A stretch of 64,000 bases of DNA from a virus (IMGVR_UViG_2799112420_000002:1598-65597), one strand, 5' to 3'; numbered from the stretch's first letter, positions 1-64,000 are shown. A program made the numbers and translations. The notes: generated by a model not told the origin, from the sequence alone.

Positions 1-134
1 TCAACAGGTGTTTTGGAAATCTTTTCGATAATTGTATCCAGCCCGAGGTCATGCAGAACGGTTTCTGGAACCTCATGGTAATTATCAAAGTTCCGGTTCG
101 GGAAGAGAATGCTCAGCGGTTCGTTCGTACTCAT
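1..134 (-). CDS. Partial host gene (5' end), possibly a MutS-domain family protein
   Basis: Reading frame from ATG at 134 runs off the window (MSTNEPLSILFPNRNFDNYHEVPETVLHDLGLDTII...). It lies outside the att site. The family guess rests on the N-terminal pattern only. Confidence 0.35.
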   Translation of the reverse strand, partial: MSTNEPLSILFPNRNFDNYHEVPETVLHDLGLDTIIEKISKTPV

Positions 135-270
135 GCGATAGCTACACCTTTCAAAGCTTTTGCCGGGGTCGGCGGAAATGAGAGTTGCTGAAAAAGAACA
201 TATGAAACAGTAATATCAGATTCCATCTTACACGTTTCATGCCGAAAAGCAAGCAAGACTTGTAAAAAAG

Positions 271-303
271 AAACAAAAAACGGAAGTGGATTTTCCACTT
301 CCG
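271..303 (-). terminator. Rho-independent terminator downstream of the tRNA fragment
   Basis: Perfect 10-bp stem CGGAAGTGGA-ttt-TCCACTTCCG (281-303), followed on the minus strand by a T-rich tract. Confidence 0.75.
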
Positions 304-306
304 AAC

Positions 307-349
307 GTCTGGGTGAGAAGATTCGAACTTCCGGCCTCTTGAACCCCAT
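307..349 (-). tRNA. 3' fragment of tRNA-Pro(GGG); prophage attachment site (displaced tRNA half)
   Basis: Minus strand reads ATGGGGT-TCAAG-AGGCC-GGAAG-TTCGAAT-CTTC-TCACCCAGAC: anticodon loop with GGG, T-arm and 3' acceptor strand. No intact D-arm or 5' acceptor strand upstream. It abuts the integrase 3' end. Confidence 0.85.
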
Positions 350-376
350 TTAAGGCACTACATGAACCGCAAACGC

Positions 377-1621
377 TTATTTGTCAACGTGTACACGCTT
401 CGAGATTTTGCTCTGCATATCATTTTGCATATGAAAGACCTTCCGATTGAGGTTTTTGACGGTCCTCTTAACCCGGTCCTCCGGAGGATGATCATAGATC
501 CGGAGGATCATTTTTTCATCCGCGTGGCCCATCCATAAAATGGCTAATTTGATATCGACACCGGCGTCTCTGAGCATGGTGCAGTAGCTGTGCCTGAGGT
601 CATGGGGCCGGATCGTGACTTTTTTCCATTCGCGCAGCCGGTACGCCTCTGCGTCATTAGGATCTTTGCGGTACCTGCGCTGGTATTCCTTCCATTCCTC
701 CGGATGGTCCTGGATCCATTCTTTGGTTTTGTGGAACCATCTCCGCTGGGAGCAGCCGTTGATGTGCGCTTCCAACTGCATCTTGTAATGATTCCACATG
801 GACCGCCAGGAGCTGGACGTCATGGTTTCCACCTGCTTCATAGGGCAGATCATGCCGTGCTGATCCTTCAGTTCTTTCTCCAGGATGTCCAGCAGCGGGA
901 TTTCCCGCTTTCCGGCTTCCGTCTTTGGATCTGACTCTATTCCTTTGTTTCCTTCAAAATGGATCGCTGTTCTGACGGAGATGATATCCCGTTCGAAGTC
1001 GACATTATCATCAATGTTGAAAGCCATTGCCTCGCCGCGCCGGAGCCCGGCATAGCGCATCAGGAGCACCGCCAGCCGCAGGTCCGCAGGGCAGTTGAGT
1101 ATCAGGTCATCCTCTTCTTTGGACAGGGCTCTGTGGGTCCCTGATGTGCCGTCATGCGGCTGCGCACCCTTTGCGCGACACGGATTGAATTTGACAACGC
1201 GGTCCTCGATCGCACAGTCCCACATATCAACATAGAGCATCCGTGCCTTTCGGATCGTACTGGCCGACTGGCCCAGGAAGAGGTTGTACACGTCCTTGAT
1301 GTCTGACGGCGTGACGTCCTTCATCGGAATGCTGCCGATCTTCGATACAAGTTTGTTCAGATAGTTCTTGTATGAGTTGTACGTGTTCGTAGCCACAGAG
1401 GCCTTGTGCACCGGGAGCCAGTCGTAGGCATACTCAAACACCGTGGTAGGAGATTCGATGTAATCGCCGCCTTCCATGGCATCCTTATAAGCCTTCCGCA
1501 TGGCCAGCGCTTCTTTTTCATCATAGGACATGAACTGCTTTCCCTTATAGACAGCGCAGTATCTCCCGTCTTTGCGCTGCTTCAGGTGCTGTTGTTTTTC
1601 GCGCGGCATTGTGGAATCCAC
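377..1621 (-). CDS. int: Phage tyrosine integrase
   Basis: Catalytic motifs AGLRRGE, HDLRH, GHADEKM and IY; adjacent to the att site. Start may be ATG at 1609. Confidence 0.95.
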   Translation of the reverse strand: MDSTMPREKQQHLKQRKDGRYCAVYKGKQFMSYDEKEALAMRKAYKDAMEGGDYIESPTTVFEYAYDWLPVHKASVATNTYNSYKNYLNKLVSKIGSIPMKDVTPSDIKDVYNLFLGQSASTIRKARMLYVDMWDCAIEDRVVKFNPCRAKGAQPHDGTSGTHRALSKEEDDLILNCPADLRLAVLLMRYAGLRRGEAMAFNIDDNVDFERDIISVRTAIHFEGNKGIESDPKTEAGKREIPLLDILEKELKDQHGMICPMKQVETMTSSSWRSMWNHYKMQLEAHINGCSQRRWFHKTKEWIQDHPEEWKEYQRRYRKDPNDAEAYRLREWKKVTIRPHDLRHSYCTMLRDAGVDIKLAILWMGHADEKMILRIYDHPPEDRVKRTVKNLNRKVFHMQNDMQSKISKRVHVDK

Positions 1622-1647
1622 TCCTGTTCCGATACATCATGTTGTTG

Positions 1648-1676
1648 TTGACAACAAAAATTCGAAGTACTATTAT
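1648..1676 (+). promoter_or_regulatory. Sigma-A promoter for a putative ~55-nt RNA
   Basis: TTGACA (1648-1653), 17-bp spacer, TATTAT (1671-1676). Confidence 0.7.
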
Positions 1677-1681
1677 TTAAT

Positions 1682-1736
1682 TACTGCATCACCTCGTCCC
1701 GCATGAAGGCTTGCCTGATTGCGGGCCTTTTTATTT
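1682..1736 (+). ncRNA. Putative small RNA antisense to the hicA ribosome-binding site
   Basis: Lies between the promoter at 1648 and the terminator at 1706-1736. Bases 1684-1697 are complementary at 13/14 positions to 1786-1799 (hicA SD region). Confidence 0.45.
1706..1736 (+). terminator. Rho-independent terminator
   Basis: Stem AAGGCTTGC/GCGGGCCTT (with G-U pairs) followed by TTTATTT. Confidence 0.6.
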
Positions 1737-1739
1737 CCC

Positions 1740-1768
1740 TTGACAATACGTATTATACGTGTTAAGAT
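1740..1768 (+). promoter_or_regulatory. hicAB promoter with palindromic operator
   Basis: TTGACA, 17-bp spacer, TAAGAT. The spacer holds the inverted repeat ACGTA-TTA-TACGT (1748-1760), a likely HicB autorepression site. Confidence 0.75.
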
Positions 1769-1800
1769 ACATACAGCCAGATGAAACGAGGTGACGCAGA

Positions 1801-1986
1801 ATGGTTTTAACTGGCAAACAACTTGTGAAGCGACTGCTGGAAGAGGGGTGGATGCTGGACAGGATCTCCGGAAGCCATTACATCATGGTTAAGGGCGAGA
1901 AGACGATCTCGGTTCCCGTCCATGGCAACAAGGATCTTCCGCAAGGTCTGCTAAACAAGTTACTTAAGCAGGCGGGCCTCACCTGA
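1801..1986 (+). CDS. hicA: HicA mRNA interferase toxin
   Basis: 61 aa with the GSHYIM..VPVHG.KDL..GLL..LLKQAGL signature. Confidence 0.92.
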   Translation: MVLTGKQLVKRLLEEGWMLDRISGSHYIMVKGEKTISVPVHGNKDLPQGLLNKLLKQAGLT

Positions 1987-2022
1987 GGCCCGGTCCTGCA
2001 CATCATAAAAGGAGGTATCCTG

Positions 2023-2400
2023 ATGAAAACTGCGTATCCCGCTGTTGTGCATGAAGAAAACGGTTCGTTCTGGGTCGAGTTTCCAGATCTGGAAGGCTGC
2101 TTCAGCGAAGGAGGGACAATAGCGGACGCAATCTCCAATGCCGCGGATGCTCTGGGCGGGTTTCTTTGCTCCTTAATGGACAGAGGCATCGAAGCTCCGA
2201 AAGCGTCGGACGCAAAGGAGATCGACCCTGAAGGTGGCTTTGCGACCATCATTGTCACCGATCCGCTTTCCTACAAAAGAAGCACCAGATCCGTGAAGAA
2301 GACTCTGACTATTCCGGAATGGCTGAACGATGAAGCTGAAAAGCGTCACGTCAACTTCTCGTCAGTCCTGCAAAAAGCCTTAATCGCCATCATTCAATGA
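2023..2400 (+). CDS. hicB: HicB antitoxin
   Basis: YPAVV...FWVEFPDLEGCFSEG N-terminal domain and C-terminal RHH (KKTLTIPEWLN); follows hicA. Confidence 0.92.
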   Translation: MKTAYPAVVHEENGSFWVEFPDLEGCFSEGGTIADAISNAADALGGFLCSLMDRGIEAPKASDAKEIDPEGGFATIIVTDPLSYKRSTRSVKKTLTIPEWLNDEAEKRHVNFSSVLQKALIAIIQ

Positions 2401-2413
2401 CCCGGCCCCTTAC

Positions 2414-2446
2414 GCCGTCCCTGATCAGGGACGGCATTTTTCTTTT
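2414..2446 (+). terminator. Terminator between the convergent hicB and cI genes
   Basis: Perfect 22-bp palindrome GCCGTCCCTGATCAGGGACGGC followed by a T tract. Confidence 0.75.
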
Positions 2447-2462
2447 GGGTCCGGAAGTCGGA

Positions 2463-2885
2463 TTATTTTCCCTGGCTTCCGGTTTCTTTCAATAATAATG
2501 TATCTTCTCTTAATGCCGCCGAGACCTTTTCGACTATCCTATCTTCCATTGCTTCCAGATAGGCAGTCTGCTCCTGGGTAAATGGTGGCTTTTTGGTCGG
2601 TTTGAAATCTCTGGGCTGCTCAGCGGCTTTTTCGTTCTGGTGGATTACTTCATTATATTGTACAGGCGCGATGTGATCCGGATAACCTTCCGGAATAGGA
2701 GCAAGCCCGACAACGCAGTCAATAGAAACGCCAAAAATCCTCGACAGCTGGATAGCCGTCTCGAGAGATGGAGTTTTCTTTTCGCTTTCCCACTCGCTGA
2801 TCGATGCTTGCTTAGATCCGAGCCTGTTTGCCACATCTTCCTGACTTAGATGCGCTCGTTTACGGAGTTCCTTCATATTATTCAC
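2463..2885 (-). CDS. CI-like Xre/HTH_3 repressor, no S24 peptidase domain
   Basis: N-terminal HTH (LSQEDVANRLG...SISEWES); divergent from a cro-like gene. Confidence 0.85.
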   Translation of the reverse strand: MNNMKELRKRAHLSQEDVANRLGSKQASISEWESEKKTPSLETAIQLSRIFGVSIDCVVGLAPIPEGYPDHIAPVQYNEVIHQNEKAAEQPRDFKPTKKPPFTQEQTAYLEAMEDRIVEKVSAALREDTLLLKETGSQGK

Positions 2886-2906
2886 TCAAATCACCTACAT
2901 AATTAT

Positions 2907-3000
2907 ATAGCTCACAGCAATAATAAAGCAAGATAAAAAAATATAGGGAAATGCTATTGACAGTACCATAGTAAAATGCTATATTATAGCAGGACACTAT
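2907..3000. promoter_or_regulatory. Lysis/lysogeny switch: four ATAG-N7-CTAT operators and a rightward promoter
   Basis: Operators at 2907-2921 (1 mismatch), 2943-2957, 2968-2982 and 2986-3000. TTGACA (2957-2962), 17-bp spacer, TATATT (2980-2985). Confidence 0.8.
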
Positions 3001-3017
3001 GAAAGGAGGAAAACAGA

Positions 3018-3224
3018 ATGATCAATGCGCGGGAAATCCGGAAGCAGAGAGGGCTGAAGCAGTGCGAGCTCGCTCGCATGGTAGGTCTTGAGCAGGGCAG
3101 TCTTTCTGACATCGAAAACGAGAAGAAAAATCCGAGCTTCGATGTTCTGATTCGTCTGGCCCTGGCGCTCGATTGCTCCCTGGATGAGCTTGTGGATGTG
3201 AAGTCACATCCCGCTGCTTCCTAA
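3018..3224 (+). CDS. Cro-like HTH regulator
   Basis: 68-aa Xre HTH (LKQCELARMVGLEQGSLSDIEN). Confidence 0.85.
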   Translation: MINAREIRKQRGLKQCELARMVGLEQGSLSDIENEKKNPSFDVLIRLALALDCSLDELVDVKSHPAAS

Positions 3225-3254
3225 TTAAAAATACGACAAAAAGAGGGTATCAAA

Positions 3255-3713
3255 ATGGCTGTATTTTCAGGAATGGACCTGCGCAACTGGCGAAATTCGA
3301 AGAATATCAGCGCAGAAGAGCTGGGGATGCGGATAGGCTACGATGCCTCGACGATCTACCGCATTGAAAAAGAAGTGCAGACGCCGGGCCCCAAGGAAAT
3401 GATGCTGATCTGCGACGCGCTCGGAGACAGATCCAAGTGGGATGCCTGGATGCGGACCGTTTATCCGGAAAGCTACGGAAGAATGGTCCCGGAGCCGGTT
3501 CCTTACGGACTGGAAGGATCCATCCTGACGTTGAAAAGCGAGATGAAGGATCTGAAAGGCCTGATGCAGGAAACGATCCGGGACGGCGCGGACGGAAAGA
3601 TTGACAGCGTCATGTTGCGGGAGAAGCTGCTGAAGGAGCTGACAGAGCTCATGAGCGCGGCCCAGGGCATGATCCAGCTGCTGACGGAAAGGAGCGGTGG
3701 AAATGGCGCTTAG
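3255..3713 (+). CDS. Xre-HTH phage regulatory protein with helical C-terminal domain
   Basis: N-terminal HTH (SAEELGMRIGYDASTIYRIEK); C-terminus contains DGKID. Confidence 0.7.
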   Translation: MAVFSGMDLRNWRNSKNISAEELGMRIGYDASTIYRIEKEVQTPGPKEMMLICDALGDRSKWDAWMRTVYPESYGRMVPEPVPYGLEGSILTLKSEMKDLKGLMQETIRDGADGKIDSVMLREKLLKELTELMSAAQGMIQLLTERSGGNGA

Positions 3714-3954
3714 AAAGCTGTACTTCGTGGATGACGTCGTTGAGAGGTACCGCTGCGGATCCAAGGATACAGCCAGGCGGTACATGCGGCAGATGGGCGC
3801 TAAAGGATGTCCGCTCTTCGTTACGGAGGAAATGATCACCGAATGGGAGGACAGCAAGCGGGAGAAAGAGGTAGAAGCTCCAACTCCGAAGAAACGCAAG
3901 CGCCGCAAGCTGCTTCCGAGCGAGATGATAATCCCCGGCCGGAAGGTTGGGTAA
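3697..3954 (+). CDS. Small basic protein, excisionase/HTH-like
   Basis: 85 aa; winged-HTH-like N-terminus, Lys/Arg-rich tail, early-operon position. Confidence 0.45.
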   Translation: MEMALRKLYFVDDVVERYRCGSKDTARRYMRQMGAKGCPLFVTEEMITEWEDSKREKEVEAPTPKKRKRRKLLPSEMIIPGRKVG

Positions 3955-3975
3955 TTGAATAAGGAGGGTATCAAG

Positions 3976-4281
3976 ATGGGCTACGTGATTGAGAAGGGCA
4001 CGATCCAGTGGGCACGGAAGCGGGTCCAGCAGCTGCAGGAAGCCAGGCTGGAAATTGGAAACGCGGTCGACAGAGCGGAAAGCATTCCGACGGATCTGAG
4101 AGGCGGGGCGCTGCTGATGGATGATCAGCCGGACTCCGACGTGATGCGTTCATTCGCGGATGACTACGATAAGCTGAACAAACAGCTGCAGAAGGCGTTC
4201 TCCGGAATGGAAAAGGATCTGAAAGCGCTCCGGACCGGAATCCGGAAGTACGAGGAGGCCAGTCATGACTATGATTCCTGA
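3976..4281 (+). CDS. Hypothetical coiled-coil protein
   Basis: Strong RBS before ATG at 3976. Confidence 0.6.
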   Translation: MGYVIEKGTIQWARKRVQQLQEARLEIGNAVDRAESIPTDLRGGALLMDDQPDSDVMRSFADDYDKLNKQLQKAFSGMEKDLKALRTGIRKYEEASHDYDS

Positions 4282-4477
4282 CGCGCCATGGATCCGGGAT
4301 GCGGAACTGAACGGAGTTCCCGCGGACGATCCGATCATCTGCCCCTGCTGTGGGGCCGAAGCTGAGAGGTTTTTCTTCTACAACGGCGGGACTGACATTA
4401 TCGGATGCGACAGCTGCATCGAAAGCAAGGACGCATGGGAAGTAGAGATTGAAAAGGAGGACCGTGACTATGACTAA
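4265..4477 (+). CDS. Small CxxC zinc-ribbon protein
   Basis: CPCCG and CDSC motifs; overlaps its neighbours in operon fashion. Confidence 0.65.
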   Translation: MTMIPDAPWIRDAELNGVPADDPIICPCCGAEAERFFFYNGGTDIIGCDSCIESKDAWEVEIEKEDRDYD

Positions 4478-4643
4478 CGTTGGACGCTACTGGGACTGCC
4501 CGGCACACATCAAGATCCGCGGGAACCACAGGACATTCCGTCAGTGGTTGCTCCGGAAGTTCTTCCGGCCGGTGGAATATCCGGATCTTCTGATGATCAG
4601 TGATTATCATCCTGCCTACTATCCGTCCGGATATAAAAAGTGA
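4470..4643 (+). CDS. Hypothetical protein
   Basis: AAGGAGG RBS precedes ATG at 4470. Confidence 0.5.
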   Translation: MTNVGRYWDCPAHIKIRGNHRTFRQWLLRKFFRPVEYPDLLMISDYHPAYYPSGYKK

Positions 4644-4749
4644 CCTCCGGAGCGGGCACTCCGGAGATCGAGGTCAATCGAGGGTATCAATTGGACCAAG
4701 GTTATTATAACCGGTTTCCCGGTTAAAAACAAGAAGGAGGGTATCAAAA

Positions 4750-5646
4750 TTGGAAAACGAGCTGATTATTGTCAAGCAGCTGCCGGTGATCGAGGATCAG
4801 CTGGCCGCAGTCAAGGCGAGCATTACTGAGCGGGTCAATCAGGCGCTCTCCCTGGTCTGCACGGAAGAAACCTACAAGGATGTGAAGAAGGTCCGCTCCG
4901 ATCTGAATAAGGAATACGCGGAGCTGGAGACCAGGAGGAAGGAAGTCAAGGCCGCGGTCATGGCTCCCTATGAGAAATTCGAGGCAGTTTACAAGGACTG
5001 TGCCGGAGATCTGTACAAGGACGCTGATCTGAAGCTGAAGCAGAAGATCGCTGAAGTGGAAAACGGCCTGCGGAAGCAGAAGGAAGAAAAGCTCCTGGAT
5101 TGGTTCAACGAGTATCGCGAGAGCAACGGAATCGAAGCTGACTTTGTGGCCTTCGATGACACCGGGATCAAGGTTGGCCTGACGGACAGCCTCACCAGTC
5201 TGAAGAAGCGGGCCAAAGATTTCCTGGACCACATCGTGGATGACCTGAAGGCGATCGCTACTCATGAGGACCGCGACGAGATCATGACGGAGTACAGGCG
5301 TGGATACAATCTGGGTGTTTCCATGTCGACTGTCGCAGCCCGCCACAAGGCGATTGAGGACGCCAGGAAAGCCAGGGAGGAAGCGGAAGCCCGCCGGAAG
5401 GCCCAGGAGGAACAGCAGAAGTCCCTCGAGGCCGTGATTGCTGCTCAGGTTGCGCAGGAGGCCCCGGTTGCTGCTCCTGTGACCGTGGAGGTCGTAGAGT
5501 CCGTCCCGGAAGTGAGCCCTGTTCCTGAGGCTCCTGTGACCGAAAAAACGTATTCCACTTCATTCAGAGTTACCGGAACGCTGGAAAAGCTGAAGGCGCT
5601 GAAAGCGTTCCTGGTGGAAGGAGGCTATGAATATGAGCAGCTCTAA
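4750..5646 (+). CDS. DUF1351-like coiled-coil phage protein
   Basis: Helical 298 aa ending in LKAFLVEGGYEY; upstream of recT. Confidence 0.75.
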   Translation: MENELIIVKQLPVIEDQLAAVKASITERVNQALSLVCTEETYKDVKKVRSDLNKEYAELETRRKEVKAAVMAPYEKFEAVYKDCAGDLYKDADLKLKQKIAEVENGLRKQKEEKLLDWFNEYRESNGIEADFVAFDDTGIKVGLTDSLTSLKKRAKDFLDHIVDDLKAIATHEDRDEIMTEYRRGYNLGVSMSTVAARHKAIEDARKAREEAEARRKAQEEQQKSLEAVIAAQVAQEAPVAAPVTVEVVESVPEVSPVPEAPVTEKTYSTSFRVTGTLEKLKALKAFLVEGGYEYEQL

Positions 5647-6601
5647 CATTGTCGCCCAGAAGCAGCGCTTCTCTGTCGCGATCACGACGGACAGCTACAA
5701 AAAGCTGATCAACAACACGCTGCAGGACCCTGCCCGCGCTCAGCGGTTCGTTGCTTCCATCACTTCCGCAGTGGCCGTGAATCCGGCCCTGCAGGAGTGC
5801 ACCCCGCCGACCATTATCGCTGGTGCGCTCCTGGGAGAGAGCCTGAACCTCTCTCCCTCTCCGCAGCTGGGTCAGTACTATCTGGTGCCCTTTAAGACGA
5901 AAGTAAAGGGACCCGACGGGAAGCAGCTGTATCAGACCGACGCGGCCGGGAACAAGGTCCTGGACGCGAATGGAAAATGGATTCCGATCACCGAGTCCCG
6001 CGCTCAGTTTGTCCTCGGATATAAAGGTTATATCCAGCTGGCGATCCGGAGCGGGCAGTATTCCGATATAGATGTAATGGAAATCCGGGAGGGAGAGTAC
6101 CTCGGAAAGGATCCGCAGACCGGAAAGCCCCGCTTCCTGTTCATTGAGGACGATGAGCTCAGAGATAAGCTTCCGGTTGTTGGATATATGGCGTATTTCG
6201 AGTATCTCAACGGATTCCGGAAAGTTATGTACTGGTCCAAGGAAAAGATGATGGCCCATGCGGACAACTTTTCTGCGGCATTCAGCGCGGAGGCTTACAA
6301 ACGGATCCAGGCCGGTGAAGTCTCTGACCAGGACATGTGGAAGTATTCCAGCTTCTGGTACAAGAACTTCGATGACATGGCAAAGAAGACGCTGCTGCGG
6401 CAGCTGATCTCCCGCTGGGGAATCATGTCCATCGAGATGCAGCGCGGATATGTTGGAGACTCCAACTTCATCCAGGTTGAAAACGGCGAATTCGTGAATG
6501 TACCGGAGGAGCGTGTGGAGGGGCTGCAGCCTCAGCCCCGGGAGGAAGCGCCCGCTGCTCCGACAGCACAGGCCGAGAGCGTTAACCTTGCGGATCTGTG
6601 A
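5627..6601 (+). CDS. recT: RecT-family single-strand annealing protein
   Basis: LSPSPQLGQYYLVPF, AQFVLGYKGYIQLAIRSGQY and MAKKTLLRQL motifs. Confidence 0.9.
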   Translation: MNMSSSNIVAQKQRFSVAITTDSYKKLINNTLQDPARAQRFVASITSAVAVNPALQECTPPTIIAGALLGESLNLSPSPQLGQYYLVPFKTKVKGPDGKQLYQTDAAGNKVLDANGKWIPITESRAQFVLGYKGYIQLAIRSGQYSDIDVMEIREGEYLGKDPQTGKPRFLFIEDDELRDKLPVVGYMAYFEYLNGFRKVMYWSKEKMMAHADNFSAAFSAEAYKRIQAGEVSDQDMWKYSSFWYKNFDDMAKKTLLRQLISRWGIMSIEMQRGYVGDSNFIQVENGEFVNVPEERVEGLQPQPREEAPAAPTAQAESVNLADL

Positions 6602-7281
6602 TTGATTATCAAATCCTCTCCACGGGATCCTCCGGGAACGCCGTAATCGTCAACAAGGCTGTGCTGATCGATTGCGGCGTCCCGTACAGGGCCGTGGAGC
6701 CCTTCATTAAGGACCTGAAGCTAATCCTGCTGACGCACATCCATGGAGACCACTTCAAGGCATCCACGATCCGGAAGATTGCCGCAGAACGACCGCTGAT
6801 CCGGTTTGGTGCCCCTGAGTGGCTGATCATGCCGCTCAGGGATGCCGGGGTCAGTCTGAAGCAGGTGCTTCTTCTGAAGCCAGGATTCCGGTACAGCATG
6901 GGGATCTGTGACGTGATCCCAGTCCCGCTGGTCCATGACGTTCCGAATCAGGGATACAAGATCCATTTCCCAGGCGGGAAGATGATTTACGCAACGGATA
7001 CGGTCAACATGAATGGGATCACGGCTGAGAACTTTGACCTGTACATGGTCGAGGCCAACTACGGAGACGAGGAAATCCAGCAGCGGATCAATGATAAAAA
7101 GGCCAGCGGAGAGTACATCTACGAGAAGCGCGTACTGAAGACCCATTTATCCCGGGAGAAATGTAACGACTGGATCTACCGAAACGCAGGTCCGCAGAGT
7201 GAGATCATTTACCTGCACGGTCACAGGGAGGACGAGACGGATGCAGCAAGCGATGATAGGGGAGCTGAAGGGGCTGTCTAA
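6598..7281 (+). CDS. MBL-fold metallo-hydrolase (phage exonuclease partner of RecT)
   Basis: STGSSGNA, THIHGDH, HDV, TDT, EANY and THLS motifs. Confidence 0.88.
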   Translation: MIDYQILSTGSSGNAVIVNKAVLIDCGVPYRAVEPFIKDLKLILLTHIHGDHFKASTIRKIAAERPLIRFGAPEWLIMPLRDAGVSLKQVLLLKPGFRYSMGICDVIPVPLVHDVPNQGYKIHFPGGKMIYATDTVNMNGITAENFDLYMVEANYGDEEIQQRINDKKASGEYIYEKRVLKTHLSREKCNDWIYRNAGPQSEIIYLHGHREDETDAASDDRGAEGAV

Positions 7282-7822
7282 AGACTTCGACGGCCGCCAG
7301 ATCATCTCTGTTGCTGTCCAGGCTGACTTCCGGGAAGAGTACGACGATCTCAAGGATGGGAAAGTGACCGTCGTTATCAAGAAATACCGAAAAGGCCGAA
7401 GCCTCGATGCGAACGCAATGGCGTGGAGTCTCATAAACCAGATCGCAGCCAAACTGCAGGAAAAGGAGCCGAGGCACGGATGGACTCCGGAGGAAGTGTA
7501 TCGGACGGCAATAAGGGACGTCGCAGGAGCTTGTACAGTGCACTGCGTTCCGGATGATCAGATCCAGCAGTTTATAGAGGACTGGCAAAGCCTGGGAATA
7601 GGATTCCAGGTCGAAACATTTCCCAGCCGGATTGATGGCTGCACGAACGCAAAATTCTGGAAGGGATCCCACCTGTACGACACGCAGCAAATGTCTACAC
7701 TAATCAACATTCTTATCCAGGAGGCCGAGCAGCAGGGTATACATACGATCACAGACAAGGAGATCCAGAAAAAGCTCGAAGGGTGGCAGAAGGCGTATGA
7801 CAAGAAGCATTCTCCAGGATGA
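7241..7822 (+). CDS. NinB/Orf-like recombination protein
   Basis: RSLDANAMAW and YDTQQMSTLI..LIQEAEQQGI patterns. Confidence 0.6.
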   Translation: MQQAMIGELKGLSKDFDGRQIISVAVQADFREEYDDLKDGKVTVVIKKYRKGRSLDANAMAWSLINQIAAKLQEKEPRHGWTPEEVYRTAIRDVAGACTVHCVPDDQIQQFIEDWQSLGIGFQVETFPSRIDGCTNAKFWKGSHLYDTQQMSTLINILIQEAEQQGIHTITDKEIQKKLEGWQKAYDKKHSPG

Positions 7823-8075
7823 AAAAGTCTGCTACCTGTGTCCCAGGTCCTTTGGGCTTGAAAAGCATCACATTCTATCAGGGGTGGCCAACAGAAGGCT
7901 GTCTGAAAAGTACGGTCTCTGGGTCTACCTCTGCCAGGAACATCACACAGGAAAGAAGGGAGCGCAGTATGAGAAAGATCTGAACCGGTTGCTGAAGCAG
8001 CAAGCACAGATAGCGTTTGAAGCCATTCACGGTCACGATCTGTGGATGAAGGTTTTTCGAAAAAACTATTTATGA
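7797..8075 (+). CDS. Small HNH-like Zn-binding phage protein
   Basis: CYLC...HHI...VYLC.EHH. Confidence 0.6.
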   Translation: MTRSILQDEKVCYLCPRSFGLEKHHILSGVANRRLSEKYGLWVYLCQEHHTGKKGAQYEKDLNRLLKQQAQIAFEAIHGHDLWMKVFRKNYL

Positions 8076-8090
8076 AGAGAGGGTATCAAA

Positions 8091-8741
8091 ATGGAAAAGA
8101 AGATTCTGAAGGTCCGCGTCACGATGTTCGAAGAGATCCTTGGAACCGCAAGCGCAAATCCGGAAATCCACGAGGAGTTTATCGCCAGTAAAGCGCCGGA
8201 CGCTCCCAGCCGGGAGGAAGAGGTCGCCGCGATCGGCGCGGAGGAAGTGTTCGAGAAGGGCATGACGGTGTTCCCGCGGGGCGCGGATGGAAAGCCCATC
8301 GCCTGGGATTATCAATGGAAAGGTTTCTTCAAGGACGCCTGTGCGGCTCTGCGGAAGGTGCCGAAGAGCGAGTGCGGAAAGATCAAAGCCTATAAAAAAG
8401 AGATCGATGGCTTAATTTTTCCGGAACCCAGGATGATTCCGATCAAGTTTGACGGCGAAATTGGCATCTGCCAGCGTCCTCTGCGCGGCCAGACGGCCCA
8501 GGGCGAGCGGATCGCGCTGGCGAGCTCTGAGAGCATTCCCGCGGGCGCTACGATGGAGTTCACAATCAAGCTGCTTCTCCCGGATCACGAGAAGGCCGTT
8601 CTTGAAATGCTGGACTATGGTCAGCTGCGTGGATTTGGTCAGTGGAGAAACAGCGGGAAAGGCCGTTTCTGGTTTGAGGCATGGGATGAAAACGGAAAGC
8701 TGATCTCCAGCAATCTTCCCGCTGATGAAGCCGCTTCGTAA
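8091..8741 (+). CDS. Stand-alone Cas7/RAMP-like protein
   Basis: N-terminal beta strand KVRVTMFEEILGT, RAMP-type helix P.AWDYQWKGFFKDAC, and C-terminal glycine loop GQLRGFGQWRNSGKGRF. No other cas gene in the window. Confidence 0.75.
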   Translation: MEKKILKVRVTMFEEILGTASANPEIHEEFIASKAPDAPSREEEVAAIGAEEVFEKGMTVFPRGADGKPIAWDYQWKGFFKDACAALRKVPKSECGKIKAYKKEIDGLIFPEPRMIPIKFDGEIGICQRPLRGQTAQGERIALASSESIPAGATMEFTIKLLLPDHEKAVLEMLDYGQLRGFGQWRNSGKGRFWFEAWDENGKLISSNLPADEAAS

Positions 8742-8763
8742 CGGACAAGCTCGGCTTCCTTTT

Positions 8764-9330
8764 GAAGGGCATGGGAGCGGCACGGACGAGTTCCGAGCTG
8801 CGGTGGCAGAGTACAGAGCAGTCAGCCCAGCGCAGATAGGCCGGGAAGGGAGCTGCTGAGGCACGGAAGCGAAGCAAACGGAGATGCGGCGGCACAGCGC
8901 CGGATCGAAGGGCCGGGATTCGCACAGCAGCGGAATGGAAAAGATCAGGAATGGACAGCACCGGCATGGAAGCGCAGGGCAGGGATCAGCAATGGATGAG
9001 CGGGGCCTATCATCGCAAAGCACCGGAAGAGTGAGGAGAGGCATAGTACCGGATGAAAAGGAAGAGGAGAGAACCGCATAGAGCTGCACGGGGCGACGAG
9101 AAGCTGGGTATTGAAAAGAAAAGGAGATGCGATGAGCGGACCAGCGTGGGAATAGCTCAGTTGGGATACGCTGGGAATCGAAAAGATCAGTTGCGGAAAA
9201 GCGTGGAAGGGCATCGTGCGGCATAGGAGTGCTGTGAACAGAAATGGAAAGGAGAGGCGGCTCAAAGACATGAGACGAAACGGATCTGCATGGTGCAGAA
9301 AGGATGCGCTGGGTAAAGCGTAGGTTAATG
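8764..9330 (+). repeat. Non-coding pentamer-periodic array, (G-N-W-N-N)n, putative guide-RNA array
   Basis: G every 5 nt in long runs, e.g. 8825-8865 (9 consecutive), 8892-8937 (10), 9150-9195 (10), 9196-9256 (13), 9283-9323 (9). Phase slips are mostly +1 at GG doublets. Confidence 0.85.
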
Positions 9331-9355
9331 GAAATAATACTGTAGGAGTAGGCCA

Positions 9356-10072
9356 ATGAAAGAGTGGTTCAAAGCTCAGAAGAGTTGGGGTGCAGCGATT
9401 CAGAGCCTTTCCGATGTCGAAGTGGGACGTCTGATGAAAGCAGTGTGGCATTACGCTACTACTGGTGAGCAGAGGGATCTTTCTGGAGGAGAAAAGGTGA
9501 TCTTCGCTTTAATCACAATGGAGCTGAGCCAAAATGAGGCTAAGGATGCTTTGATATCAAAGAAGCGATCGGAGGCTGGTTCACTCGGAGGAAAACAACG
9601 GGTAGCAAATGCAAGCAAATGCTATCAAATTCAAGCAAATGCTACTTTTGCTAAGCAAAATGTAGCAAAAGAATCAAATGCTTCTAATAAAGAAGTAGTA
9701 GTAGAAGTAGTAGAAGACGATAGTAGTTTATTTATCAACAGTGAAGAAGCAGGGATTATACGTAGTGAACATGAGAGAGTACTTGATGCTGCAGAAATAG
9801 CTGGGTTTGATAGAACAGACTACGTAAGGAGTAAGCTGATCGACCTGTATGCAGACAATGGCCTGGAAAAGATGCTGAGCGCTATAGAAGCATGCGCGGA
9901 GCACGGAGCTCCGACCGTCGCGTATCTCAAGGGCGTCCTCAAAGGAGGCCCCAGGAAGCAGAGCCAGAACAAGGCTGTTCCTGCGCAGCAGTACGCGCAG
10001 CGAGACTACTCCGGAGCTGACGAAGAGGCCATGAAGCGGATGCTGGAAATGGCTGAGGAAAACCGCGCATGA
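9356..10072 (+). CDS. Replication initiator (DUF6291-like N-terminus, DnaD-like C-terminus)
   Basis: SLSDVEVGRLMKAVWHYA N-domain; C-domain ...AYLKGVLK; internal iterons. Confidence 0.8.
   Translation: MKEWFKAQKSWGAAIQSLSDVEVGRLMKAVWHYATTGEQRDLSGGEKVIFALITMELSQNEAKDALISKKRSEAGSLGGKQRVANASKCYQIQANATFAKQNVAKESNASNKEVVVEVVEDDSSLFINSEEAGIIRSEHERVLDAAEIAGFDRTDYVRSKLIDLYADNGLEKMLSAIEACAEHGAPTVAYLKGVLKGGPRKQSQNKAVPAQQYAQRDYSGADEEAMKRMLEMAEENRA
9601..9685. repeat. Iterons inside the initiator gene (likely phage ori)
   Basis: AGCAAATGC-like units at 10-bp spacing, plus an inverted TTTTGCT, in AT-rich context. Confidence 0.7.
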
Positions 10073-10440
10073 CGGCCGTGGAAACGCAGTGCGGAACCTG
10101 CGAATACTCGAAGAAGAATGCAGGGAACATGGTCTACTGCATTCTCTTCGGGATTATCATTCACGCCAGGCACACAGGGTGTAAGTATCACAGCGGAGGA
10201 CATGATGAGCAAGTACGGGAACAGGAAAACGACGATGTTCGGATTTACATTCGACAGCAAGCACGAAGCGGAGCGGTATCTGGAGCTTCGGGCCATGGAG
10301 CGGGAGGGAAAAATCATGCACCTGGCCACGCAGGTCCCGTTCGAGCTGATTCCGATGCAGCTGGACAAAAACGGGAAGATTCTGGAGAGACCTACCCGTT
10401 ACATCGCGGACTTCACGTACTGGGTCCGAGACGGAAATGA
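10069..10440 (+). CDS. Cys-rich hypothetical protein; the 3' part overlaps the next gene
   Basis: CGTC..C..C N-terminus, coupled to the initiator stop (ATGA). The long overlap is doubtful. Confidence 0.4.
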   Translation: MTAVETQCGTCEYSKKNAGNMVYCILFGIIIHARHTGCKYHSGGHDEQVREQENDDVRIYIRQQARSGAVSGASGHGAGGKNHAPGHAGPVRADSDAAGQKREDSGETYPLHRGLHVLGPRRK

Positions 10441-10555
10441 CGCCAGCGGTTTCCGGTATGTTGTCGAAGACGCCAAGGGATGTAAAACCGAGGTTTACCG
10501 GCTGAAGAAAAAACTGATGCTGCTGATGCACGGCATCCAGGTGCAGGAGGTTTGA
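10202..10555 (+). CDS. DUF1064-like PD-(D/E)XK nuclease
   Basis: SKYGNRK..FDSKHEAERY...YIADFTY...VVEDAKG. Confidence 0.85.
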   Translation: MMSKYGNRKTTMFGFTFDSKHEAERYLELRAMEREGKIMHLATQVPFELIPMQLDKNGKILERPTRYIADFTYWVRDGNDASGFRYVVEDAKGCKTEVYRLKKKLMLLMHGIQVQEV

Positions 10556-10556
10556 A

Positions 10557-10952
10557 ATGGCAAAGTCGCTGAGGGAAATGAGACGGATGCAAGCGAGGAA
10601 AGACGCGCATCTTGTCCGCATGATGGAAGCCAGCCCGGTTGAAAGGCAGAAGGCGGCGCTCTTCCGGAACGGGATCACGTTCAAGGACGTGGAGACCGAG
10701 AAGAAAGCGGCGTTTTCGGAAGGGCGAAAGCTCGCGGAGGAGTTTTCATTCCACACGATCTATGCAGCCGTTCTGATCACCATGGTAGAGCATCATGGAT
10801 GGGATCCGGACGCGGCTGCGGATCTCCTGCGGGAGATTGATAAACAGGTGGTTCTCTGCGTCGAGGATCAGGATCTGGCCAACGAGGCCTTTGAAAAAAC
10901 GGGGATCCATCTCCAGTGGGATGATCCGATCGAAAGAATACAGGAGGGATGA
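10557..10952 (+). CDS. Hypothetical protein
   Basis: Operon-coupled ORF, 131 aa. Confidence 0.6.
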   Translation: MAKSLREMRRMQARKDAHLVRMMEASPVERQKAALFRNGITFKDVETEKKAAFSEGRKLAEEFSFHTIYAAVLITMVEHHGWDPDAAADLLREIDKQVVLCVEDQDLANEAFEKTGIHLQWDDPIERIQEG

Positions 10953-10955
10953 CTT

Positions 10956-11384
10956 ATCAATAAGCTCACTATCATCGGAAACCTCACCCGCGATCCGGAA
11001 TTGCGGACCACAAGCGCAGGGATCAATGTGTGCTCTTTCTCGGTTGCCGTAAACCGCAGGAAGACGCAGCAGAACCAGGACCCGGGAGCCGACTACTTCA
11101 ACGTGTCTGCATGGCGGCAGCTGGGCGAAAACTGTGCGAAGTGGCTGATCAAGGGGAGAAAAGTGTGTGTTGTTGGTCCCGTAACTGTCCGGATGTACAC
11201 ACGCAATGACGGCACACCCGGCGCGAGTATGGAAGTCACAGCGGAAGATGTCGAGTTTCTGTCATCTGCGCAGGACCGGGAGCAGGATTATCATTCTGAG
11301 CCCGCTGCACCCGCAGCGCAGGAACCGAAGAAAGATTCATCCGGAATGACACCGGTGGACACACCGGATGATCTGCCGTTCTAA
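10956..11384 (+). CDS. ssb: Single-stranded DNA-binding protein (apparent ATC start)
   Basis: (I)NKLTIIGNLTRDPELRTT...DYFNVSAW...C-terminal DDLPF. RBS GGAGGG lies 7 nt before ATC at 10956. Confidence 0.9.
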   Translation: MNKLTIIGNLTRDPELRTTSAGINVCSFSVAVNRRKTQQNQDPGADYFNVSAWRQLGENCAKWLIKGRKVCVVGPVTVRMYTRNDGTPGASMEVTAEDVEFLSSAQDREQDYHSEPAAPAAQEPKKDSSGMTPVDTPDDLPF

Positions 11385-11404
11385 AACTGTTCCGGAGGTA
11401 GGTT

Positions 11405-11905
11405 ATGAGCCCGCAAACACTGACGGAGATACTGAAGAGGTACAGGGTGTCAATCATGAGGTGCATCTATCTGCAGGATCAGCTGAAAATGCTGGACGGG
11501 TTCCTGAGAAAGTGCCAGGGTGAAATGATAGAGGATCAGGTGACCATGAGCCAGGCGATCACCGGCATGCCGCATGGAACGACCGTTGGAGACCCTGTGA
11601 GTCGGCTCGCAATCGACATTGCCTCCGGGGAGATCACACCATTCGTCAAAGAGATCCAGGAGGAAATCCGGCAGGTTAAAGCGGAACTTGAAAAGCTCTC
11701 CGCTGAAGTGCGGACAGTGGAAACTGTCCTGAATGCACTGAACGACCGGGAACGGAAGCTGTTCGAGATGAAAATGATCGACCAGTTTTCATGGCCGGAG
11801 ATCCTGAGCCGGATGAACCGGGAATACAACAACAGCTACTCAAAACGGACCCTGCAGCGGCTCCTGGAACGGGCGATGGATAAAGCGCAGGAAACCGTAC
11901 AGTAA
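11405..11905 (+). CDS. ArpU/RinA-like late transcriptional activator
   Basis: C-terminal sigma-region-4-like HTH (LNDRERKLFEMKMIDQFSWPEI). Confidence 0.65.
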   Translation: MSPQTLTEILKRYRVSIMRCIYLQDQLKMLDGFLRKCQGEMIEDQVTMSQAITGMPHGTTVGDPVSRLAIDIASGEITPFVKEIQEEIRQVKAELEKLSAEVRTVETVLNALNDRERKLFEMKMIDQFSWPEILSRMNREYNNSYSKRTLQRLLERAMDKAQETVQ

Positions 11906-11914
11906 GGAGGAACG

Positions 11915-12295
11915 ATGATGTTTAAGCAAGTGGAACCGAAGAAGCAAAGGCACTGCCCACCGGCCGGAACAGGAGCTTATGTCCGGGTTGCTCCCAGGTT
12001 GATCCTGATTAACAGCGAAGCCGGGCGGCAGTGGGGAAATCATATCACCTGCAATGTGAGTATTGATGCTCCGAATAAGGTGATGGTGTTCTCGCCGGAT
12101 GGACCGTGGAAGCTGTCAACCGTCTGTGAGACGAAACACGCAAAGCGGATTGAGAACCGGACCGCGGTCAACTGTTTCCTGGAGGCGGGCTTTCCGAAGG
12201 GGCTGCTGGGCCATTATCTCCCGTGTCACGTCGGTCTGGACGGGTCGCTGATTGTCAGCCTTATGGTTGATTACGACAAGATCAAGAGCGCATAA
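11915..12295 (+). CDS. Hypothetical protein
   Basis: AGGAGG RBS, 126 aa. Confidence 0.55.
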   Translation: MMFKQVEPKKQRHCPPAGTGAYVRVAPRLILINSEAGRQWGNHITCNVSIDAPNKVMVFSPDGPWKLSTVCETKHAKRIENRTAVNCFLEAGFPKGLLGHYLPCHVGLDGSLIVSLMVDYDKIKSA

Positions 12296-12381
12296 GCGCG
12301 GAAACGGGCAATATAATCCGCGTTTTTGCAGATAATCAGCAAAAACGGCAAATAAAATGTTCGAAATGGAGGGTATCAATC

Positions 12382-12672
12382 ATGAGACTGTTTCCAGCGG
12401 AAAACAAGTGTCCGGAGTGTGGGAAATACTTTTATGCCAGAGATCCATGGGGATACGTCAGGAATGATAAAAAGTACTGTACGTGGACCTGCTTCCGGAA
12501 ACACGACAACCGGAAAGCCCGCTCGGAGGGAAGCAGCAAACGCCTGGGAGAGCGGGAAAAGAAAGAGATCATGGCGCTGCTCAGCGATGGAATGAGTCCG
12601 CAGCGGATCTCTGACATGGTGGGTGTGACAATTCAGGCGGTCATTTACTACCAGAAGAAGATTGGAGCGTGA
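12382..12672 (+). CDS. Zn-finger plus HTH protein
   Basis: CPECG..YCTWTC N-terminus; C-terminal HTH (MSPQRISDMVGVTIQAV). Confidence 0.7.
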   Translation: MRLFPAENKCPECGKYFYARDPWGYVRNDKKYCTWTCFRKHDNRKARSEGSSKRLGEREKKEIMALLSDGMSPQRISDMVGVTIQAVIYYQKKIGA

Positions 12673-13067
12673 TGGAGATGACCAGCCTGGAGCAGAAGCG
12701 CGTCAGGGCGATCAAAGGCTTGGAGTCCTGCATCGAGTCAGAGAAGAATGTGTTCTGTCCGGAGGACTGCCCGTACAGCGATATGTTCGATCAGCGCACC
12801 TGCCAGCAGCATTTGTACGAGGATCTGCTGGAATTGATAAAGCCGCGCATCATGACCCTGGAGGACCTGGTGAACTGGGACGGCGCGTTATGGATTGAAA
12901 CTGGAGACGGCGGCAAATGGGCCATAATTACCGGCACGAACGAGTATGTTGCTTTTATGAATCAGGACGCGTTGCGGTTTGCGCCGTACAGGCTCGAAAC
13001 ATACGGAAAGGAATGGCGCTGCTGGACGAGCCGTCCGCTGGAAGGACAGGAGGTGCCCTGGACGTGA
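12669..13067 (+). CDS. Hypothetical phage protein
   Basis: Coupled ORF ending YGKEWRCWTSRP. Confidence 0.6.
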   Translation: MMEMTSLEQKRVRAIKGLESCIESEKNVFCPEDCPYSDMFDQRTCQQHLYEDLLELIKPRIMTLEDLVNWDGALWIETGDGGKWAIITGTNEYVAFMNQDALRFAPYRLETYGKEWRCWTSRPLEGQEVPWT

Positions 13068-13297
13068 CGCGGGAGGAATACGAAGCTGAACAGAACAGGA
13101 GACGGGCCGATAAAGAAAAGTATCCGTGGATCTGCTACCAGATGTTTGGCTGGCACAACATCCAGTTCCTGACCGAGAAAGAGGCAAAAGAGACGATCCG
13201 GTTCTATAAACTGCAGAAGCATAGGAATGCATGGATCCGGAACGGAAAACAATCAATCCATATGTGCAGGAGGGACGGCAATGAAACCGTTCAGTGA
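13064..13297 (+). CDS. Hypothetical protein
   Basis: GTG start overlapping the previous stop codon. Confidence 0.45.
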   Translation: MTREEYEAEQNRRRADKEKYPWICYQMFGWHNIQFLTEKEAKETIRFYKLQKHRNAWIRNGKQSIHMCRRDGNETVQ

Positions 13298-13616
13298 GAT
13301 CAGGAATGATAATAGGTTCCAGAGCAGGGGCGCTTCCAGTGACGGCGGGGACGGATGGGTGACGATCAAAGGCGCTATCTTCGTGGTGGTTTATTCCAAC
13401 GGCGGCGGTTGGGACCATGTGAGCGTCAGCCATAAGAGCCGGTGCCCAACCTGGGCAGAGATGTGCATCATCAAGGACATCTTCTTCGAAGAGGAAGAGT
13501 GCTGTGTGGAGTATCATCCGGCGAAATCAAACTATGTGAACATCCATCCGAACTGTCTGCACATCTGGAAGCCGCAGAACAGGTCTATTCCGGTTCCACC
13601 AAAGATTTTTGTTTGA
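13281..13616 (+). CDS. Conserved phage protein (WDHVSVS..CPTW.EMC family)
   Basis: GWDHVSVSH..RCPTWAEMC..YHP..YVNIHPNCLHIW. Confidence 0.7.
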   Translation: MKPFSEIRNDNRFQSRGASSDGGDGWVTIKGAIFVVVYSNGGGWDHVSVSHKSRCPTWAEMCIIKDIFFEEEECCVEYHPAKSNYVNIHPNCLHIWKPQNRSIPVPPKIFV

Positions 13617-13632
13617 GAGGGAGGGTATCGAG

Positions 13633-13995
13633 ATGGCCATGAAGGCATATTCCGTTTCGGACGCAAACGGAGACACGGGATACAGTTACATCATTTACGC
13701 TGAAACCAGGGGGAAGGCGATCCGGTACGCTCTGGACCACTGCGACGGGGCTTTCGACTGGTATACATGGACCGAGATGCGGGCGATCAGGGAGCCGAAT
13801 CTGGACCAGTATTATCATGGGAAGCAGGAACTGGACTGGTTCAATGATGCGGACAGGATCATCATGGTGAGATACGCAGGATTTTACTGTTCTTACGAAT
13901 TTGATCCTGAGCCAGGAGAGTGCGAACAATGCCCAGCACACGAATGGTGCGGCCGGTACGAAAGAATGATGGAGGACAGAAAGCATGGTGCATAA
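13633..13995 (+). CDS. Hypothetical phage protein
   Basis: RBS before ATG at 13633; C-terminal Cys cluster. Confidence 0.6.
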   Translation: MAMKAYSVSDANGDTGYSYIIYAETRGKAIRYALDHCDGAFDWYTWTEMRAIREPNLDQYYHGKQELDWFNDADRIIMVRYAGFYCSYEFDPEPGECEQCPAHEWCGRYERMMEDRKHGA

Positions 13996-14293
13996 GATCA
14001 AGATCCTGGATGTCTTTGCGGACGCTGTATGGAGTGGGGAGAAAACCTTCGAGATCCGGATGAACGACCGGAATTATCAAAAAGGCGACATCATCGAATT
14101 CAAGGTTGTTTATGAGACGGCGATTGGGTACCGGGAAAGCTACGGTCACCCGCTCAATGGAGAAAAATACCAGATTACCTACGTACTGTCCGGATGGGGC
14201 ATGAAGGACGGCTACGTTGCATTCGGAATCAGACGGATGCAGAACGACGAAACCGATACACCAAGGAAGAGAAGAGCAAGGCCGGACCCGTAA
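13985..14293 (+). CDS. ASCH/DUF3850-domain protein
   Basis: HKIKI..FADAVWSGEKTFEIRMNDRNYQKGD. Confidence 0.85.
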   Translation: MVHKIKILDVFADAVWSGEKTFEIRMNDRNYQKGDIIEFKVVYETAIGYRESYGHPLNGEKYQITYVLSGWGMKDGYVAFGIRRMQNDETDTPRKRRARPDP

Positions 14294-14320
14294 AGAGGGT
14301 CGTAAAAATCGGGGGTGTAA

Positions 14321-15310
14321 TTGATGGCCATTGATGCAAAGCAGAGCTTTTTGGGCCAGGTCGAGCGCGGATGCGCGGACCGGCTGACAGTAACAGATCT
14401 ATCCGGTCTGATGGGGATCATCAGCGACGTGCTGCAGGGATTCCGAATGGAGGAGCTGCGGATAATAGACGGAACGAGTGAGAACGACGATCTGCTGGAT
14501 GCTTTCATTGCATCCATGAAAATCCAGGGGAGAAGCCCCAAAACGATCGCCAGATACACATACGAGATCGGGAGGTTTATGAAGTTTGCCAAAGTCCAGA
14601 CCAGGCAGGTCAACGTTTACCATATAAGAAACTGGATCACGGCAAACAAAAACAGAGGGCTTCAGGACTCTACGCTTGAGTCTCATCGACAGGTGGTGAG
14701 CGCGTACTTCGGGTGGCTGTTCCGTGAAGGATTGATTGAAAAAAATCCAATGGCGAATGTGGGAGTTATCAAAGTTCCAAAGAAACAGAAAAAGATCTAT
14801 TCAGATATCGACATGGAGAAACTGAACGCAAACGCCAAGACACTGCGAGACAGAGCGATCATTAACTTTTTACGGTCCACCGGATGCCGGATCAGCGAAA
14901 TGACAAGCCTGAACAAGGACAGCGTGGATCTGAACACTTTGGAATGTGTTGTACACGGCAAAGGGAATAAGGATCGAGTTGTGTACCTTGACGAAGTCAC
15001 CGGGATGCTGCTGGAGAAATACCTTAAAAAGCGGAAGGACACAGAGGATCCGCTGTTTATAGGGAAACGGAAAGAGCGCCTGGAACCGGGCGGCGTAAGA
15101 ACGATGCTGAAAACGCTTGGCAAGAAATGCGGTGTGGATCACGTCCATCCGCACAAATTCCGTCGGACGCTGGCGACGGAATTGGCCCGGAAGGGGATGC
15201 AGATCCAGAAGATCGCCGGGCTGCTGGGCCACGAGAAACTTGACACGACGATGAAATACGTAATCAACAACCGCGAGGACATGAAAGCGGATTATCGGAG
15301 GTACGCATGA
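14321..15310 (+). CDS. Second tyrosine recombinase (XerC/D-like)
   Basis: TGCRISE, GKGNKDR, HPHKFRRT, LLGH and TTMKY motifs. Confidence 0.92.
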   Translation: MMAIDAKQSFLGQVERGCADRLTVTDLSGLMGIISDVLQGFRMEELRIIDGTSENDDLLDAFIASMKIQGRSPKTIARYTYEIGRFMKFAKVQTRQVNVYHIRNWITANKNRGLQDSTLESHRQVVSAYFGWLFREGLIEKNPMANVGVIKVPKKQKKIYSDIDMEKLNANAKTLRDRAIINFLRSTGCRISEMTSLNKDSVDLNTLECVVHGKGNKDRVVYLDEVTGMLLEKYLKKRKDTEDPLFIGKRKERLEPGGVRTMLKTLGKKCGVDHVHPHKFRRTLATELARKGMQIQKIAGLLGHEKLDTTMKYVINNREDMKADYRRYA

Positions 15311-15492
15311 TCAAAGACCTGACAAATCTGGTCCAGGCAATCAAATGCTGCAGGAACGAAAACTGCAATAAATGCCCGATGCAGTTGCAGATCTGCGACG
15401 AGTTGTTTGTTGAAATGGTAAGCATACCGGTGGAGCTGCTGAAAATGATCGAAAAAGAACTGGAGCGGGTACAGAAACATGTCACCATGTAA
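15307..15492 (+). CDS. Small Cys-rich hypothetical protein
   Basis: CC..NCNKCP; coupled to the upstream gene. Confidence 0.5.
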   Translation: MIKDLTNLVQAIKCCRNENCNKCPMQLQICDELFVEMVSIPVELLKMIEKELERVQKHVTM

Positions 15493-15661
15493 AGACTGCG
15501 GGAAGCGCTGCGTCGGATGTCACGCGAACTGTGAGGATTATGATGCCTGGAAAGAATCCAGGCGGCCGGGAATTGCTGAAAGGCAGCGGCAACGGGACGC
15601 GGAAAGGTACCTGCTCCAGCGGGTTCAGCATGATATCTGGCGGTACATGCGTCGCCGATAA
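15479..15661 (+). CDS. Small Cys-rich hypothetical protein
   Basis: PCKDC..RCVGCHANCEDY. Confidence 0.6.
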   Translation: MSPCKDCGKRCVGCHANCEDYDAWKESRRPGIAERQRQRDAERYLLQRVQHDIWRYMRRR

Positions 15662-15679
15662 ATGAACAAATAAGCGTGA

Positions 15680-15916
15680 ATGGTGGTGAGGAAAATGTAC
15701 GATGAACACATCCAGATGATAAATGATTGGTTCAAGCAACACGATGATTACGGAACGTATCACGTAGATGACGAATATGCTGTACGGATTGGCGATATGC
15801 GTGAGTTCAGAGATTTGATTGCCGAGATACCAGATCTTATTTATATTCCGTGCGACTTTGGAACAGAAGGAATATTCTTCACAACTGAGGATTTAAACAA
15901 AGCGAGGTATTACTGA
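15680..15916 (+). CDS. Hypothetical protein
   Basis: Acidic 78 aa in an AT-richer segment. Confidence 0.5.
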   Translation: MVVRKMYDEHIQMINDWFKQHDDYGTYHVDDEYAVRIGDMREFRDLIAEIPDLIYIPCDFGTEGIFFTTEDLNKARYY

Positions 15917-16323
15917 TGAAATACATAGCAGTCTTTGATATTCCTGATGATTATGGCATTGGATGCGCTTTGGCGAAGGTTTGCAAAAAGGACAAATACC
16001 CACGGTGCGACAGCGATTTTGAAAACGCTTATGCACAGGTAGAACCATTGTCAAACGTAAACGCAGAAGTCCTTGAACGGTTTAATACGGTGGATAGAGT
16101 GCTTGCAGATTTGGGGCTTCAGAATGCCTATGATATGCCGAGTTTCTGGTACAACAACGGGAAAGATTACAAGGTCATTGATACGAAGTACCACAAAGGA
16201 TATATGCAAGCATTGGCAGATGTGGAAAAGGAAATCAGATCACAATTTGGATTTGCGGAACGTGACAATGTTTTAGGCGGTTATTATCCGGCTGGCGATG
16301 TGCAACTTAAAGGCGGTGATTGA
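15916..16323 (+). CDS. Hypothetical protein
   Basis: Coupled ORF, 135 aa. Confidence 0.55.
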   Translation: MKYIAVFDIPDDYGIGCALAKVCKKDKYPRCDSDFENAYAQVEPLSNVNAEVLERFNTVDRVLADLGLQNAYDMPSFWYNNGKDYKVIDTKYHKGYMQALADVEKEIRSQFGFAERDNVLGGYYPAGDVQLKGGD

Positions 16324-16593
16324 ATGACAGAAAAATCGTTAAATAACTACTTTAGAAAATTTACAAAAAGCAGAGATGAAGCCTTTACACGGTTTGTACT
16401 TTATGATGATTGGGATGCTGTGCTGAAGCATTTCAAAAAGTACGGTCTGGATATACCGCCAAAGGAAAGAGAAACAGTAGCAAAAGCCGGAGTGTTAAAA
16501 GCTGTGCAAGAGTGTACAAAAATTCCGGTTGAAGTAAAAGCTGAAGCGGCAAAAAAGTGCATTTTGTTGGGATTCAGACCAACTATGTTCTAA
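16324..16593 (+). CDS. Hypothetical protein
   Basis: Coupled ORF with RBS GGCGGTGA. Confidence 0.55.
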   Translation: MTEKSLNNYFRKFTKSRDEAFTRFVLYDDWDAVLKHFKKYGLDIPPKERETVAKAGVLKAVQECTKIPVEVKAEAAKKCILLGFRPTMF

Positions 16594-16623
16594 TTTAAAG
16601 GCAACAATTCGAGCGAACTGGAA

Positions 16624-16833
16624 GTGATGAAAATGGCTAAATTGCCAGATGGTCATGTATTTATTTACAAACCGAAGCGAACAAAAATAGAAATTGAGGA
16701 GCATGAACTGGTTATGTGCAAGAACTGCAAGCATCGTGACCCGGAAGATCACAAATGCGACCATCATTGGCATGCATATAGTCCTCTTCCAGTTGATGAT
16801 GACTTCTGGTGTAGATATGGGGAGAAGAAGTAG
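16624..16833 (+). CDS. Small Cys-rich hypothetical protein
   Basis: VMCKNCKH...DDDFWCRYGE. Confidence 0.55.
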   Translation: MMKMAKLPDGHVFIYKPKRTKIEIEEHELVMCKNCKHRDPEDHKCDHHWHAYSPLPVDDDFWCRYGEKK

Positions 16834-16835
16834 AA

Positions 16836-17177
16836 ATGAAACTTGAAGCAGGAAAAGAAATGGACAGAAAATGTGTATTGGATTGGCTAAACGAAGTTTT
16901 TGTTACACCGAGTTTATCCTACAGCGAATATACAGACGAGGAAATAAGAATATTTGCACATGATGCGTTGGTTTTGCTGAAAGAGCAGGAAGCGGATAAA
17001 AACAAGTATGAATACAAATACGACCACACAGACTGCCTGTGGTATGGAAGTGGCAATTGCCCGTCAACGTGTTCTCAATATCGTGACGGATGGAATGATG
17101 CGATGGATTATATCTTTAAGGATGGAAAAGGATATCAACCGTATAGAAGGTCGGTGAAATTGGATGACAATGCTTGA
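16836..17177 (+). CDS. Hypothetical protein
   Basis: ORF 113 aa. Confidence 0.5.
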   Translation: MKLEAGKEMDRKCVLDWLNEVFVTPSLSYSEYTDEEIRIFAHDALVLLKEQEADKNKYEYKYDHTDCLWYGSGNCPSTCSQYRDGWNDAMDYIFKDGKGYQPYRRSVKLDDNA

Positions 17178-17331
17178 ATATCTCGAATTTCTTGATCAAG
17201 GATGTCCATATTCCAAGAATGGCAAATGCGAACTATGCAAGCAATTGTATATCCGATGCGATGGAGAAAGATTCATCAATTGCTATGAATTTGAACATTC
17301 AGAAATCGGGAAGGACGTGAAAGTGGAATGA
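17170..17331 (+). CDS. Small Cys-rich hypothetical protein (53 aa, below the ORF-track cutoff)
   Basis: MLEYLEFLDQGCPYSKNGKCELCK...; overlaps both neighbours. Confidence 0.45.
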   Translation: MLEYLEFLDQGCPYSKNGKCELCKQLYIRCDGERFINCYEFEHSEIGKDVKVE

Positions 17332-17777
17332 AGGGCAAACAGCTGGCATTCGACTCCGCATTGCAGGATCTGGACCGGTACGAGCTGGAGCAGGAAAAGC
17401 GGGAAACGGACGCGATCCGGGACCGGCTGGACACGAAATACGAACGTGCGGATTACTGGAAACTGCGGAACATGGAATACCCGGAGGGCAGTGTGGTGAT
17501 CATCGCGCAGAACCTTTTCCGGGACGGGCATTACAAATGGCACTTTTACCGGACGGTGATGACCTATCACCCGAAGGGCATGGAATCCTGCAGGGCATTC
17601 TTCGTGGAGGCCAGGAACGATGAATTCCCGGAGAGACCACCATGGGCAGATACGGTCGGGCATGAGGGCGAGCCGAGGGACATCGACTTTTATCCGAGCA
17701 TGATTCACTGGTTTACGGGCGAGGTTGTCGAGCCGGTAAAGACCTGGCACATGAAGGATTGGGAGAGATTTATATGA
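17328..17777 (+). CDS. Hypothetical protein
   Basis: Coupled ORF, 149 aa. Confidence 0.55.
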   Translation: MKGKQLAFDSALQDLDRYELEQEKRETDAIRDRLDTKYERADYWKLRNMEYPEGSVVIIAQNLFRDGHYKWHFYRTVMTYHPKGMESCRAFFVEARNDEFPERPPWADTVGHEGEPRDIDFYPSMIHWFTGEVVEPVKTWHMKDWERFI

Positions 17778-18106
17778 GCGAGCTGATCAGAAGGTTTGAG
17801 ACGGCCACGAAGTTAGCAGCGGCTGCGAAACGGGGACTGACGCAGATTCCGACGATGGACGCACAGGCGTTGTTGCTGATGCTCCATGGGATGACAAAGG
17901 TTTACTGTGCGGATACCAGCTGCAAGTTCAATAATGATAAAGGCGTATGCACACAAAAGAGCATTGCTCTCAGCTGGCATTCCGTTGTGACGGTCAATGA
18001 CGGTCGCCAGGAATTCAGCCGGTGCAAAACCTATGAGAAGTCCGAAGTGTTCGAGAAAATTGAGGAGTTCATGGCAGAACATCCGTTTATACCGGAGGGA
18101 AAATGA
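17774..18106 (+). CDS. Hypothetical protein with a Cys cluster
   Basis: CADTSCKFN..GVC. Confidence 0.55.
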   Translation: MSELIRRFETATKLAAAAKRGLTQIPTMDAQALLLMLHGMTKVYCADTSCKFNNDKGVCTQKSIALSWHSVVTVNDGRQEFSRCKTYEKSEVFEKIEEFMAEHPFIPEGK

Positions 18107-18360
18107 AAGCCAGTAAATGCGAAAAGTGTAGCTGTTTTGAGTGGTTACTTTCCTACTGGCGAGGAGAGAGCGGGGGAAGAATGAAAGGACGGCTGCGGAA
18201 AAAACTCCTGAAAAAAGCCTGGACGGAGATAGCCGTGAAACTCCCGGCAGTCCTTCCGACCAGGAAGATCAGAGAGCAATGGGTTTCGCTGAACGTCAAC
18301 TTCCTGATGAAGGACAGGCGAAACGCGAAACGGAGGAAGAAATCCGGAGGTGCCAAATGA
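18103..18360 (+). CDS. Basic hypothetical protein
   Basis: Coupled ORF; true start may be 18181. Confidence 0.45.
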   Translation: MKASKCEKCSCFEWLLSYWRGESGGRMKGRLRKKLLKKAWTEIAVKLPAVLPTRKIREQWVSLNVNFLMKDRRNAKRRKKSGGAK

Positions 18361-18656
18361 GTTTTATCCCGAACGACATACAGTGCTTCTGGTGCGGCGG
18401 GCACATGAAGCGCGGAACGTGCTTTTCGAGCTTTACCATAAACCATGTCACGTACTTCTGCGAAGACTGCGGAGCTGTTTCTCATTTCGCCGTGAACAAT
18501 GAAAGGACGATCAGCTCCGTCGAAGTCATGTACAAGACCAACAGCGAGAAGCCGGACAAGGTCCATGGAGGCACGACGATCCAGCTGGATCCAAAGAGAA
18601 AAAAGTCCTCGGGGGGGGGCAGTTGGAATTCTCCCGGGGCAAATGAGCATAGATGA
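18357..18656 (+). CDS. Zn-ribbon protein, possibly frameshifted at a G9 tract
   Basis: CFWCGG..CEDCG motifs; G9 at 18611-18619. Confidence 0.55.
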   Translation: MSFIPNDIQCFWCGGHMKRGTCFSSFTINHVTYFCEDCGAVSHFAVNNERTISSVEVMYKTNSEKPDKVHGGTTIQLDPKRKKSSGGGSWNSPGANEHR

Positions 18657-18676
18657 TTTTATAGGAGGGAAACACA

Positions 18677-19000
18677 ATGACGCTGGATGAGTACCAAAAA
18701 TACGCGAACCGGACCTGTAACCTGGGGCTGGATAAGCAGCAGATGCTGCAACACGCGCTCTTCGAGATGTGCAGCGAGCTGGGCGAGATCCACAGTTTTT
18801 TTCAAAAACAGTACCAGGGGCACAAGATCGACGAGTACGATCTGAAGCTCGAGGTTGGAGATCTGATGTGGGGAATCGCGGAATTCTGCTATGCCAACGA
18901 CTGGTCCATGGAAGAAATAGCGGAAATGAACATTGAGAAGCTGAAAAAGCGCTATCCGGAGGGATTCACCACCGAGAGATCTGTTCACAGGGAGGAGTAA
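18677..19000 (+). CDS. MazG-like nucleotide pyrophosphohydrolase
   Basis: EYQ..A.RT, ELGE, EVGDLMW, NIEKLKKRYPEGF. Confidence 0.88.
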   Translation: MTLDEYQKYANRTCNLGLDKQQMLQHALFEMCSELGEIHSFFQKQYQGHKIDEYDLKLEVGDLMWGIAEFCYANDWSMEEIAEMNIEKLKKRYPEGFTTERSVHREE

Positions 19001-19002
19001 CC

Positions 19003-19578
19003 ATGAAAAGGTCCATGAAGCAGCGAAGCTTTGGGAAAGGCGAAATGCCGAACATCGCGACTCAGTGCATGAAGGAGATCTACAACGGCCGGGACGTGAT
19101 CAATTTCCTGATTCAAAGAGGCAGCACAGATCCGATCAACGAGTGGTATGACATCCGGCGCTGGATCAAAAGCAACGATCCGACCAGCTACGCCAGCATA
19201 CCAATGAACCTGAGGCTGGAGCTGCCGGTGCATAATGATAATCCGGCAGAAGAAAAGAAGGAGGAAGTCAAAGTGGAGACCGTAGAAGAACCGACAGAGA
19301 ATTTCGAATCTGCCTTAGTGAAGAAGAAACCAGGAAGAAAGCCGAAGCAGAAGGAACCGATAGATGTTGCTGTGCAGTTAAAGCGCTACGATGAGCCGAA
19401 AATCATCTCCCGGGTCCATATCGACTCCGTAACCGGCAATGCAGCGAAATACGAATGGTGCGATGCCAAGATTAAGATCACGGCCAATGACGCATGCGGT
19501 GAAATGATCATCGACTACAGTGCACTCAAGGACATGCTGGAGGAGCTCCCGGAGGTTATAGACTTGCTCGGAAGGTGA
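19003..19578 (+). CDS. Hypothetical protein
   Basis: GGAGGAG RBS, 191 aa. Confidence 0.6.
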   Translation: MKRSMKQRSFGKGEMPNIATQCMKEIYNGRDVINFLIQRGSTDPINEWYDIRRWIKSNDPTSYASIPMNLRLELPVHNDNPAEEKKEEVKVETVEEPTENFESALVKKKPGRKPKQKEPIDVAVQLKRYDEPKIISRVHIDSVTGNAAKYEWCDAKIKITANDACGEMIIDYSALKDMLEELPEVIDLLGR

Positions 19579-19638
19579 TTTGGCACAATTTTGGCACACT
19601 TTTGTCCTATTGACAGCCGTTTTTTGGTGTGGTATGAT
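19579..19638 (+). promoter_or_regulatory. Putative late/packaging-operon promoter with 11-bp tandem repeats upstream
   Basis: TTTGGCACAAT and TTTGGCACACT (19579-19600); TTGACA (19610-19615), 17-bp spacer, TG-N-TATGAT (19633-19638). Confidence 0.7.
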
Positions 19639-19668
19639 ACACTCAAGGAAAGTTGTAAGAGAGTACCG

Positions 19669-19703
19669 AAACCGTCCTGCAGACCGCAGGGCGGTTTTCT
19701 TTT
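19669..19703 (+). terminator. Terminator-like hairpin just after the late promoter
   Basis: AAACCGTCCTGC-agacc-GCAGGGCGGTTT followed by TCTTTT. Confidence 0.6.
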
Positions 19704-19721
19704 GCAGCCGAGGAGGAAAAC

Positions 19722-20621
19722 ATGAATAAGCAGGAGATTGTCTACCTGCCGGTCAGCAAACTGAAGCCGTACAAGAACAATCCCCGGAAGATCTCAGCCC
19801 AGGCCGTGGACGCGGTGTGCCAGGCGATACATGACGTCGGCTTTAGGAGGCCGCTGGACGTCCGTCCGGATATGACGCTGATCAACGGTCACACCCGCCT
19901 TAAGGCCGCAAAGAAGCTCGGCCTGAAGGAAGTACCGTGCATAATCTGCACAGACCTGGACGATGAAAGGATCCGGAAGTGGCGGTTGGAGGATAACAAG
20001 ACCGGCGAATATTCATCCTGGGATGCCGACAAGCTGAAAGCAGAGATCGCGGACCTGGATTTCGGAAACGCGGATTTCTTCCCGTTCGACTTTGAAACAG
20101 ACACGGAGAAGAAAAAGCGCTGGGAAGAATCCAAGGCCCTGTGTGATCTGAAGGACCGGACAGCGCTCCACAAAGCCGGGGATCTGTATTATCAATCCCT
20201 GATGAAAGTGGGAAAGACCGGCCAGCCTCTGGCAGAGATCAAGAACAAGGGAAACACCTGGATGTTCGCAGACATGGCGCTGGAGTTTATCCGGGCTACG
20301 CTGGGAGAGAACCTGAGCGCGGGAGACTGGTGCATCGTCACAACACCCAGGCGGCGGCACAGTAACGGATTTCACTTTGCAACGGCCATCTGCCAGATCA
20401 TGGCAGACGCTCTGCAGATCCCGTTCTACAAAGACGCAGTTACCTGCATCAATCACAACCGGGTCAGTCCGATCTTCGAACTGAAGATCAACCCGCAGCA
20501 GAAGAACGTGATCCTCTACGATGATATTCTGACTACTGGCTGCACACTAAAGGCCACGAGGGACCTGCTGATCGAGGCGGGATACACAGTTGTTAATCTG
20601 ATCTCCGTCGACAATCACTGA
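19722..20621 (+). CDS. ParB/Srx-N domain fused to a type I phosphoribosyltransferase (ComF-like) domain
   Basis: LKPYKNNPR..GF..P..INGHTRL.AA N-domain; C-terminal PRPP-binding loop VILYDDILTTGCTL. Confidence 0.8.
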   Translation: MNKQEIVYLPVSKLKPYKNNPRKISAQAVDAVCQAIHDVGFRRPLDVRPDMTLINGHTRLKAAKKLGLKEVPCIICTDLDDERIRKWRLEDNKTGEYSSWDADKLKAEIADLDFGNADFFPFDFETDTEKKKRWEESKALCDLKDRTALHKAGDLYYQSLMKVGKTGQPLAEIKNKGNTWMFADMALEFIRATLGENLSAGDWCIVTTPRRRHSNGFHFATAICQIMADALQIPFYKDAVTCINHNRVSPIFELKINPQQKNVILYDDILTTGCTLKATRDLLIEAGYTVVNLISVDNH

Positions 20622-20635
20622 AGGAGGATGAGACC

Positions 20636-21214
20636 ATGGCAACAAAAAAGACAAGTCCTCCGGAAGAGGCAGGGAAGCCTGTCAAGAGGACGGTCAAGAA
20701 GCAGACGCCAAAGAAATCAACGGCTCCAGCGAAAAAGACGTCTCCGAAGAAGGAGCCAGTCAAGAAAACTGTCAAGAAGCCGGAAACGCCTCCAGTGGTG
20801 CAGAATGATAATCCGCAAGCGGATCAAAAGAAACCGCGCCCGAGGTCACCAAGGAACGGAGTGGAGCTGCCTATTGGTAAACCCTTCCAAGCAGGGGAAC
20901 AAGCGCGGGAACGGGGACGCAAGGGCGGGATCAGATCCGCACAGGTAAAGAAGGAGCGCAAGACGCTCCGGGAGGAGCTGCTGGCGCTGCTCCAGATCAC
21001 GTCCAAGGACTCAGAAGGTAAAGAGCACACCCAGCAGGAACATATCTCGGCAGCACTGATCAAAGAAGCCCGGAGCGGAAACGTCCGGGCTTTTGAAACA
21101 ATCCGGGACACGATAGGCGAAAAGGCACCGGAGCGGATTGAAGCCCAGGTGGCCGGACCGAAGTTCGAGAGCCTGGATGAAGCCTTCTCAAAGATGACCG
21201 GTGATGCGCAGTGA
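20636..21214 (+). CDS. Terminase small subunit (putative)
   Basis: Lys-rich N-terminus, RGRKGGIRSA, AFETIRDTIGEK; directly before terL. Confidence 0.75.
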   Translation: MATKKTSPPEEAGKPVKRTVKKQTPKKSTAPAKKTSPKKEPVKKTVKKPETPPVVQNDNPQADQKKPRPRSPRNGVELPIGKPFQAGEQARERGRKGGIRSAQVKKERKTLREELLALLQITSKDSEGKEHTQQEHISAALIKEARSGNVRAFETIRDTIGEKAPERIEAQVAGPKFESLDEAFSKMTGDAQ

Positions 21215-22455
21215 CAGAGCAAGAGAAAGCGGCATGGTTCATCCAGCACCCGGTTGCGTTATGCCATCAGCTCGGTTACAAGCAGATGACAGAAATGCAC
21301 GGCAGATGGATCGTGAACATGGTCAACGGCACCGAGGACATGACGCTGCAAGCTCACCGCGGATCCTATAAGACAACGTGCCTGGGGGTGGCCATCGCAT
21401 TGATGATGGTCCGATTCAGGGATAAGAACATTATCTTCCTGCGGAAAACAGACACGGACGTTATCGAGGTTATCAAGAATGTAGACCGGATTCTGAATGA
21501 GCCGGTTTTCAGGGAGATATGTGAGGCGTTGACGGGAAAGCCGCTTGAAGTGGTACGGTCCACGGCGAGCGAAATCGTCACCAACTACTACTGTGCACCC
21601 AGGGGAGCGCCGCAGCTCCTGGGCATTGGTATTTCCGGATCCCTGACCGGTAAACACGCCGATCGTGTGATCACGGACGATATTATCAATCTGAAGGACC
21701 GCGTCTCCCAGGCAGAACGGGAGCACACCAAGGCCGTATATCAGGAGCTGCAGAACGTCCGGAACCCTGGTGGTCGGATGATCAACACCGGGACGCCATG
21801 GCACAAGGATGACGCGTTTGCGCTGATGCCGCCCGCGGAGGTTTGGGACTATAAGCGGACCGGCATGCTGAGCGATGAAAAGATCGCTGAGCTTCGTCGG
21901 AGCATGACGCCGTCACTGTTTGCGGCCAACTACGAGCTTCGGCACATTGCGGAAGCCGGTGCACTGTTCACAAAGGCACCGGAATACTTCGATGACGAGG
22001 AGCTGATCCTGGACGGCATGAGCCATATCGACGCCGCCTACGGCGGTGAGGACAGCACAGCGTTCACCTGCGCAAAGCGGAAGGGAGACATGATCTACAT
22101 GTACGGTCGGATCTGGCACGGGCATGTGGACACGGTCATGGATCTGATCATCGCAGACGCGCAGCGCTTCCGCTGTTTTCCGATCTACTGCGAGCGGAAC
22201 GCTGACAAGGGATATCTCAAAAAAGAGCTGTTCCGTCGGGGAATCTTCTCTACCGGCTACGACGAGAAAGAAAACAAGTACGTTAAGATTGCAACGTTCC
22301 TCCGGAAATGGTGGCCGAACATTCTTTGGCACCCGCAGACAGACCCGGAGTACCTGGAAGAAATCCTGGATTATACGATTCAGGCCCAGCACGATGACGC
22401 GCCGGACAGCGCTGCTTGTGCTTGCAGAATCCTGGATAAAGGACTTTTTGGATAA
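21211..22455 (+). CDS. Terminase large subunit
   Basis: Walker A-like HRGSYKTT, Walker B VITDDI, NTGTPWH, nuclease HIDAAYGG and HDDAPDS. Confidence 0.92.
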   Translation: MTEQEKAAWFIQHPVALCHQLGYKQMTEMHGRWIVNMVNGTEDMTLQAHRGSYKTTCLGVAIALMMVRFRDKNIIFLRKTDTDVIEVIKNVDRILNEPVFREICEALTGKPLEVVRSTASEIVTNYYCAPRGAPQLLGIGISGSLTGKHADRVITDDIINLKDRVSQAEREHTKAVYQELQNVRNPGGRMINTGTPWHKDDAFALMPPAEVWDYKRTGMLSDEKIAELRRSMTPSLFAANYELRHIAEAGALFTKAPEYFDDEELILDGMSHIDAAYGGEDSTAFTCAKRKGDMIYMYGRIWHGHVDTVMDLIIADAQRFRCFPIYCERNADKGYLKKELFRRGIFSTGYDEKENKYVKIATFLRKWWPNILWHPQTDPEYLEEILDYTIQAQHDDAPDSAACACRILDKGLFG

Positions 22456-22470
22456 AGGAGAGTGAGCCGC

Positions 22471-25257
22471 ATGGCGAAAAAGCGCAGACCTGCAACAGGG
22501 ACCGTCCAGCAGACGGCTCCGCTGCAGAAAAAACAGACCCCAGAGATTCGCCGTGCGGTTGACGGCTTTATCAATACACTGGCCTACCTGGGAGAAGCGT
22601 CGGAACTGAATAAGGCAAACGACTACGAACGGCATTCGATCACACACGACTATGAAACGCTGACGGTTATGTACCGTGAAAACTGGCTCGCGAAACGGAT
22701 CATCGATACGCCTTGCGAGGATATGACCCGGGCATGGTACACAGTTTCCTCCGAGCTTGAACAGGATAAACTGGACGAGCTGGCAAAACTGGAAGCGAAG
22801 CACAATATCAAGCAGGAAGTCACGAACATGCTGCGCTGGGCGCGTCTGTACGGCGGCGCTGCGGCTGTGATGGTCATAAAAGGCCAGGAAGACATGCTGG
22901 ATCAGCCGATGGATTACGACACGCTGATGCCTGGTTGCTTCCGGGGCCTTATCGTTGTGGACCGGATCAGGGGCCTGTATCCGTCGCTGGAACTGGAAGA
23001 CGATATGGATGATCCTGAATTCGGTTATCCGCGATATTACGACGTTGTGCTGGACGATACAACCGGCGAGACGCTGCGGATCCATCACAGTCGGATGCTG
23101 ATGGCCAGAGGCCGGATGCTGCCGATTCAGGAAGAAATCAACGAAGAATACTGGGGAGCCAGTGAAATCGAGCACGTATACGAAGAGCTTCAGAAACGGA
23201 ACGCTACCAGCGCCAACATCGCGCAGCTGGTCTTCCAGGCGAACGTATCAGCCATGCGCATCGGAAACTTCGGCGAAGCGCTGGCGATGGGCACCGAGGA
23301 ACAGAAGCGCAAGGTGATGGAGTCCATCTTCAACGTGAACCGGATCAAAAACAGCTTCGGTCTCCTGCTGATGGGCAATGAAGACAGCTACGAACAGCAT
23401 CCGTACTCATTCGCCGGAATCGCGGAGGTTTACGAGTCCTTCATGATGGACATGGCCGGTGCGGCTGAGATCCCGGCCACAAAGCTGTTTGGTCGGTCGC
23501 CTCAGGGCATGAACGCTACCGGCGAGTCCGACATGAAGAACTATTATGAGATGCTGGCACAGCTGCAGGAGCGGAACCTCCGTCCCGCAATGGAGAAGCT
23601 GCTGCCGGTAATGGCCATGAGCCTCTGGGGCATGATTCCGGAAGACATGGAGATCGTGTTCGAACCTCTGATGACCACGACACCGGACCAAAGAGCGGAT
23701 ATCATGACCAAACAGGCCGGAGCGATCATCCAGGCGTTCAGCGCCGGATTGATCTCACAGAAAACAGCGCTGCTTGAGCTGCAGGAACAGGGCAAATCAA
23801 TCGGAGCCTGGACGAATATCACCGATGAGGACATTGAGAACGCCGACGATGAGGTTGACAGCGGTGAAGGGATGGAAGATCCGATGGGCATGATGGGCCC
23901 GGGAGGACCTGGAGCGGGTGGAATGCCTCCGGAAGGCGCTACACCGCCGGAAGAGGGACAACCGATGCCAGAGCAGCCGATGCCTGAGCAGGAAGAATCC
24001 CCGGAAGCCGAGCAGCCTGAACAGGATGAAGAAATAGATCTGGACAAGGTCCATGAGCTTAAAGAGCGGATCCATCGGATTCTCGAGGAAGGCAAGGAAG
24101 AAACCGAAGACGGCGGTCCCGGAAGCGGCCCAAGGCCCGGGTACCATAAAAACGGAACGAACCTGATTGAACGGGCGAAGTTCATCGCCAATCCGACGGC
24201 CGGGATGCCTGAAGTAAAGTCGGCTCCGCGGACAAAGGCCAGCGTGAACCAGGCAAACCGGGAGCGCGAGCAATGGTCAAATCTCACGCTGCATCAGAAG
24301 GTTGCCGGAAACGCCCAGCAGGAGCGGCACATGCGGAAGATGAAGCGCCAGGTCATGAAGGCCGCAGCCAAGGGTGATCTGGAAACGGCTCGCGCAATCG
24401 TGAAAAAGAACCGGCACTACTGGTCGAATGATCCGGAAAGCACCCAGAAGGTCCAGAGCGAAACCCTGAAGCGGCAGAGAGCTGTGAAAAGCGGATTTCT
24501 GAATGATCTGATCGGATCCGTGAAGCGCTTCCTCTCCGGAGACGCGGAATGGAACGAGGGAGATCATCCGCGTGGACAGCCCGGGAACGCTGGCCAGTTC
24601 GCACCGAAAGGCGGCGGCAGCTCAGAATCTTCGAAAAACGAAGAAAATTCGTCCTCTGGAACGGTTGCTAATAGTCCGCAAGCGGGATATAATAAAGCAG
24701 AGTCTCCGAAACAGTCTTTCACAAAGACGGTTGCGAAGAAATTCCGGGAGACGTTCCATGCTGCGAAGGCCGCAGTTGCAAAGGACCGTCCGCAGGATGC
24801 ATGGCGCGTAGACAGCACATACACGGATAACGATTACGAACACATGGACTGTTTCACAACACAAGGTGGATCAGCGGTCGCTGTCCATGATGGAGATATT
24901 GTCAGTGTGTGCGCAAACCCAAATGACAAGACAACCAGAGGGCGAGACCTTCTGTCTCATGCGGTTAGCATGGGTGGAAAGAAGCTGGATGCTTTCGGAA
25001 AGCTCTACGGCTTTTACATCAAAAACGGGTTCGAGCCCGTGAGCTGGTGCGAATTCGATGAGAACTACGCGCCGGATGGCTGGACAAAGGGCAGAGACGA
25101 TCCAGAACCGGTCATCTTCTTTAAATACACCGGCCGCAGCCGCGATGAGATTGCGAATGATTTCGGAAACGACCACTATGAGTACGTGAAGCGCGTCGAT
25201 GCCAGCGCGGATTATGACGCCGCAAAGGAAGTCAGAGACAAAAGCCTGAAAGGATGA
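22471..25257 (+). CDS. DUF1073-type portal protein with a ~440-aa C-terminal extension ending in a GNAT-like domain
   Basis: Portal core (YRENWLAKRIID, WARLYGG, IPATKLFG.SP.G.NATGESD), Pro/Glu linker, DGGPGSG and DAEW..HPRG..GQF motifs, GNAT-like LL.HA..GG..LD..GFY.K.GF. Confidence 0.85.
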   Translation: MAKKRRPATGTVQQTAPLQKKQTPEIRRAVDGFINTLAYLGEASELNKANDYERHSITHDYETLTVMYRENWLAKRIIDTPCEDMTRAWYTVSSELEQDKLDELAKLEAKHNIKQEVTNMLRWARLYGGAAAVMVIKGQEDMLDQPMDYDTLMPGCFRGLIVVDRIRGLYPSLELEDDMDDPEFGYPRYYDVVLDDTTGETLRIHHSRMLMARGRMLPIQEEINEEYWGASEIEHVYEELQKRNATSANIAQLVFQANVSAMRIGNFGEALAMGTEEQKRKVMESIFNVNRIKNSFGLLLMGNEDSYEQHPYSFAGIAEVYESFMMDMAGAAEIPATKLFGRSPQGMNATGESDMKNYYEMLAQLQERNLRPAMEKLLPVMAMSLWGMIPEDMEIVFEPLMTTTPDQRADIMTKQAGAIIQAFSAGLISQKTALLELQEQGKSIGAWTNITDEDIENADDEVDSGEGMEDPMGMMGPGGPGAGGMPPEGATPPEEGQPMPEQPMPEQEESPEAEQPEQDEEIDLDKVHELKERIHRILEEGKEETEDGGPGSGPRPGYHKNGTNLIERAKFIANPTAGMPEVKSAPRTKASVNQANREREQWSNLTLHQKVAGNAQQERHMRKMKRQVMKAAAKGDLETARAIVKKNRHYWSNDPESTQKVQSETLKRQRAVKSGFLNDLIGSVKRFLSGDAEWNEGDHPRGQPGNAGQFAPKGGGSSESSKNEENSSSGTVANSPQAGYNKAESPKQSFTKTVAKKFRETFHAAKAAVAKDRPQDAWRVDSTYTDNDYEHMDCFTTQGGSAVAVHDGDIVSVCANPNDKTTRGRDLLSHAVSMGGKKLDAFGKLYGFYIKNGFEPVSWCEFDENYAPDGWTKGRDDPEPVIFFKYTGRSRDEIANDFGNDHYEYVKRVDASADYDAAKEVRDKSLKG
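24665..24693 (+). promoter_or_regulatory. Promoter embedded in the portal coding sequence
   Basis: TTGCTA, 17-bp spacer, TATAAT. Spacer ATAGTCCGCAAGCGGGA matches the promoters at 32261 and 60568. Confidence 0.65.
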
Positions 25258-25496
25258 TCAGCATGGCGACTTATTCCCAGTTCTACGATGCCGTCAGGGA
25301 GAACGTCAAGCAGCGCGTTGCTCGTTTTGGCGAGCCGGAAGCGGTGGTGGATGAATTTCTGAAAGCAGAGGAAGAACAGATCAAAGGCGAATACCGTCAT
25401 TACACAGAAGACGAAGTTCCGGATGGAATGACACCGGAAGCGTTTCTGAAATCCTGCATCGAGAGCATATCCTACTGCCTCGAGATGTGTTTCTGA
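25254..25496 (+). CDS. Small acidic protein, putative immunity partner of the portal C-terminal domain
   Basis: 80 aa, overlaps the portal stop codon, followed by a terminator. Confidence 0.55.
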   Translation: MISMATYSQFYDAVRENVKQRVARFGEPEAVVDEFLKAEEEQIKGEYRHYTEDEVPDGMTPEAFLKSCIESISYCLEMCF

Positions 25497-25515
25497 TACC
25501 AAAACAACAACCGAG

Positions 25516-25546
25516 AAGCTCGACAGTTCGCTGCCGGGCTTTTCTT
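25516..25546 (+). terminator. Rho-independent terminator
   Basis: AAGCTCGACAG-ttcg-CTGCCGGGCTT followed by TTCTT. Confidence 0.65.
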
Positions 25547-25559
25547 ATACCTTAAAACA

Positions 25560-25775
25560 GCCCCAGCCAGATCCGGGTGTTCTTCTTCCTCCGGCACCTG
25601 TGAAATGGTGCGTCAGCGGGGAGGCTGGGGCCTGGTAAGCCTGAAGCCCGCCCAGTTGCCTGTCTGGGCCTTTATGTGGTGCGCAACGGAAATTGTCGAC
25701 AGCGACTTTCTTCATGTTTCAGATACCTCCTGATCATATATGCGCTTAAATGGGCACGAATTCCTGTGCCAGCCA
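25560..25775 (+). ncRNA. Candidate structured non-coding element upstream of muF
   Basis: Nested stems GCCCCAGCC/GGCTGGGGC (25560-25631), GCACC/GGTGC, GCCCAG/CTGGGC and GGCAC/GTGCC; no convincing ORF. Confidence 0.35.
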
Positions 25776-25796
25776 CATTTCAAAGGGAGTGATCGG

Positions 25797-26633
25797 ATGC
25801 CGAGCGTCAGCAAGCACGAAGAGCGAAGGTTCTGGAAGGACCTGTGCAAGCTCTTCAACGGTCTGTTGGATGCCGTAAAAGAAAGAGGGTCCTCCGCGCT
25901 GACGGAAGATGGCCCGGAATTCAGGCAGCTCATGCAATCAGATCGAATGAGCCAGTTCCTCAACAGAATCGTCGGAAGAATGGTACGGACGCAGCGGAAA
26001 GTGAGCGCCAACTCCTGGAGAGAGGCAGCATCAAAATCCACAAACGGACAGGAGCTTTTTAATCTGATCTCCGGAGAGATGAATGGTCCAGTCGGAGCAC
26101 GTGTGCAGCAGCTCATTGCCGAAAATGCCGCGTTTATCAAAACGCTGCCGGAGCAGTGGGCGAAATACGTCACACAGTATGCTTCCCGGGAGGCGCTGAA
26201 GGGCAAACGGCCGGAAGCGGTCGAAGCGGAGCTCAGGAAGATCATACCGGAGCACATGGCGAAAAACCTGAAATGCATCGCCAGAACGGAATGCGCAAAG
26301 GCGAATGCGGCCATTGTACAGGCGAGAGCGGAAAACTGCGGAATCCGGGCGTACATCTGGCGCTGCGTGAAGGATGAACGATCCAGAGACTCACACAGGG
26401 GAATGGACGGGATTCTGGTCTTCTATGATGATCCACCAAATCCGGAAGCATTATTCGGTGGAGAAAAGCCATACGGGAGCTATCATGCGGGGAACACGTT
26501 CAACTGCAGATGCTACCAGGAGCCAGTAATAGACATTTCATATCTTCCGGACGTCCTGTTGGTTCATGACCACGGAGCGATCCGGAGGATGACAAAGGGC
26601 CAAATTATGAAAGGATTCGGGAAAATAGCGTAA
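25797..26633 (+). CDS. MuF / SPP1 gp7-like minor head protein, short form without a toxin domain
   Basis: IARTE.AKAN, YIWRCVKDERSRDSH, HAGNTFNCRC motifs. Confidence 0.9.
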   Translation: MPSVSKHEERRFWKDLCKLFNGLLDAVKERGSSALTEDGPEFRQLMQSDRMSQFLNRIVGRMVRTQRKVSANSWREAASKSTNGQELFNLISGEMNGPVGARVQQLIAENAAFIKTLPEQWAKYVTQYASREALKGKRPEAVEAELRKIIPEHMAKNLKCIARTECAKANAAIVQARAENCGIRAYIWRCVKDERSRDSHRGMDGILVFYDDPPNPEALFGGEKPYGSYHAGNTFNCRCYQEPVIDISYLPDVLLVHDHGAIRRMTKGQIMKGFGKIA

Positions 26634-26645
26634 GGGGGTGGCCGG

Positions 26646-28286
26646 ATGAGCGCAGGGAAAGTATTTCGCGGGATCATGAAACTCCTGGGGAAAGATGAGG
26701 CTCTCCGGCTGGCGAATCGTATCCTGAATCTTGATGGAGGTCCTGGATCTGGAAACTTTGGACATAAAGGAAGACCGGGGAAGGTCGGCGGCAGTGGAGA
26801 AGGCGGTGGATCCGCGTTCAGAACACAGAGCGCTTCCGGAGCCTATATCGGTATTCAGAAAGCTGCAGCCTTCCAGGGAATTAAGAAGATCGCGCAAAAG
26901 TCGAAGAATGCAAAAGATTTCATCGACAGTCTTGATAAGAAACAGCGTGACATGGTCGCAGCGCAGCACAGGCAGTCCGGGACGAAGGAACGAATCATGG
27001 ACTATGTGGAGCGCATGCGGCAGCTGATGTGCTCTCAGAAACCAGAAAAGACGGTTCCGTTTAAGATGGTTGAAGGGAAGGACATCTCAGAAACGGCCGA
27101 ATGGGACGGGAAGACCTACACGGAGCCGAAATTCGGACAGGTGATCGATACCGAGATCGAACACGCGATTGTCCAGCAGGGCTTTAATGGACCGCCGAAG
27201 GTTGTTTCCCAGGAAGAGATCCTGGACATCATCGAAAAACATCCGGAAATGCCGGTTCTGTTTCGGTCCTATGCGGCCCTGGGGGATGAAGCGGTTCAGG
27301 CGTTTGACGATATGCTGGAAAACGGCGAATGGTACGTAGACTGCTCGAATGGCGGTGCGCAATACGGGCAAGGCATGTACTGCGCTGGCGTATACGGGAG
27401 CTCCGATTACAGCGGAGCGCTTGAGGAAATGCGGCATTACAGGCATGTTTCAATGAAAAACGCGAGAGCCAGATGGTGCCCGCAGCTGGCAGATGATGAG
27501 GATCGGATAAATGTGGACGGAAAAGCGGTTGTATTCCGTCAGGCCGACATGAAGAAAACTGAGGAAGCAAAACCTCCGGAGGCTGCTGAAGTTGTTGCGA
27601 TGGTAAAATCATCGTGGACAACGGAAACGGTGAAGGGATATTTCCTGCCGATGGATCCGGAAGACCCGGACAGCCCTTTGGAATTCACATACTACAGCGA
27701 CGATGAAGGCCACAACACCATTCCAGCAGACAAGGTTCCATACTGGGGACCGATCAGCCGGACAGAAACGCCTCCTGCAGCGTCCGCTTCTACGCGCATG
27801 ATGACACTGGATCCCAGCTCGAAGATCATTGCCTACAAAGATTTGCTTGAAATCAGGAGAAAGTCGGAAAACATCATCAGAGAAAACAAGAGAAGAGAAG
27901 CAGAAGAGGCAGATCAGTTCTTTGGCAAAGAGCTTACAGATGATGCTACATGCGAGCGGATACTGTACAGGACAATGATGGGAAGGGGAACGGGAGATCT
28001 GAGCCCTGAAGCAATAAAAAAGGTCCTCGCATGGAAGGAAAGCCACAAGGATCGGTTGGAAGAAATAAAAAAATTCGCAGAGCTGCAAGCTGAAAAAACT
28101 GACAAGGCCCGCGAAGAAGCGAAAAAATACGAAAGGTTCAGCAACATGGATCCAGGTGTGCTTGCGACGTATCTCGGATATGACGCGATCAACGCGGAAG
28201 GCCATGGATCAACGAACAGCTACACGGTCGTTCTGAACAGGACAAAGCTGATTCTCAGCCAATCCAGACTGGACGTAGCGTCTTAA
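26646..28286 (+). CDS. Putative head-cargo protein with an ADP-ribosyltransferase-like domain
   Basis: 29-aa leader, then DGGPGSGNFGHKGRPGKVGGSG; LFRSY...YGQGMY...GYDAI...YTVVLNRT pattern. The ART assignment is inference. Confidence 0.6.
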   Translation: MSAGKVFRGIMKLLGKDEALRLANRILNLDGGPGSGNFGHKGRPGKVGGSGEGGGSAFRTQSASGAYIGIQKAAAFQGIKKIAQKSKNAKDFIDSLDKKQRDMVAAQHRQSGTKERIMDYVERMRQLMCSQKPEKTVPFKMVEGKDISETAEWDGKTYTEPKFGQVIDTEIEHAIVQQGFNGPPKVVSQEEILDIIEKHPEMPVLFRSYAALGDEAVQAFDDMLENGEWYVDCSNGGAQYGQGMYCAGVYGSSDYSGALEEMRHYRHVSMKNARARWCPQLADDEDRINVDGKAVVFRQADMKKTEEAKPPEAAEVVAMVKSSWTTETVKGYFLPMDPEDPDSPLEFTYYSDDEGHNTIPADKVPYWGPISRTETPPAASASTRMMTLDPSSKIIAYKDLLEIRRKSENIIRENKRREAEEADQFFGKELTDDATCERILYRTMMGRGTGDLSPEAIKKVLAWKESHKDRLEEIKKFAELQAEKTDKAREEAKKYERFSNMDPGVLATYLGYDAINAEGHGSTNSYTVVLNRTKLILSQSRLDVAS

Positions 28287-28302
28287 GAAAGAAGGTGGAC
28301 AG

Positions 28303-30360
28303 ATGAAATTCAGCAGGAACCCTGAATCCGGCCAGCTGGAGATCTATACGGATGAAGGCGTTTACCTGGGAGTCATGTCCACCATGGGTGATGACATCGG
28401 AGAAAGATCCGCAGAGGACGGAGGCCCGGGCTCCGGCAATTATGGTCACAAAGGCCGTCCCGGGAAAGTTGGAGGATCCGGCCCTGGCGGCGGGAAGCAG
28501 TACCGAGGCGGCAGATCTGACATTGGCTATTATAACAGTCGGAAAGACTGGCTGAACGGGCTGCAGGGAGAACGGCAGCATGAAGCGGTCCGGAAAATTG
28601 CGAACGCGAAGAAGGATTATGAGGCGAAGCTTGCTGCAAAGCAGAAGATCGAACAGCTTCGCAATCGAGGATTCCTCACACACGCGGAAGCAGAAGAGAG
28701 GATCAAAGAAGGGAAGCTCGAAAAAGTCAGGGAAGGGATGACCCCGGAAGAGTACATTCTGACAGCTGGAAACCGCAGCGACCGCCAGGATATGCTGAGT
28801 ATGATGAAGGAGGCAAGGACCTGGGACGAAACCAAACAGCGACTGGTCAACGAGAACCTTTCCGACGATGAAAAGAAGATCTATCAGGCTATCAGGGAAG
28901 CGGATCTGGAAAAAGTTGACGTTCCGACCGGTGCAAGGGTTATGGACGTCATGACGCTGCTTGAGGCGAAGGCCATGGGTATTATAGAATCCGAAATTGA
29001 TGTGCCGGATGATATCCAGTATATCATCGGAACAAAAGAAGCCCCAGCGCCTCCGAAACCGAAAATCCCGCAGAATTCAGACGAAAACAACGCCTGGCTG
29101 GAAGGACAGCCGCAGGAAAAACAGGATTACATTCTTGGCATCGTCAGAGGCCTTGGGATCAACCCACAGGCTTTTGGCGGCGATATTGCCATGAATTACG
29201 CTGAAAAGCGGATGATGATGGACGTCTGGAACGGAAACGAAAAAGCAATATGGGAATGCAGACGTTATCTCGATGCGAAAGATGGAATGCTCGGAACGAA
29301 CTTCTTTAAGCAGTGCCAGGAAGCCGCGGATCCGAACAGCGCATCAAACATCGGAAACCTCGGAGACAAGCCTTCGATTATTATGAGTATGTTCCTGGAA
29401 TCTCTCGCAGACGAACAGCGGGAAGACAACCCGGCAACCTACGTTTCTTCGCATGGAGACATCCTGGAGTCCGGATTCCTGCATGATAAAGACGTCCCAA
29501 AGTCGGCAAAAGCCGCTTATCTGCAGCTGAAGGCCATTGCGCTTGGACAAGAGACGTATGCGGTCCGTCCGGATGATGTAGCCAAAGAGCTGCATAAGTA
29601 CATGAACGAGCGGAAGCGGATCCGTCAGGAGGAAAAAGAATTCGGTCCGAAGCGAAAAGCCTTCAAACAGGATCGCGAGAAGCGCCAGAAGGAATACTCA
29701 AACGCAAAGAACGCCACAGAGGTCGGAGACGCGATGCGGAAGAGCGGCATGTTCAGAAATGGCGCGAAAACTGAGCTGAAAAAAGTAAGCCTGGAATGCG
29801 CGAAGGAAGTCGCTACCGCGTACGAAAACGTCATGGATAAATACCCGTTCCTGATCGGCCAGCTGAACGGAATTGATGAAGGGGAAACAGCCAACAGCTC
29901 AACATACGCCTCCTGCAACATGACTTTCGGCGGGAAGGTATCTCTGAACGCTCATGACAGGTATTTCGGAAACCTGAACAGTTTGCTGTCAACCTACAGC
30001 GAAGACGTGAGGACAGGATATCATCCGGCCGGAACAAACGGAACTTCCGTTATTACGCATGAAATCGGACACGCGCTGGACGGCTATCTGTCTCAGCGAG
30101 GCGTAAATGGTGCCAGACTCCTCAGCACAGACGCAAATGCTTTCTCTGGTATTTTAAGGCGAAGCGTGTTAAAATCATTGAAGATGACAAAAGCATCCGT
30201 AAGAACAGAACTCAGCCGATACGCGGAAAAGAACGCATACGAGTGGTTCGCAGAGTGTTTCGCGGAAGCCATGACATCGGAAAATCCGAGGCCTATGGCC
30301 AAGGAAATGATGCGTCAGCTGGACGAGATTCTGAAGAAGGAGGGGCTGATCAGTGCCTGA
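28303..30360 (+). CDS. Putative head-cargo protein with a C-terminal zincin metallopeptidase domain
   Basis: 38-aa leader, then DGGPGSGNYGHKGRPGKVGGSG; HEIGH ... SRYA..N.YEWFAECF. Confidence 0.75.
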   Translation: MKFSRNPESGQLEIYTDEGVYLGVMSTMGDDIGERSAEDGGPGSGNYGHKGRPGKVGGSGPGGGKQYRGGRSDIGYYNSRKDWLNGLQGERQHEAVRKIANAKKDYEAKLAAKQKIEQLRNRGFLTHAEAEERIKEGKLEKVREGMTPEEYILTAGNRSDRQDMLSMMKEARTWDETKQRLVNENLSDDEKKIYQAIREADLEKVDVPTGARVMDVMTLLEAKAMGIIESEIDVPDDIQYIIGTKEAPAPPKPKIPQNSDENNAWLEGQPQEKQDYILGIVRGLGINPQAFGGDIAMNYAEKRMMMDVWNGNEKAIWECRRYLDAKDGMLGTNFFKQCQEAADPNSASNIGNLGDKPSIIMSMFLESLADEQREDNPATYVSSHGDILESGFLHDKDVPKSAKAAYLQLKAIALGQETYAVRPDDVAKELHKYMNERKRIRQEEKEFGPKRKAFKQDREKRQKEYSNAKNATEVGDAMRKSGMFRNGAKTELKKVSLECAKEVATAYENVMDKYPFLIGQLNGIDEGETANSSTYASCNMTFGGKVSLNAHDRYFGNLNSLLSTYSEDVRTGYHPAGTNGTSVITHEIGHALDGYLSQRGVNGARLLSTDANAFSGILRRSVLKSLKMTKASVRTELSRYAEKNAYEWFAECFAEAMTSENPRPMAKEMMRQLDEILKKEGLISA

Positions 30361-30571
30361 TTACTACAAACAGTATTGTGATTGGATTGACTGGTCCGTG
30401 TACGACGGGCTCTCTCCTGAAGAGTCTGACGAGCTGGAAGCGGAGCATGTGGAAAAGTATGGACTGAATCACGTTCTCAGGCCAGACGCGCCGAAAGAGG
30501 CCGTAGAAGCTTGGGAAATGGATGCAATTCAGACGCGCAAGGCCAGACAGGCCGGTGAAATCATCAACTGA
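30353..30571 (+). CDS. Small acidic protein, putative immunity protein
   Basis: 72 aa, overlaps the peptidase stop codon; LRPDAPKEAVEAWE; followed by a terminator. Confidence 0.55.
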   Translation: MPDYYKQYCDWIDWSVYDGLSPEESDELEAEHVEKYGLNHVLRPDAPKEAVEAWEMDAIQTRKARQAGEIIN

Positions 30572-30584
30572 TAACGGATAATAC

Positions 30585-30620
30585 ATAAAAGCCCGACACG
30601 CTGCAGTGCCGGGCTTTTAT
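30585..30620 (+). terminator. Rho-independent terminator (possibly bidirectional)
   Basis: ATAAAAGCCCGACAC/GTGCCGGGCTTTTAT. Confidence 0.7.
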
Positions 30621-30644
30621 CATGCCCAAAGGAGGGGTGAAGCA

Positions 30645-32264
30645 TTGAGCGATAAATACATCAGAATGCTACGAAAACTTGCTTTAGACCGAAGTCTGAA
30701 TTCCGGAACAGCGGAAAAGCTCCTGAAAATGCACACGCGGGACGCAGAATTCGTTGAGAGCGAGCACCCGCGCGGAAAAGGCGGGAAGTTCGTCAAGAAA
30801 GGATCCGGATCATATTCTGGAGGCGGGAGCTCTTCCGGGAAATCCGAGGGAGGTCAAATAGGGTATAAACCTTTTAGTTTTGGCCAGAAGAAGCAAGAAC
30901 TCAAAGTGAATAAACGTCCGGAAGAAAAGGAAGAGCGGAAGTGGTACGATCCGGAGGCTCAGTGGGAGCGGCATAAACAGGCAGAGAAGGTTCAGGTTGT
31001 CGATCCGCAGGGGAATCCGGTCAATTGGAACCCGAGCACAGAATATAACCGGGGCCCTGTCGGTAGTACTACAAGCGGAAAATGGTCATTGACAGGGAAG
31101 AAAACGCCCGAGGAGCTGGAGGAACTGAACAGGGTCGCAAAGGAACAAGGATTTGCGAACTATGAGCACATGCGTCTGTGCGCAAAAGGGCTTGCGAATC
31201 CGAGGGACAAGTATCCCAGGCTTCCGGACAGCGATGGCGTAGTAAGCGCGGTCCGAGCGCAGAAAATCACCAAAGCCGGTGACAAGTCCATGCAGCATAA
31301 GGTTTCGGAGATGGATTCCGGCAAACGGTTTGCACCAAAACCCGGAGAGATGCGCGAAGGAAATAAGTTTGCTGAAGGATCCGCTTTCAACAATCCAAAG
31401 ACCGGCAGACCGTCCAAAGAGCTGACCAAAGGCACCGGAGCAACGAAGCTCAGTGTTGATGACCTTTATAAAGAGAAAAGACCGAAAGACAGACATACGA
31501 TCAATCAGTACCTGGATGACAATGGAAACCTGACGCCAGAACGAGAAGAACTTCACGCCCAGTCGGTTGAGAATATCTTTGCTGGTAAAAAACCGAAAGG
31601 TCCTGGTGAAAAGAAAACATTCACCATGTTTGGAGGCGGGTCCGCTGCCGGGAAAGGCGGTTTGAGCGATCCGAAAAGGTGCAAAAACTTCCAGAGCAGC
31701 TTCTTTGCGAGCGGTACGCCAGACAAGGATAAAACAGCGACAATCGATCCGGACGAACTGAAGAAGGATATTCCGGAGTATCGGGAGATGCAGGAGACAG
31801 ATCCGGATCATGCGGCCGCTGTTGCTCATGAAGAAAGCTCTGCGCTTGCTAAGCGTGCTATGCAAGCTGCTTTTGACAACGGATATGACTGCACGCTGGA
31901 TGGAACCGGAGACGGGTCTGTTGAAAGTGTAAAAAAGAAGATTCAACAGGCCAGAGATGCTGGATACGAGGTTAACGCATGTTACGTGACCTGTCCGACA
32001 GAAATGGCCGTGGAGCGGTCCATAGAGCGTGGGAAAAGGACAAAGCGCAACGTTCCACTGGAAGCTGTTCGGAGTATTCACAGCAAGGTTTCTCATATCT
32101 TCCCGAAGGTTGCCAGCGAGTTTGATCATGTGGCACTGTTCGACACTTCCAAAGATGGAAAGCCAGTGCTGATTGCAGAATGTCAGCGCGGTGGAGAGAT
32201 CGACATTAAAAACCAGGAGCTTTGGGACGCATTCATCGCCAAAGATCATGAAACGGATGATTGA
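30645..32264 (+). CDS. Putative head-cargo protein with a C-terminal zeta-toxin-like P-loop kinase
   Basis: TTG start after GGAGGGG; 32-aa leader, then DAEFVESEHPRGKGGKF; GGGSAAGK, IDPDELK, HEES, TLDGT. Confidence 0.8.
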   Translation: MSDKYIRMLRKLALDRSLNSGTAEKLLKMHTRDAEFVESEHPRGKGGKFVKKGSGSYSGGGSSSGKSEGGQIGYKPFSFGQKKQELKVNKRPEEKEERKWYDPEAQWERHKQAEKVQVVDPQGNPVNWNPSTEYNRGPVGSTTSGKWSLTGKKTPEELEELNRVAKEQGFANYEHMRLCAKGLANPRDKYPRLPDSDGVVSAVRAQKITKAGDKSMQHKVSEMDSGKRFAPKPGEMREGNKFAEGSAFNNPKTGRPSKELTKGTGATKLSVDDLYKEKRPKDRHTINQYLDDNGNLTPEREELHAQSVENIFAGKKPKGPGEKKTFTMFGGGSAAGKGGLSDPKRCKNFQSSFFASGTPDKDKTATIDPDELKKDIPEYREMQETDPDHAAAVAHEESSALAKRAMQAAFDNGYDCTLDGTGDGSVESVKKKIQQARDAGYEVNACYVTCPTEMAVERSIERGKRTKRNVPLEAVRSIHSKVSHIFPKVASEFDHVALFDTSKDGKPVLIAECQRGGEIDIKNQELWDAFIAKDHETDD

Positions 32265-32289
32265 CATTAGTCCGTTAACGGTATATAAT
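32261..32289 (+). promoter_or_regulatory. Consensus sigma-A promoter overlapping the zeta stop codon
   Basis: TTGACA, 17-bp spacer, TATAAT; spacer TTAGTCCGTTAACGGTA. Confidence 0.85.
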
Positions 32290-32311
32290 TAAAGCGGAGG
32301 AGGTGGGCAAG

Positions 32312-32491
32312 ATGCTGAATGAACACGATATGGTTTCGCTGGTGCAGTGCGCAGCGGACCGAGATGAAGAATCCGCGAAGAATTTCGGTCCGGAAGGCGT
32401 AAAATTCTACAATGAACTTGTCAAACAGATGGAAGAGGACAAGAAAAACGGTGTAAAATGCACATACTCGATTCCGTCAAGTTTAGACTAA
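32312..32491 (+). CDS. Small protein, putative antitoxin/immunity for the zeta-like kinase
   Basis: Own promoter, GGAGGAGG RBS and terminator; 59 aa. Confidence 0.6.
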   Translation: MLNEHDMVSLVQCAADRDEESAKNFGPEGVKFYNELVKQMEEDKKNGVKCTYSIPSSLD

Positions 32492-32508
32492 CCGAATAAT
32501 ACGCTTCT

Positions 32509-32541
32509 AAGCGTCCTGGAAAAAACCAGGGCGCTTTTCTT
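32509..32541 (+). terminator. Rho-independent terminator
   Basis: AAGCGTCCTGG-aaaaaa-CCAGGGCGCTT followed by TTCTT. Confidence 0.75.
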
Positions 32542-32569
32542 ATGCAAAAAAACGAAAGGAGAATGCAAG

Positions 32570-32842
32570 ATGGCTTCCGTTGATACTACTGCTGCAATCA
32601 ATAAACTGACTGAAGAAATCAAAAAAATGGCAAAGGCTCAGGGGGCTGGTTTTCCGGAGCCCAAGGCCACCGATCAGGGGAAGGTCCTGATGGTAGACGA
32701 GGAAGGCAACTGGATCCTGGCCGCAATCCCCTCCCAGCTGCCCGCGGTCGAGGCGACGGATGAAGGCAAGGTCCTCATGGTGGACAGCACCGGCGCGTGG
32801 GTGGCTGATGATCTGCCGAGCGACGATACTCCTGGCACGTAA
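32570..32842 (+). CDS. Small protein with two ATD.GKVLMVD..G.W repeats (fibre/decoration-like)
   Basis: Internal duplication of about 24 aa. Confidence 0.55.
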   Translation: MASVDTTAAINKLTEEIKKMAKAQGAGFPEPKATDQGKVLMVDEEGNWILAAIPSQLPAVEATDEGKVLMVDSTGAWVADDLPSDDTPGT

Positions 32843-32858
32843 TGCGAGGTGAAGAACC

Positions 32859-34136
32859 ATGCTGTACTATGCGAGCCGGATATCGGACAACATGTGCAGA
32901 CGGGAGCCGGAAGGCTATCTGTTCTGCCTGAATGTTCCGATTGCCAGGTCCGGCACTCAGGAATATGCCCGGGATGAAATCGGTCAGGACGGGGATGGGC
33001 TCGTGAAGATCTTCCGGCCGGAAGACGAGGTCTTTTCTACCGAGACAATGTCATCTTTTGAGGGCATGCCGGTTACAAACGATCATCCGGATACCGAGGA
33101 AGGCGTAAACATCAAAAACGTGCAGGACCTGTCAAAGGGCCACTGCCAGAATGTACGCCGCGGAACCGGGAAAGACAGGGATCTGCTGATCGCGGACCTT
33201 GTGATCCAGGATGAACGAACAATCAAAGACATCATGGATGGGAAGCGGGAAATATCCTGCGGATACACCTATGAACTCAGCGAAGAAAACGGGAAATATT
33301 TCCAAAGGCAAATACGCGGGAACCACATCGCCATTGTGGACAGAGGGCGAGCCGGTCACCGCGTTTGCATAAAAGACTCTGCCCCAAATAACGAAAGGAG
33401 AAAATCCAACATGCCGAAAACCAAGAAAAATCACGTCGGCATTCTCTCTCGGATGCTGGCAGCTCTGGTAGCGACCGATGCTGAGCCGGAAGTTCTCGAA
33501 GAAGCGGTTGATGCCATCGAAGATATCACCGAAGGCGCTGCCGTCGTGGCTCCCGCTGAACCGGTCGCTCCCGAAGAGAAAACCGAGGACGAAGCCCCCG
33601 CGGATCCCATGGCCGCGATTATGGCCCGCCTGGACAAGCTGGAGGCTGCTGTAGCCGCCAAGGGTGCTGACGAAGAGCCTGAAGAGGAAGTTGATCCTCT
33701 GAAGAAGCTCGAGGATGACCTGGACCAGATGGAGAAACAGGCCGAAGAAGAGCCGGTTACCCCGGATGAAGATCCTGACGAGCAGGAATCCCATTTCGTG
33801 GATCCTGACGAGATCAACGAGCAGGACGAAGACGGCGAGGAACTGGAAGAGGAAGTCGAAGAAGAATCCGTTGACTGCAAGGCCCGTGACGCCATGCGCG
33901 AAGCGATCAAGACCATGCGTCCGTTCCTGTCCAAGCTTCCGAAGGCTGAGCAGAAAAAAGCTTCTGACGCCATGGCCGCTTCCCTGCGGAAAGCCTATGG
34001 AATGCCCGAAAAGGCCACGAGAAATGATTACCTGAAGCTGAAGGGCCGCAAACGGTCCGCTGACAGCGCGAAGGACACTTCCGCGGACCTGGGCAAGTCC
34101 ATTATGGCCAAGCGGAACCCCAACTACAGCAAGTAA
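32859..34136 (+). CDS. DUF2213-type prohead protease/scaffold
   Basis: VPIARSG.Q.Y, PVTNDHP, REISCGY, IRGNHIAIVDRGRAG; acidic scaffold-like C-terminal half. Confidence 0.88.
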   Translation: MLYYASRISDNMCRREPEGYLFCLNVPIARSGTQEYARDEIGQDGDGLVKIFRPEDEVFSTETMSSFEGMPVTNDHPDTEEGVNIKNVQDLSKGHCQNVRRGTGKDRDLLIADLVIQDERTIKDIMDGKREISCGYTYELSEENGKYFQRQIRGNHIAIVDRGRAGHRVCIKDSAPNNERRKSNMPKTKKNHVGILSRMLAALVATDAEPEVLEEAVDAIEDITEGAAVVAPAEPVAPEEKTEDEAPADPMAAIMARLDKLEAAVAAKGADEEPEEEVDPLKKLEDDLDQMEKQAEEEPVTPDEDPDEQESHFVDPDEINEQDEDGEELEEEVEEESVDCKARDAMREAIKTMRPFLSKLPKAEQKKASDAMAASLRKAYGMPEKATRNDYLKLKGRKRSADSAKDTSADLGKSIMAKRNPNYSK

Positions 34137-34151
34137 GAAAGGAGAATCATC

Positions 34152-34616
34152 ATGGCTGGTAAAGTTCTGAAATTTACGAACGGCTATCCCGGAGCGGTAT
34201 CCCGCAGCATCGATGACATCATCGAGAGCTTTGCGAACGGGGAAGCCTCTGATCCGATCCTGTTCGGCGCTCCTGTTGCGCTGAATGCGGGCAAGGTGGT
34301 CAACGTCTCCACCACGTACTATGACGTGATCGGCGTCGCCGTCCGGACCGTGAAGACGGAGGAAACCTATGGCGGCAATGATCCGAAGTACAAGGCGAAG
34401 GATATGGTCGACGTGATCAAGCGCGGTACTGTTGCTATGGTCGTACCCGCTGCGCTGACCGTTGCCGCGGGAGATCCTGTGCACATCGTCAAGGCCACCG
34501 GCGCTCTGGCTAAGGCCGCTGACAGCACCAATACGGTTGCTACCGGCTGGAAGTTCAAGGGACCGAAGGATGACAACAACGTTGTCGAGGTCGTTCTCTG
34601 CGAACGCGCCTTCTAA
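34152..34616 (+). CDS. Head decoration/cement protein
   Basis: GYPGAVSR..FG.PV; located between the protease and the MCP. Confidence 0.75.
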   Translation: MAGKVLKFTNGYPGAVSRSIDDIIESFANGEASDPILFGAPVALNAGKVVNVSTTYYDVIGVAVRTVKTEETYGGNDPKYKAKDMVDVIKRGTVAMVVPAALTVAAGDPVHIVKATGALAKAADSTNTVATGWKFKGPKDDNNVVEVVLCERAF

Positions 34617-34640
34617 TTCTGAGAAAGGAGAACAAACAGT

Positions 34641-35627
34641 ATGAATAAGTTTCCCAAAACGCCCATGCTGGCGAAAGACAGCCGCATCCGGGCAAACGAC
34701 GGCCTTGCCTTCCTGGAAAAGGAACTGGAAAAGGTAGACAGCAAGCTCCTCGAGCCGCTGGACGCTACCCTGTGGCCCCGTGACATGCCCGTGAAGACCG
34801 GCGGCGGTTTCATTGAGAATATCGCTGCGATCGCTGTGGAGTATGCCTCTACCGGCGGCGCTGAAGGCGACGGCAACCTGATGTTCGATAACGCCAATGA
34901 CATCCCCGTCATGCAGGCGAATTTCGACAAGACCATCTGGCGTGTGTTCAACTGGGCCGAGTATTGGACCCTGTCCTACATCCAGAAGGAAAAGTTCAAG
35001 AAGCTGGCCCGGAACGCCGAAGACATCCTGACCAAGGGCATCCACAAGCACTTCGATCAGTTCTGCGATACGAATGTGTACAAAGGATTCACCAAGGTCG
35101 GCACCACTGGTCTGCTGAACAATGCCAATATTACCCGTGCTGACGCGGCCAACAACGCCGCCAACACCAGCAGCGCCTGGGAAGACAAGTCCGCGGATGA
35201 AATCCTGGCTGACGTCAACGACATCCTGTCCAAGGTCTGGGCCGCTAACGAAATGGCCGAAGATGCCCTGCCGAATCACATCCTGATCCCGGTCGAGCAG
35301 TTTGGCTCCATCGTCACCAGGAAAGTCGGTACCACCGGCGATAAGTCCATCCTGACTTACATCCTGGAAAACAATATCACCACCCAGCAGGGCAAAAAGC
35401 TGGTCATTTCTCCCTGCAAGTACTGCAAGGGCATCGGCACCAACAGCGCGGATCGTATGGTCGCGTACATCAACAAGGCCGAAATGGTCGAGTTCGAAAT
35501 GACCGCTCCGCTGCATCGCTGGGAGACCGAGCGCGTGAACCTGTCCTACAAGACTCCGTTCGTCGCTCAGATCTCTGAAGTGAAGTTCAAGTATCCGACT
35601 ACGGTCCGGTACGTGGACGGCATCTGA
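34641..35627 (+). CDS. Major capsid protein (DUF2184/HK97-fold family)
   Basis: DGLAFLEKELE.VD..LLEP, GLLN, ILADVN, LPNHILIP, YPTTVRYVDGI. Confidence 0.9.
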   Translation: MNKFPKTPMLAKDSRIRANDGLAFLEKELEKVDSKLLEPLDATLWPRDMPVKTGGGFIENIAAIAVEYASTGGAEGDGNLMFDNANDIPVMQANFDKTIWRVFNWAEYWTLSYIQKEKFKKLARNAEDILTKGIHKHFDQFCDTNVYKGFTKVGTTGLLNNANITRADAANNAANTSSAWEDKSADEILADVNDILSKVWAANEMAEDALPNHILIPVEQFGSIVTRKVGTTGDKSILTYILENNITTQQGKKLVISPCKYCKGIGTNSADRMVAYINKAEMVEFEMTAPLHRWETERVNLSYKTPFVAQISEVKFKYPTTVRYVDGI

Positions 35628-35633
35628 TTTACC

Positions 35634-35670
35634 ACAGAGAGAGGGGAGCTGTTCCCCTCTCTCTGTTTTC
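35634..35670 (+). terminator. Terminator after the capsid gene
   Basis: 14-bp stem ACAGAGAGAGGGGA/TCCCCTCTCTCTGT followed by TTTC. Confidence 0.8.
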
Positions 35671-35685
35671 AAAAGGAGGATACAA

Positions 35686-36009
35686 ATGGACACTTTTCTG
35701 ATGATCTGCCGCGTCTGCGCTGAATTCAACGGAGGAAAGGGATTCTTTTTCTCGATCACTCCGGTCACCCGGGGCATTTTTGTCCAGGCACCGGCATGGA
35801 TCAAAGAAACCCGCATGTTCAAAGGCCTTCTGGCTGACGGCTCTATCACCATCGGAGTTGAGACCGCTGAAAAGAAGAAGCTCGAGAACGATCCGAACGA
35901 AGGAATCGGCGCTGACGGGAAGGCGGTAAACGAAGCAGAGGATACTCCAGCGGACGAAAAGCCGAAGCAGAAGCGCGGAGGGAAGAAAACCGCGGCTGCA
36001 GCGGAATAA
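35686..36009 (+). CDS. Hypothetical structural protein (paralog 1)
   Basis: QAPAWIKETRMFKGLLADGSI; resembles the next gene. Confidence 0.65.
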   Translation: MDTFLMICRVCAEFNGGKGFFFSITPVTRGIFVQAPAWIKETRMFKGLLADGSITIGVETAEKKKLENDPNEGIGADGKAVNEAEDTPADEKPKQKRGGKKTAAAAE

Positions 36010-36030
36010 CCGCCTCGAAGGGGGACGCCT

Positions 36031-36327
36031 ATGAAAATAACATGCAAAACTCCGGCAGTTTTTGTTTCTCCCGGAATGGTTCTGTTCCAGGTTAAACAGG
36101 AAGACGTCGGAAAAGAGATCGAAGCGCCGGAATGGGTGAAAAATACGCTTATGTATAAGATCCTGGCCGGTGAGGGAAGCATTTTAACCGGTGAATCCGA
36201 AGTAACCGATGAACCTGCTTCCAAAGAAGAACCTGTTACGGAATCGGAAGCTCCGGGGGAAACCAAAGAGCCCGTGAGCGTGGTCGTAAAGAAAACCAGT
36301 CGAAAGAAAAAGGATGATGCAGTGTGA
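36031..36327 (+). CDS. Hypothetical structural protein (paralog 2)
   Basis: EAPEWVKNTLMYKILAGEGSI. Confidence 0.6.
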   Translation: MKITCKTPAVFVSPGMVLFQVKQEDVGKEIEAPEWVKNTLMYKILAGEGSILTGESEVTDEPASKEEPVTESEAPGETKEPVSVVVKKTSRKKKDDAV

Positions 36328-36728
36328 CTGCAAACAGTTTCATCGAGTTCTACCCTCAATTCAAAGTCATTCCTGACGCCGTTCTGGAAGAATATGTAAC
36401 ACAGTCAAACCAGAGGTTTGAGGACTTTCTCGATTCCGCGGAAGAGGCTCGAAGGCTTTATATCGCGCACAAGCTTACTCTGTACGCTCAGACGTTCCTT
36501 CCGGACACCTATGAGCCCGGATCTGTAGTTGGAATGTCAGCTCTGAGGGGTGCTGGCGTAGCAGCTCAGGCACTCAGTAAGAGTGTTGGCGGGGTAAGCG
36601 TGTCCAAGTCGGAAGGATCAGCGATATCCTCAATTTCCGGGTTTGGCGAGTGGAAGCAGACAGCATTCGGTTTACAGTTGATTACGCTGGCGAAGATAAT
36701 AACAGCAGGAGCCCGGTACGTTCCCTGA
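36324..36728 (+). CDS. Head-tail adaptor (DUF4054-like)
   Basis: FIEFYPQF...YIAHKLTL...SKSVGGVSVS...W.QT.FG.Q. Confidence 0.8.
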   Translation: MTANSFIEFYPQFKVIPDAVLEEYVTQSNQRFEDFLDSAEEARRLYIAHKLTLYAQTFLPDTYEPGSVVGMSALRGAGVAAQALSKSVGGVSVSKSEGSAISSISGFGEWKQTAFGLQLITLAKIITAGARYVP

Positions 36729-36741
36729 TGGGGGTGAGTGA

Positions 36742-37236
36742 ATGTTATTCAATGGAGATGTTGTTGTCAAAGAGAACCTGAACATCGTCAAAAATCTTCT
36801 TTTCGGGTTCAAGTTTATATGGGAAAACGAGGTTGTGGTCGGAATCACGGAAGACTCGAACGCATTCCGGGAGAACGGGATCTCGAATTCTCAGCTGCTC
36901 TATCTCCACGAAAACGGAGTACCATCTCACAACATCCCTCCGCGGCCGGTTCTGAAACCGGCGATCTCCCAGGATGGAGTCATGGAGCGCATCGAGGATC
37001 AGATGAAAAAAGGCATGAAGGAAGCGCTGCTGCACGGAAATGTGGATGAAGCCAGGAAATGTTATGAGAAAGCGGGCATGCTGGGCAGAGATGCTTGCAA
37101 GAATTATATCGTTTCCGGCGACAAACTCGCTCCAAACGCGCCTTCCACCATCGAGAAAAAAGGAAGCTCAACTCCTCTGATTGACAAGGCCTCTATGCTG
37201 AATTCAATAACCTATGCTGTCAGAAGAAAGAAGTGA
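36742..37236 (+). CDS. Neck / tail-completion protein
   Basis: HENG...NIPPRPVL, PNAPSTI..KGSS.PLID. Confidence 0.75.
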   Translation: MLFNGDVVVKENLNIVKNLLFGFKFIWENEVVVGITEDSNAFRENGISNSQLLYLHENGVPSHNIPPRPVLKPAISQDGVMERIEDQMKKGMKEALLHGNVDEARKCYEKAGMLGRDACKNYIVSGDKLAPNAPSTIEKKGSSTPLIDKASMLNSITYAVRRKK

Positions 37237-37242
37237 TGAACA

Positions 37243-37611
37243 ATGTTGCTGCCGGATGTAACTGAAATCCTGAATGATCCTGAAGTCGGCGGCGGTGTAG
37301 CTTTCCAGGTAAAAAGGGTCCTGAATGTCAGAACGCTTGGGAGCGTAACGACAACGCCAAAATACTTCAATGTTACGGGAAATATCCAGCCGGAATCGAA
37401 AAGTGTTCAGACGTCCACATCTGAAGACACTTTGAACGAGGGCATTGTTGTCAGAGCGATCTTCGACTTTCAGACTGGAACGAACAATGGCGCTGAATTC
37501 ACCGGGCCGGACGAAATCATCTTCGCCGGTACCAGATGGCGGGTAACGAGCGTTGAAAACTGGTCTGATTGGGGGTTCACTGTAGCCCACGCGACAAAGG
37601 TGATGGGGTGA
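37243..37611 (+). CDS. Head-closure protein (putative)
   Basis: Synteny; PDEIIFAGTRWRV..VENWSDWGF. Confidence 0.6.
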   Translation: MLLPDVTEILNDPEVGGGVAFQVKRVLNVRTLGSVTTTPKYFNVTGNIQPESKSVQTSTSEDTLNEGIVVRAIFDFQTGTNNGAEFTGPDEIIFAGTRWRVTSVENWSDWGFTVAHATKVMG

Positions 37612-37615
37612 TACG

Positions 37616-38158
37616 ATGGCATGGTTTCAGCATGTATCGAACGCCGTTTATACGGCTGCTTGCAGAGCCTTTAACCTTGACCCAGCGAGTCAGGAAGGCC
37701 TTGCAAGATTCGTCCCGGCGTATCTTCCAAACGCGACTACTCCCCAGGCAGACCGGGATGTAAATGTTTGTTATTATGCCGTTTCTGAAAGACAAGGAAC
37801 AGCATGGGATTACACAATGCAGGAAGCAGGAAACAGCAAAATCTCCGTCACAAAGACGATCCCTGTGACCGTCTTGTTCACCTTCTACGGTCCGAACGCG
37901 GATGATGACGCGGAATTTTTCTGGTCTGCATTGCGGATTGACACGGGTTACGGAAGCCCCAGGCAAGTGCTTCGCGGTTCGAGGATCGCGCTGGACGGGA
38001 CTCCGCAAAGACCTGTCTCCATTTTTGAAGTCGAAGGTACTTTCCATAGGCGTAGATGTGACGTCAGAGTGGACCTTAGTTATCTCGATGTCGAGGACAA
38101 GGCCGCTGCAATGGTCACAAGCCCGCCGGATATTACTGCTCGGCTGAATCAAGATTAA
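37616..38158 (+). CDS. Tail terminator / neck protein (putative)
   Basis: Synteny, directly before the sheath gene. Confidence 0.6.
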   Translation: MAWFQHVSNAVYTAACRAFNLDPASQEGLARFVPAYLPNATTPQADRDVNVCYYAVSERQGTAWDYTMQEAGNSKISVTKTIPVTVLFTFYGPNADDDAEFFWSALRIDTGYGSPRQVLRGSRIALDGTPQRPVSIFEVEGTFHRRRCDVRVDLSYLDVEDKAAAMVTSPPDITARLNQD

Positions 38159-38167
38159 CAAGAAAGG

Positions 38168-39310
38168 ATGAAAAGGATGCTTAATATTGATCCTGTAGTA
38201 AAAATCAATGTGGAGGTCGGTGCTGTTACAGTTACCGATGGCGTCTTTGATATCGGAGCTATCATCGGACCGACTTCCGTTACTGGCAAACTGGATTCAA
38301 CGCACCGGTTCAAGGCATATGAGAACATCGCCGCGATGGTGACAGATGGATTTGCCACGACAGATCCTGAGTATCTGGCAGCGCAGAAGTATTTCGGCGT
38401 TTCTCCTGCTCCGAACCGGGTTGTGATCATCCATTATGATGCCACGAGCGAGAGCGATTCTCCCGTGATTGCGCTGGTAGATGCGATCGATAAAGGCGCT
38501 GAATTCTACGGCGTGTATTACATTCCCAAGGCCAGTGAGACGGCTGCGAACATCAAGCTTTACATTGCCGGAATCGCAAGCGCTCTCGAATCCATTCAGC
38601 GTGGCGTCGTGTTCTATGGCGTTGCTGACACGGTTGCGAACGCGATTGCTTCCGGCGGTCTGTTTGATGCCATGGGTGGCACAAAACGTGCTTGCGGCCT
38701 GTATTGCACTTCCAGTGCTGACGATGCTGCTGGTCTGATGGGTGCCGCGATGGGCCTTTCCCGGACGAATCAGAACAGCGTGTTTGCGCTGTGCTACAAG
38801 ACGGTTGCCTCTGCTACCGAGAACGCCATTTCTCAGCAGGAAGTCGAGAGCATTAAGGCCATGAACGCGAATGTGTACGTCCGTCGGACGAGGGCTCGCG
38901 CTTATGTTGAGAATGGTTCGGTTGGTTCTGGCCTCCGTTTTGACGATGTTCTGTATCTGGATCGGATCACGTATGATATCCAGCAGTCCATTTACACGAT
39001 GATCGCGGACAGCCCCGTGAAGCTGCCCCAGGAAGACAGCACCTCGCTGGCGTTCCTGGCTGAAATCGGTGGAATCCTGGACAGCTATTACACCATGGGT
39101 GTTCTGGCAGAAAACGCGTGGAGAGGTCCCGCGATTGGCGGCATCGAGGTTGGCGATATTCTGGAGCATGGCCATGCGGAATTCGCTGAAAGCTTCGATA
39201 CTCAGTCTGTTGCGGATCGGGCCGCTCACAAGGCAATGCCTGTCACCGTCCTGCTGAGTCTGTCCGGCTCTGTTGAGTCCATTGAGATTACGGTCTATGT
39301 GCAGACCTGA
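38168..39310 (+). CDS. Tail sheath protein (DUF3383-like), short form
   Basis: DGF.TTDPEY.AA..YF...P.P; C-terminal sheath domain FDDVLYLD..KLPQ..GAVESIEI-like motifs. Confidence 0.8.
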   Translation: MKRMLNIDPVVKINVEVGAVTVTDGVFDIGAIIGPTSVTGKLDSTHRFKAYENIAAMVTDGFATTDPEYLAAQKYFGVSPAPNRVVIIHYDATSESDSPVIALVDAIDKGAEFYGVYYIPKASETAANIKLYIAGIASALESIQRGVVFYGVADTVANAIASGGLFDAMGGTKRACGLYCTSSADDAAGLMGAAMGLSRTNQNSVFALCYKTVASATENAISQQEVESIKAMNANVYVRRTRARAYVENGSVGSGLRFDDVLYLDRITYDIQQSIYTMIADSPVKLPQEDSTSLAFLAEIGGILDSYYTMGVLAENAWRGPAIGGIEVGDILEHGHAEFAESFDTQSVADRAAHKAMPVTVLLSLSGSVESIEITVYVQT

Positions 39311-39327
39311 TAAGGAGATGAGAAAGA

Positions 39328-39786
39328 ATGGCAAATCCTACGTTTAGTGTCTATTCTCTCGCGGACGTTGAGACCATTATCCAGCATAAGAATGTTGGCA
39401 AGTGCATCCTGTCCAAAGAGGGCGGCGGTCGGATTACGATCAGCTATTCCGGCGATCTGTCCAGCGTTACCACGACCGCGACCGGCTTCCCGGTGATCAA
39501 CAAGCTGGTTGCCAAGAATGGCAGCATCGGTCTTGAAGTCCCTGTGAATTCCAATGCCGATATCTACATGCGGAAATGGTGCAGCTATCTGAAGAAGGCC
39601 AAGACCAGCGAATTCGCGCTGTCCAGGCTGGAGCTCGCGGACAATGCTGCCGGTCGGCGTCTGTCCATGACGGGTGTTGTGCCGCAGAAAGAGCCGGATG
39701 AAGCTTATGATCAGACGGCCGGAAACCGGATGTACAACCTGTTCTTCGCGGAGCTGACTACCACCAGCTTCAAGGCGAAGGCTTAA
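39328..39786 (+). CDS. Tail tube protein (DUF3277-like)
   Basis: YSLADV...G.I.I.Y.GD..NS.AD; follows the sheath gene. Confidence 0.75.
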   Translation: MANPTFSVYSLADVETIIQHKNVGKCILSKEGGGRITISYSGDLSSVTTTATGFPVINKLVAKNGSIGLEVPVNSNADIYMRKWCSYLKKAKTSEFALSRLELADNAAGRRLSMTGVVPQKEPDEAYDQTAGNRMYNLFFAELTTTSFKAKA

Positions 39787-39795
39787 TAATGCCAT

Positions 39796-39828
39796 GCCTC
39801 CCGGAGTCTTTTCCGGGAGGCTGGTTTG
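39796..39828 (+). terminator. Hairpin after the tail tube gene
   Basis: GCCTCCCGGA/TCCGGGAGGC; weak T tract. Confidence 0.5.
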
Positions 39829-39852
39829 GTTTAATTAGGAGGAGGAGAAAAA

Positions 39853-40332
39853 ATGCGGGAAGTAACAAAACAGGTCAAGCATGAAGTAGACGGCGAGGAA
39901 ATGACTTTTCAGGTCCGGAAGATGAATGCCCTGGACGGAAGCTATCTGATGAAATTCTGTGCCGAAAAGCTGATGCCGATCTTCAGCGCGATGAAGGACA
40001 CTTTTAAACCGGTCGGAGAAGACGAGGACGAAGAAGCTGTTGTTCAGGCGCGTACCGCAGAGGTTCTGAATATGATCCCGGTAGCCCTGGCCTCTCTGAG
40101 CCGGAAGGATCTCGCGGAGTTTCAGACAATGTGTCTGAACACCGTTGACGCGCTGCTTCCGGCCGGTTGGCAGCAGATCATGGACGGAAATTCGTTCTGC
40201 GTCGAAGAAATCGAATATGATGCAGGTGCTGCCTTGGTGCTTTGCTATGATGTCCTGGAGTTCAATCTTGGCGGTTTTTTCGGAGGAAAGGGCTTGAGTT
40301 CACTCCTGCCCCAGCAAAGTACGCAGCAGTAA
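39853..40332 (+). CDS. Tail assembly chaperone (G-like)
   Basis: Position between the tube and TMP genes; ends near a slippery site. Confidence 0.75.
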   Translation: MREVTKQVKHEVDGEEMTFQVRKMNALDGSYLMKFCAEKLMPIFSAMKDTFKPVGEDEDEEAVVQARTAEVLNMIPVALASLSRKDLAEFQTMCLNTVDALLPAGWQQIMDGNSFCVEEIEYDAGAALVLCYDVLEFNLGGFFGGKGLSSLLPQQSTQQ

Positions 40333-40496
40333 AGGCAATAAATTTGGATGAATGGGCGTATGCTCCGGTCGCGGCTGGCATGTGGAAACAACATGAGGTG
40401 TGGGACGGAACATACACTTTTGATGACCTGATGGACGCGATAGAGCTGATGCAGGTCAGGAGCGAGAATGAAAGACGCTCTTTAGAACAGAAATAA
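40275..40496 (+). CDS. -1 frameshift extension of the chaperone (GT-like product)
   Basis: T TTT TTC at 40275-40281; the -1 frame is open to TAA at 40494-40496 and encodes ...WAYAPVAAGMWKQHEVWDGTYTFDDLMDAIELM. Confidence 0.75.
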   Translation, partial: FFRRKGLEFTPAPAKYAAVKAINLDEWAYAPVAAGMWKQHEVWDGTYTFDDLMDAIELMQVRSENERRSLEQK

Positions 40497-40508
40497 GGTG
40501 GTGGCAGT

Positions 40509-43500
40509 ATGGCAGATGATGTCTTGCAGGAATTTGTAGTTAAGCTGACAACTCAAATCGACAACCCCGGAATGCAGCAGATCATGAAGTTCCTGGATTC
40601 CAACAAAATAAAAGCGCTTGGTCTTGCATCCGCTCTTACTGCCGCCACTACTGCGGTTTATAAATTCGTAGAGTCCTACACAAAGGAAGAATTATCCCTC
40701 AGGAATCTGGCAAAGCAGAAAAAGAAGAATCTGGAGCAGCTGCGGGCAGAGGAAGCGGCCCTGAAGCAGATGGGCGTTACTCTGAACGATATCAAAAAAG
40801 ATAAAGCGCTGAAGTCCATGTATGATGACCTTGTTAAGTTCAACAAGGAAATGTCATTGCCGAACATGGACCGGGCCATGGAAAAGGTAAATGGGCTCCG
40901 GCTGGCGTTTTACAAGTTCAGATCCGCTGTTTCCTATGTGGTTAAGGCAATCGGCGCTCAGGTCCTGACAAATCTGGAAGCGCCAATTAACAGGATCACA
41001 GGAAAGCTGAATAATGCGGCAAACTGGATCAGGGATAATCTGAATCAGATCGCGGCAAAAGTGGGATCTGTGATCACGGCGTTTGCGAAAGGCATCATTG
41101 GCATTGCGGAAACGTTTGAAAAGATCGGAAAATGGGTAGCGGATCTCCCTGCTGGCATAAAGGCCGCTGGAGCGGCGATTATAGGCGTCATCGGATTGCT
41201 GAATTCCGGACCAATAGGGAAGATCCTGGCAGCAATCACGTTGATTGGTGATATCATCCATGACTATGAGAATTTCCAGTGGAATAAGCAGAACATGGAA
41301 GTTCCGGTCGTGTTCCAGACACCGGACGGCGGGCATACCAGCGACATCAAAAAGGCGCTGATCGGGGAAGATGGAAAGCCGGTCGCGTATCAGGTTCGTG
41401 TTGGGTTTACTCCGATTTGGGAAGCCGTAGACGAGGGCAAGGAAACCGGAGATATCTTCACGGTTATTGGCACGAGACTCACGGAAGCAATGAATAATGC
41501 TTTCCGGGATTACGACCCGTCAACTCTGTTTGGAGGCGGCGAGAATAACGACGGCCTGATTCCAAAGATCACAGCATGGCTCAACAAGCAGGAAAACAAA
41601 GAAATGCTCTCCGACTTTGGCGGTGCGCTTGTTGGCTTTATCACGAGAGGAATAGAGACGGTAGGTGGCACAGCTGGAGGCTTCCTTGCCCAAATCATAG
41701 ACGCAATTTTCGGAGCTGGAACCGCGGACGATACTTTCTGGAATGACGACGGGGGAGCCGGAACAACTCTTGTCGGTGGTTTGGCAGGATTCTTCAAAGG
41801 GTTTGCAGAAAGACTCGCAGATCCAAAGAACAATAAAGGCTTGTGGGATGCTTTTAAAGAAGGAATGAGGGAGTTCTCCATCGGATCTCTTATTTCTGCG
41901 TTCCTGACGGCAATAGAAGAAAACCCGCAAACCGGTTCATATGAAATCAACTGGGAACAGTTCAGAGGATCTCTTACTGCCGTAGGCGGTACGCTCTTTA
42001 ACATGTTCTCTCAGGCGTTGGCATTTGCCGCGCAAGGTGGGTCTACATTGTTTAGTCTCATAGGCAATGCGCTGTCTGATTCCAATTTTACGCAGATTGG
42101 AAGCGTTGACACGTTTATCCAAAAGATCGGAGGAGTTTTCTCAGAATGGGCCAGTGACAAAACATTGATGACCGGCATAACCACATCTGTCGTTACGCTG
42201 TTCTCTGGCGGGAATGTGTTCGAGGCAATCCTTACCGGGATCTTTGGGTCTTTTACAAGCGCGAGAGAAAAAGCCATGAGGCAAGCGCTTGTCAATGCCG
42301 GGAAATATCAGGAAGGGGATCAGAGCCTCGCAAAACTTAGCATTGGTGTGCTGGAGAAAGAATACGAATCGCTGGATGATGAGTTCAAAAGCGATTACTG
42401 GTCGAACATTTTCGGAGACCTTGGCGGCGCTGGAGCAAATCTTGTATCAGGCATTTGGAAAGCCTTGATGGCAGGTGTAAAAGGCGCTGAAAATCTTGCT
42501 GAAGATCTTTGGAAGATGCTGATGCAGACAATTTCGTCTGTGATGGGATTCGATTCTGAAGAAGTTGCGAACAATGTATTTGGCGGTGTTATCGTAAGTA
42601 CAACAGCGGGGACTGTTCTTGGGAAAAACCTATTAACAGGCCTTCTTGCTGGTGTTGCATCTTTTATTACAGGGATAGAAGGCAAAATTGATCCAAACAA
42701 TCCGGAATATAGTGATTTTATTACTGCGGTAAAGACAGAAGCCAAGGGATTCTGGGAACAGATCATGATGATCTGGTACGGCTCCGGCGAAATGGTGGAC
42801 GGGAAATGGGTCGCAAAAAACGAGAATGCCGGTTTGTCTGCTATCTTCAGGGGACTGTTTGGAGAAGACAACGGTGGAATTGGGCAAACGATCCGGGAAG
42901 CTGTCGGAAAGCTTCTTGAGCCTATAAAGCAAGCCATTATCGACGTTTGGGATGACATCTGGCTTGGCGTAGATGAAGGAAATGGGAGAAATGGAGGACT
43001 TAAGGGGTTTGTCGAAAAAATGTTTTCCCTTGATGATCCTGAATCTCTCATTAACAAGGTAATAGCAGGACTCGAGCCCGTCGGGAATGCGATTGTCGAG
43101 TGGTTCAATGGATTATGGATTCGCATTTACAATTCTGGACCGCAGTGGCTGAGAGATGCATTTGGGTTTGCAGGAATAAAAGATCCGAACACTTCTACAT
43201 TGTCTATGGACGAAGAGGGAAATTTTGTACTCACTTCTACAAATGAAAAGAGCAAGGTTCTTACTCCAGAGGAAGCTGCCACAATAAGCGGAATTGACGT
43301 GAATACAAACAATCCCGAAGCTGGCTTTGGAATAGACGAAAAAACGACTTTCAATCTGTCTATAGACGAAAACGACAACATTGTTGGAACAAACGGGAAC
43401 ATATTCACGATGAAAAGACCGTTTGCCGGAACGGATGATTATCTTTACTATAACTGGCACTTGCCAGAAAAGACTAAGGAAGAAAATCAGAGACGCAGAG

Positions 43501-44165
43501 AAAGAAATCAGAGAAAGATAAAAAAACGTGAAGATCTGATGAAATGGGAATCGGATTGGGAGGATCAGATCGATCTTGATTGGTATTCCCAGACAGTACC
43601 AGACGGAGACGGACTCAAGCCGGATGGATACCATGTTCCCGTTAAACCCGATGTGGACACAAAGGAAGTTGATGATCAACTACAAAAAGAGAGATATGAA
43701 ATAAAGGTTTATGGGAAGCTCGAGTTTGATGCTGGCATGGGCGATGACGATAATGGGAGTCTGTCTGGATTTGGAGGAGCCCTTGAGCATGAAGCTCTCG
43801 GCGGCAGGATGGATCATCGGCAGATAGTAGAAGTCGCTGAAGACGGAGCAGAATACATCATTCCTGTGACCAAAACCGAACGCGCTATAAGCCTGATCAT
43901 GCAGATGCTGAATGAAATGGGATCTTCCGCTGTCAGCCGTATCTTTGACGGCCTTGGCATTGGCCAGAGCGGGACCATTGGTGCGAATACAGCCTCTCTG
44001 AGCAGCGCGATGCAGGGCATGACGATCAACAACAACTACAATATTTCTGCTCCGGTGAGCATCAATGTGAATTCCAGCGGGGCGAGTGCTGAAGACATCG
44101 GAACAACGGCTTACAATCTCGCGGAAAGGCATCTCGTGAACACATTGAGAGGAGCGTGGGCATAA
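40509..44165 (+). CDS. Tape measure protein
   Basis: 1218 aa, helical, Gly/Ala-rich; follows the chaperones. Confidence 0.85.
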   Translation: MADDVLQEFVVKLTTQIDNPGMQQIMKFLDSNKIKALGLASALTAATTAVYKFVESYTKEELSLRNLAKQKKKNLEQLRAEEAALKQMGVTLNDIKKDKALKSMYDDLVKFNKEMSLPNMDRAMEKVNGLRLAFYKFRSAVSYVVKAIGAQVLTNLEAPINRITGKLNNAANWIRDNLNQIAAKVGSVITAFAKGIIGIAETFEKIGKWVADLPAGIKAAGAAIIGVIGLLNSGPIGKILAAITLIGDIIHDYENFQWNKQNMEVPVVFQTPDGGHTSDIKKALIGEDGKPVAYQVRVGFTPIWEAVDEGKETGDIFTVIGTRLTEAMNNAFRDYDPSTLFGGGENNDGLIPKITAWLNKQENKEMLSDFGGALVGFITRGIETVGGTAGGFLAQIIDAIFGAGTADDTFWNDDGGAGTTLVGGLAGFFKGFAERLADPKNNKGLWDAFKEGMREFSIGSLISAFLTAIEENPQTGSYEINWEQFRGSLTAVGGTLFNMFSQALAFAAQGGSTLFSLIGNALSDSNFTQIGSVDTFIQKIGGVFSEWASDKTLMTGITTSVVTLFSGGNVFEAILTGIFGSFTSAREKAMRQALVNAGKYQEGDQSLAKLSIGVLEKEYESLDDEFKSDYWSNIFGDLGGAGANLVSGIWKALMAGVKGAENLAEDLWKMLMQTISSVMGFDSEEVANNVFGGVIVSTTAGTVLGKNLLTGLLAGVASFITGIEGKIDPNNPEYSDFITAVKTEAKGFWEQIMMIWYGSGEMVDGKWVAKNENAGLSAIFRGLFGEDNGGIGQTIREAVGKLLEPIKQAIIDVWDDIWLGVDEGNGRNGGLKGFVEKMFSLDDPESLINKVIAGLEPVGNAIVEWFNGLWIRIYNSGPQWLRDAFGFAGIKDPNTSTLSMDEEGNFVLTSTNEKSKVLTPEEAATISGIDVNTNNPEAGFGIDEKTTFNLSIDENDNIVGTNGNIFTMKRPFAGTDDYLYYNWHLPEKTKEENQRRRERNQRKIKKREDLMKWESDWEDQIDLDWYSQTVPDGDGLKPDGYHVPVKPDVDTKEVDDQLQKERYEIKVYGKLEFDAGMGDDDNGSLSGFGGALEHEALGGRMDHRQIVEVAEDGAEYIIPVTKTERAISLIMQMLNEMGSSAVSRIFDGLGIGQSGTIGANTASLSSAMQGMTINNNYNISAPVSINVNSSGASAEDIGTTAYNLAERHLVNTLRGAWA

Positions 44166-45346
44166 TGGAAACGAAACGGTTTTTTTTCGCAAATTTCACA
44201 CTCACATCTCAATGGACCGGCATGAAGATCACAACAACAAGAACAGTAAAAGTCAACAGCCTTTCGCACAATCCTCGCAATCGCATAGACGCTTATAATC
44301 TTTTACTCCATTCAGAGGGCGACGAAGCCATAGTGTATGATGTGTCGTATAAATTCAAAGGACTTCCGACTACGTCAAAAAGGGATGTAACGGTTCAGTA
44401 TTCTCTTCCGTCTGGCGTGAAGATTAAGAGTGCAATCCTTTGGGCAACGATAAGTTCCCCGTACACCGGATGCTCGATCCTGAATGTGAACGGGACCGGA
44501 TTCCTGCAGAAGAGAGGTGGGGAATCCGGTGCTCCGGTTACGCTCTACTCTACATCTGGTGGTTACAGGGCAGTATTTACTTTCCGGGCGAATGGAGATC
44601 CGCATGATGTGAATGGCCGGTCTGTTGGCATAAATTTCAGCAACGTCTATCTGGAGATCATGTATGATGGCGTGACGACGGCAAGTCCGACAAGTCCTGC
44701 TGCTGTACCGAAGCCGCAGACGCCTTCCATACCTACGCCGAAGCCAGATCCTGACTCTGTTTTTGAGGTTCCTCCGCAGAGCGTATGTATTTACGATGAA
44801 ACGACTGGAGGCGTATATCTCTTTGATGGTGTTGTGAAAATTCAGCACACCATGAGTGTGAAACTTGAAGAAGAACCGGACAAGAAAAAGGAAGAATATG
44901 TCAACAACGCCAGAAATGAGCCGGACAAGGTCACTCTGGATGTGGTCATGTCGGATGTTTACAGTTCCGGTGGCACAAAAGCGCGCGAATCCTCGCTGAA
45001 CGCAGCTCAAAGCAGAGCATTCAACGCAGCACAAAAGGCATTGATTGATTCAAGGAGTTCAAGATCTACGCTGGTTTATCAGGTCTTCCATTGGCTGAAA
45101 GAGCAGCGTAGGAGGCTTACGCTGATCACACCGCAGTATATTTACGTGAATATGATTATAACCGGAATGACGGTTACTCAGGATGATTCGTGTCCGTTTG
45201 GCTGGCAAGGGCAGATCACGCTGCAGAGCGCGTATCAGTCTTCCGCGCAGCAGCAGAACAAGACTGGCACCGGGAAACCGACCGAAGTCCAGCCGCCGTC
45301 AGAAGCTATGGTTGCTGGGTTTTCTGGTTTGTTTAGTGGGAGGTGA
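44156..45346 (+). CDS. Dit-like tail/baseplate protein with an extra N-terminal domain and Pro/Thr linker
   Basis: LFDGVVKIQH..NEPDKVTLDVVMSD..TLITP..Y.NM.IT; PTSPAAVPKPQTP linker. Confidence 0.6.
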   Translation: MGIMETKRFFFANFTLTSQWTGMKITTTRTVKVNSLSHNPRNRIDAYNLLLHSEGDEAIVYDVSYKFKGLPTTSKRDVTVQYSLPSGVKIKSAILWATISSPYTGCSILNVNGTGFLQKRGGESGAPVTLYSTSGGYRAVFTFRANGDPHDVNGRSVGINFSNVYLEIMYDGVTTASPTSPAAVPKPQTPSIPTPKPDPDSVFEVPPQSVCIYDETTGGVYLFDGVVKIQHTMSVKLEEEPDKKKEEYVNNARNEPDKVTLDVVMSDVYSSGGTKARESSLNAAQSRAFNAAQKALIDSRSSRSTLVYQVFHWLKEQRRRLTLITPQYIYVNMIITGMTVTQDDSCPFGWQGQITLQSAYQSSAQQQNKTGTGKPTEVQPPSEAMVAGFSGLFSGR

Positions 45347-45693
45347 TCTGCATGATGAAACTGGATATTCATCCTGAGCTTAAGAGCCAGGCGATCATAA
45401 CCTCCATCGAAGTCAAAGGAAATGCGAAGCGGGTCCGGTTTGAGTTTGACTACATGGAAAAGCCAAACAAGTGGTTTATGTCCATTTACAACACTCAAAG
45501 CGGCGAGTCTTATGTGCTGAATGTTCCGCTGGTGGCATCCTATTACGCGAAAAACAATCTGCTTGCTCCGTATGCGTACAAGGATATCGGAGAGGTTGTG
45601 TGTGTTCCGGTTGTTGACGAGCCGTCAAGCGTAGATCCTGAGGGAGAAAACCTTGGTGAGTTTGCCGTGATCTGGGGTGAAGAAATTGCCTGA
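45343..45693 (+). CDS. Small baseplate protein
   Basis: Synteny; W.MSI....VLNVPLV....LL..Y.Y. Confidence 0.6.
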   Translation: MICMMKLDIHPELKSQAIITSIEVKGNAKRVRFEFDYMEKPNKWFMSIYNTQSGESYVLNVPLVASYYAKNNLLAPYAYKDIGEVVCVPVVDEPSSVDPEGENLGEFAVIWGEEIA

Positions 45694-46447
45694 TGATCTG
45701 AGAATACTGAAGGTTTACGCCGACTCCGTACAAATAGCAATAGAAAGCAGAGTCAGGGTGCAGGGCCGCTCAAACATGACCTTGCTCCCTGACTTTTTCG
45801 CGATCGATGTCTACAACATGCCAGACGAGGATCTTGGCAAGGTGCGAAGCAGCAATATCCTCTTTGTGAACGGTCTGGATAATTCAACGATCTGCTATGG
45901 GCAGATAGAGGATATTTTTGTGCGGCCGTCAGAAAGCAATGTGGTCACTACAATTTCGATATCAGATGGCAGCGACTTCTGGAACGCTCAGATTCGCAAA
46001 ACAATCGGCCGCGGGGCCGGAGTCCGGGAGTCTATCAGTGCGATCCTGAAAGGGGCCGTTTTGGGCTCATATTTAGCCGAAAATCCACGTCTGATCCGTG
46101 GGCAGACAATCAGTGGAAAGCAGCCTGAAATCATCCGCAGCTACGCTCAGAGCCTGAATGCGAGGGCTTTTTTGTCTCATGGAGTGCTGCACATTGTAGA
46201 GAAAGGAAAGGCCGAGAACACCGTAATAATCCCAGAAAGCGAACTGATCGAAGAGCCGAGCATAGCAAACGGGGTTTGCATTTTGCAATTAAAGGTCAAA
46301 GGATATGCGGTCGGTTCTATGGCAATTGTCAGAGGAAAGCAGTACAGAATCGCGGCACAGTCCGTTGATGCGGACAATTTCTCAGGCATGTGGAGGACGG
46401 AGCTGATTCTCGTGAATGAGGACATGCTGTCTTGGATGGGAGGCTGA
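45677..46447 (+). CDS. Baseplate hub protein (putative)
   Basis: Synteny; IDVYNM..YGQI..ISDG. Confidence 0.6.
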   Translation: MKKLPDDLRILKVYADSVQIAIESRVRVQGRSNMTLLPDFFAIDVYNMPDEDLGKVRSSNILFVNGLDNSTICYGQIEDIFVRPSESNVVTTISISDGSDFWNAQIRKTIGRGAGVRESISAILKGAVLGSYLAENPRLIRGQTISGKQPEIIRSYAQSLNARAFLSHGVLHIVEKGKAENTVIIPESELIEEPSIANGVCILQLKVKGYAVGSMAIVRGKQYRIAAQSVDADNFSGMWRTELILVNEDMLSWMGG

Positions 46448-46450
46448 GAA

Positions 46451-46957
46451 ATGATACTTGAGGAAGCAATCCAGCAGCCCGGGCAGCGGGAACAGATGCT
46501 GAAGGAATCGGTCATGGAATCGTTGCATGTGGCGATTCCGTGTGAGGTTGTTTCTTACAACGAAACGGACAGAACAATCAGGGCCCAGCCGCTGATCCGC
46601 GGATTCAGAGATCAGGAAAAGCCGCAGGTCTTGGAAGATGTTCCAGTTTTCTTCCCCGGAAATTTCACATTCGATATAACTCCCGGAGACGAGTGTTTGG
46701 TGGTTTTTGCGGATTCGTGCATAGACGGCTGGTTTCAAAACGGAGTGGTTTCAAAACCGCTTACGGCACGAAGACACGATTGGTCGGACGGGTTCGCGCT
46801 GGTTGGGTTTTCCAGCCGGAAAAAGATCGTTCCCGGAATAAACCTGAACGACAAGTTTTCGGAGATAGATGAAAAGTTTGAACACATCGTCAGCGATGTA
46901 ACGGAGATAGCCACAGTGGAAGAGACCCAGGCGATCATTGATGAATACGGGGGGTGA
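46451..46957 (+). CDS. Baseplate spike (Gp138-N-like)
   Basis: LHVAIPCEVVSY..LEDVPV.FP..GDECLVVFADSCID.W..RRHDWSDGFA. Confidence 0.85.
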   Translation: MILEEAIQQPGQREQMLKESVMESLHVAIPCEVVSYNETDRTIRAQPLIRGFRDQEKPQVLEDVPVFFPGNFTFDITPGDECLVVFADSCIDGWFQNGVVSKPLTARRHDWSDGFALVGFSSRKKIVPGINLNDKFSEIDEKFEHIVSDVTEIATVEETQAIIDEYGG

Positions 46958-47331
46958 GTTTCGTGAAGGTCAGGCCGGAAGACGGAAACGGAGACATGAT
47001 GCCGATACAGTCTCTGGATCAGTTGATTGAGGACGCTCCCGCCGTTGCTCAGATCATGAGAAGCAGGGTCCGGTTGGTTCATGGCGAATGGTGGGAGGAT
47101 GAAACATTGGGCTTCAAAGCTCCGCAATTCCTTGTGGACAATGTAAGGCAAGGCAATCTTGGAATGCTGGAGCAGTATATTTCGACATATCTTGCGGGGA
47201 CGCCAGGCGTCGCGCGGATCAGCGACGTGGAGCTTACATTTTCAAATCACAAGCTCCGATATTCGTGCATAGCGACAACGGGGACCGGCGGCAGTGAAGT
47301 TGTGGAGGTGGATCTTAGTGGCATACTTTAG
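46954..47331 (+). CDS. Baseplate wedge, gp25/W-like
   Basis: AVAQIMRSRVRL..GEWW.D..GF. Confidence 0.7.
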   Translation: MSFVKVRPEDGNGDMMPIQSLDQLIEDAPAVAQIMRSRVRLVHGEWWEDETLGFKAPQFLVDNVRQGNLGMLEQYISTYLAGTPGVARISDVELTFSNHKLRYSCIATTGTGGSEVVEVDLSGIL

Positions 47332-48517
47332 TCCGAATATTGACGCGGATGGCATTCATGTTCCGACATACGCGGATGTCATGGATTATCTAATGGAACA
47401 GTACAGAGCCATTTTCGGAGCGGATATCTATCTTGGCGAGGAAACGAAGGACTATCAGCTGCTTTCTATCTTCGCGAAGTGTATTGCGGATTTTGGAGAA
47501 TTGTGTGTGGACAATTATAACAGCCGGAATCCGAATTACGCAGCCGGAAATTCTTTGGACATGCTCCTGCCGCTTGTTTCCATGACACGAAGGGCCGCGA
47601 CATGCTCCACGGCGGTTCTGAAACTCACCGGAACGGAAGGAACCGTAGTACCGGCAAAAAGCAAGGTCATGGACGCAAGCGGTTATCTCTGGGAGACAGA
47701 TGAAGCGGCCGTGATCGGAAGTTCCGGCACAGAGGTTTCGGCGACATGCACATTTCCCGGAATGATCTCCGCTCCTGCCGAAACAATCAGCTCCATTTAT
47801 GATGTCGTTGACGGCTGGAATGGTGCCGTGAATGAAGCGGATGCTGTTGAAGGCAAGGATGCTGAAACGGATGAAGAGGTAAGGGTTCGCCGGAAACAGA
47901 TGGTCGGAATTCTGAACAACGGGACCTATGACGCGCTGATACGGAAGCTGCTGGATGTTTCCGGCGTGGAGTTCGCGGATGTAATAGCGAATGATTCCGG
48001 CTCTACGGATTCTGAAACAGGCGTTCCTGCACACAGCATCTGCTGTCTTGTTCAAGGTGGGGATGAAGCAGATGTTGCAGAGGCGATCTGGAAAGCGAAA
48101 GCGCCCGGCATCGGAACGTCTCACGCGAGTGTTACCGGTGGTAATGCAAAAACCGTTACATACACGGACGATTACGGTCATGCAAATACAGTGAAGTTTG
48201 TCAGGCCTGAAGAGGTGGAGGTTTCTGTCGCTGTGACAATCAAGGCGCTTGCGGGTTATGACAGCACCAGGTGCGAGGAACTGATCCGCGGAGCGATCCG
48301 GCTGTCGATTAACGATATGGGAGTCGGGAAATCCTGGAGCGTCACGATGGCATACAGGGACATCTACAACACTTTCATCGGGGAAGTTTGCCCATTCGTT
48401 ATCAATTCTGTGGTTGGGGATACAGACAATCAGTCACCGAGTTCTACGGAGGTCGTGTGCGCATTTAATCAGATCCTGACCGTAAAAGATGAAGACATAA
48501 CGATCACCGTTGTGTGA
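47318..48517 (+). CDS. Baseplate J-like protein
   Basis: NPNYAAG.SLD, C..PG.I.A, G.DAETDEE.R.R, I...KAPGI.T. Confidence 0.88.
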   Translation: MAYFSPNIDADGIHVPTYADVMDYLMEQYRAIFGADIYLGEETKDYQLLSIFAKCIADFGELCVDNYNSRNPNYAAGNSLDMLLPLVSMTRRAATCSTAVLKLTGTEGTVVPAKSKVMDASGYLWETDEAAVIGSSGTEVSATCTFPGMISAPAETISSIYDVVDGWNGAVNEADAVEGKDAETDEEVRVRRKQMVGILNNGTYDALIRKLLDVSGVEFADVIANDSGSTDSETGVPAHSICCLVQGGDEADVAEAIWKAKAPGIGTSHASVTGGNAKTVTYTDDYGHANTVKFVRPEEVEVSVAVTIKALAGYDSTRCEELIRGAIRLSINDMGVGKSWSVTMAYRDIYNTFIGEVCPFVINSVVGDTDNQSPSSTEVVCAFNQILTVKDEDITITVV

Positions 48518-48527
48518 GGTGAGCGGC

Positions 48528-49199
48528 ATGAATATCGATGAATACAGGGCGTTGGTGACCGGCTCGAATTACGGAGAATACTCTCCGAACCCTGACGAGC
48601 CGGACCAGAGCGATCCTCCGGTTTATCACAAGAACACGGGAAATTATAAATTCGCTGGCGTTCTCGACTCAATCCTTACTCCGGTTTGCGAACAAGGTGT
48701 CGTAGTCGACGGACTCGGCACGGCATTTGACATTCAGAACGCATCTGGAGCGCAGCTGGATGTCATCGGGGAATTGGTAGGGATCAGCAGAATGCTTCCA
48801 TACGCGCCGGAGACTCCGCTTATCGTTGACGGCGAATCGGTATATACTCGCGAAATGACAGACGATGAATACCGGATAATGATCAGGCTGAAGATCTCCA
48901 GGAATGAGTGGGACGGGACGAATGAGGGCGCGGCAAAAATGTATAGGGATGTCTTCAACGATGACGTCCGTATCAATTTTGTTGACAATCAGGACATGAC
49001 CGTTACGTTGAACATTTCCGGCGATTTTTCGACGCGGCAGATTGAGATCCTGAATTTTGTGGATAGTATCCTTATCCCTTCCGGGATTGGAAAAACGGTT
49101 AACGCCATTGGCGGGAAAACAGAGATGAACAATTACTTTGGCGCTGCGATCACGGGAATTGAGTGGATTGACAGCGTAGACTGCGAAGGGGGAGAGTAA
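48528..49199 (+). CDS. Baseplate wedge protein (DUF2612-like)
   Basis: AFDIQNASGAQLDVIGELVG.SR..DDEYR.MIRLKI..N.WDGT. Confidence 0.85.
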   Translation: MNIDEYRALVTGSNYGEYSPNPDEPDQSDPPVYHKNTGNYKFAGVLDSILTPVCEQGVVVDGLGTAFDIQNASGAQLDVIGELVGISRMLPYAPETPLIVDGESVYTREMTDDEYRIMIRLKISRNEWDGTNEGAAKMYRDVFNDDVRINFVDNQDMTVTLNISGDFSTRQIEILNFVDSILIPSGIGKTVNAIGGKTEMNNYFGAAITGIEWIDSVDCEGGE

Positions 49200-49202
49200 A
49201 TC

Positions 49203-51161
49203 GTGAGTTGGTCTGGTGTTGTTACAAATGCTGGCACAAATTTGTTTGCACAGTATGCTTTGGGCGGCATGACGCTCTCTGTTGCGGGAGCGAAGCTTGG
49301 AAAGGCTGTTTCTTCTGAATCCGACAAACATAATGTAACGCAGATGGCAGATTATGTTTGCGACGGATCAATTGTTTCGCAAAGTTCGACTTCTGGCGGG
49401 ATAACGTACAGAATCGAAGCGACGCCGCAGGAATCTTCCTATGCGCTGCATGAAATGGGGCTATATGTAACGGCGACGTCCGGCGGCAGCTCGTCGGATG
49501 TCCTGGTTGCGTATATGTGGGAAAATGATGGCATTCAGATCCCGTCCGCTGCATCGTTCCCTGATTTTGTCTATGTGCTTGCAGCGAACCTTGTGAACAT
49601 CAGCGCAGATATTGAATTCACTGTTGATACGGCCGCTTCCGTTCCATTCTCTCACATTTACAACGGCCTCGACAAGACGGAAGAAGGATACGCGTTGGAT
49701 GCCCGCCAGGGGAAAGCTCTCAAGGACGAAGTTAATATTTTTGAAAGCGGCATGGCGATCTACATTGAAGGGGACGAAGCGCCGGAAACCATCACAGTCG
49801 GAAAGTATCTTCTGATCAGAGGAAACAGCACACTGCCGGATGGCATTTATTGTTCGACAGGTGTCATCGCGAGCGGTGGAAGTGTAACAAGCTCAAAGGT
49901 CAGGGAGGTTACTGGTGGCGTTATAAATGACCTGGACAGCGCTATCGCTGGGAAACTCGTGAAAAAGGCAAAAGTGATCACTCTTACAGGAAGCACATGG
50001 AGCTCTATTTGGGATGCCATCAGCGGGCTTTCCAAGAATGAATGCGGAGTGTTTTATTCCATGAACAATGCGACGTACATACTTTCTGGTCAGGCACGTT
50101 CTGGCGTTTTGTACGGCACAATCGCGAGAATAGATACAGATAAGTTTATCCTCGTTGTTTGCGCAGGAGATACAGGAAGCCATATGCTTATCATAAGAAT
50201 GACCAATGTTTCATCGAGCAGCGCTGGCACGTATTCTGAGTTTGATATTGTAAGCGCTATCTCTGGGAAGGTAGACACGTCCAAAGTTTACAACGGATTG
50301 GACAAAAGCGCTTCTGGTTTTGTGCTGGACGCCCGTCAGGGGAAAGCGTTGAATGACGCAAAGCTCGAAAAAACAAGCGTCTACAATGGTCTTGATAAAG
50401 CGGAAGAAGGGTATGCCCTGGATGCCCGCCAAGGAAAGGCTTTATCAGACGCAAAACTCGACAAGACAAGTGTTTACAACGGACTCGATAAGACAGCAGA
50501 AGGATTCGCTCTTGATGCTCGTCAGGGGGCTGCTCTGAACAATTCAAAAGCGAGTCTCTATAATCTCTCAGAAATCAGCGGAACCTCCGGGAGCGATTGG
50601 CAAGTTCTTTGGGGCGTGCTCAATGGGATTGCGGTTGGAAAGGTTGCCGCGATAAGTCTTTCCGGCCAGGCGTTATCCATGATGTCAGCTGTTTCGTATG
50701 ATCCGGGAACACCTCCATTTAGCGGGACAGTTACGAAAACAGAACAATCTGGAAGCGGGGCGAAATTCAGCTTTATCGTTGCGGATAAAGAAGGAATTGT
50801 ACGCTCTGTTGTGTTTAGTTCTACGAACGGAGTGCAGCCCGATGGAATGACGAATTCTTCTTATGCGGAGAACGTGTACGATCTGAGCAAAATTCAGCAT
50901 CAGGCTATTCACACAACCTCAACCGGAGGGATTGTAACCAATCTGAATTCCGTCAAAATCGGGGAATGGGGGCGAGCCACGTTCAGCAAAGATTACAGTG
51001 GAGTCAGCCCCATTTCTGGAAGCAATACGACGGGGAATTACATTTGTTTCGGGCAGTCTGATGCTTACAAGACGATCATTTTGTTTGCGCAGACTACTGC
51101 ATATTACAACACTTGTTATTCAAATACGTGGCAAGGCTGGAAAACATTTACCGCAACCTAA
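49203..51161 (+). CDS. Tail fibre protein with four YNGLDK..G..LDARQG.AL repeats
   Basis: N-terminal baseplate-attachment region (VVTNAG.NL); C-terminal W.GWK. Confidence 0.8.
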   Translation: MSWSGVVTNAGTNLFAQYALGGMTLSVAGAKLGKAVSSESDKHNVTQMADYVCDGSIVSQSSTSGGITYRIEATPQESSYALHEMGLYVTATSGGSSSDVLVAYMWENDGIQIPSAASFPDFVYVLAANLVNISADIEFTVDTAASVPFSHIYNGLDKTEEGYALDARQGKALKDEVNIFESGMAIYIEGDEAPETITVGKYLLIRGNSTLPDGIYCSTGVIASGGSVTSSKVREVTGGVINDLDSAIAGKLVKKAKVITLTGSTWSSIWDAISGLSKNECGVFYSMNNATYILSGQARSGVLYGTIARIDTDKFILVVCAGDTGSHMLIIRMTNVSSSSAGTYSEFDIVSAISGKVDTSKVYNGLDKSASGFVLDARQGKALNDAKLEKTSVYNGLDKAEEGYALDARQGKALSDAKLDKTSVYNGLDKTAEGFALDARQGAALNNSKASLYNLSEISGTSGSDWQVLWGVLNGIAVGKVAAISLSGQALSMMSAVSYDPGTPPFSGTVTKTEQSGSGAKFSFIVADKEGIVRSVVFSSTNGVQPDGMTNSSYAENVYDLSKIQHQAIHTTSTGGIVTNLNSVKIGEWGRATFSKDYSGVSPISGSNTTGNYICFGQSDAYKTIILFAQTTAYYNTCYSNTWQGWKTFTAT

Positions 51162-51173
51162 GGGAGTGATTGG

Positions 51174-51299
51174 ATGGCTTGGTGGATCTTTTTCCTGGCG
51201 GTAGCCCTTGGAGCAATAAGCGGCAGTGTAATCACTGCCGTTTATTTGTTGGATCACAGCAAGGAAGGCGAGAAGCGGAAATGGTGGGAAGACGAATGA
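51174..51299 (+). CDS. 41-aa single-TM membrane peptide
   Basis: MAWWIFFLAVALGAISGSVITAVYLL..., GGGAG RBS; below the ORF-track cutoff. Confidence 0.5.
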   Translation: MAWWIFFLAVALGAISGSVITAVYLLDHSKEGEKRKWWEDE

Positions 51300-51336
51300 T
51301 GGTCCAAGGACCATAAAATAAAAAGGAAGTGAGACT

Positions 51337-53736
51337 ATGAGAACCGTTACGTATCGGTTGGTGGACCTGCAAAGAAGCCCCGTCATTGCGATAGGTTTTG
51401 TCGGAGAGAATGAGCATACGAGGATTCTTTTCGACTGCCTCAAAATTTTCGAGGAATATCCTGATTCTATTCCAAGCCTCACCGTAAGGCCTCCGGCTGG
51501 AGACACCTACCCGGGCATTGTGGTCCGGGACGGGGATATGGTGATTTGGGATATCATGAATTCGGACCTGATTGTTGAAGGTTATGGCGAGTTGCAGTTG
51601 ACCTTCACATTGGATAATGTTGTGGTTAAAACCTACATTGCCCGGACAAAGATTTTGCGGAGTCTTCTTCCGGTCGGAGAAATACCGACGCCGATTGCAG
51701 ACTGGATCCTCCGCGCCAACACGGTCCTTGGAGAAATTCCGGCAACAATTGAAGCGTCTGCCGACGCTGCGCTGGAAGCCGCGAAGGAAAGTGGCGATTT
51801 CGATGGCGTTGGCATTGTAAAGATTGAAAAAACCGGATCGTCCGGCTTGATTGACACATACACCATTCTGCTGACAGACGGGAATACTTATGAGTTCACC
51901 GTTACGAATGGCGAAGACGGTGAAGATGGATTCTCGCCTGTTGTGACTGTGACAGAAATAACCGGAGGGCATCGGGTTGTCATCACAGATGCCTCCGGGC
52001 CTCACCCGTTCGATGTCATGGATGGGAAAAGCGGGGATGTGATTGACGATGATGCCGGAGCCGGAGCCACAGACAAGACGTGGTCCGCAGACAAGCTTAC
52101 GAGCGAGCTTTCCAATAAAGCCGACAAAACAGATACCGTTCTGAACACCACGCTAAGCAGGGGACGGAAGGCAAATTCAACTGTCGGAACGGGATCGTTC
52201 GCGTTTGGAGATGTGGTGGCTGCATCGGGGCATTATTCGCATGCCGAAGGTGTCGGAAGTTCGAGTGATATACAATACGGTTATAACCATTTAAAAAACG
52301 ACAACAGCATTGGTCGTATTACGTTTTCTGGTTCTCCGGGAGCAAAAGGATATGGTTCTCACGCCGAAGGTTATGCCAGTTTGCCGTATGACAGTTTTGC
52401 TCATGCGGAAGGCTATGCAACTTATGCCGGTGGATATGCAAGCCATGCTGAAGGAAACAGCACTTATGCGAGCGGTGTTGATTCTCATGCGGAAGGTTAT
52501 CAGACAACGGCGAACGGCCAAAATTCTCATGCAGAAGGTTCCGGAACAATAGCAAGCGATGTTGACGCCCATGCCGAAGGGACGTCGACAGTAGCTTCTC
52601 ATCCAGGCGCTCATGCTGAAGGATATAGAACGAGAGCCCTTGATGATCATACTCATTCAGAAGGTGAAAGCACAATAGCCAATAACAATGCTGCTCATGC
52701 TGAAGGATCAGGAACTTATGCAGGAGGTTATGCCGCACATGCCGAAGGCGGAAGATTTGCATCGGGTGACACAAAAGCAATTGACGGCCAAGTTTATCGC
52801 TATGGCGCAACCGGAGGGTATTCTCATTCAGAGGGCACCGACACTATTTCATATGGCCAGAATTCACACGCAGAAGGATCCGGAACGAGCGCTATTGGCG
52901 AAGCAAGCCATACAGAAGGGGCCGGAACGAAGGCAACATCGACAAATGCCCATGCGGAAGGCGCTTCTACGACAGCGAGCGGAACACAGGCTCACGCTGA
53001 AGGGGCAGCCACAACCGCAAGCGGTGTACAATCTCATGCAGAAGGGGTCTCAACGACAGCAAGCGGAACACAGGCTCATGCAGAAGGCAGTGGAACACGA
53101 GCTACAAACGCAAGCGCACATTCCGAAGGATCTGGGACAGAAGCCTCCGGATTATACTCCCATGCCGAAGGCGGCGGAACACACGCAACCGGGGGTGGTT
53201 CCCATTCGGAGGGGGCAAGCACCCACGCGAATGGAGATTTGTCACACGCGGAGGGTAATTCAACATATGCAAACGGTACCGCATCACATGCAGAAGGTTA
53301 TAACACTGTGGCCAACGCTCAGTATTCACATGTGTCCGGGCGTGACAATATACCTGATGATTATACAAAATGGGCAGAGTGGACTGCAAACACAGCTTAT
53401 GCTGTAGGTGACAAAGTCAAGCGCACAACGACTCAGAATAGTGAAACCGTTGTCAAAGGTTATATCTGTAAAATCGCAAACTCTGATTCCTCTTTCAATT
53501 CTTCAAAATGGGATGAGGATTTCTGCATTAACTATGCGGTTATCGTTGGAAATGGTAAATACAACGATCCTTCCAACGCATATTCTCTTGACTGGGACGG
53601 CAACGGACATTTCAAGGGCGATGTGTATGTCGGATGCAATGCCGACGGCACCGGCGGGACGAAACTTAGCATTCCTGAAATTGCAACAACGTCTGAAACA
53701 CAGGCGATTATTACTGAATATGGGGTGAGCGCATGA
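51337..53736 (+). CDS. Receptor-binding fibre: BppU-like N-terminus plus YadA-head-like HAEG repeats
   Basis: About 23 copies of x-H-[AST]-E-G at ~14-aa period (nt ~52230-53340). Confidence 0.8.
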   Translation: MRTVTYRLVDLQRSPVIAIGFVGENEHTRILFDCLKIFEEYPDSIPSLTVRPPAGDTYPGIVVRDGDMVIWDIMNSDLIVEGYGELQLTFTLDNVVVKTYIARTKILRSLLPVGEIPTPIADWILRANTVLGEIPATIEASADAALEAAKESGDFDGVGIVKIEKTGSSGLIDTYTILLTDGNTYEFTVTNGEDGEDGFSPVVTVTEITGGHRVVITDASGPHPFDVMDGKSGDVIDDDAGAGATDKTWSADKLTSELSNKADKTDTVLNTTLSRGRKANSTVGTGSFAFGDVVAASGHYSHAEGVGSSSDIQYGYNHLKNDNSIGRITFSGSPGAKGYGSHAEGYASLPYDSFAHAEGYATYAGGYASHAEGNSTYASGVDSHAEGYQTTANGQNSHAEGSGTIASDVDAHAEGTSTVASHPGAHAEGYRTRALDDHTHSEGESTIANNNAAHAEGSGTYAGGYAAHAEGGRFASGDTKAIDGQVYRYGATGGYSHSEGTDTISYGQNSHAEGSGTSAIGEASHTEGAGTKATSTNAHAEGASTTASGTQAHAEGAATTASGVQSHAEGVSTTASGTQAHAEGSGTRATNASAHSEGSGTEASGLYSHAEGGGTHATGGGSHSEGASTHANGDLSHAEGNSTYANGTASHAEGYNTVANAQYSHVSGRDNIPDDYTKWAEWTANTAYAVGDKVKRTTTQNSETVVKGYICKIANSDSSFNSSKWDEDFCINYAVIVGNGKYNDPSNAYSLDWDGNGHFKGDVYVGCNADGTGGTKLSIPEIATTSETQAIITEYGVSA

Positions 53737-55457
53737 GCATACAGAACGACAAATTGATGAACCTCGCAGACGGAAAGGTTTTGTATGACGATCTGCGCGG
53801 AAGAGTGGAAACTGCGGTTTCTACGTTAAATGGAGCAATAAACGCCAACGCCGATGCCATTTCCGACCTGCAAAAAGGGAAAGCACCGATCATCCTCGAC
53901 ACGGCATCCGGTGCGATTGCGAGTATCCCTGACGGTGCTGACGGTCTGCCTGTTGAGCATCTGATTGTGGGGATTGAGCCTGTTCAGAGCGGTAGTGGCG
54001 ATCCTTCACCGGAGAACGTTCGACCCATCAGCGGATGGACGGGGTGCAACGTTACGATAGCACCTACAACCGACCCGGATGACCCAGACAAGGTTGTGAA
54101 GTCTGTTTCGTGGGCGGACGAAGCCGGAACCGTCTACGGTGGCACGTTGGATGTGACAACGGGCGTGCTGACGGTGGATAAGGTTGGCGTTGATCTTGGC
54201 AATGCAACTTGGTCTGTAAAATCAACTGGAGATACGCATAAATCTGTTTATACCGCTTTGCCGTATGCTTATGTTGGACATCCAAGGTCAGCCGATAATG
54301 TATTTACAGCAATTGCAGAAAAGTACGTTGAATCAGGCTATTATTCTGGGACAAATGACTCAAAAGTAACAAACCCGGATGGTCAAGATATTGGGATTCT
54401 GTACTACTCAAACTCTTCAAATAAAACGCCAAGAACGTTATTTTTAATCATTGACAAAAATGATTCGCCAAGTGGGATACTTGTTTATCGGATTGCAGAA
54501 CCGCAGACCTACCAACTGACCCCTGTCGAAGTATCCACCTTGCTCGGCACTAACAACCTTTACGCCGACACGGGGGATGTGGAGGTGCAGTATCGGGCAG
54601 ACACAGCGTTGTTCATTCAGAAAACAGAGGTTTCAGGCGTTTCGGATGTGCAGGTCAACGGCACGAGCGTAGTCACGGGCGGCGTGGCGAATGTGCCGAT
54701 GGCGGACGCTTCAAATTATGGTGTTGTCAAGATCAAAAATTCTAACGGGGTTATGGTTCATCCTGATAATTGCATCGGAATAAGCAGAGCATCAAACAAT
54801 GATATAAAATCAGGAAATGCAGGATACAATCCGATAGTTCCGACAACGCAACACAGAGCAGTTTTCTATGGATTAGCAACTGCTTCCGGTGATACCACCC
54901 AGAGTAGTTCTTCCAACGCTGTGGGGGTTTACACGCCAGAAGCTTTAAAGTCAATTCGGAAGATGCTGGGCTTGGAGCAGGATTGGGAACTGATTGCGGA
55001 TGTAACTACTACGGAAGATTTGGCAGAAGTATCTGTCAGCACAGATTTGAATGGGCAACCGTTTGAATTGAGCGAGATGTCTACAAGGGTAAGTTTGCCT
55101 CCTACAACGACAGGAACAAAGGATTTTGTTAAAGGGTCAACAATATATAAAACAAAAGCAGGAGTATTAATTACAACCGGGTCCCTTCCATCATTATCGT
55201 ATGCGTCAGCAACGAGTGTTGCATATTTTCAATACGATCACAAAATAATTGATTACTTTATTAATATGTATGCAAGATCCGGCTCAAGTTACAACAATAC
55301 TCAAAATGCCCAAAACTGTTGTTTCCCAGATATGGGAACTAACCAGAGTAGTGCAGTTGCATCATTAAATGGCATAACTTTGAAGCAATATAATGCAACA
55401 TCTACATTAATACCATCCGGGACAAGAATTCAAATCTACGGCAGACGGATCATTTAA
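53733..55457 (+). CDS. Tail fibre / minor structural protein
   Basis: QSGSGDPSPENVRPISGW and VSDVQVNGTSVV.GGVANVP motifs typical of fibre genes. Confidence 0.65.
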   Translation: MSIQNDKLMNLADGKVLYDDLRGRVETAVSTLNGAINANADAISDLQKGKAPIILDTASGAIASIPDGADGLPVEHLIVGIEPVQSGSGDPSPENVRPISGWTGCNVTIAPTTDPDDPDKVVKSVSWADEAGTVYGGTLDVTTGVLTVDKVGVDLGNATWSVKSTGDTHKSVYTALPYAYVGHPRSADNVFTAIAEKYVESGYYSGTNDSKVTNPDGQDIGILYYSNSSNKTPRTLFLIIDKNDSPSGILVYRIAEPQTYQLTPVEVSTLLGTNNLYADTGDVEVQYRADTALFIQKTEVSGVSDVQVNGTSVVTGGVANVPMADASNYGVVKIKNSNGVMVHPDNCIGISRASNNDIKSGNAGYNPIVPTTQHRAVFYGLATASGDTTQSSSSNAVGVYTPEALKSIRKMLGLEQDWELIADVTTTEDLAEVSVSTDLNGQPFELSEMSTRVSLPPTTTGTKDFVKGSTIYKTKAGVLITTGSLPSLSYASATSVAYFQYDHKIIDYFINMYARSGSSYNNTQNAQNCCFPDMGTNQSSAVASLNGITLKQYNATSTLIPSGTRIQIYGRRII

Positions 55458-55477
55458 TGAAAGCGAGGTAAACAACC

Positions 55478-55798
55478 ATGAGAAACATTTTCATCGTAGA
55501 CGCAATCATCGTAGACTCTAACGGCACCATGAACCATCTTTCCGGCTATCCAAAGCCTTTTGACAGCAACTCCTATGACGGAGATGTTGCCAAAGCACGG
55601 AAACGGGCAGACGGTGACTTCAGCGAGGTATACGGAGCCATGTGTAAACGTGATGACCGTCAGATTCAGACCGTCACGCTGACGAACATTTTCGGCGAAT
55701 TGCTCGACCGGAAGAGCATGGGCAATTTCCCGGAACCTGCTCCGACTCCTACGCCGGACGAGAACGAAACGCCGGAAGAACCGTCTGAAGGAGAGTAA
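55478..55798 (+). CDS. Hypothetical protein (possible fibre chaperone)
   Basis: Follows the fibre genes; acidic Pro-rich tail. Confidence 0.55.
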   Translation: MRNIFIVDAIIVDSNGTMNHLSGYPKPFDSNSYDGDVAKARKRADGDFSEVYGAMCKRDDRQIQTVTLTNIFGELLDRKSMGNFPEPAPTPTPDENETPEEPSEGE

Positions 55799-55827
55799 GG
55801 TTCACGTTTAAAGTGACCAATAAACGC

Positions 55828-55859
55828 CAACCTGGTCCCCAAAGACCAGGTTGATTTTT
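55828..55859 (+). terminator. Terminator before the lysis cassette
   Basis: CAACCTGGTC/GACCAGGTTG followed by ATTTTT. Confidence 0.65.
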
Positions 55860-55891
55860 GGGTATAAATAACAGAAAGGGAGTGTTTTTTT

Positions 55892-56341
55892 ATGGAAAAA
55901 ATAGGCGAATGGCTCGGCGGTAACTGGGGCTGGGTCATCGCGGTGTTCTGTGTGTTTTTCGAGGTTGTGCCAATTAAGGTCCATCCGATCAGCTGGGCCC
56001 TCGGATGGTTAGGGAAAAAGCTGACAGGAGACATTCGAAAGGATATAGCAGACCTCCGGAAAGACGTTGACGAGCAGCGGATGTCAAATATCAGGAGCTT
56101 AGTCCTCGACTTTTCCAATTCTTGCTTAAACGGCAAACGACACACGAAAGAAGAGTTTGACCACATCATTGAGGAAAACAAAACATACGAGGAACTTGTA
56201 AAAAAGTACGAGATCCAAAATGAGGTCTATAAGGAAGCATACGCATACATAAAACGCATATACAGAAAGCGCCTGGATAAAAGAGATTTTCTGTCAACGC
56301 CGACCATCGAGATGGACGTTGACGATATAGACGTCGAATGA
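55892..56341 (+). CDS. Holin-like membrane protein
   Basis: N-terminal TM, coiled coil, HTKEEFDHI motif; first gene of the lysis cassette. Confidence 0.55.
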   Translation: MEKIGEWLGGNWGWVIAVFCVFFEVVPIKVHPISWALGWLGKKLTGDIRKDIADLRKDVDEQRMSNIRSLVLDFSNSCLNGKRHTKEEFDHIIEENKTYEELVKKYEIQNEVYKEAYAYIKRIYRKRLDKRDFLSTPTIEMDVDDIDVE

Positions 56342-56350
56342 GGTGATTGC

Positions 56351-56659
56351 ATGCCCGGGAGGAAAGTAGATCCACGGGAACAGTTTTCGAAGCGCCTTGC
56401 CGGTCGAGCGGAATGGTTCTGGTTTCTGTATATGATCCTCCTGGTAGCAGCCATCGTAATCACGCCAGACTCAGCGCTTCCGGCTGTCTATCTGGGGATC
56501 ATGGTAACCGGGGTAATGATCATTTCCGTCCTGGCGTACACAAAGAACTCCATCGACGAGAAATGGTTCTTCTGGGCCGCGGAAATCGCAAAGGCTTTGA
56601 ACAGCAAAAAGGACAAAGATATCTCTGAAACCGACGAGGGCGAGGGAGGTAATGGCTGA
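56351..56659 (+). CDS. Two-TM membrane protein (holin/antiholin candidate)
   Basis: Two hydrophobic segments; directly before the endolysin. Confidence 0.6.
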   Translation: MPGRKVDPREQFSKRLAGRAEWFWFLYMILLVAAIVITPDSALPAVYLGIMVTGVMIISVLAYTKNSIDEKWFFWAAEIAKALNSKKDKDISETDEGEGGNG

Positions 56660-57600
56660 TGCTCAGCATTCCAAAACTTTCGGAATCCGCAAGAGAGTGC
56701 CTGGGTTGGCCGTATGTCAGCCCGGGGACCAATGATCGGAACGGCATTGATTGTTCCGGCCTGTACGTGAAAATGTACCGCGATCAGGGCGCGAGCATCT
56801 ATCACGGTAGCAATACCATCTATCATGAATACTGCTCTGAGACCGGCATGCTGACCAGCGAAAAACAGTTGCAGACAGGCATGGCGGTGTTCAAGCGGAA
56901 AGACTGGACGGATGCCGACAAGGGCAACAAATGGTACGGGAAACAGCCTGGGAACCTGTCTCACGTCGGTTATGTGCTCAGCACGAACCCGCTGCAGATT
57001 ATTCATGCAAGCAGCGCGGCCGGATGCGTGACGATCGACACAAAGATCGGTAAATGGGCGTGCTGGGGCAAACTGAAAGATGTGGACTATGGTTATGATC
57101 CAGGTCCTTCTCCGGATCCAGGTCCATCTCCCGCACCGGAGCCCAGTAAAATCCTGTACACATACGCGGAAAACGGGAAACCGATCAATATGCGGGCAAA
57201 GCCAAACCTCAAGGCTGCGCTTGTGGACAGGGTTCCCGTCGGTCAGGCTGTTACCTGGCTGAAGGAAGACGGATCTGGATGGGCATACATAAAATGGTAT
57301 AGCCGGTACGGGTGGATGCTGGATTGTTACCTGGTAGAGGAAACACCCGGGCCTGTTGAACCGGATCCAGTGCCAGATCCTGTTCCGGGGGCTCCTTCCG
57401 GAGAAATCATGACCGTATGGGCAGAGAACGGCATGCCGGTGAAAATCCGGATGAGGCCGTCGACCAGCTGTAATGTCTGGGAGCGGTTGCCGGTTGGAAC
57501 AAAAGTCGAGCTGATCGAATACGGAACTGACTGGTGCAAAATCACCTATGGGAAATACAGGGGTTGGTACATGATGACCAAATTCCTGAGTCACGGATAA
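56659..57600 (+). CDS. Endolysin: NlpC/P60 peptidase plus two SH3b-like domains
   Basis: GIDCSG, SHVG and IIHAS catalytic motifs; Pro-rich linkers; two N.R.P...W..I...GW/Y.M repeats. Confidence 0.9.
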   Translation: MLSIPKLSESARECLGWPYVSPGTNDRNGIDCSGLYVKMYRDQGASIYHGSNTIYHEYCSETGMLTSEKQLQTGMAVFKRKDWTDADKGNKWYGKQPGNLSHVGYVLSTNPLQIIHASSAAGCVTIDTKIGKWACWGKLKDVDYGYDPGPSPDPGPSPAPEPSKILYTYAENGKPINMRAKPNLKAALVDRVPVGQAVTWLKEDGSGWAYIKWYSRYGWMLDCYLVEETPGPVEPDPVPDPVPGAPSGEIMTVWAENGMPVKIRMRPSTSCNVWERLPVGTKVELIEYGTDWCKITYGKYRGWYMMTKFLSHG

Positions 57601-57620
57601 AGATGAAAGGAGATTTCCAA

Positions 57621-57953
57621 ATGAACATTGATCTTACTCAAATCATCCTGGCCGTCATTGCTCTGATTAGCGCGATTATCACCGGATTTGTGATCCCGCT
57701 GATTAAAAGCAAGCTGAACACGCAGCAGCTGGATGCGCTGAAAGCTGCGGCTAAAATCGCTGTGTACGCTGCGGAACAGATCCATGTTCCGGAAGATTGG
57801 GCGAAGAAAAAGGAAGACGCCCGGAAGTATCTCGCGGAGCTCGGATACGATGTTGACTCCGTTGCTGTGGACGCTGCGATCGAGGCAGCTGTGAAAGAGC
57901 TGAAGATTATCCTGGCCGGAAAGAACCAGAGCCAACCTCCCTTAGCAAGCTGA
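57621..57953 (+). CDS. Phage holin, LL-H family-like
   Basis: N-terminal TM, IPLIKSK..AAKIAVYAAEQI..IEAAV. Confidence 0.8.
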   Translation: MNIDLTQIILAVIALISAIITGFVIPLIKSKLNTQQLDALKAAAKIAVYAAEQIHVPEDWAKKKEDARKYLAELGYDVDSVAVDAAIEAAVKELKIILAGKNQSQPPLAS

Positions 57954-57970
57954 TATAATAGGAAAAGACC

Positions 57971-58002
57971 GCCTCCGGAAAAACCGGAGGCTTTTTCTTT
58001 TT
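57971..58002 (+). terminator. Terminator ending the late operon
   Basis: GCCTCCGG-aaaaa-CCGGAGGC followed by TTTTTCTTTTT. Confidence 0.85.
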
Positions 58003-58006
58003 ATGC

Positions 58007-58035
58007 TTGACATAAAACTATGCGCATAGTATAAT
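58007..58035 (+). promoter_or_regulatory. Consensus promoter with a 14-bp palindromic operator
   Basis: TTGACA, 17-bp spacer, TATAAT; ACTATGCGCATAGT at 58017-58030. Confidence 0.88.
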
Positions 58036-58075
58036 GATCATGGCCCCCTGAGAGGGGCTGGAAGGAGGCTCGGAA

Positions 58076-58255
58076 ATGAGGGAAACGGCAAGGGACCGGA
58101 TCGTTCGCCTGATTAAGATCGCGATCGAGAAAGGCAACTACGACATCATTCGCCGGGCGCTTGACATCGCCTACGACAGCGGAATTGAGTGCGCGATTGA
58201 TGACGCGTGGATCGCAGTCGAGGACGAAGTTTTCTATTTCAACGGAGCATTCTGA
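58076..58255 (+). CDS. Small hypothetical protein (59 aa)
   Basis: AAGGAGG RBS after the promoter and a 5' hairpin. Confidence 0.6.
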   Translation: MRETARDRIVRLIKIAIEKGNYDIIRRALDIAYDSGIECAIDDAWIAVEDEVFYFNGAF

Positions 58256-58271
58256 GAGGAGGACACGCAAA

Positions 58272-58724
58272 ATGATGATGGACAAGAACGGCCGCGAGAT
58301 CCGGACGGGCGATGTGGTGCGCATCTCCGGAGCTTACTTCAAGAGCGACAACGGGCTCTACTTCGTTTCTCATTCTCCGGGAGATCCGTCATGGAACGGA
58401 AATGATTATTCGCTCCGCAAGCTTTGCAAGGACGGACGCGTCAGTGTTACGAAGTACAACGTTTGCTTCTGGCCCATTGTCAGCTACGTCAGCGACCGGG
58501 AGAAGTCAGCGCGGGCACGCGACTGGAACCGGGAGCATGCGGAGATCGAGGTCCTCGACGGGATCAACCGGGATGGGATCCGCGAGTACTTCGAGACCGA
58601 GGCGAATAACCTGCTGCCGTATATGGAAAGGGCAAAATGGGACTGGGGAAAGCACAGCCACTCCTACGTGACCAATCTCAAGATTCACGACCTGTACATG
58701 AAGGTGGCCGCGTCCTGCGGCTGA
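58272..58724 (+). CDS. Hypothetical protein
   Basis: GAGGAGG RBS; DKNGREIRTGDVVRI N-terminus. Confidence 0.65.
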   Translation: MMMDKNGREIRTGDVVRISGAYFKSDNGLYFVSHSPGDPSWNGNDYSLRKLCKDGRVSVTKYNVCFWPIVSYVSDREKSARARDWNREHAEIEVLDGINRDGIREYFETEANNLLPYMERAKWDWGKHSHSYVTNLKIHDLYMKVAASCG

Positions 58725-58737
58725 GAGGAGGATAAAA

Positions 58738-58932
58738 ATGGGATTCAAAGATCTTCACACCGTCCATTCCAGCCGGTTTCATGTGGACATTGACTACTAC
58801 ACCGATGATCTGAGCAGCTATGACGATGGGCACATCAAAATCGCCTGGGGCTGCAGCGCCGATGACGGCCGCGGATACTACATCACATTTGCCGATGGCG
58901 TCTTCGATGACAGCGAGACAGAGGTTGCCTGA
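58738..58932 (+). CDS. Small acidic hypothetical protein
   Basis: GAGGAGG RBS. Confidence 0.55.
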   Translation: MGFKDLHTVHSSRFHVDIDYYTDDLSSYDDGHIKIAWGCSADDGRGYYITFADGVFDDSETEVA

Positions 58933-58945
58933 GAGGAGGATTGCA

Positions 58946-60571
58946 ATGACCGATCTGATGAATATCGTAGAGAGCAAAGAGGCCGGGAGCGGATTCTATC
59001 CGACTCCCGCGCATCTTGTCTGGAAGATGATCAAGAAGATCAATTTCAACTATGTAGACAGCATGCTGGAGCCCAGCGCCGGGAAAGGCGATCTTGCGCT
59101 GCCGGTGATCCAGGCATGGAGGAAATCCGTCAATGACTGGGATAACAGGAAGAATCCGGACATGGACTGCATCGAGATTGATCCGAACCTGCGAGCAATC
59201 CTGAAGGACAAAGGGCTGCGCGTGGTCCATGATGATTTTCTGACTTATCAGACCATGAAACGCTATTCGCTGATCGTCATGAACCCTCCGTTCGAGGATG
59301 CTGCCAGGCACATTCTGAAGGCCATTTCGCTGCTGAAGCCGGAAGGACAGCTGATTGCTCTTTGCAACGCGGAAACGCTGCGGAATCCCTGCACGAACGT
59401 CCGCAGCATGCTTGCTGGCATGCTGAACGGCGCGAGCGTTGATTATCTGGAAGGCGAGTTCCTGGACGCTGAGAGGAAAACGGATGTCTGCACGGCGCTG
59501 ATCTCCTACAAGGCACCTGCGGCAGATCTGAAGGACAGCCTGGTCCTGGAAAACCTCCGGCCCGGACACAAGTACGTTGACATGACTCCGGACGAATCCG
59601 CGGCGCTTACAAAAGCTGATTTTGTGGAGGCGATCATTGACCGGTATAATTACGAGGTCGAGAGCGGCATCCGGCTGATCCGGGAGTACAGAGCCGTCTC
59701 CCACATGATCAATGATACAAAAGGGAACCGCTCCGCGTCAATGAGTCTTACGATGGGCCACAACGAAGCGGCCAGCGAGAACGCCTGGGTAAAGGCCGTC
59801 CGGCACAAGTACTGGTCCATGCTGTTTGAGTCTCCGCAGTTCGTTGCGCAGCTCACCACCAACCTGCAGCAGAATCTTTACGCCAGGGTGACAGAGCTGG
59901 AGGACTACGAGTTTTCCTATTACAATATCAAGGAAATCATGATCCAGATGAACGCGCATGTTTCCGAGGGCGTGGAGAGCACCATCATGGAGTTGTTTGA
60001 CAACTGGACCCGGAAGTGGCACTGGGACGAAAACGCGCAGAACCGGCACTACTTCAACGGATGGAGGACGAATGACGCCTTTGCGGTGAACAAGAAGGTG
60101 ATCATCCCGCTCCGCGCCTATGATTACTGGGGATCGAAAATCTCTCCGGAGTTCCGGGCCTATAACGTCCGGGAGAAGCTGCAGGACATTGAGAAAGTCT
60201 TTAACTACCTTGACGGCGGCAGGACACCGGAAAAGGATCTGAGATCGATCCTGGAAGAGGTCCAGAACACCGGAAACGCTTCGAAGGTTGACAGCAAGTA
60301 CTTTTACCTGACATTCTATAAGAAGGGCACCTGCCACGTCGAATTCAAGAACATGGATCTGCTGGCGAAGTTCAACATCTTTGCAGCCAGGGGAAAGAAC
60401 TGGCTCCCGCCGTCCTTCGGCAAAAAGAAGTACCAGGATCTGAGCCAGGAAGAAAAGCAGACCGTTGATTCCTTCATGGGCGACAAGACCGGGAAGAAGT
60501 ACGACGCCGTGTGTGACCATGCGGATTATTTCCTCCAGGCCGGATCTGACACGCTGAACCTGACAGCTTGA
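58946..60571 (+). CDS. SAM-dependent N6-adenine DNA methyltransferase-like protein with a DUF4942-like C-terminus
   Basis: GFYPTP, MLEPSAGKG, CIEID, DFL, IVMNPPF; C-terminal FYKKGTCHVEF. Confidence 0.85.
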   Translation: MTDLMNIVESKEAGSGFYPTPAHLVWKMIKKINFNYVDSMLEPSAGKGDLALPVIQAWRKSVNDWDNRKNPDMDCIEIDPNLRAILKDKGLRVVHDDFLTYQTMKRYSLIVMNPPFEDAARHILKAISLLKPEGQLIALCNAETLRNPCTNVRSMLAGMLNGASVDYLEGEFLDAERKTDVCTALISYKAPAADLKDSLVLENLRPGHKYVDMTPDESAALTKADFVEAIIDRYNYEVESGIRLIREYRAVSHMINDTKGNRSASMSLTMGHNEAASENAWVKAVRHKYWSMLFESPQFVAQLTTNLQQNLYARVTELEDYEFSYYNIKEIMIQMNAHVSEGVESTIMELFDNWTRKWHWDENAQNRHYFNGWRTNDAFAVNKKVIIPLRAYDYWGSKISPEFRAYNVREKLQDIEKVFNYLDGGRTPEKDLRSILEEVQNTGNASKVDSKYFYLTFYKKGTCHVEFKNMDLLAKFNIFAARGKNWLPPSFGKKKYQDLSQEEKQTVDSFMGDKTGKKYDAVCDHADYFLQAGSDTLNLTA

Positions 60572-60596
60572 CAATAGTCCGGTAACGGGATACAAT
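60568..60596 (+). promoter_or_regulatory. Promoter overlapping the MTase stop codon
   Basis: TTGACA, 17-bp spacer, TACAAT; spacer ATAGTCCGGTAACGGGA. Confidence 0.8.
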
Positions 60597-60610
60597 CTCT
60601 CAAAAGGAGG

Positions 60611-60847
60611 TTGTATCCCGTGGCTCTTATATCAATTAAGGAATACGCCGAGCGGAACGGCATGCAGCATGACAACGTGCGACACAAATGCCTGAGGGGC
60701 TGCTATAAGACCGCACAGAAGATTGGCCGGGACTGGCTGATCGACGAGGACGAAAAGGATCTGGATCACAGGATCCGGTCCGGCGTTTATGTTGGGAAGG
60801 CGAGGAGGCGGTCCGATGAAGGACAAAGCGGACAAAAAGGCGTATGA
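60611..60847 (+). CDS. Small HTH DNA-binding protein
   Basis: ISIKEYAERNG...NVRHKC.RG..TAQKIGRDWLID. Start may be GTG at 60620. Confidence 0.7.
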   Translation: MYPVALISIKEYAERNGMQHDNVRHKCLRGCYKTAQKIGRDWLIDEDEKDLDHRIRSGVYVGKARRRSDEGQSGQKGV

Positions 60848-61007
60848 TATTCAATATGCCAAAGACAATGTTGTCAGGAAGTTCATTCCATTTAATAAGC
60901 AGGTTCCTGAAGACGCCAGGATGCTGGAGCACCTGAACAAGAAAAGCAATGTGACGCGGTACATAAAAGACCTGATTTCAGAGGACATGACAAAGACGGG
61001 GAAATAA
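60816..61007 (+). CDS. Ribbon-helix-helix-like regulator
   Basis: YDIQYAK....IPFN...D..MLEHL....NVTRYIKDLI. Confidence 0.6.
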   Translation: MKDKADKKAYDIQYAKDNVVRKFIPFNKQVPEDARMLEHLNKKSNVTRYIKDLISEDMTKTGK

Positions 61008-61021
61008 CCCCGTCTATTTTT
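60995..61021 (+). terminator. Terminator
   Basis: GACGGGG-aaataa-CCCCGTC followed by TATTTTT. Confidence 0.7.
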
Positions 61022-61042
61022 CTTTATAAATGTAAAAAACTC

Positions 61043-61071
61043 TTGCAAAAACTATGCGCATAGTTTATAAT
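61043..61071 (+). promoter_or_regulatory. Promoter with an 18-bp palindromic operator (same core as at 58017)
   Basis: TTGCAA, 17-bp spacer, TATAAT; AAACTATGCGCATAGTTT at 61049-61066. Confidence 0.85.
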
Positions 61072-61105
61072 TAAACTGTGCCCGGGGTCCGGGCCGGAAG
61101 GAGGA

Positions 61106-61507
61106 TTGCGGATGCGCTACCTGGCGAGCGATGGCTGGCGTAAGATCTCCGAGGACGGTTCCTCTCTGATCACCAGCGTCCTGTTCAATGTCCTGACTGG
61201 TGAGAGCGTCAGTGTCATAACCCGCGATTACGACCGCGAGTGGTGCAATGATGCGGAGGCTTCCGAGTGGTACGATGTGGCGATCGATCACGACGCCCGC
61301 CGCGCCTACTGCCGGAAGAACATGATCATCACGGACGGCTCCCGCGTTCTGGTGGTCAAGGGCCGGAAGATTGAGCCTGGTTACGCTGGGGTTGTCGACC
61401 GGATCCGGAAGGTCCGCGATCGCTACGGCCGCTGGGTTGCGAACTATGTGGTGTTCACCGACGGCAAGGAGACAAACATCGACAACTGCATTCTGATTGC
61501 TGACTGA
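61106..61507 (+). CDS. Hypothetical protein (C-terminal KOW/SH3-like strand pattern)
   Basis: GGAGG RBS; VLVVKGRKIEPG..GVV. Confidence 0.6.
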   Translation: MRMRYLASDGWRKISEDGSSLITSVLFNVLTGESVSVITRDYDREWCNDAEASEWYDVAIDHDARRAYCRKNMIITDGSRVLVVKGRKIEPGYAGVVDRIRKVRDRYGRWVANYVVFTDGKETNIDNCILIAD

Positions 61508-61520
61508 GGAGGGAACGGAA

Positions 61521-61964
61521 ATGACGAACGCGATGATCATTTTCTGGCAGAGCGTGGACCTGATGAACGCCGGTGTGATTGGATCCACCGGCCGGGTCCT
61601 GACGATGGAGCTGCCGGACGGCTCCACTAAGGAGATCCAGGAGCCCGAACCGATTCACACTTTCGCTTGCTGGAAGGGCATGGGGTTCAGCGTGAAGAAA
61701 GGCGAGCATGCGATTGCCCGGTTCCCGATCTGGAAGGGCTCCGAAAAGGTGGTCAAGGACGAAGCCGGGAATGACACCGACGAGAAGAGCCTGACGATGT
61801 TCCGGAAAGAAGCTTGCTTCTTCACCGCTGCCCAGGTTGAGCCGATTGCGGATCGGAAGCCTGGAGACCGCCCGCGCCGCCGCCGCGCTCCGGTTAACCC
61901 GCCGATGGTTCCGGACCTTCCGATTCCGGCTCCTGCGGCCGGATACGGAAGCTGGTTGAGCTGA
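61521..61964 (+). CDS. ArdC-N-like ssDNA-binding domain protein
   Basis: TF.CWK.MG.SVKKGE.A...PIW...F...FF...QVE. Confidence 0.65.
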   Translation: MTNAMIIFWQSVDLMNAGVIGSTGRVLTMELPDGSTKEIQEPEPIHTFACWKGMGFSVKKGEHAIARFPIWKGSEKVVKDEAGNDTDEKSLTMFRKEACFFTAAQVEPIADRKPGDRPRRRRAPVNPPMVPDLPIPAPAAGYGSWLS

Positions 61965-62011
61965 CTGACTGCCGACCCGGGGCGGCTAATCCCCGGGAGA
62001 AGGAGCCCCAG

Positions 62012-62587
62012 ATGGCAAGGACAGATCTCATCAAGTATGTCCGGACGGACAAGAACGGCACAAAGATTTACTTTGATTTCACTTGCCCGCGTTGTGCCGG
62101 ATACGGCGAGGCAGACAAATGGATAAACACCGGAAGGGTTTGCTTCGCTTGCGGCGGCTCTGGCTTGAGAGCCGTCCCAAAGACCGTCAAAGAGTACACT
62201 CCGGAATACTGGGCGAAGCTGGAAGCCAGGCGGCGGGCAAAAGCGGAGAAGAAAGCCGCCGAGAGAGCGAAGTACGAAGCGGAACACGCGGACGAGATCG
62301 CTGCCGAGAGGGCTGAGTACGAACGCAAGACATTCGAGTTCCGGTGCGCTGAACACGGCTGCGGAAAAGACGGAGTTGGGTACGTTCTGACTGGCAGCAC
62401 CTTCAAGATCAAAGAAGAGATTAAGAAGGCTGGCGGCAAGTGGATTTACGGTCGTTGGATCTGCCCGGTCGAGTTCAAGTGCGTTGGAGTCACCGCAAAG
62501 CGGATTGACATTTCCAGCCATGTCAGCACCGGAATGAACACCTGGAAAGATGACGGTTTTGACTTCTATGATGTAATTACGGATTGA
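62012..62587 (+). CDS. Protein with a CxxCxG..CxxCGG zinc finger
   Basis: CPRCAGYG and CFACGGSG. Confidence 0.65.
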   Translation: MARTDLIKYVRTDKNGTKIYFDFTCPRCAGYGEADKWINTGRVCFACGGSGLRAVPKTVKEYTPEYWAKLEARRRAKAEKKAAERAKYEAEHADEIAAERAEYERKTFEFRCAEHGCGKDGVGYVLTGSTFKIKEEIKKAGGKWIYGRWICPVEFKCVGVTAKRIDISSHVSTGMNTWKDDGFDFYDVITD

Positions 62588-62609
62588 CGCCTGATTCCGA
62601 CAGAAAGGA

Positions 62610-62792
62610 TTGATGAGAATGAGGAAGCTCGGAATGATCGTGAATGGCGACAGCGCCTATATTGTTTGCTGGTTTGAAGGGGACCGTATCACGATTCCGG
62701 CAACTGGGACGCTGATCGCGACAAGCACTCGTGACCTTGAAGAGGCGCTAAGAATCTGCAGAAGGAACTTCAGCAATTTCATTGAGTTCTGA
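62610..62792 (+). CDS. Small hypothetical protein
   Basis: AAAGGA RBS. Confidence 0.45.
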   Translation: MMRMRKLGMIVNGDSAYIVCWFEGDRITIPATGTLIATSTRDLEEALRICRRNFSNFIEF

Positions 62793-62848
62793 TCCTGATA
62801 GAATGAGCCCAGCCGCCCGGGCAAAAGGGCGGCAGAAAGGACCTGAAG

Positions 62849-63148
62849 ATGTACGAGCTGGATTATGTTTTCGACGGAGATTTTGAGAGGCCGGTTTACA
62901 GGAAAAAGTTGGTCCGGGCGACTGAGCGCAGCGACATGTACAAGATTGAGCATGCGCTCCGGATGAAGTGCAGCGCAGAGTCCACCAAGTTGTTCCGGCT
63001 CGCCTGGAAGATGGTCCGGCATGGATGCTCCGCTGAGAGCATCGAGAAGTGCCGCAACGAGGCCCGTGCGCTGCATGACGTTGGCGGCATTAACCTCTGG
63101 GAGGTCCTGAATCCCTTCGTTGTCTGGGAATATGCTTTCAAATGCTGA
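62849..63148 (+). CDS. Hypothetical protein
   Basis: Hairpin plus AAAGGA RBS upstream. Confidence 0.55.
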   Translation: MYELDYVFDGDFERPVYRKKLVRATERSDMYKIEHALRMKCSAESTKLFRLAWKMVRHGCSAESIEKCRNEARALHDVGGINLWEVLNPFVVWEYAFKC

Positions 63149-63160
63149 GGAGGTGCGAAG

Positions 63161-63409
63161 ATGACAAGAAGTGCTGCGCTGAACAAAAGCCAGAAGTGGG
63201 TAGAGCTGATCCGGAATTGCTATCCGACCGGGACCAGGGTTGAGTGCGACGGCATGGAGGATATCCGTGCCGTCAGGCCTGGGACCCGCGGGACGATTGT
63301 CAATGTCGATGATGCCGGTCAGATCCATGTTGCTTGGGATAACGGATCTGCTCTGGCGCTGGTTCCCGGGATTGATCATTTTCACTGTGTAGGAGGGGAG
63401 ATCAGATGA
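63161..63409 (+). CDS. DUF4314-like protein
   Basis: YP.GTRVE..M.D...PGTRGT...VDDAGQIHVAWDNGS.LAL.PG.D.F. Confidence 0.85.
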   Translation: MTRSAALNKSQKWVELIRNCYPTGTRVECDGMEDIRAVRPGTRGTIVNVDDAGQIHVAWDNGSALALVPGIDHFHCVGGEIR

Positions 63410-63636
63410 GCTATGTGATTGATAGTGTACAGGGAGAGCACTTTATCGTGAAGCGCGAGCCGGAAGCCGGAATCTATGAGTCCTGGCGGGTAGTGCAGAG
63501 CCTTGGAATGTTCCGGATTGTTCACCGTATCAACGATACGGTCAGCGGCAACTGGAAGCAGACCTATTCAGAGGAGATTTATGAGACGGCCGACTGTGCA
63601 ATTGCGGCATTGAAGGGAGGTCTTGGAATTGATTGA
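63406..63636 (+). CDS. Hypothetical protein
   Basis: Coupled ORF. Confidence 0.5.
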   Translation: MSYVIDSVQGEHFIVKREPEAGIYESWRVVQSLGMFRIVHRINDTVSGNWKQTYSEEIYETADCAIAALKGGLGID

Positions 63637-64000
63637 GAGGTTTACACCAGAAGAGCTGGTCCAGATCCGCAAGGAGCTCAAGGAAATGGACAGGAGCACA
63701 CAGAAGTCGAATCTTCTGTATGAACAGTATGTAAGAGCGATAAATGTTCTGGGAATTAAGAATGACGAAGAGCTGAGTAGGTCCTTTTCGTCCTTCGATG
63801 TCAAGAACGCCATGACGATGCTTTGCGACCATGCATTGAAGAATTACGAGCTGAACCAGAGGAAAAGCCTCCCCAACAAAAGGATTTGGAAACGGACAAG
63901 TTCGATTCCGACAGGGAAGGAGGAGCGGTACCTGGAATGCTACACCAGCCTGGTAGATGTTCTGGAAAAATATTCTGAGTTGTGGTTGGGAAGTGAATGA
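63623..64000 (+). CDS. Hypothetical protein
   Basis: Coupled ORF ending at the last base of the window. Confidence 0.5.
   Translation: MELIERFTPEELVQIRKELKEMDRSTQKSNLLYEQYVRAINVLGIKNDEELSRSFSSFDVKNAMTMLCDHALKNYELNQRKSLPNKRIWKRTSSIPTGKEERYLECYTSLVDVLEKYSELWLGSE

Follow-up and report, generated by a model that had tools for sequence, protein, structure and literature searches.

In phage T4, the internal proteins IPI-III and the Alt protein carry a capsid targeting sequence that is removed by the gp21 prohead protease; the leader of about 10 residues, located at the extreme N-terminus, is itself the signal. The cargo-loading peptides of encapsulins bind the shell protein and in most cases lie at the C-terminus. 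The MuF polymorphic toxins of temperate phages were reportedly presented by Jamet et al. in 2017. A MuF polymorphic toxin family is described in PMC12226406. The polyvalent proteins of phages and conjugative elements were described by Iyer, Burroughs, Anand, de Souza and Aravind in 2017 (PMC5512222), with zincin peptidases proposed as processing enzymes and with the idea of capsid packaging and delivery. No junction motif is mentioned in the text of that paper, where the word motif refers to catalytic sites. The T4 targeting sequence is among the systems that it cites.

The cassette presented here is found in a window of 64,000 nucleotides (the whole stretch of DNA analysed). It belongs to a prophage and encodes four predicted enzymes beside the head genes, in the following order:

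22462..25257, + strand: portal protein, 931 aa (PF06381, E = 3e-107 at aa 67-422); after the core come, in order, an acidic/Pro-rich linker, the shortened Gly-rich tag, a middle segment that is conserved, the HPRG tag and, at the C-terminus, a GNAT-fold module
24109..24156, + strand: Gly-rich tag, shortened variant, within the portal tail
24541..24600, + strand: HPRG tag (M2, long form; portal aa 694-713), 5' of the GNAT-fold module
25254..25496, + strand: acidic ORF, 80 aa, overlapping the portal stop codon
25740..26633, + strand: stand-alone MuF head protein, 297 aa, with neither tag nor toxin domain (PF04233, E = 5e-16)
26646..28286, + strand: cargo gene 1, with a helical leader, the Gly-rich tag (26733-26798), a small helical subdomain and an ART-like domain with inserts
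28303..30360, + strand: cargo gene 2, with a leader, the Gly-rich tag (28417-28482), a middle module and a C-terminal zincin-like metallopeptidase
30058-30072, + strand: HExxH of cargo gene 2
30353..30571, + strand: ORF of 72 aa after the zincin gene; an 89% identical ORF occupies the same place in locus L006
30606..32264, + strand: cargo gene 3, with a leader, the HPRG tag (M2, short form, 30741-30791), a middle region and a zeta-toxin-type kinase
32303..32491, + strand: ORF of 62 aa after the zeta gene, kept in loci L006, L030 and L081
32859..34136, + strand: DUF2213 protein (PF09979, E = 1e-48)
34152..35627, + strand: cement protein and major capsid protein, MCP (PF22758, E = 1.6e-23; PF09950, E = 1.4e-64)

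As described in the first-pass annotation, the enzyme modules form a cassette within the head-gene block, apart from MuF, which matches PF04233 only. The true start of MuF is probably near 25797 (relatives align from aa 20 on), and cargo gene 3 likely begins with the TTG at 30645, for which the ribosome-binding site is best. Small conserved ORFs are located downstream of the portal-GNAT, zincin and zeta genes, and none after the ART-like gene. No family match was found for these ORFs (80, 72 and 62 aa); the acidic one, kept after the portal gene in loci L005, L007 and L081, is possibly an immunity or partner protein.

The separation of this cassette from known systems had been overstated: its modules and context match the polyvalent proteins of Iyer et al., and its ART-like module is fused to MuF in relatives. 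The shared repertoire comprises ART-PolyVal, zincin peptidase, zeta kinase, GNAT and NUDIX domains together with MuF and portal fusions; both adjoin portal and terminase genes, and the tagged giant proteins of other phages match Pfam families that stem from the work of Iyer et al. The window shows the polyvalent repertoire and the characteristic portal/terminase/MuF position, but its modules are separate genes, not one polypeptide, and at least two effector domains per polypeptide are not seen. Each of the three free genes has one recognisable catalytic module, and only the portal-GNAT fusion is multi-domain. With the MuF toxins the cassette shares a head protein that carries a toxin-like enzyme, often with a small gene after it; in the window, however, MuF stands alone, without a fused toxin, and the modules bear a tag instead of a MuF domain. 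T4 offers an N-terminal address on unrelated cargo, including an ART, and a head-protease cleavage that is known there and proposed here, but the leaders of the window vary, the conserved element sits behind them and recurs inside polyproteins, and there is no sequence likeness between the two. In encapsulins and in the P1 DarA/Hdf system (PMC12810830), short conserved peptides or adaptor proteins fix cargo inside an HK97-fold shell; unlike the encapsulin peptides, the tags described here are N-terminal to each module.

The Gly-rich tag (M1) comprises 22 residues common to the products of cargo gene 1 (aa 30-51) and cargo gene 2 (aa 39-60), and the HPRG tag is common to the portal tail and the zeta protein (aa 46-62), as the annotation had noted at 24541 and 30741; all its motif coordinates are correct. 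So are its leader lengths of 29 and 38 aa, and the zeta leader is 32 aa long if the TTG is the start. The M1 copies are alike as peptides and unlike as DNA, as had been claimed: 25 of the 69 bases differ, with 3 of 23 codons identical, 18 changed synonymously and 2 non-synonymously. Since the leaders and downstream sequences of the two genes are unrelated, selection acts on the peptide and recent gene conversion is excluded. A 32-position M1 profile, run over the whole 3.2-Mb genome, finds the two window sites (E = 6e-19 and 2e-18) and nothing else there, and gives no match in 300 further genomes from the same order; a chance origin of the copies is excluded. The shorter glycine-rich motif pointed out in the portal extension is a shortened tag, retained at the corresponding position by the portal orthologues of L030, L014, L026 and L037 and, in an intermediate form, by that of L067. 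In the AF2 model of the cargo gene 1 product (pLDDT 84) the tag region (aa 28-55) is disordered, and in the window's lineage the Gly-rich tag is basic. Neither tag was found described in the literature.

The four enzymes that had been proposed are not equally secure. The zeta kinase is clear: PF06414 matches at aa 328-513 with E = 4.8e-27 and 95.1 bits (curated cut-off 22.3), and a Walker A motif is present at aa 344-351, which by sequence identifies the cargo gene 3 product as a zeta toxin kinase. The portal C-terminal module (216 aa modelled, pLDDT 81) has no Pfam match and is a GNAT by predicted fold, as among the Foldseek matches listed all are GNAT acetyltransferases (best E = 3e-5, probability 0.85-1.0, TM 0.4-0.6). 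The C-terminal domain of cargo gene 1 (aa 199-546) is ART-like, likewise by modelled fold only: it has neither a Foldseek nor a Pfam match, and its VIA Z scores to the catalytic domains of diphtheria toxin, cholix, SAIP and MbcT are 5.5-6.4, in the 'middling' range. The same protein shows a Z of 5.6 to a pre-ejectosome chain of cyanophage A4. The C-terminus of cargo gene 2 may be a zincin, as hinted at by an HExxH with a downstream Glu and by matches to Peptidase_M90 and ATLF with E = 2e-4 to 6e-4 that, at 20-21.5 bits, lie below the cut-offs of 26-27.

Motif profiles and a survey of the attached domains show that both tags are widespread in uncultured phages, on many module types, and that they are real, selected, portable tags marking cargo modules. 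At a threshold of E<=1e-3 the Gly-rich profile retrieves 2,633 representative proteins, which contain as many as 9 copies each at a median spacing of about 230 aa; a Pfam search of 52 of these proteins finds ART-PolyVal, ADPrib_exo_Tox, MuF, GNAT, zeta, zincins, Fic, RadC and ParB_N. The tags occur in 75 and 32 viral loci, and in 8 loci from bacterial genomes and MAGs. Where the neighbourhood was inspected, tagged genes sit amid genes for the head and for packaging. The commonest neighbour families are Portal_3, MuF, DUF2213 and the PF09950 capsid protein: among 106 tagged loci, portal genes are found in 62, MuF in 51, DUF2213 in 37 and MCP in 37. Five further loci were sampled by PHROG, and four of them have terminase, portal or protease genes. 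Agathobaculum phage AB434P2, a cultured relative with the same head type, has no tagged genes. About 12 tag positions are 95-100% conserved in 510 copies, while in 348 within-genome tag pairs a median of 60% of the codons for the same residue differ.

The tag is a prefix to a module. In 67% of the proteins the first tag is no more than 60 aa away from the N-terminus, and in 4% the last one is as close to the C-terminus; in fusions the Gly-rich tag comes after the portal, protease or MuF domains. In about 30 loci a portal core is followed by tag and modules, and in some phages DUF2213 or Peptidase_S78 protease domains are. Close relatives contain fused forms of the window's modules (1,177 aa in L014, 1,395 aa in L051 and 1,507 aa in L030), and within the 1,177-aa and 1,395-aa proteins the alignment with the ART-like module begins at the tag; the cargo gene 2 leader reappears before other modules in L014, L026, L051 and L075. 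The two tags are interchangeable at orthologous positions, since the portal orthologues of L037 and L067 have the Gly-rich tag where the window has the HPRG tag, after the same conserved segment. GNAT and zeta modules are found behind either tag: in L056 and L083 the GNAT-fold module forms a gene of its own, preceded by the Gly-rich tag, and the zeta kinase module follows that tag in L056, L077 and L083. Neither tag is present on any of 51 free MuF proteins of related loci, and none of 37 MCP proteins is tagged. Moreover, of the 358 homologues found for the cargo gene 1 product, many have the ART-like module fused directly to MuF (e.g. P0089-P0124), and among the best 120 of them these fusions are without a tag, so the tag is not required for every cargo.

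The residue before the GG of the Gly-rich tag is uniform within each genome (D in 7, K in 7, E in 7, N in 5 and R in 5). The Asp emphasised in the annotation is indeed invariant in all M1 copies of the window's lineage but is not a general feature, as it occurs in only 8-18% of the 510 copies, and in other lineages the copies change together to K, R, E, N or L/A. At the variable columns of the tag, copies from one locus share an identity of 0.49 and copies from different loci one of 0.32, a difference reached by none of 2,000 shuffles. The 16 loci of the Asp type all share the head type of the window. An Asp is located just upstream of the HPRG tag in 34 of 35 copies from DUF2213 loci, and Lys or Arg in 5 of 5 copies from S78 loci, of which there are only 2. 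A residue that is fixed per genome and differs by lineage points to a phage-specific partner of the tag, although this dialect could in part reflect shared descent of the tags within a lineage and not co-adaptation. From the sequence comparisons, the partner is most likely the putative DUF2213 head protease. This protein consists of an N-terminal putative head maturation protease, with R53, H76, G94, S133, H156, A158 and R164 invariant in 38 aligned sequences, and an acidic, apparently scaffold-like C-terminal half; no solved relative was found by sequence, and the DUF2213 families PHROG 530 and 12864 carry the label 'head maturation protease'. Portals and proteases of more than one family accompany the tags, which makes it unlikely that one partner serves them all.

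The tags probably label cargo for loading into the capsid and for being cut free. In the specific form that we favour, with about an even chance of being correct, the cassette is a split polyvalent cargo protein whose tags are read by the phage's own head machinery for loading and boundary cleavage, a dual role modelled on the capsid targeting sequence of T4. The GNAT-fold, ART-like, zincin and zeta kinase modules would be made alongside the head proteins, carried in the capsid and, presumably, set free together with the DNA when the next host is infected. The intrinsically disordered tag of each module would be read by a head-assembly component, most likely the DUF2213 protease-scaffold protein. 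It would draw free modules into the assembling procapsid and would set the N-terminal boundary at which the leader is removed or, in fusions, the portal, protease or MuF anchor that lies upstream; in the window's lineage this boundary would fall at the Asp that precedes the tag, or adjacent to it. We infer packaging, cleavage, delivery and the identity of the partner from these comparisons. The conserved core of about 20 residues, far longer than the usual protease site, counts against the tag as a cleavage boundary. The MCP belongs to a class of proteins known as protease substrates; neither a tag-like nor a D-G site that is conserved was seen in it, and the D-G site that had been listed in its N-terminus is kept only in the closest relatives. 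The D-G sites listed near the N-termini of the portal and MuF are likewise unsupported candidates.

A core of that length fits a binding peptide better, and a pure cargo-loading peptide that docks onto an interior head component without cleavage (MuF, the scaffold part of DUF2213, the portal crown or the inner capsid surface) is an unlikely alternative. It is modelled on the encapsulin peptides and on P1 DarA/Hdf, pairs of which bind the inner capsid surface (PMC12810830). The homologues fused straight to MuF without a tag would agree with it, as would free MuF being the commonest untagged neighbour, and the DUF2213 or S78 protease is itself tagged in some phages, as expected of something that needs loading. 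Docking alone, however, does not explain why one polypeptide of 9 modules has a tag before each, or why tags are still found where a portal or protease anchor is joined to modules that already lie within the capsid; split and fused forms also interchange freely at the tag, which is easier to understand if the fused forms are cut there. Cutting could instead be done by the cargo's own zincin (the C-terminus of 28303-30360), in the capsid or after injection. The cassette includes a putative zincin module, zincin families occur among the tagged proteins, and peptidase processing is a central theme in Iyer et al. (PMC5512222). We nevertheless consider this improbable: most multi-tag proteins have no Pfam zincin (in the 52, seven such families were seen, with one member each), a relative of the window's zincin occurs in 8 of 106 loci, and the dialect residue follows the head type, with no link to a zincin seen.

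A role during or after ejection, and not in assembly, seems to us very doubtful. The tag might be a handle for passage through the tail, a binding site for phage DNA, with which the cargo would then exit, or a recruiter of a host factor such as a chaperone; its disorder and its basic character in the window's lineage would suit this, and one tag per module is sensible if modules are handled singly. The tag, however, is not generally basic, as the residue after R-P-G is most often Glu (51%), nothing links the tags with DNA, and the genome-specific dialect indicates a phage-encoded, not a host, partner. Finally, the shuffling of modules at disordered, Gly-rich tags could suggest passive flexible linkers or DNA-level recombination joints with no function of the peptide. 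This can hardly be correct and is largely refuted by the synonymous-site data: with the tag residues conserved and synonymous sites saturated, it is the peptide that is conserved and not the DNA, and the strict prefix asymmetry is unexpected of a plain linker.

In general, beyond our preferred reading of loading and boundary cleavage in this prophage, it is conceivable, if on balance doubtful, that both tags are a general portable cargo code of tailed phages, in which the edge residue picks the reading protease. If true, a disordered peptide placed before any protein would suffice for loading into the capsid and for release by the head protease, and the edge residue of the tag would match the protease, with Asp for the DUF2213 heads of the window's lineage and Lys/Arg for S78 heads.

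The head-gene block runs on the + strand in the order 931-aa portal, 80-aa ORF, 297-aa MuF protein, three large genes (small ORFs follow the second and the third), DUF2213 protein, cement protein and capsid protein. Two short peptides, a Gly-rich tag and an HPRG tag, precede enzyme modules within it.

Features of the head-gene block and positions of the tags
21211-22455: terminase, upstream border of the block
24109-24156, + strand: shortened copy of the Gly-rich tag, in the portal tail
24541-24600, + strand: HPRG tag on the portal
25254-25496, + strand: small ORF (80 aa), directly after the portal-GNAT gene
26646-28286, + strand: first large gene (546 aa, ART-like)
26733-26798, + strand: Gly-rich tag (22 residues)
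28303-30360, + strand: second large gene (685 aa, zincin-like)
28417-28482, + strand: Gly-rich tag (22 residues)
30353-30571, + strand: small ORF (72 aa), directly after the zincin gene
30606-32264, + strand: third large gene (zeta)
30741-30791, + strand: HPRG tag on the zeta protein
32303-32491, + strand: small ORF (62 aa), directly after the zeta gene
34641-35627, + strand: capsid gene (PF09950), downstream border of the block

The first-pass annotation had placed a near-identical peptide with diverged DNA at 26733 and 28417, a shorter copy in the portal tail at 24109 and a second, HPRG motif at 24541 and 30741, and all of these were recovered at the intervals listed. Over the 23 codons compared, the two Gly-rich copies show 3 identical codons, 18 synonymous and 2 non-synonymous differences, and a recombination joint at the DNA level was rejected on the synonymous sites. 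The leaders of the two genes are unrelated to each other, as are the sequences after the tags. A profile of the Gly-rich tag matches the 3.2-Mb genome at these two places only, and it gave zero matches across 300 further genomes from the same order. The opening six residues of the tag core (26736-26753) are identical to the start of the adenylate-kinase-type P-loop; because Asn stands in the place of the Lys of that loop and the segment is disordered, the resemblance is probably a coincidence.

The Gly-rich tag is widespread. Searched against 1.84 billion representative proteins, its profile returned 2,633 matches at E<=1e-3, of which 496 reach E<=1e-10, and a single protein can have as many as 9 copies. 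About a dozen positions are 95–100% conserved over 510 copies, and the median distance from one tag to the next is 230 residues, i.e. one module per interval. Among the listed matches to the ART-like protein, the tag is near-universal at about residues 30–50 and is repeated before further modules in the longer homologues, while the ~30 MuF fusions found among the best 120 of 358 homologues are devoid of it. Pfam domains on 52 tagged proteins comprise ADPrib_exo_Tox, ART-PolyVal, MuF, GNATs, zeta, several zincins, Fic, RadC and ParB_N, the same repertoire as in the phage polyvalent proteins (PMC5512222). The tag-bearing loci comprise 75 viral ones and 8 from bacterial genomes and MAGs, the latter found with very narrow patterns and therefore saying little about host range. 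Searches of GenBank phage records with the cassette, both cargo proteins and both tag peptides, at the DNA and protein level, were empty, although a low-complexity filter may hide the tags; neither tag occurs in PDB sequences. Cultured phages match the portal core only, and the nearest of them, Agathobaculum phage AB434P2, shares the head type but lacks tagged genes. A weak "L-R-x-L/K" preference is seen ahead of the tag; its register differs from that of bacteriocin double-glycine leaders, and the other parallels that could be compared gave no resemblance either.

The HPRG tag was found in 32 loci in a scan of viral contigs. It exists in long and short forms, in up to four copies per protein, and is placed either near the N-terminus, at a distance of ~20–60 residues, or between modules. 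Its carriers contain topoisomerase IB, NUDIX, ARTs, zeta and LPD1, portals of two families (PF06381, PF04860) and proteases of two families (DUF2213, Peptidase_S78). The same modules occur behind either tag. The GNAT module follows the HPRG tag on the window portal and is a free gene behind the Gly-rich tag in two other loci (L056, L083), the zeta module follows the HPRG tag in the window and the Gly-rich tag in L056, L077 and L083, and one conserved portal segment leads into the HPRG tag in the window vs the Gly-rich tag in L037 and L067. Inside 1,177-aa and 1,395-aa proteins of relatives, alignment to the ART-like module starts at the tag. The two tags are thus equivalent, and it is at or close to them that genes are split or fused. 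The 38-aa leader of the zincin gene (28303-28416) recurs ahead of unrelated modules in four loci (L014, L026, L051, L075) and, by eye, resembles a short strand pair after the ART-like domain in the fused relatives P0099 and P0100, so the split between the genes seems to lie a little ahead of the tag, with the gene boundary apparently cutting off the tail of the preceding module.

The tag is a prefix of the module. Of 132 proteins, 67% have the first tag no more than 60 residues from the N-terminus (median 33) and 4% have the last tag that close to the C-terminus; a median of 270 residues comes after the last tag. A portal core followed by tag and modules is present in about 30 loci, and a DUF2213 or S78 protease domain followed in the same way in several further ones. 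ORFs with the Gly-rich tag within a locus share a single strand, often as runs of neighboring genes, and their commonest neighbors are MuF, the PF06381 portal, DUF2213, the cement protein and the PF09950 capsid protein; in 4 of 5 sampled loci devoid of these families, PHROG gave terminase, portal or protease genes. No tag is present on any of 51 free MuF proteins or 37 capsid proteins. A Clostridia MAG (L086:9509-13017) has its tagged cargo genes not between portal and protease but ~5 kb downstream of the capsid gene, and the tag therefore marks cargo also outside the usual slot.

The four enzymes proposed earlier for the modules are supported to different degrees. The zeta kinase is secure by sequence: it matches PF06414 at E 4.8e-27 and has a Walker A loop. 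The last 216 residues of the portal have no Pfam match, and their predicted model (pLDDT 81), for which the listed Foldseek matches are all acetyltransferases, shows a GNAT fold. The model of the 546-aa protein (pLDDT 84) consists of a helical leader, the disordered tag (aa 28–55), a small helical subdomain and a large domain. The whole model had no match in Foldseek, and only a wider VIA search gave matches for the large domain, to the catalytic domains of the diphtheria, cholix, SAIP and MbcT toxins (Z 5.5–6.4) and to one chain of the cyanophage A4 pre-ejectosome (Z 5.6); the ART-like assignment is suggestive, not conclusive. The C-terminus of the 685-aa protein is zincin-like: HExxH is present, as is a Glu downstream of it, and the Pfam matches stay below the cut-off. 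The three small ORFs keep their positions in relatives (among L005, L006, L007, L030 and L081), none follows the ART-like gene in the window, and they may encode immunity or partner proteins. Upstream of the terminase genes, 19722-20621 encodes a ParB N-terminal domain (E 2.6e-8) joined to a region that matches a phosphoribosyltransferase weakly (E 5.6e-5, below the cut-off).

Tag variants are genome-specific. In 38 distinct loci with at least two Gly-rich copies, identity at the variable columns is 0.49 within loci vs 0.32 between them, a value reached by 0 of 2,000 shuffles. Gene conversion is not the cause, because a median of 60% of the same-residue codons differ among copies within a genome. 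The residue preceding the double Gly is one per genome and varies across genomes (D, K, R, E, N or L/A); all 16 loci of the Asp type have the head type of the window. For the HPRG tag, by our own count, an Asp is present within 3 residues upstream of the aromatic in 34 of 35 copies from DUF2213 loci, whereas in two S78 loci Lys or Arg is found there in 5 of 5 copies. In HK97, cleavage of the capsid protein by the S78 protease falls after a Lys. Together with the HK97 cut, this contrast suggests that the head protease reads the edge residue, in a small sample in which related genomes are not independent.

PHROG places the DUF2213 protein in families with the label "head maturation protease". 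In its N-domain (32859-33410) His76, Ser133, His156, Arg53 and Arg164 are invariant across 38 sequences, which would fit a Ser-His-His protease resembling herpesvirus assemblin. In L057 (6015-8900) a DUF2213-like protease domain is flanked by two Gly-rich tags in a 961-aa protein, and the protease itself is thus treated there as a tagged module. In the related phage Pa193, gp24, a putative scaffolding protein that we assume to be the counterpart of the window DUF2213 protein, has a helix-turn-helix retained on the capsid interior (PMC11456595). The D-G site suggested near the N-terminus of the capsid protein is not conserved in the alignment; the dipeptide is kept in the nearest relatives only and was rejected as a shared cleavage site. 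Another Asp column (34641-34720 and the capsid proteins of L006-L118) is present in most capsid proteins of the head type, ~8 residues before the first conserved helix, and is a possible maturation site. Capsid residues 1–65 are not visible in phage E217 (PMC10329688), and this is at odds with a cut near residue 20.

The tags are selected peptides belonging to the downstream module. Judged from sequence, they appear only on proteins predicted to end up inside the head, and their reader is presumably encoded by the same phage. In the most economical model, the tag would be address and cleavage boundary in one, read by the protease-scaffold protein. A pure docking peptide is a less probable reading; a cleavage site for the cargo's own zincin, or a role during ejection, we hold to be less probable still, and about equally so.

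Phages inject enzymes together with their DNA, and huge multi-enzyme "polyvalent" proteins have been catalogued bioinformatically. To our knowledge, the choice of enzymes for loading and their separation are unexplained except in T4, phiKZ and P1. A literature search for strings from both tags found neither. Earlier work covers the modules, the head-gene context and the notion that cargo is injected (PMC5512222; for MuF toxins, PMC12226406). Conserved, interchangeable tags at module boundaries, shifting in step with the head type, offer a concrete, testable handle, as they predict both the position at which the cargo would be cut and the protein that would read the tag. They also let the cargo genes of uncultured gut and rumen phages be spotted by sequence, whether or not the enzyme is identified and, if the model is true, the tag would be a simple means of loading a reporter protein into a capsid.
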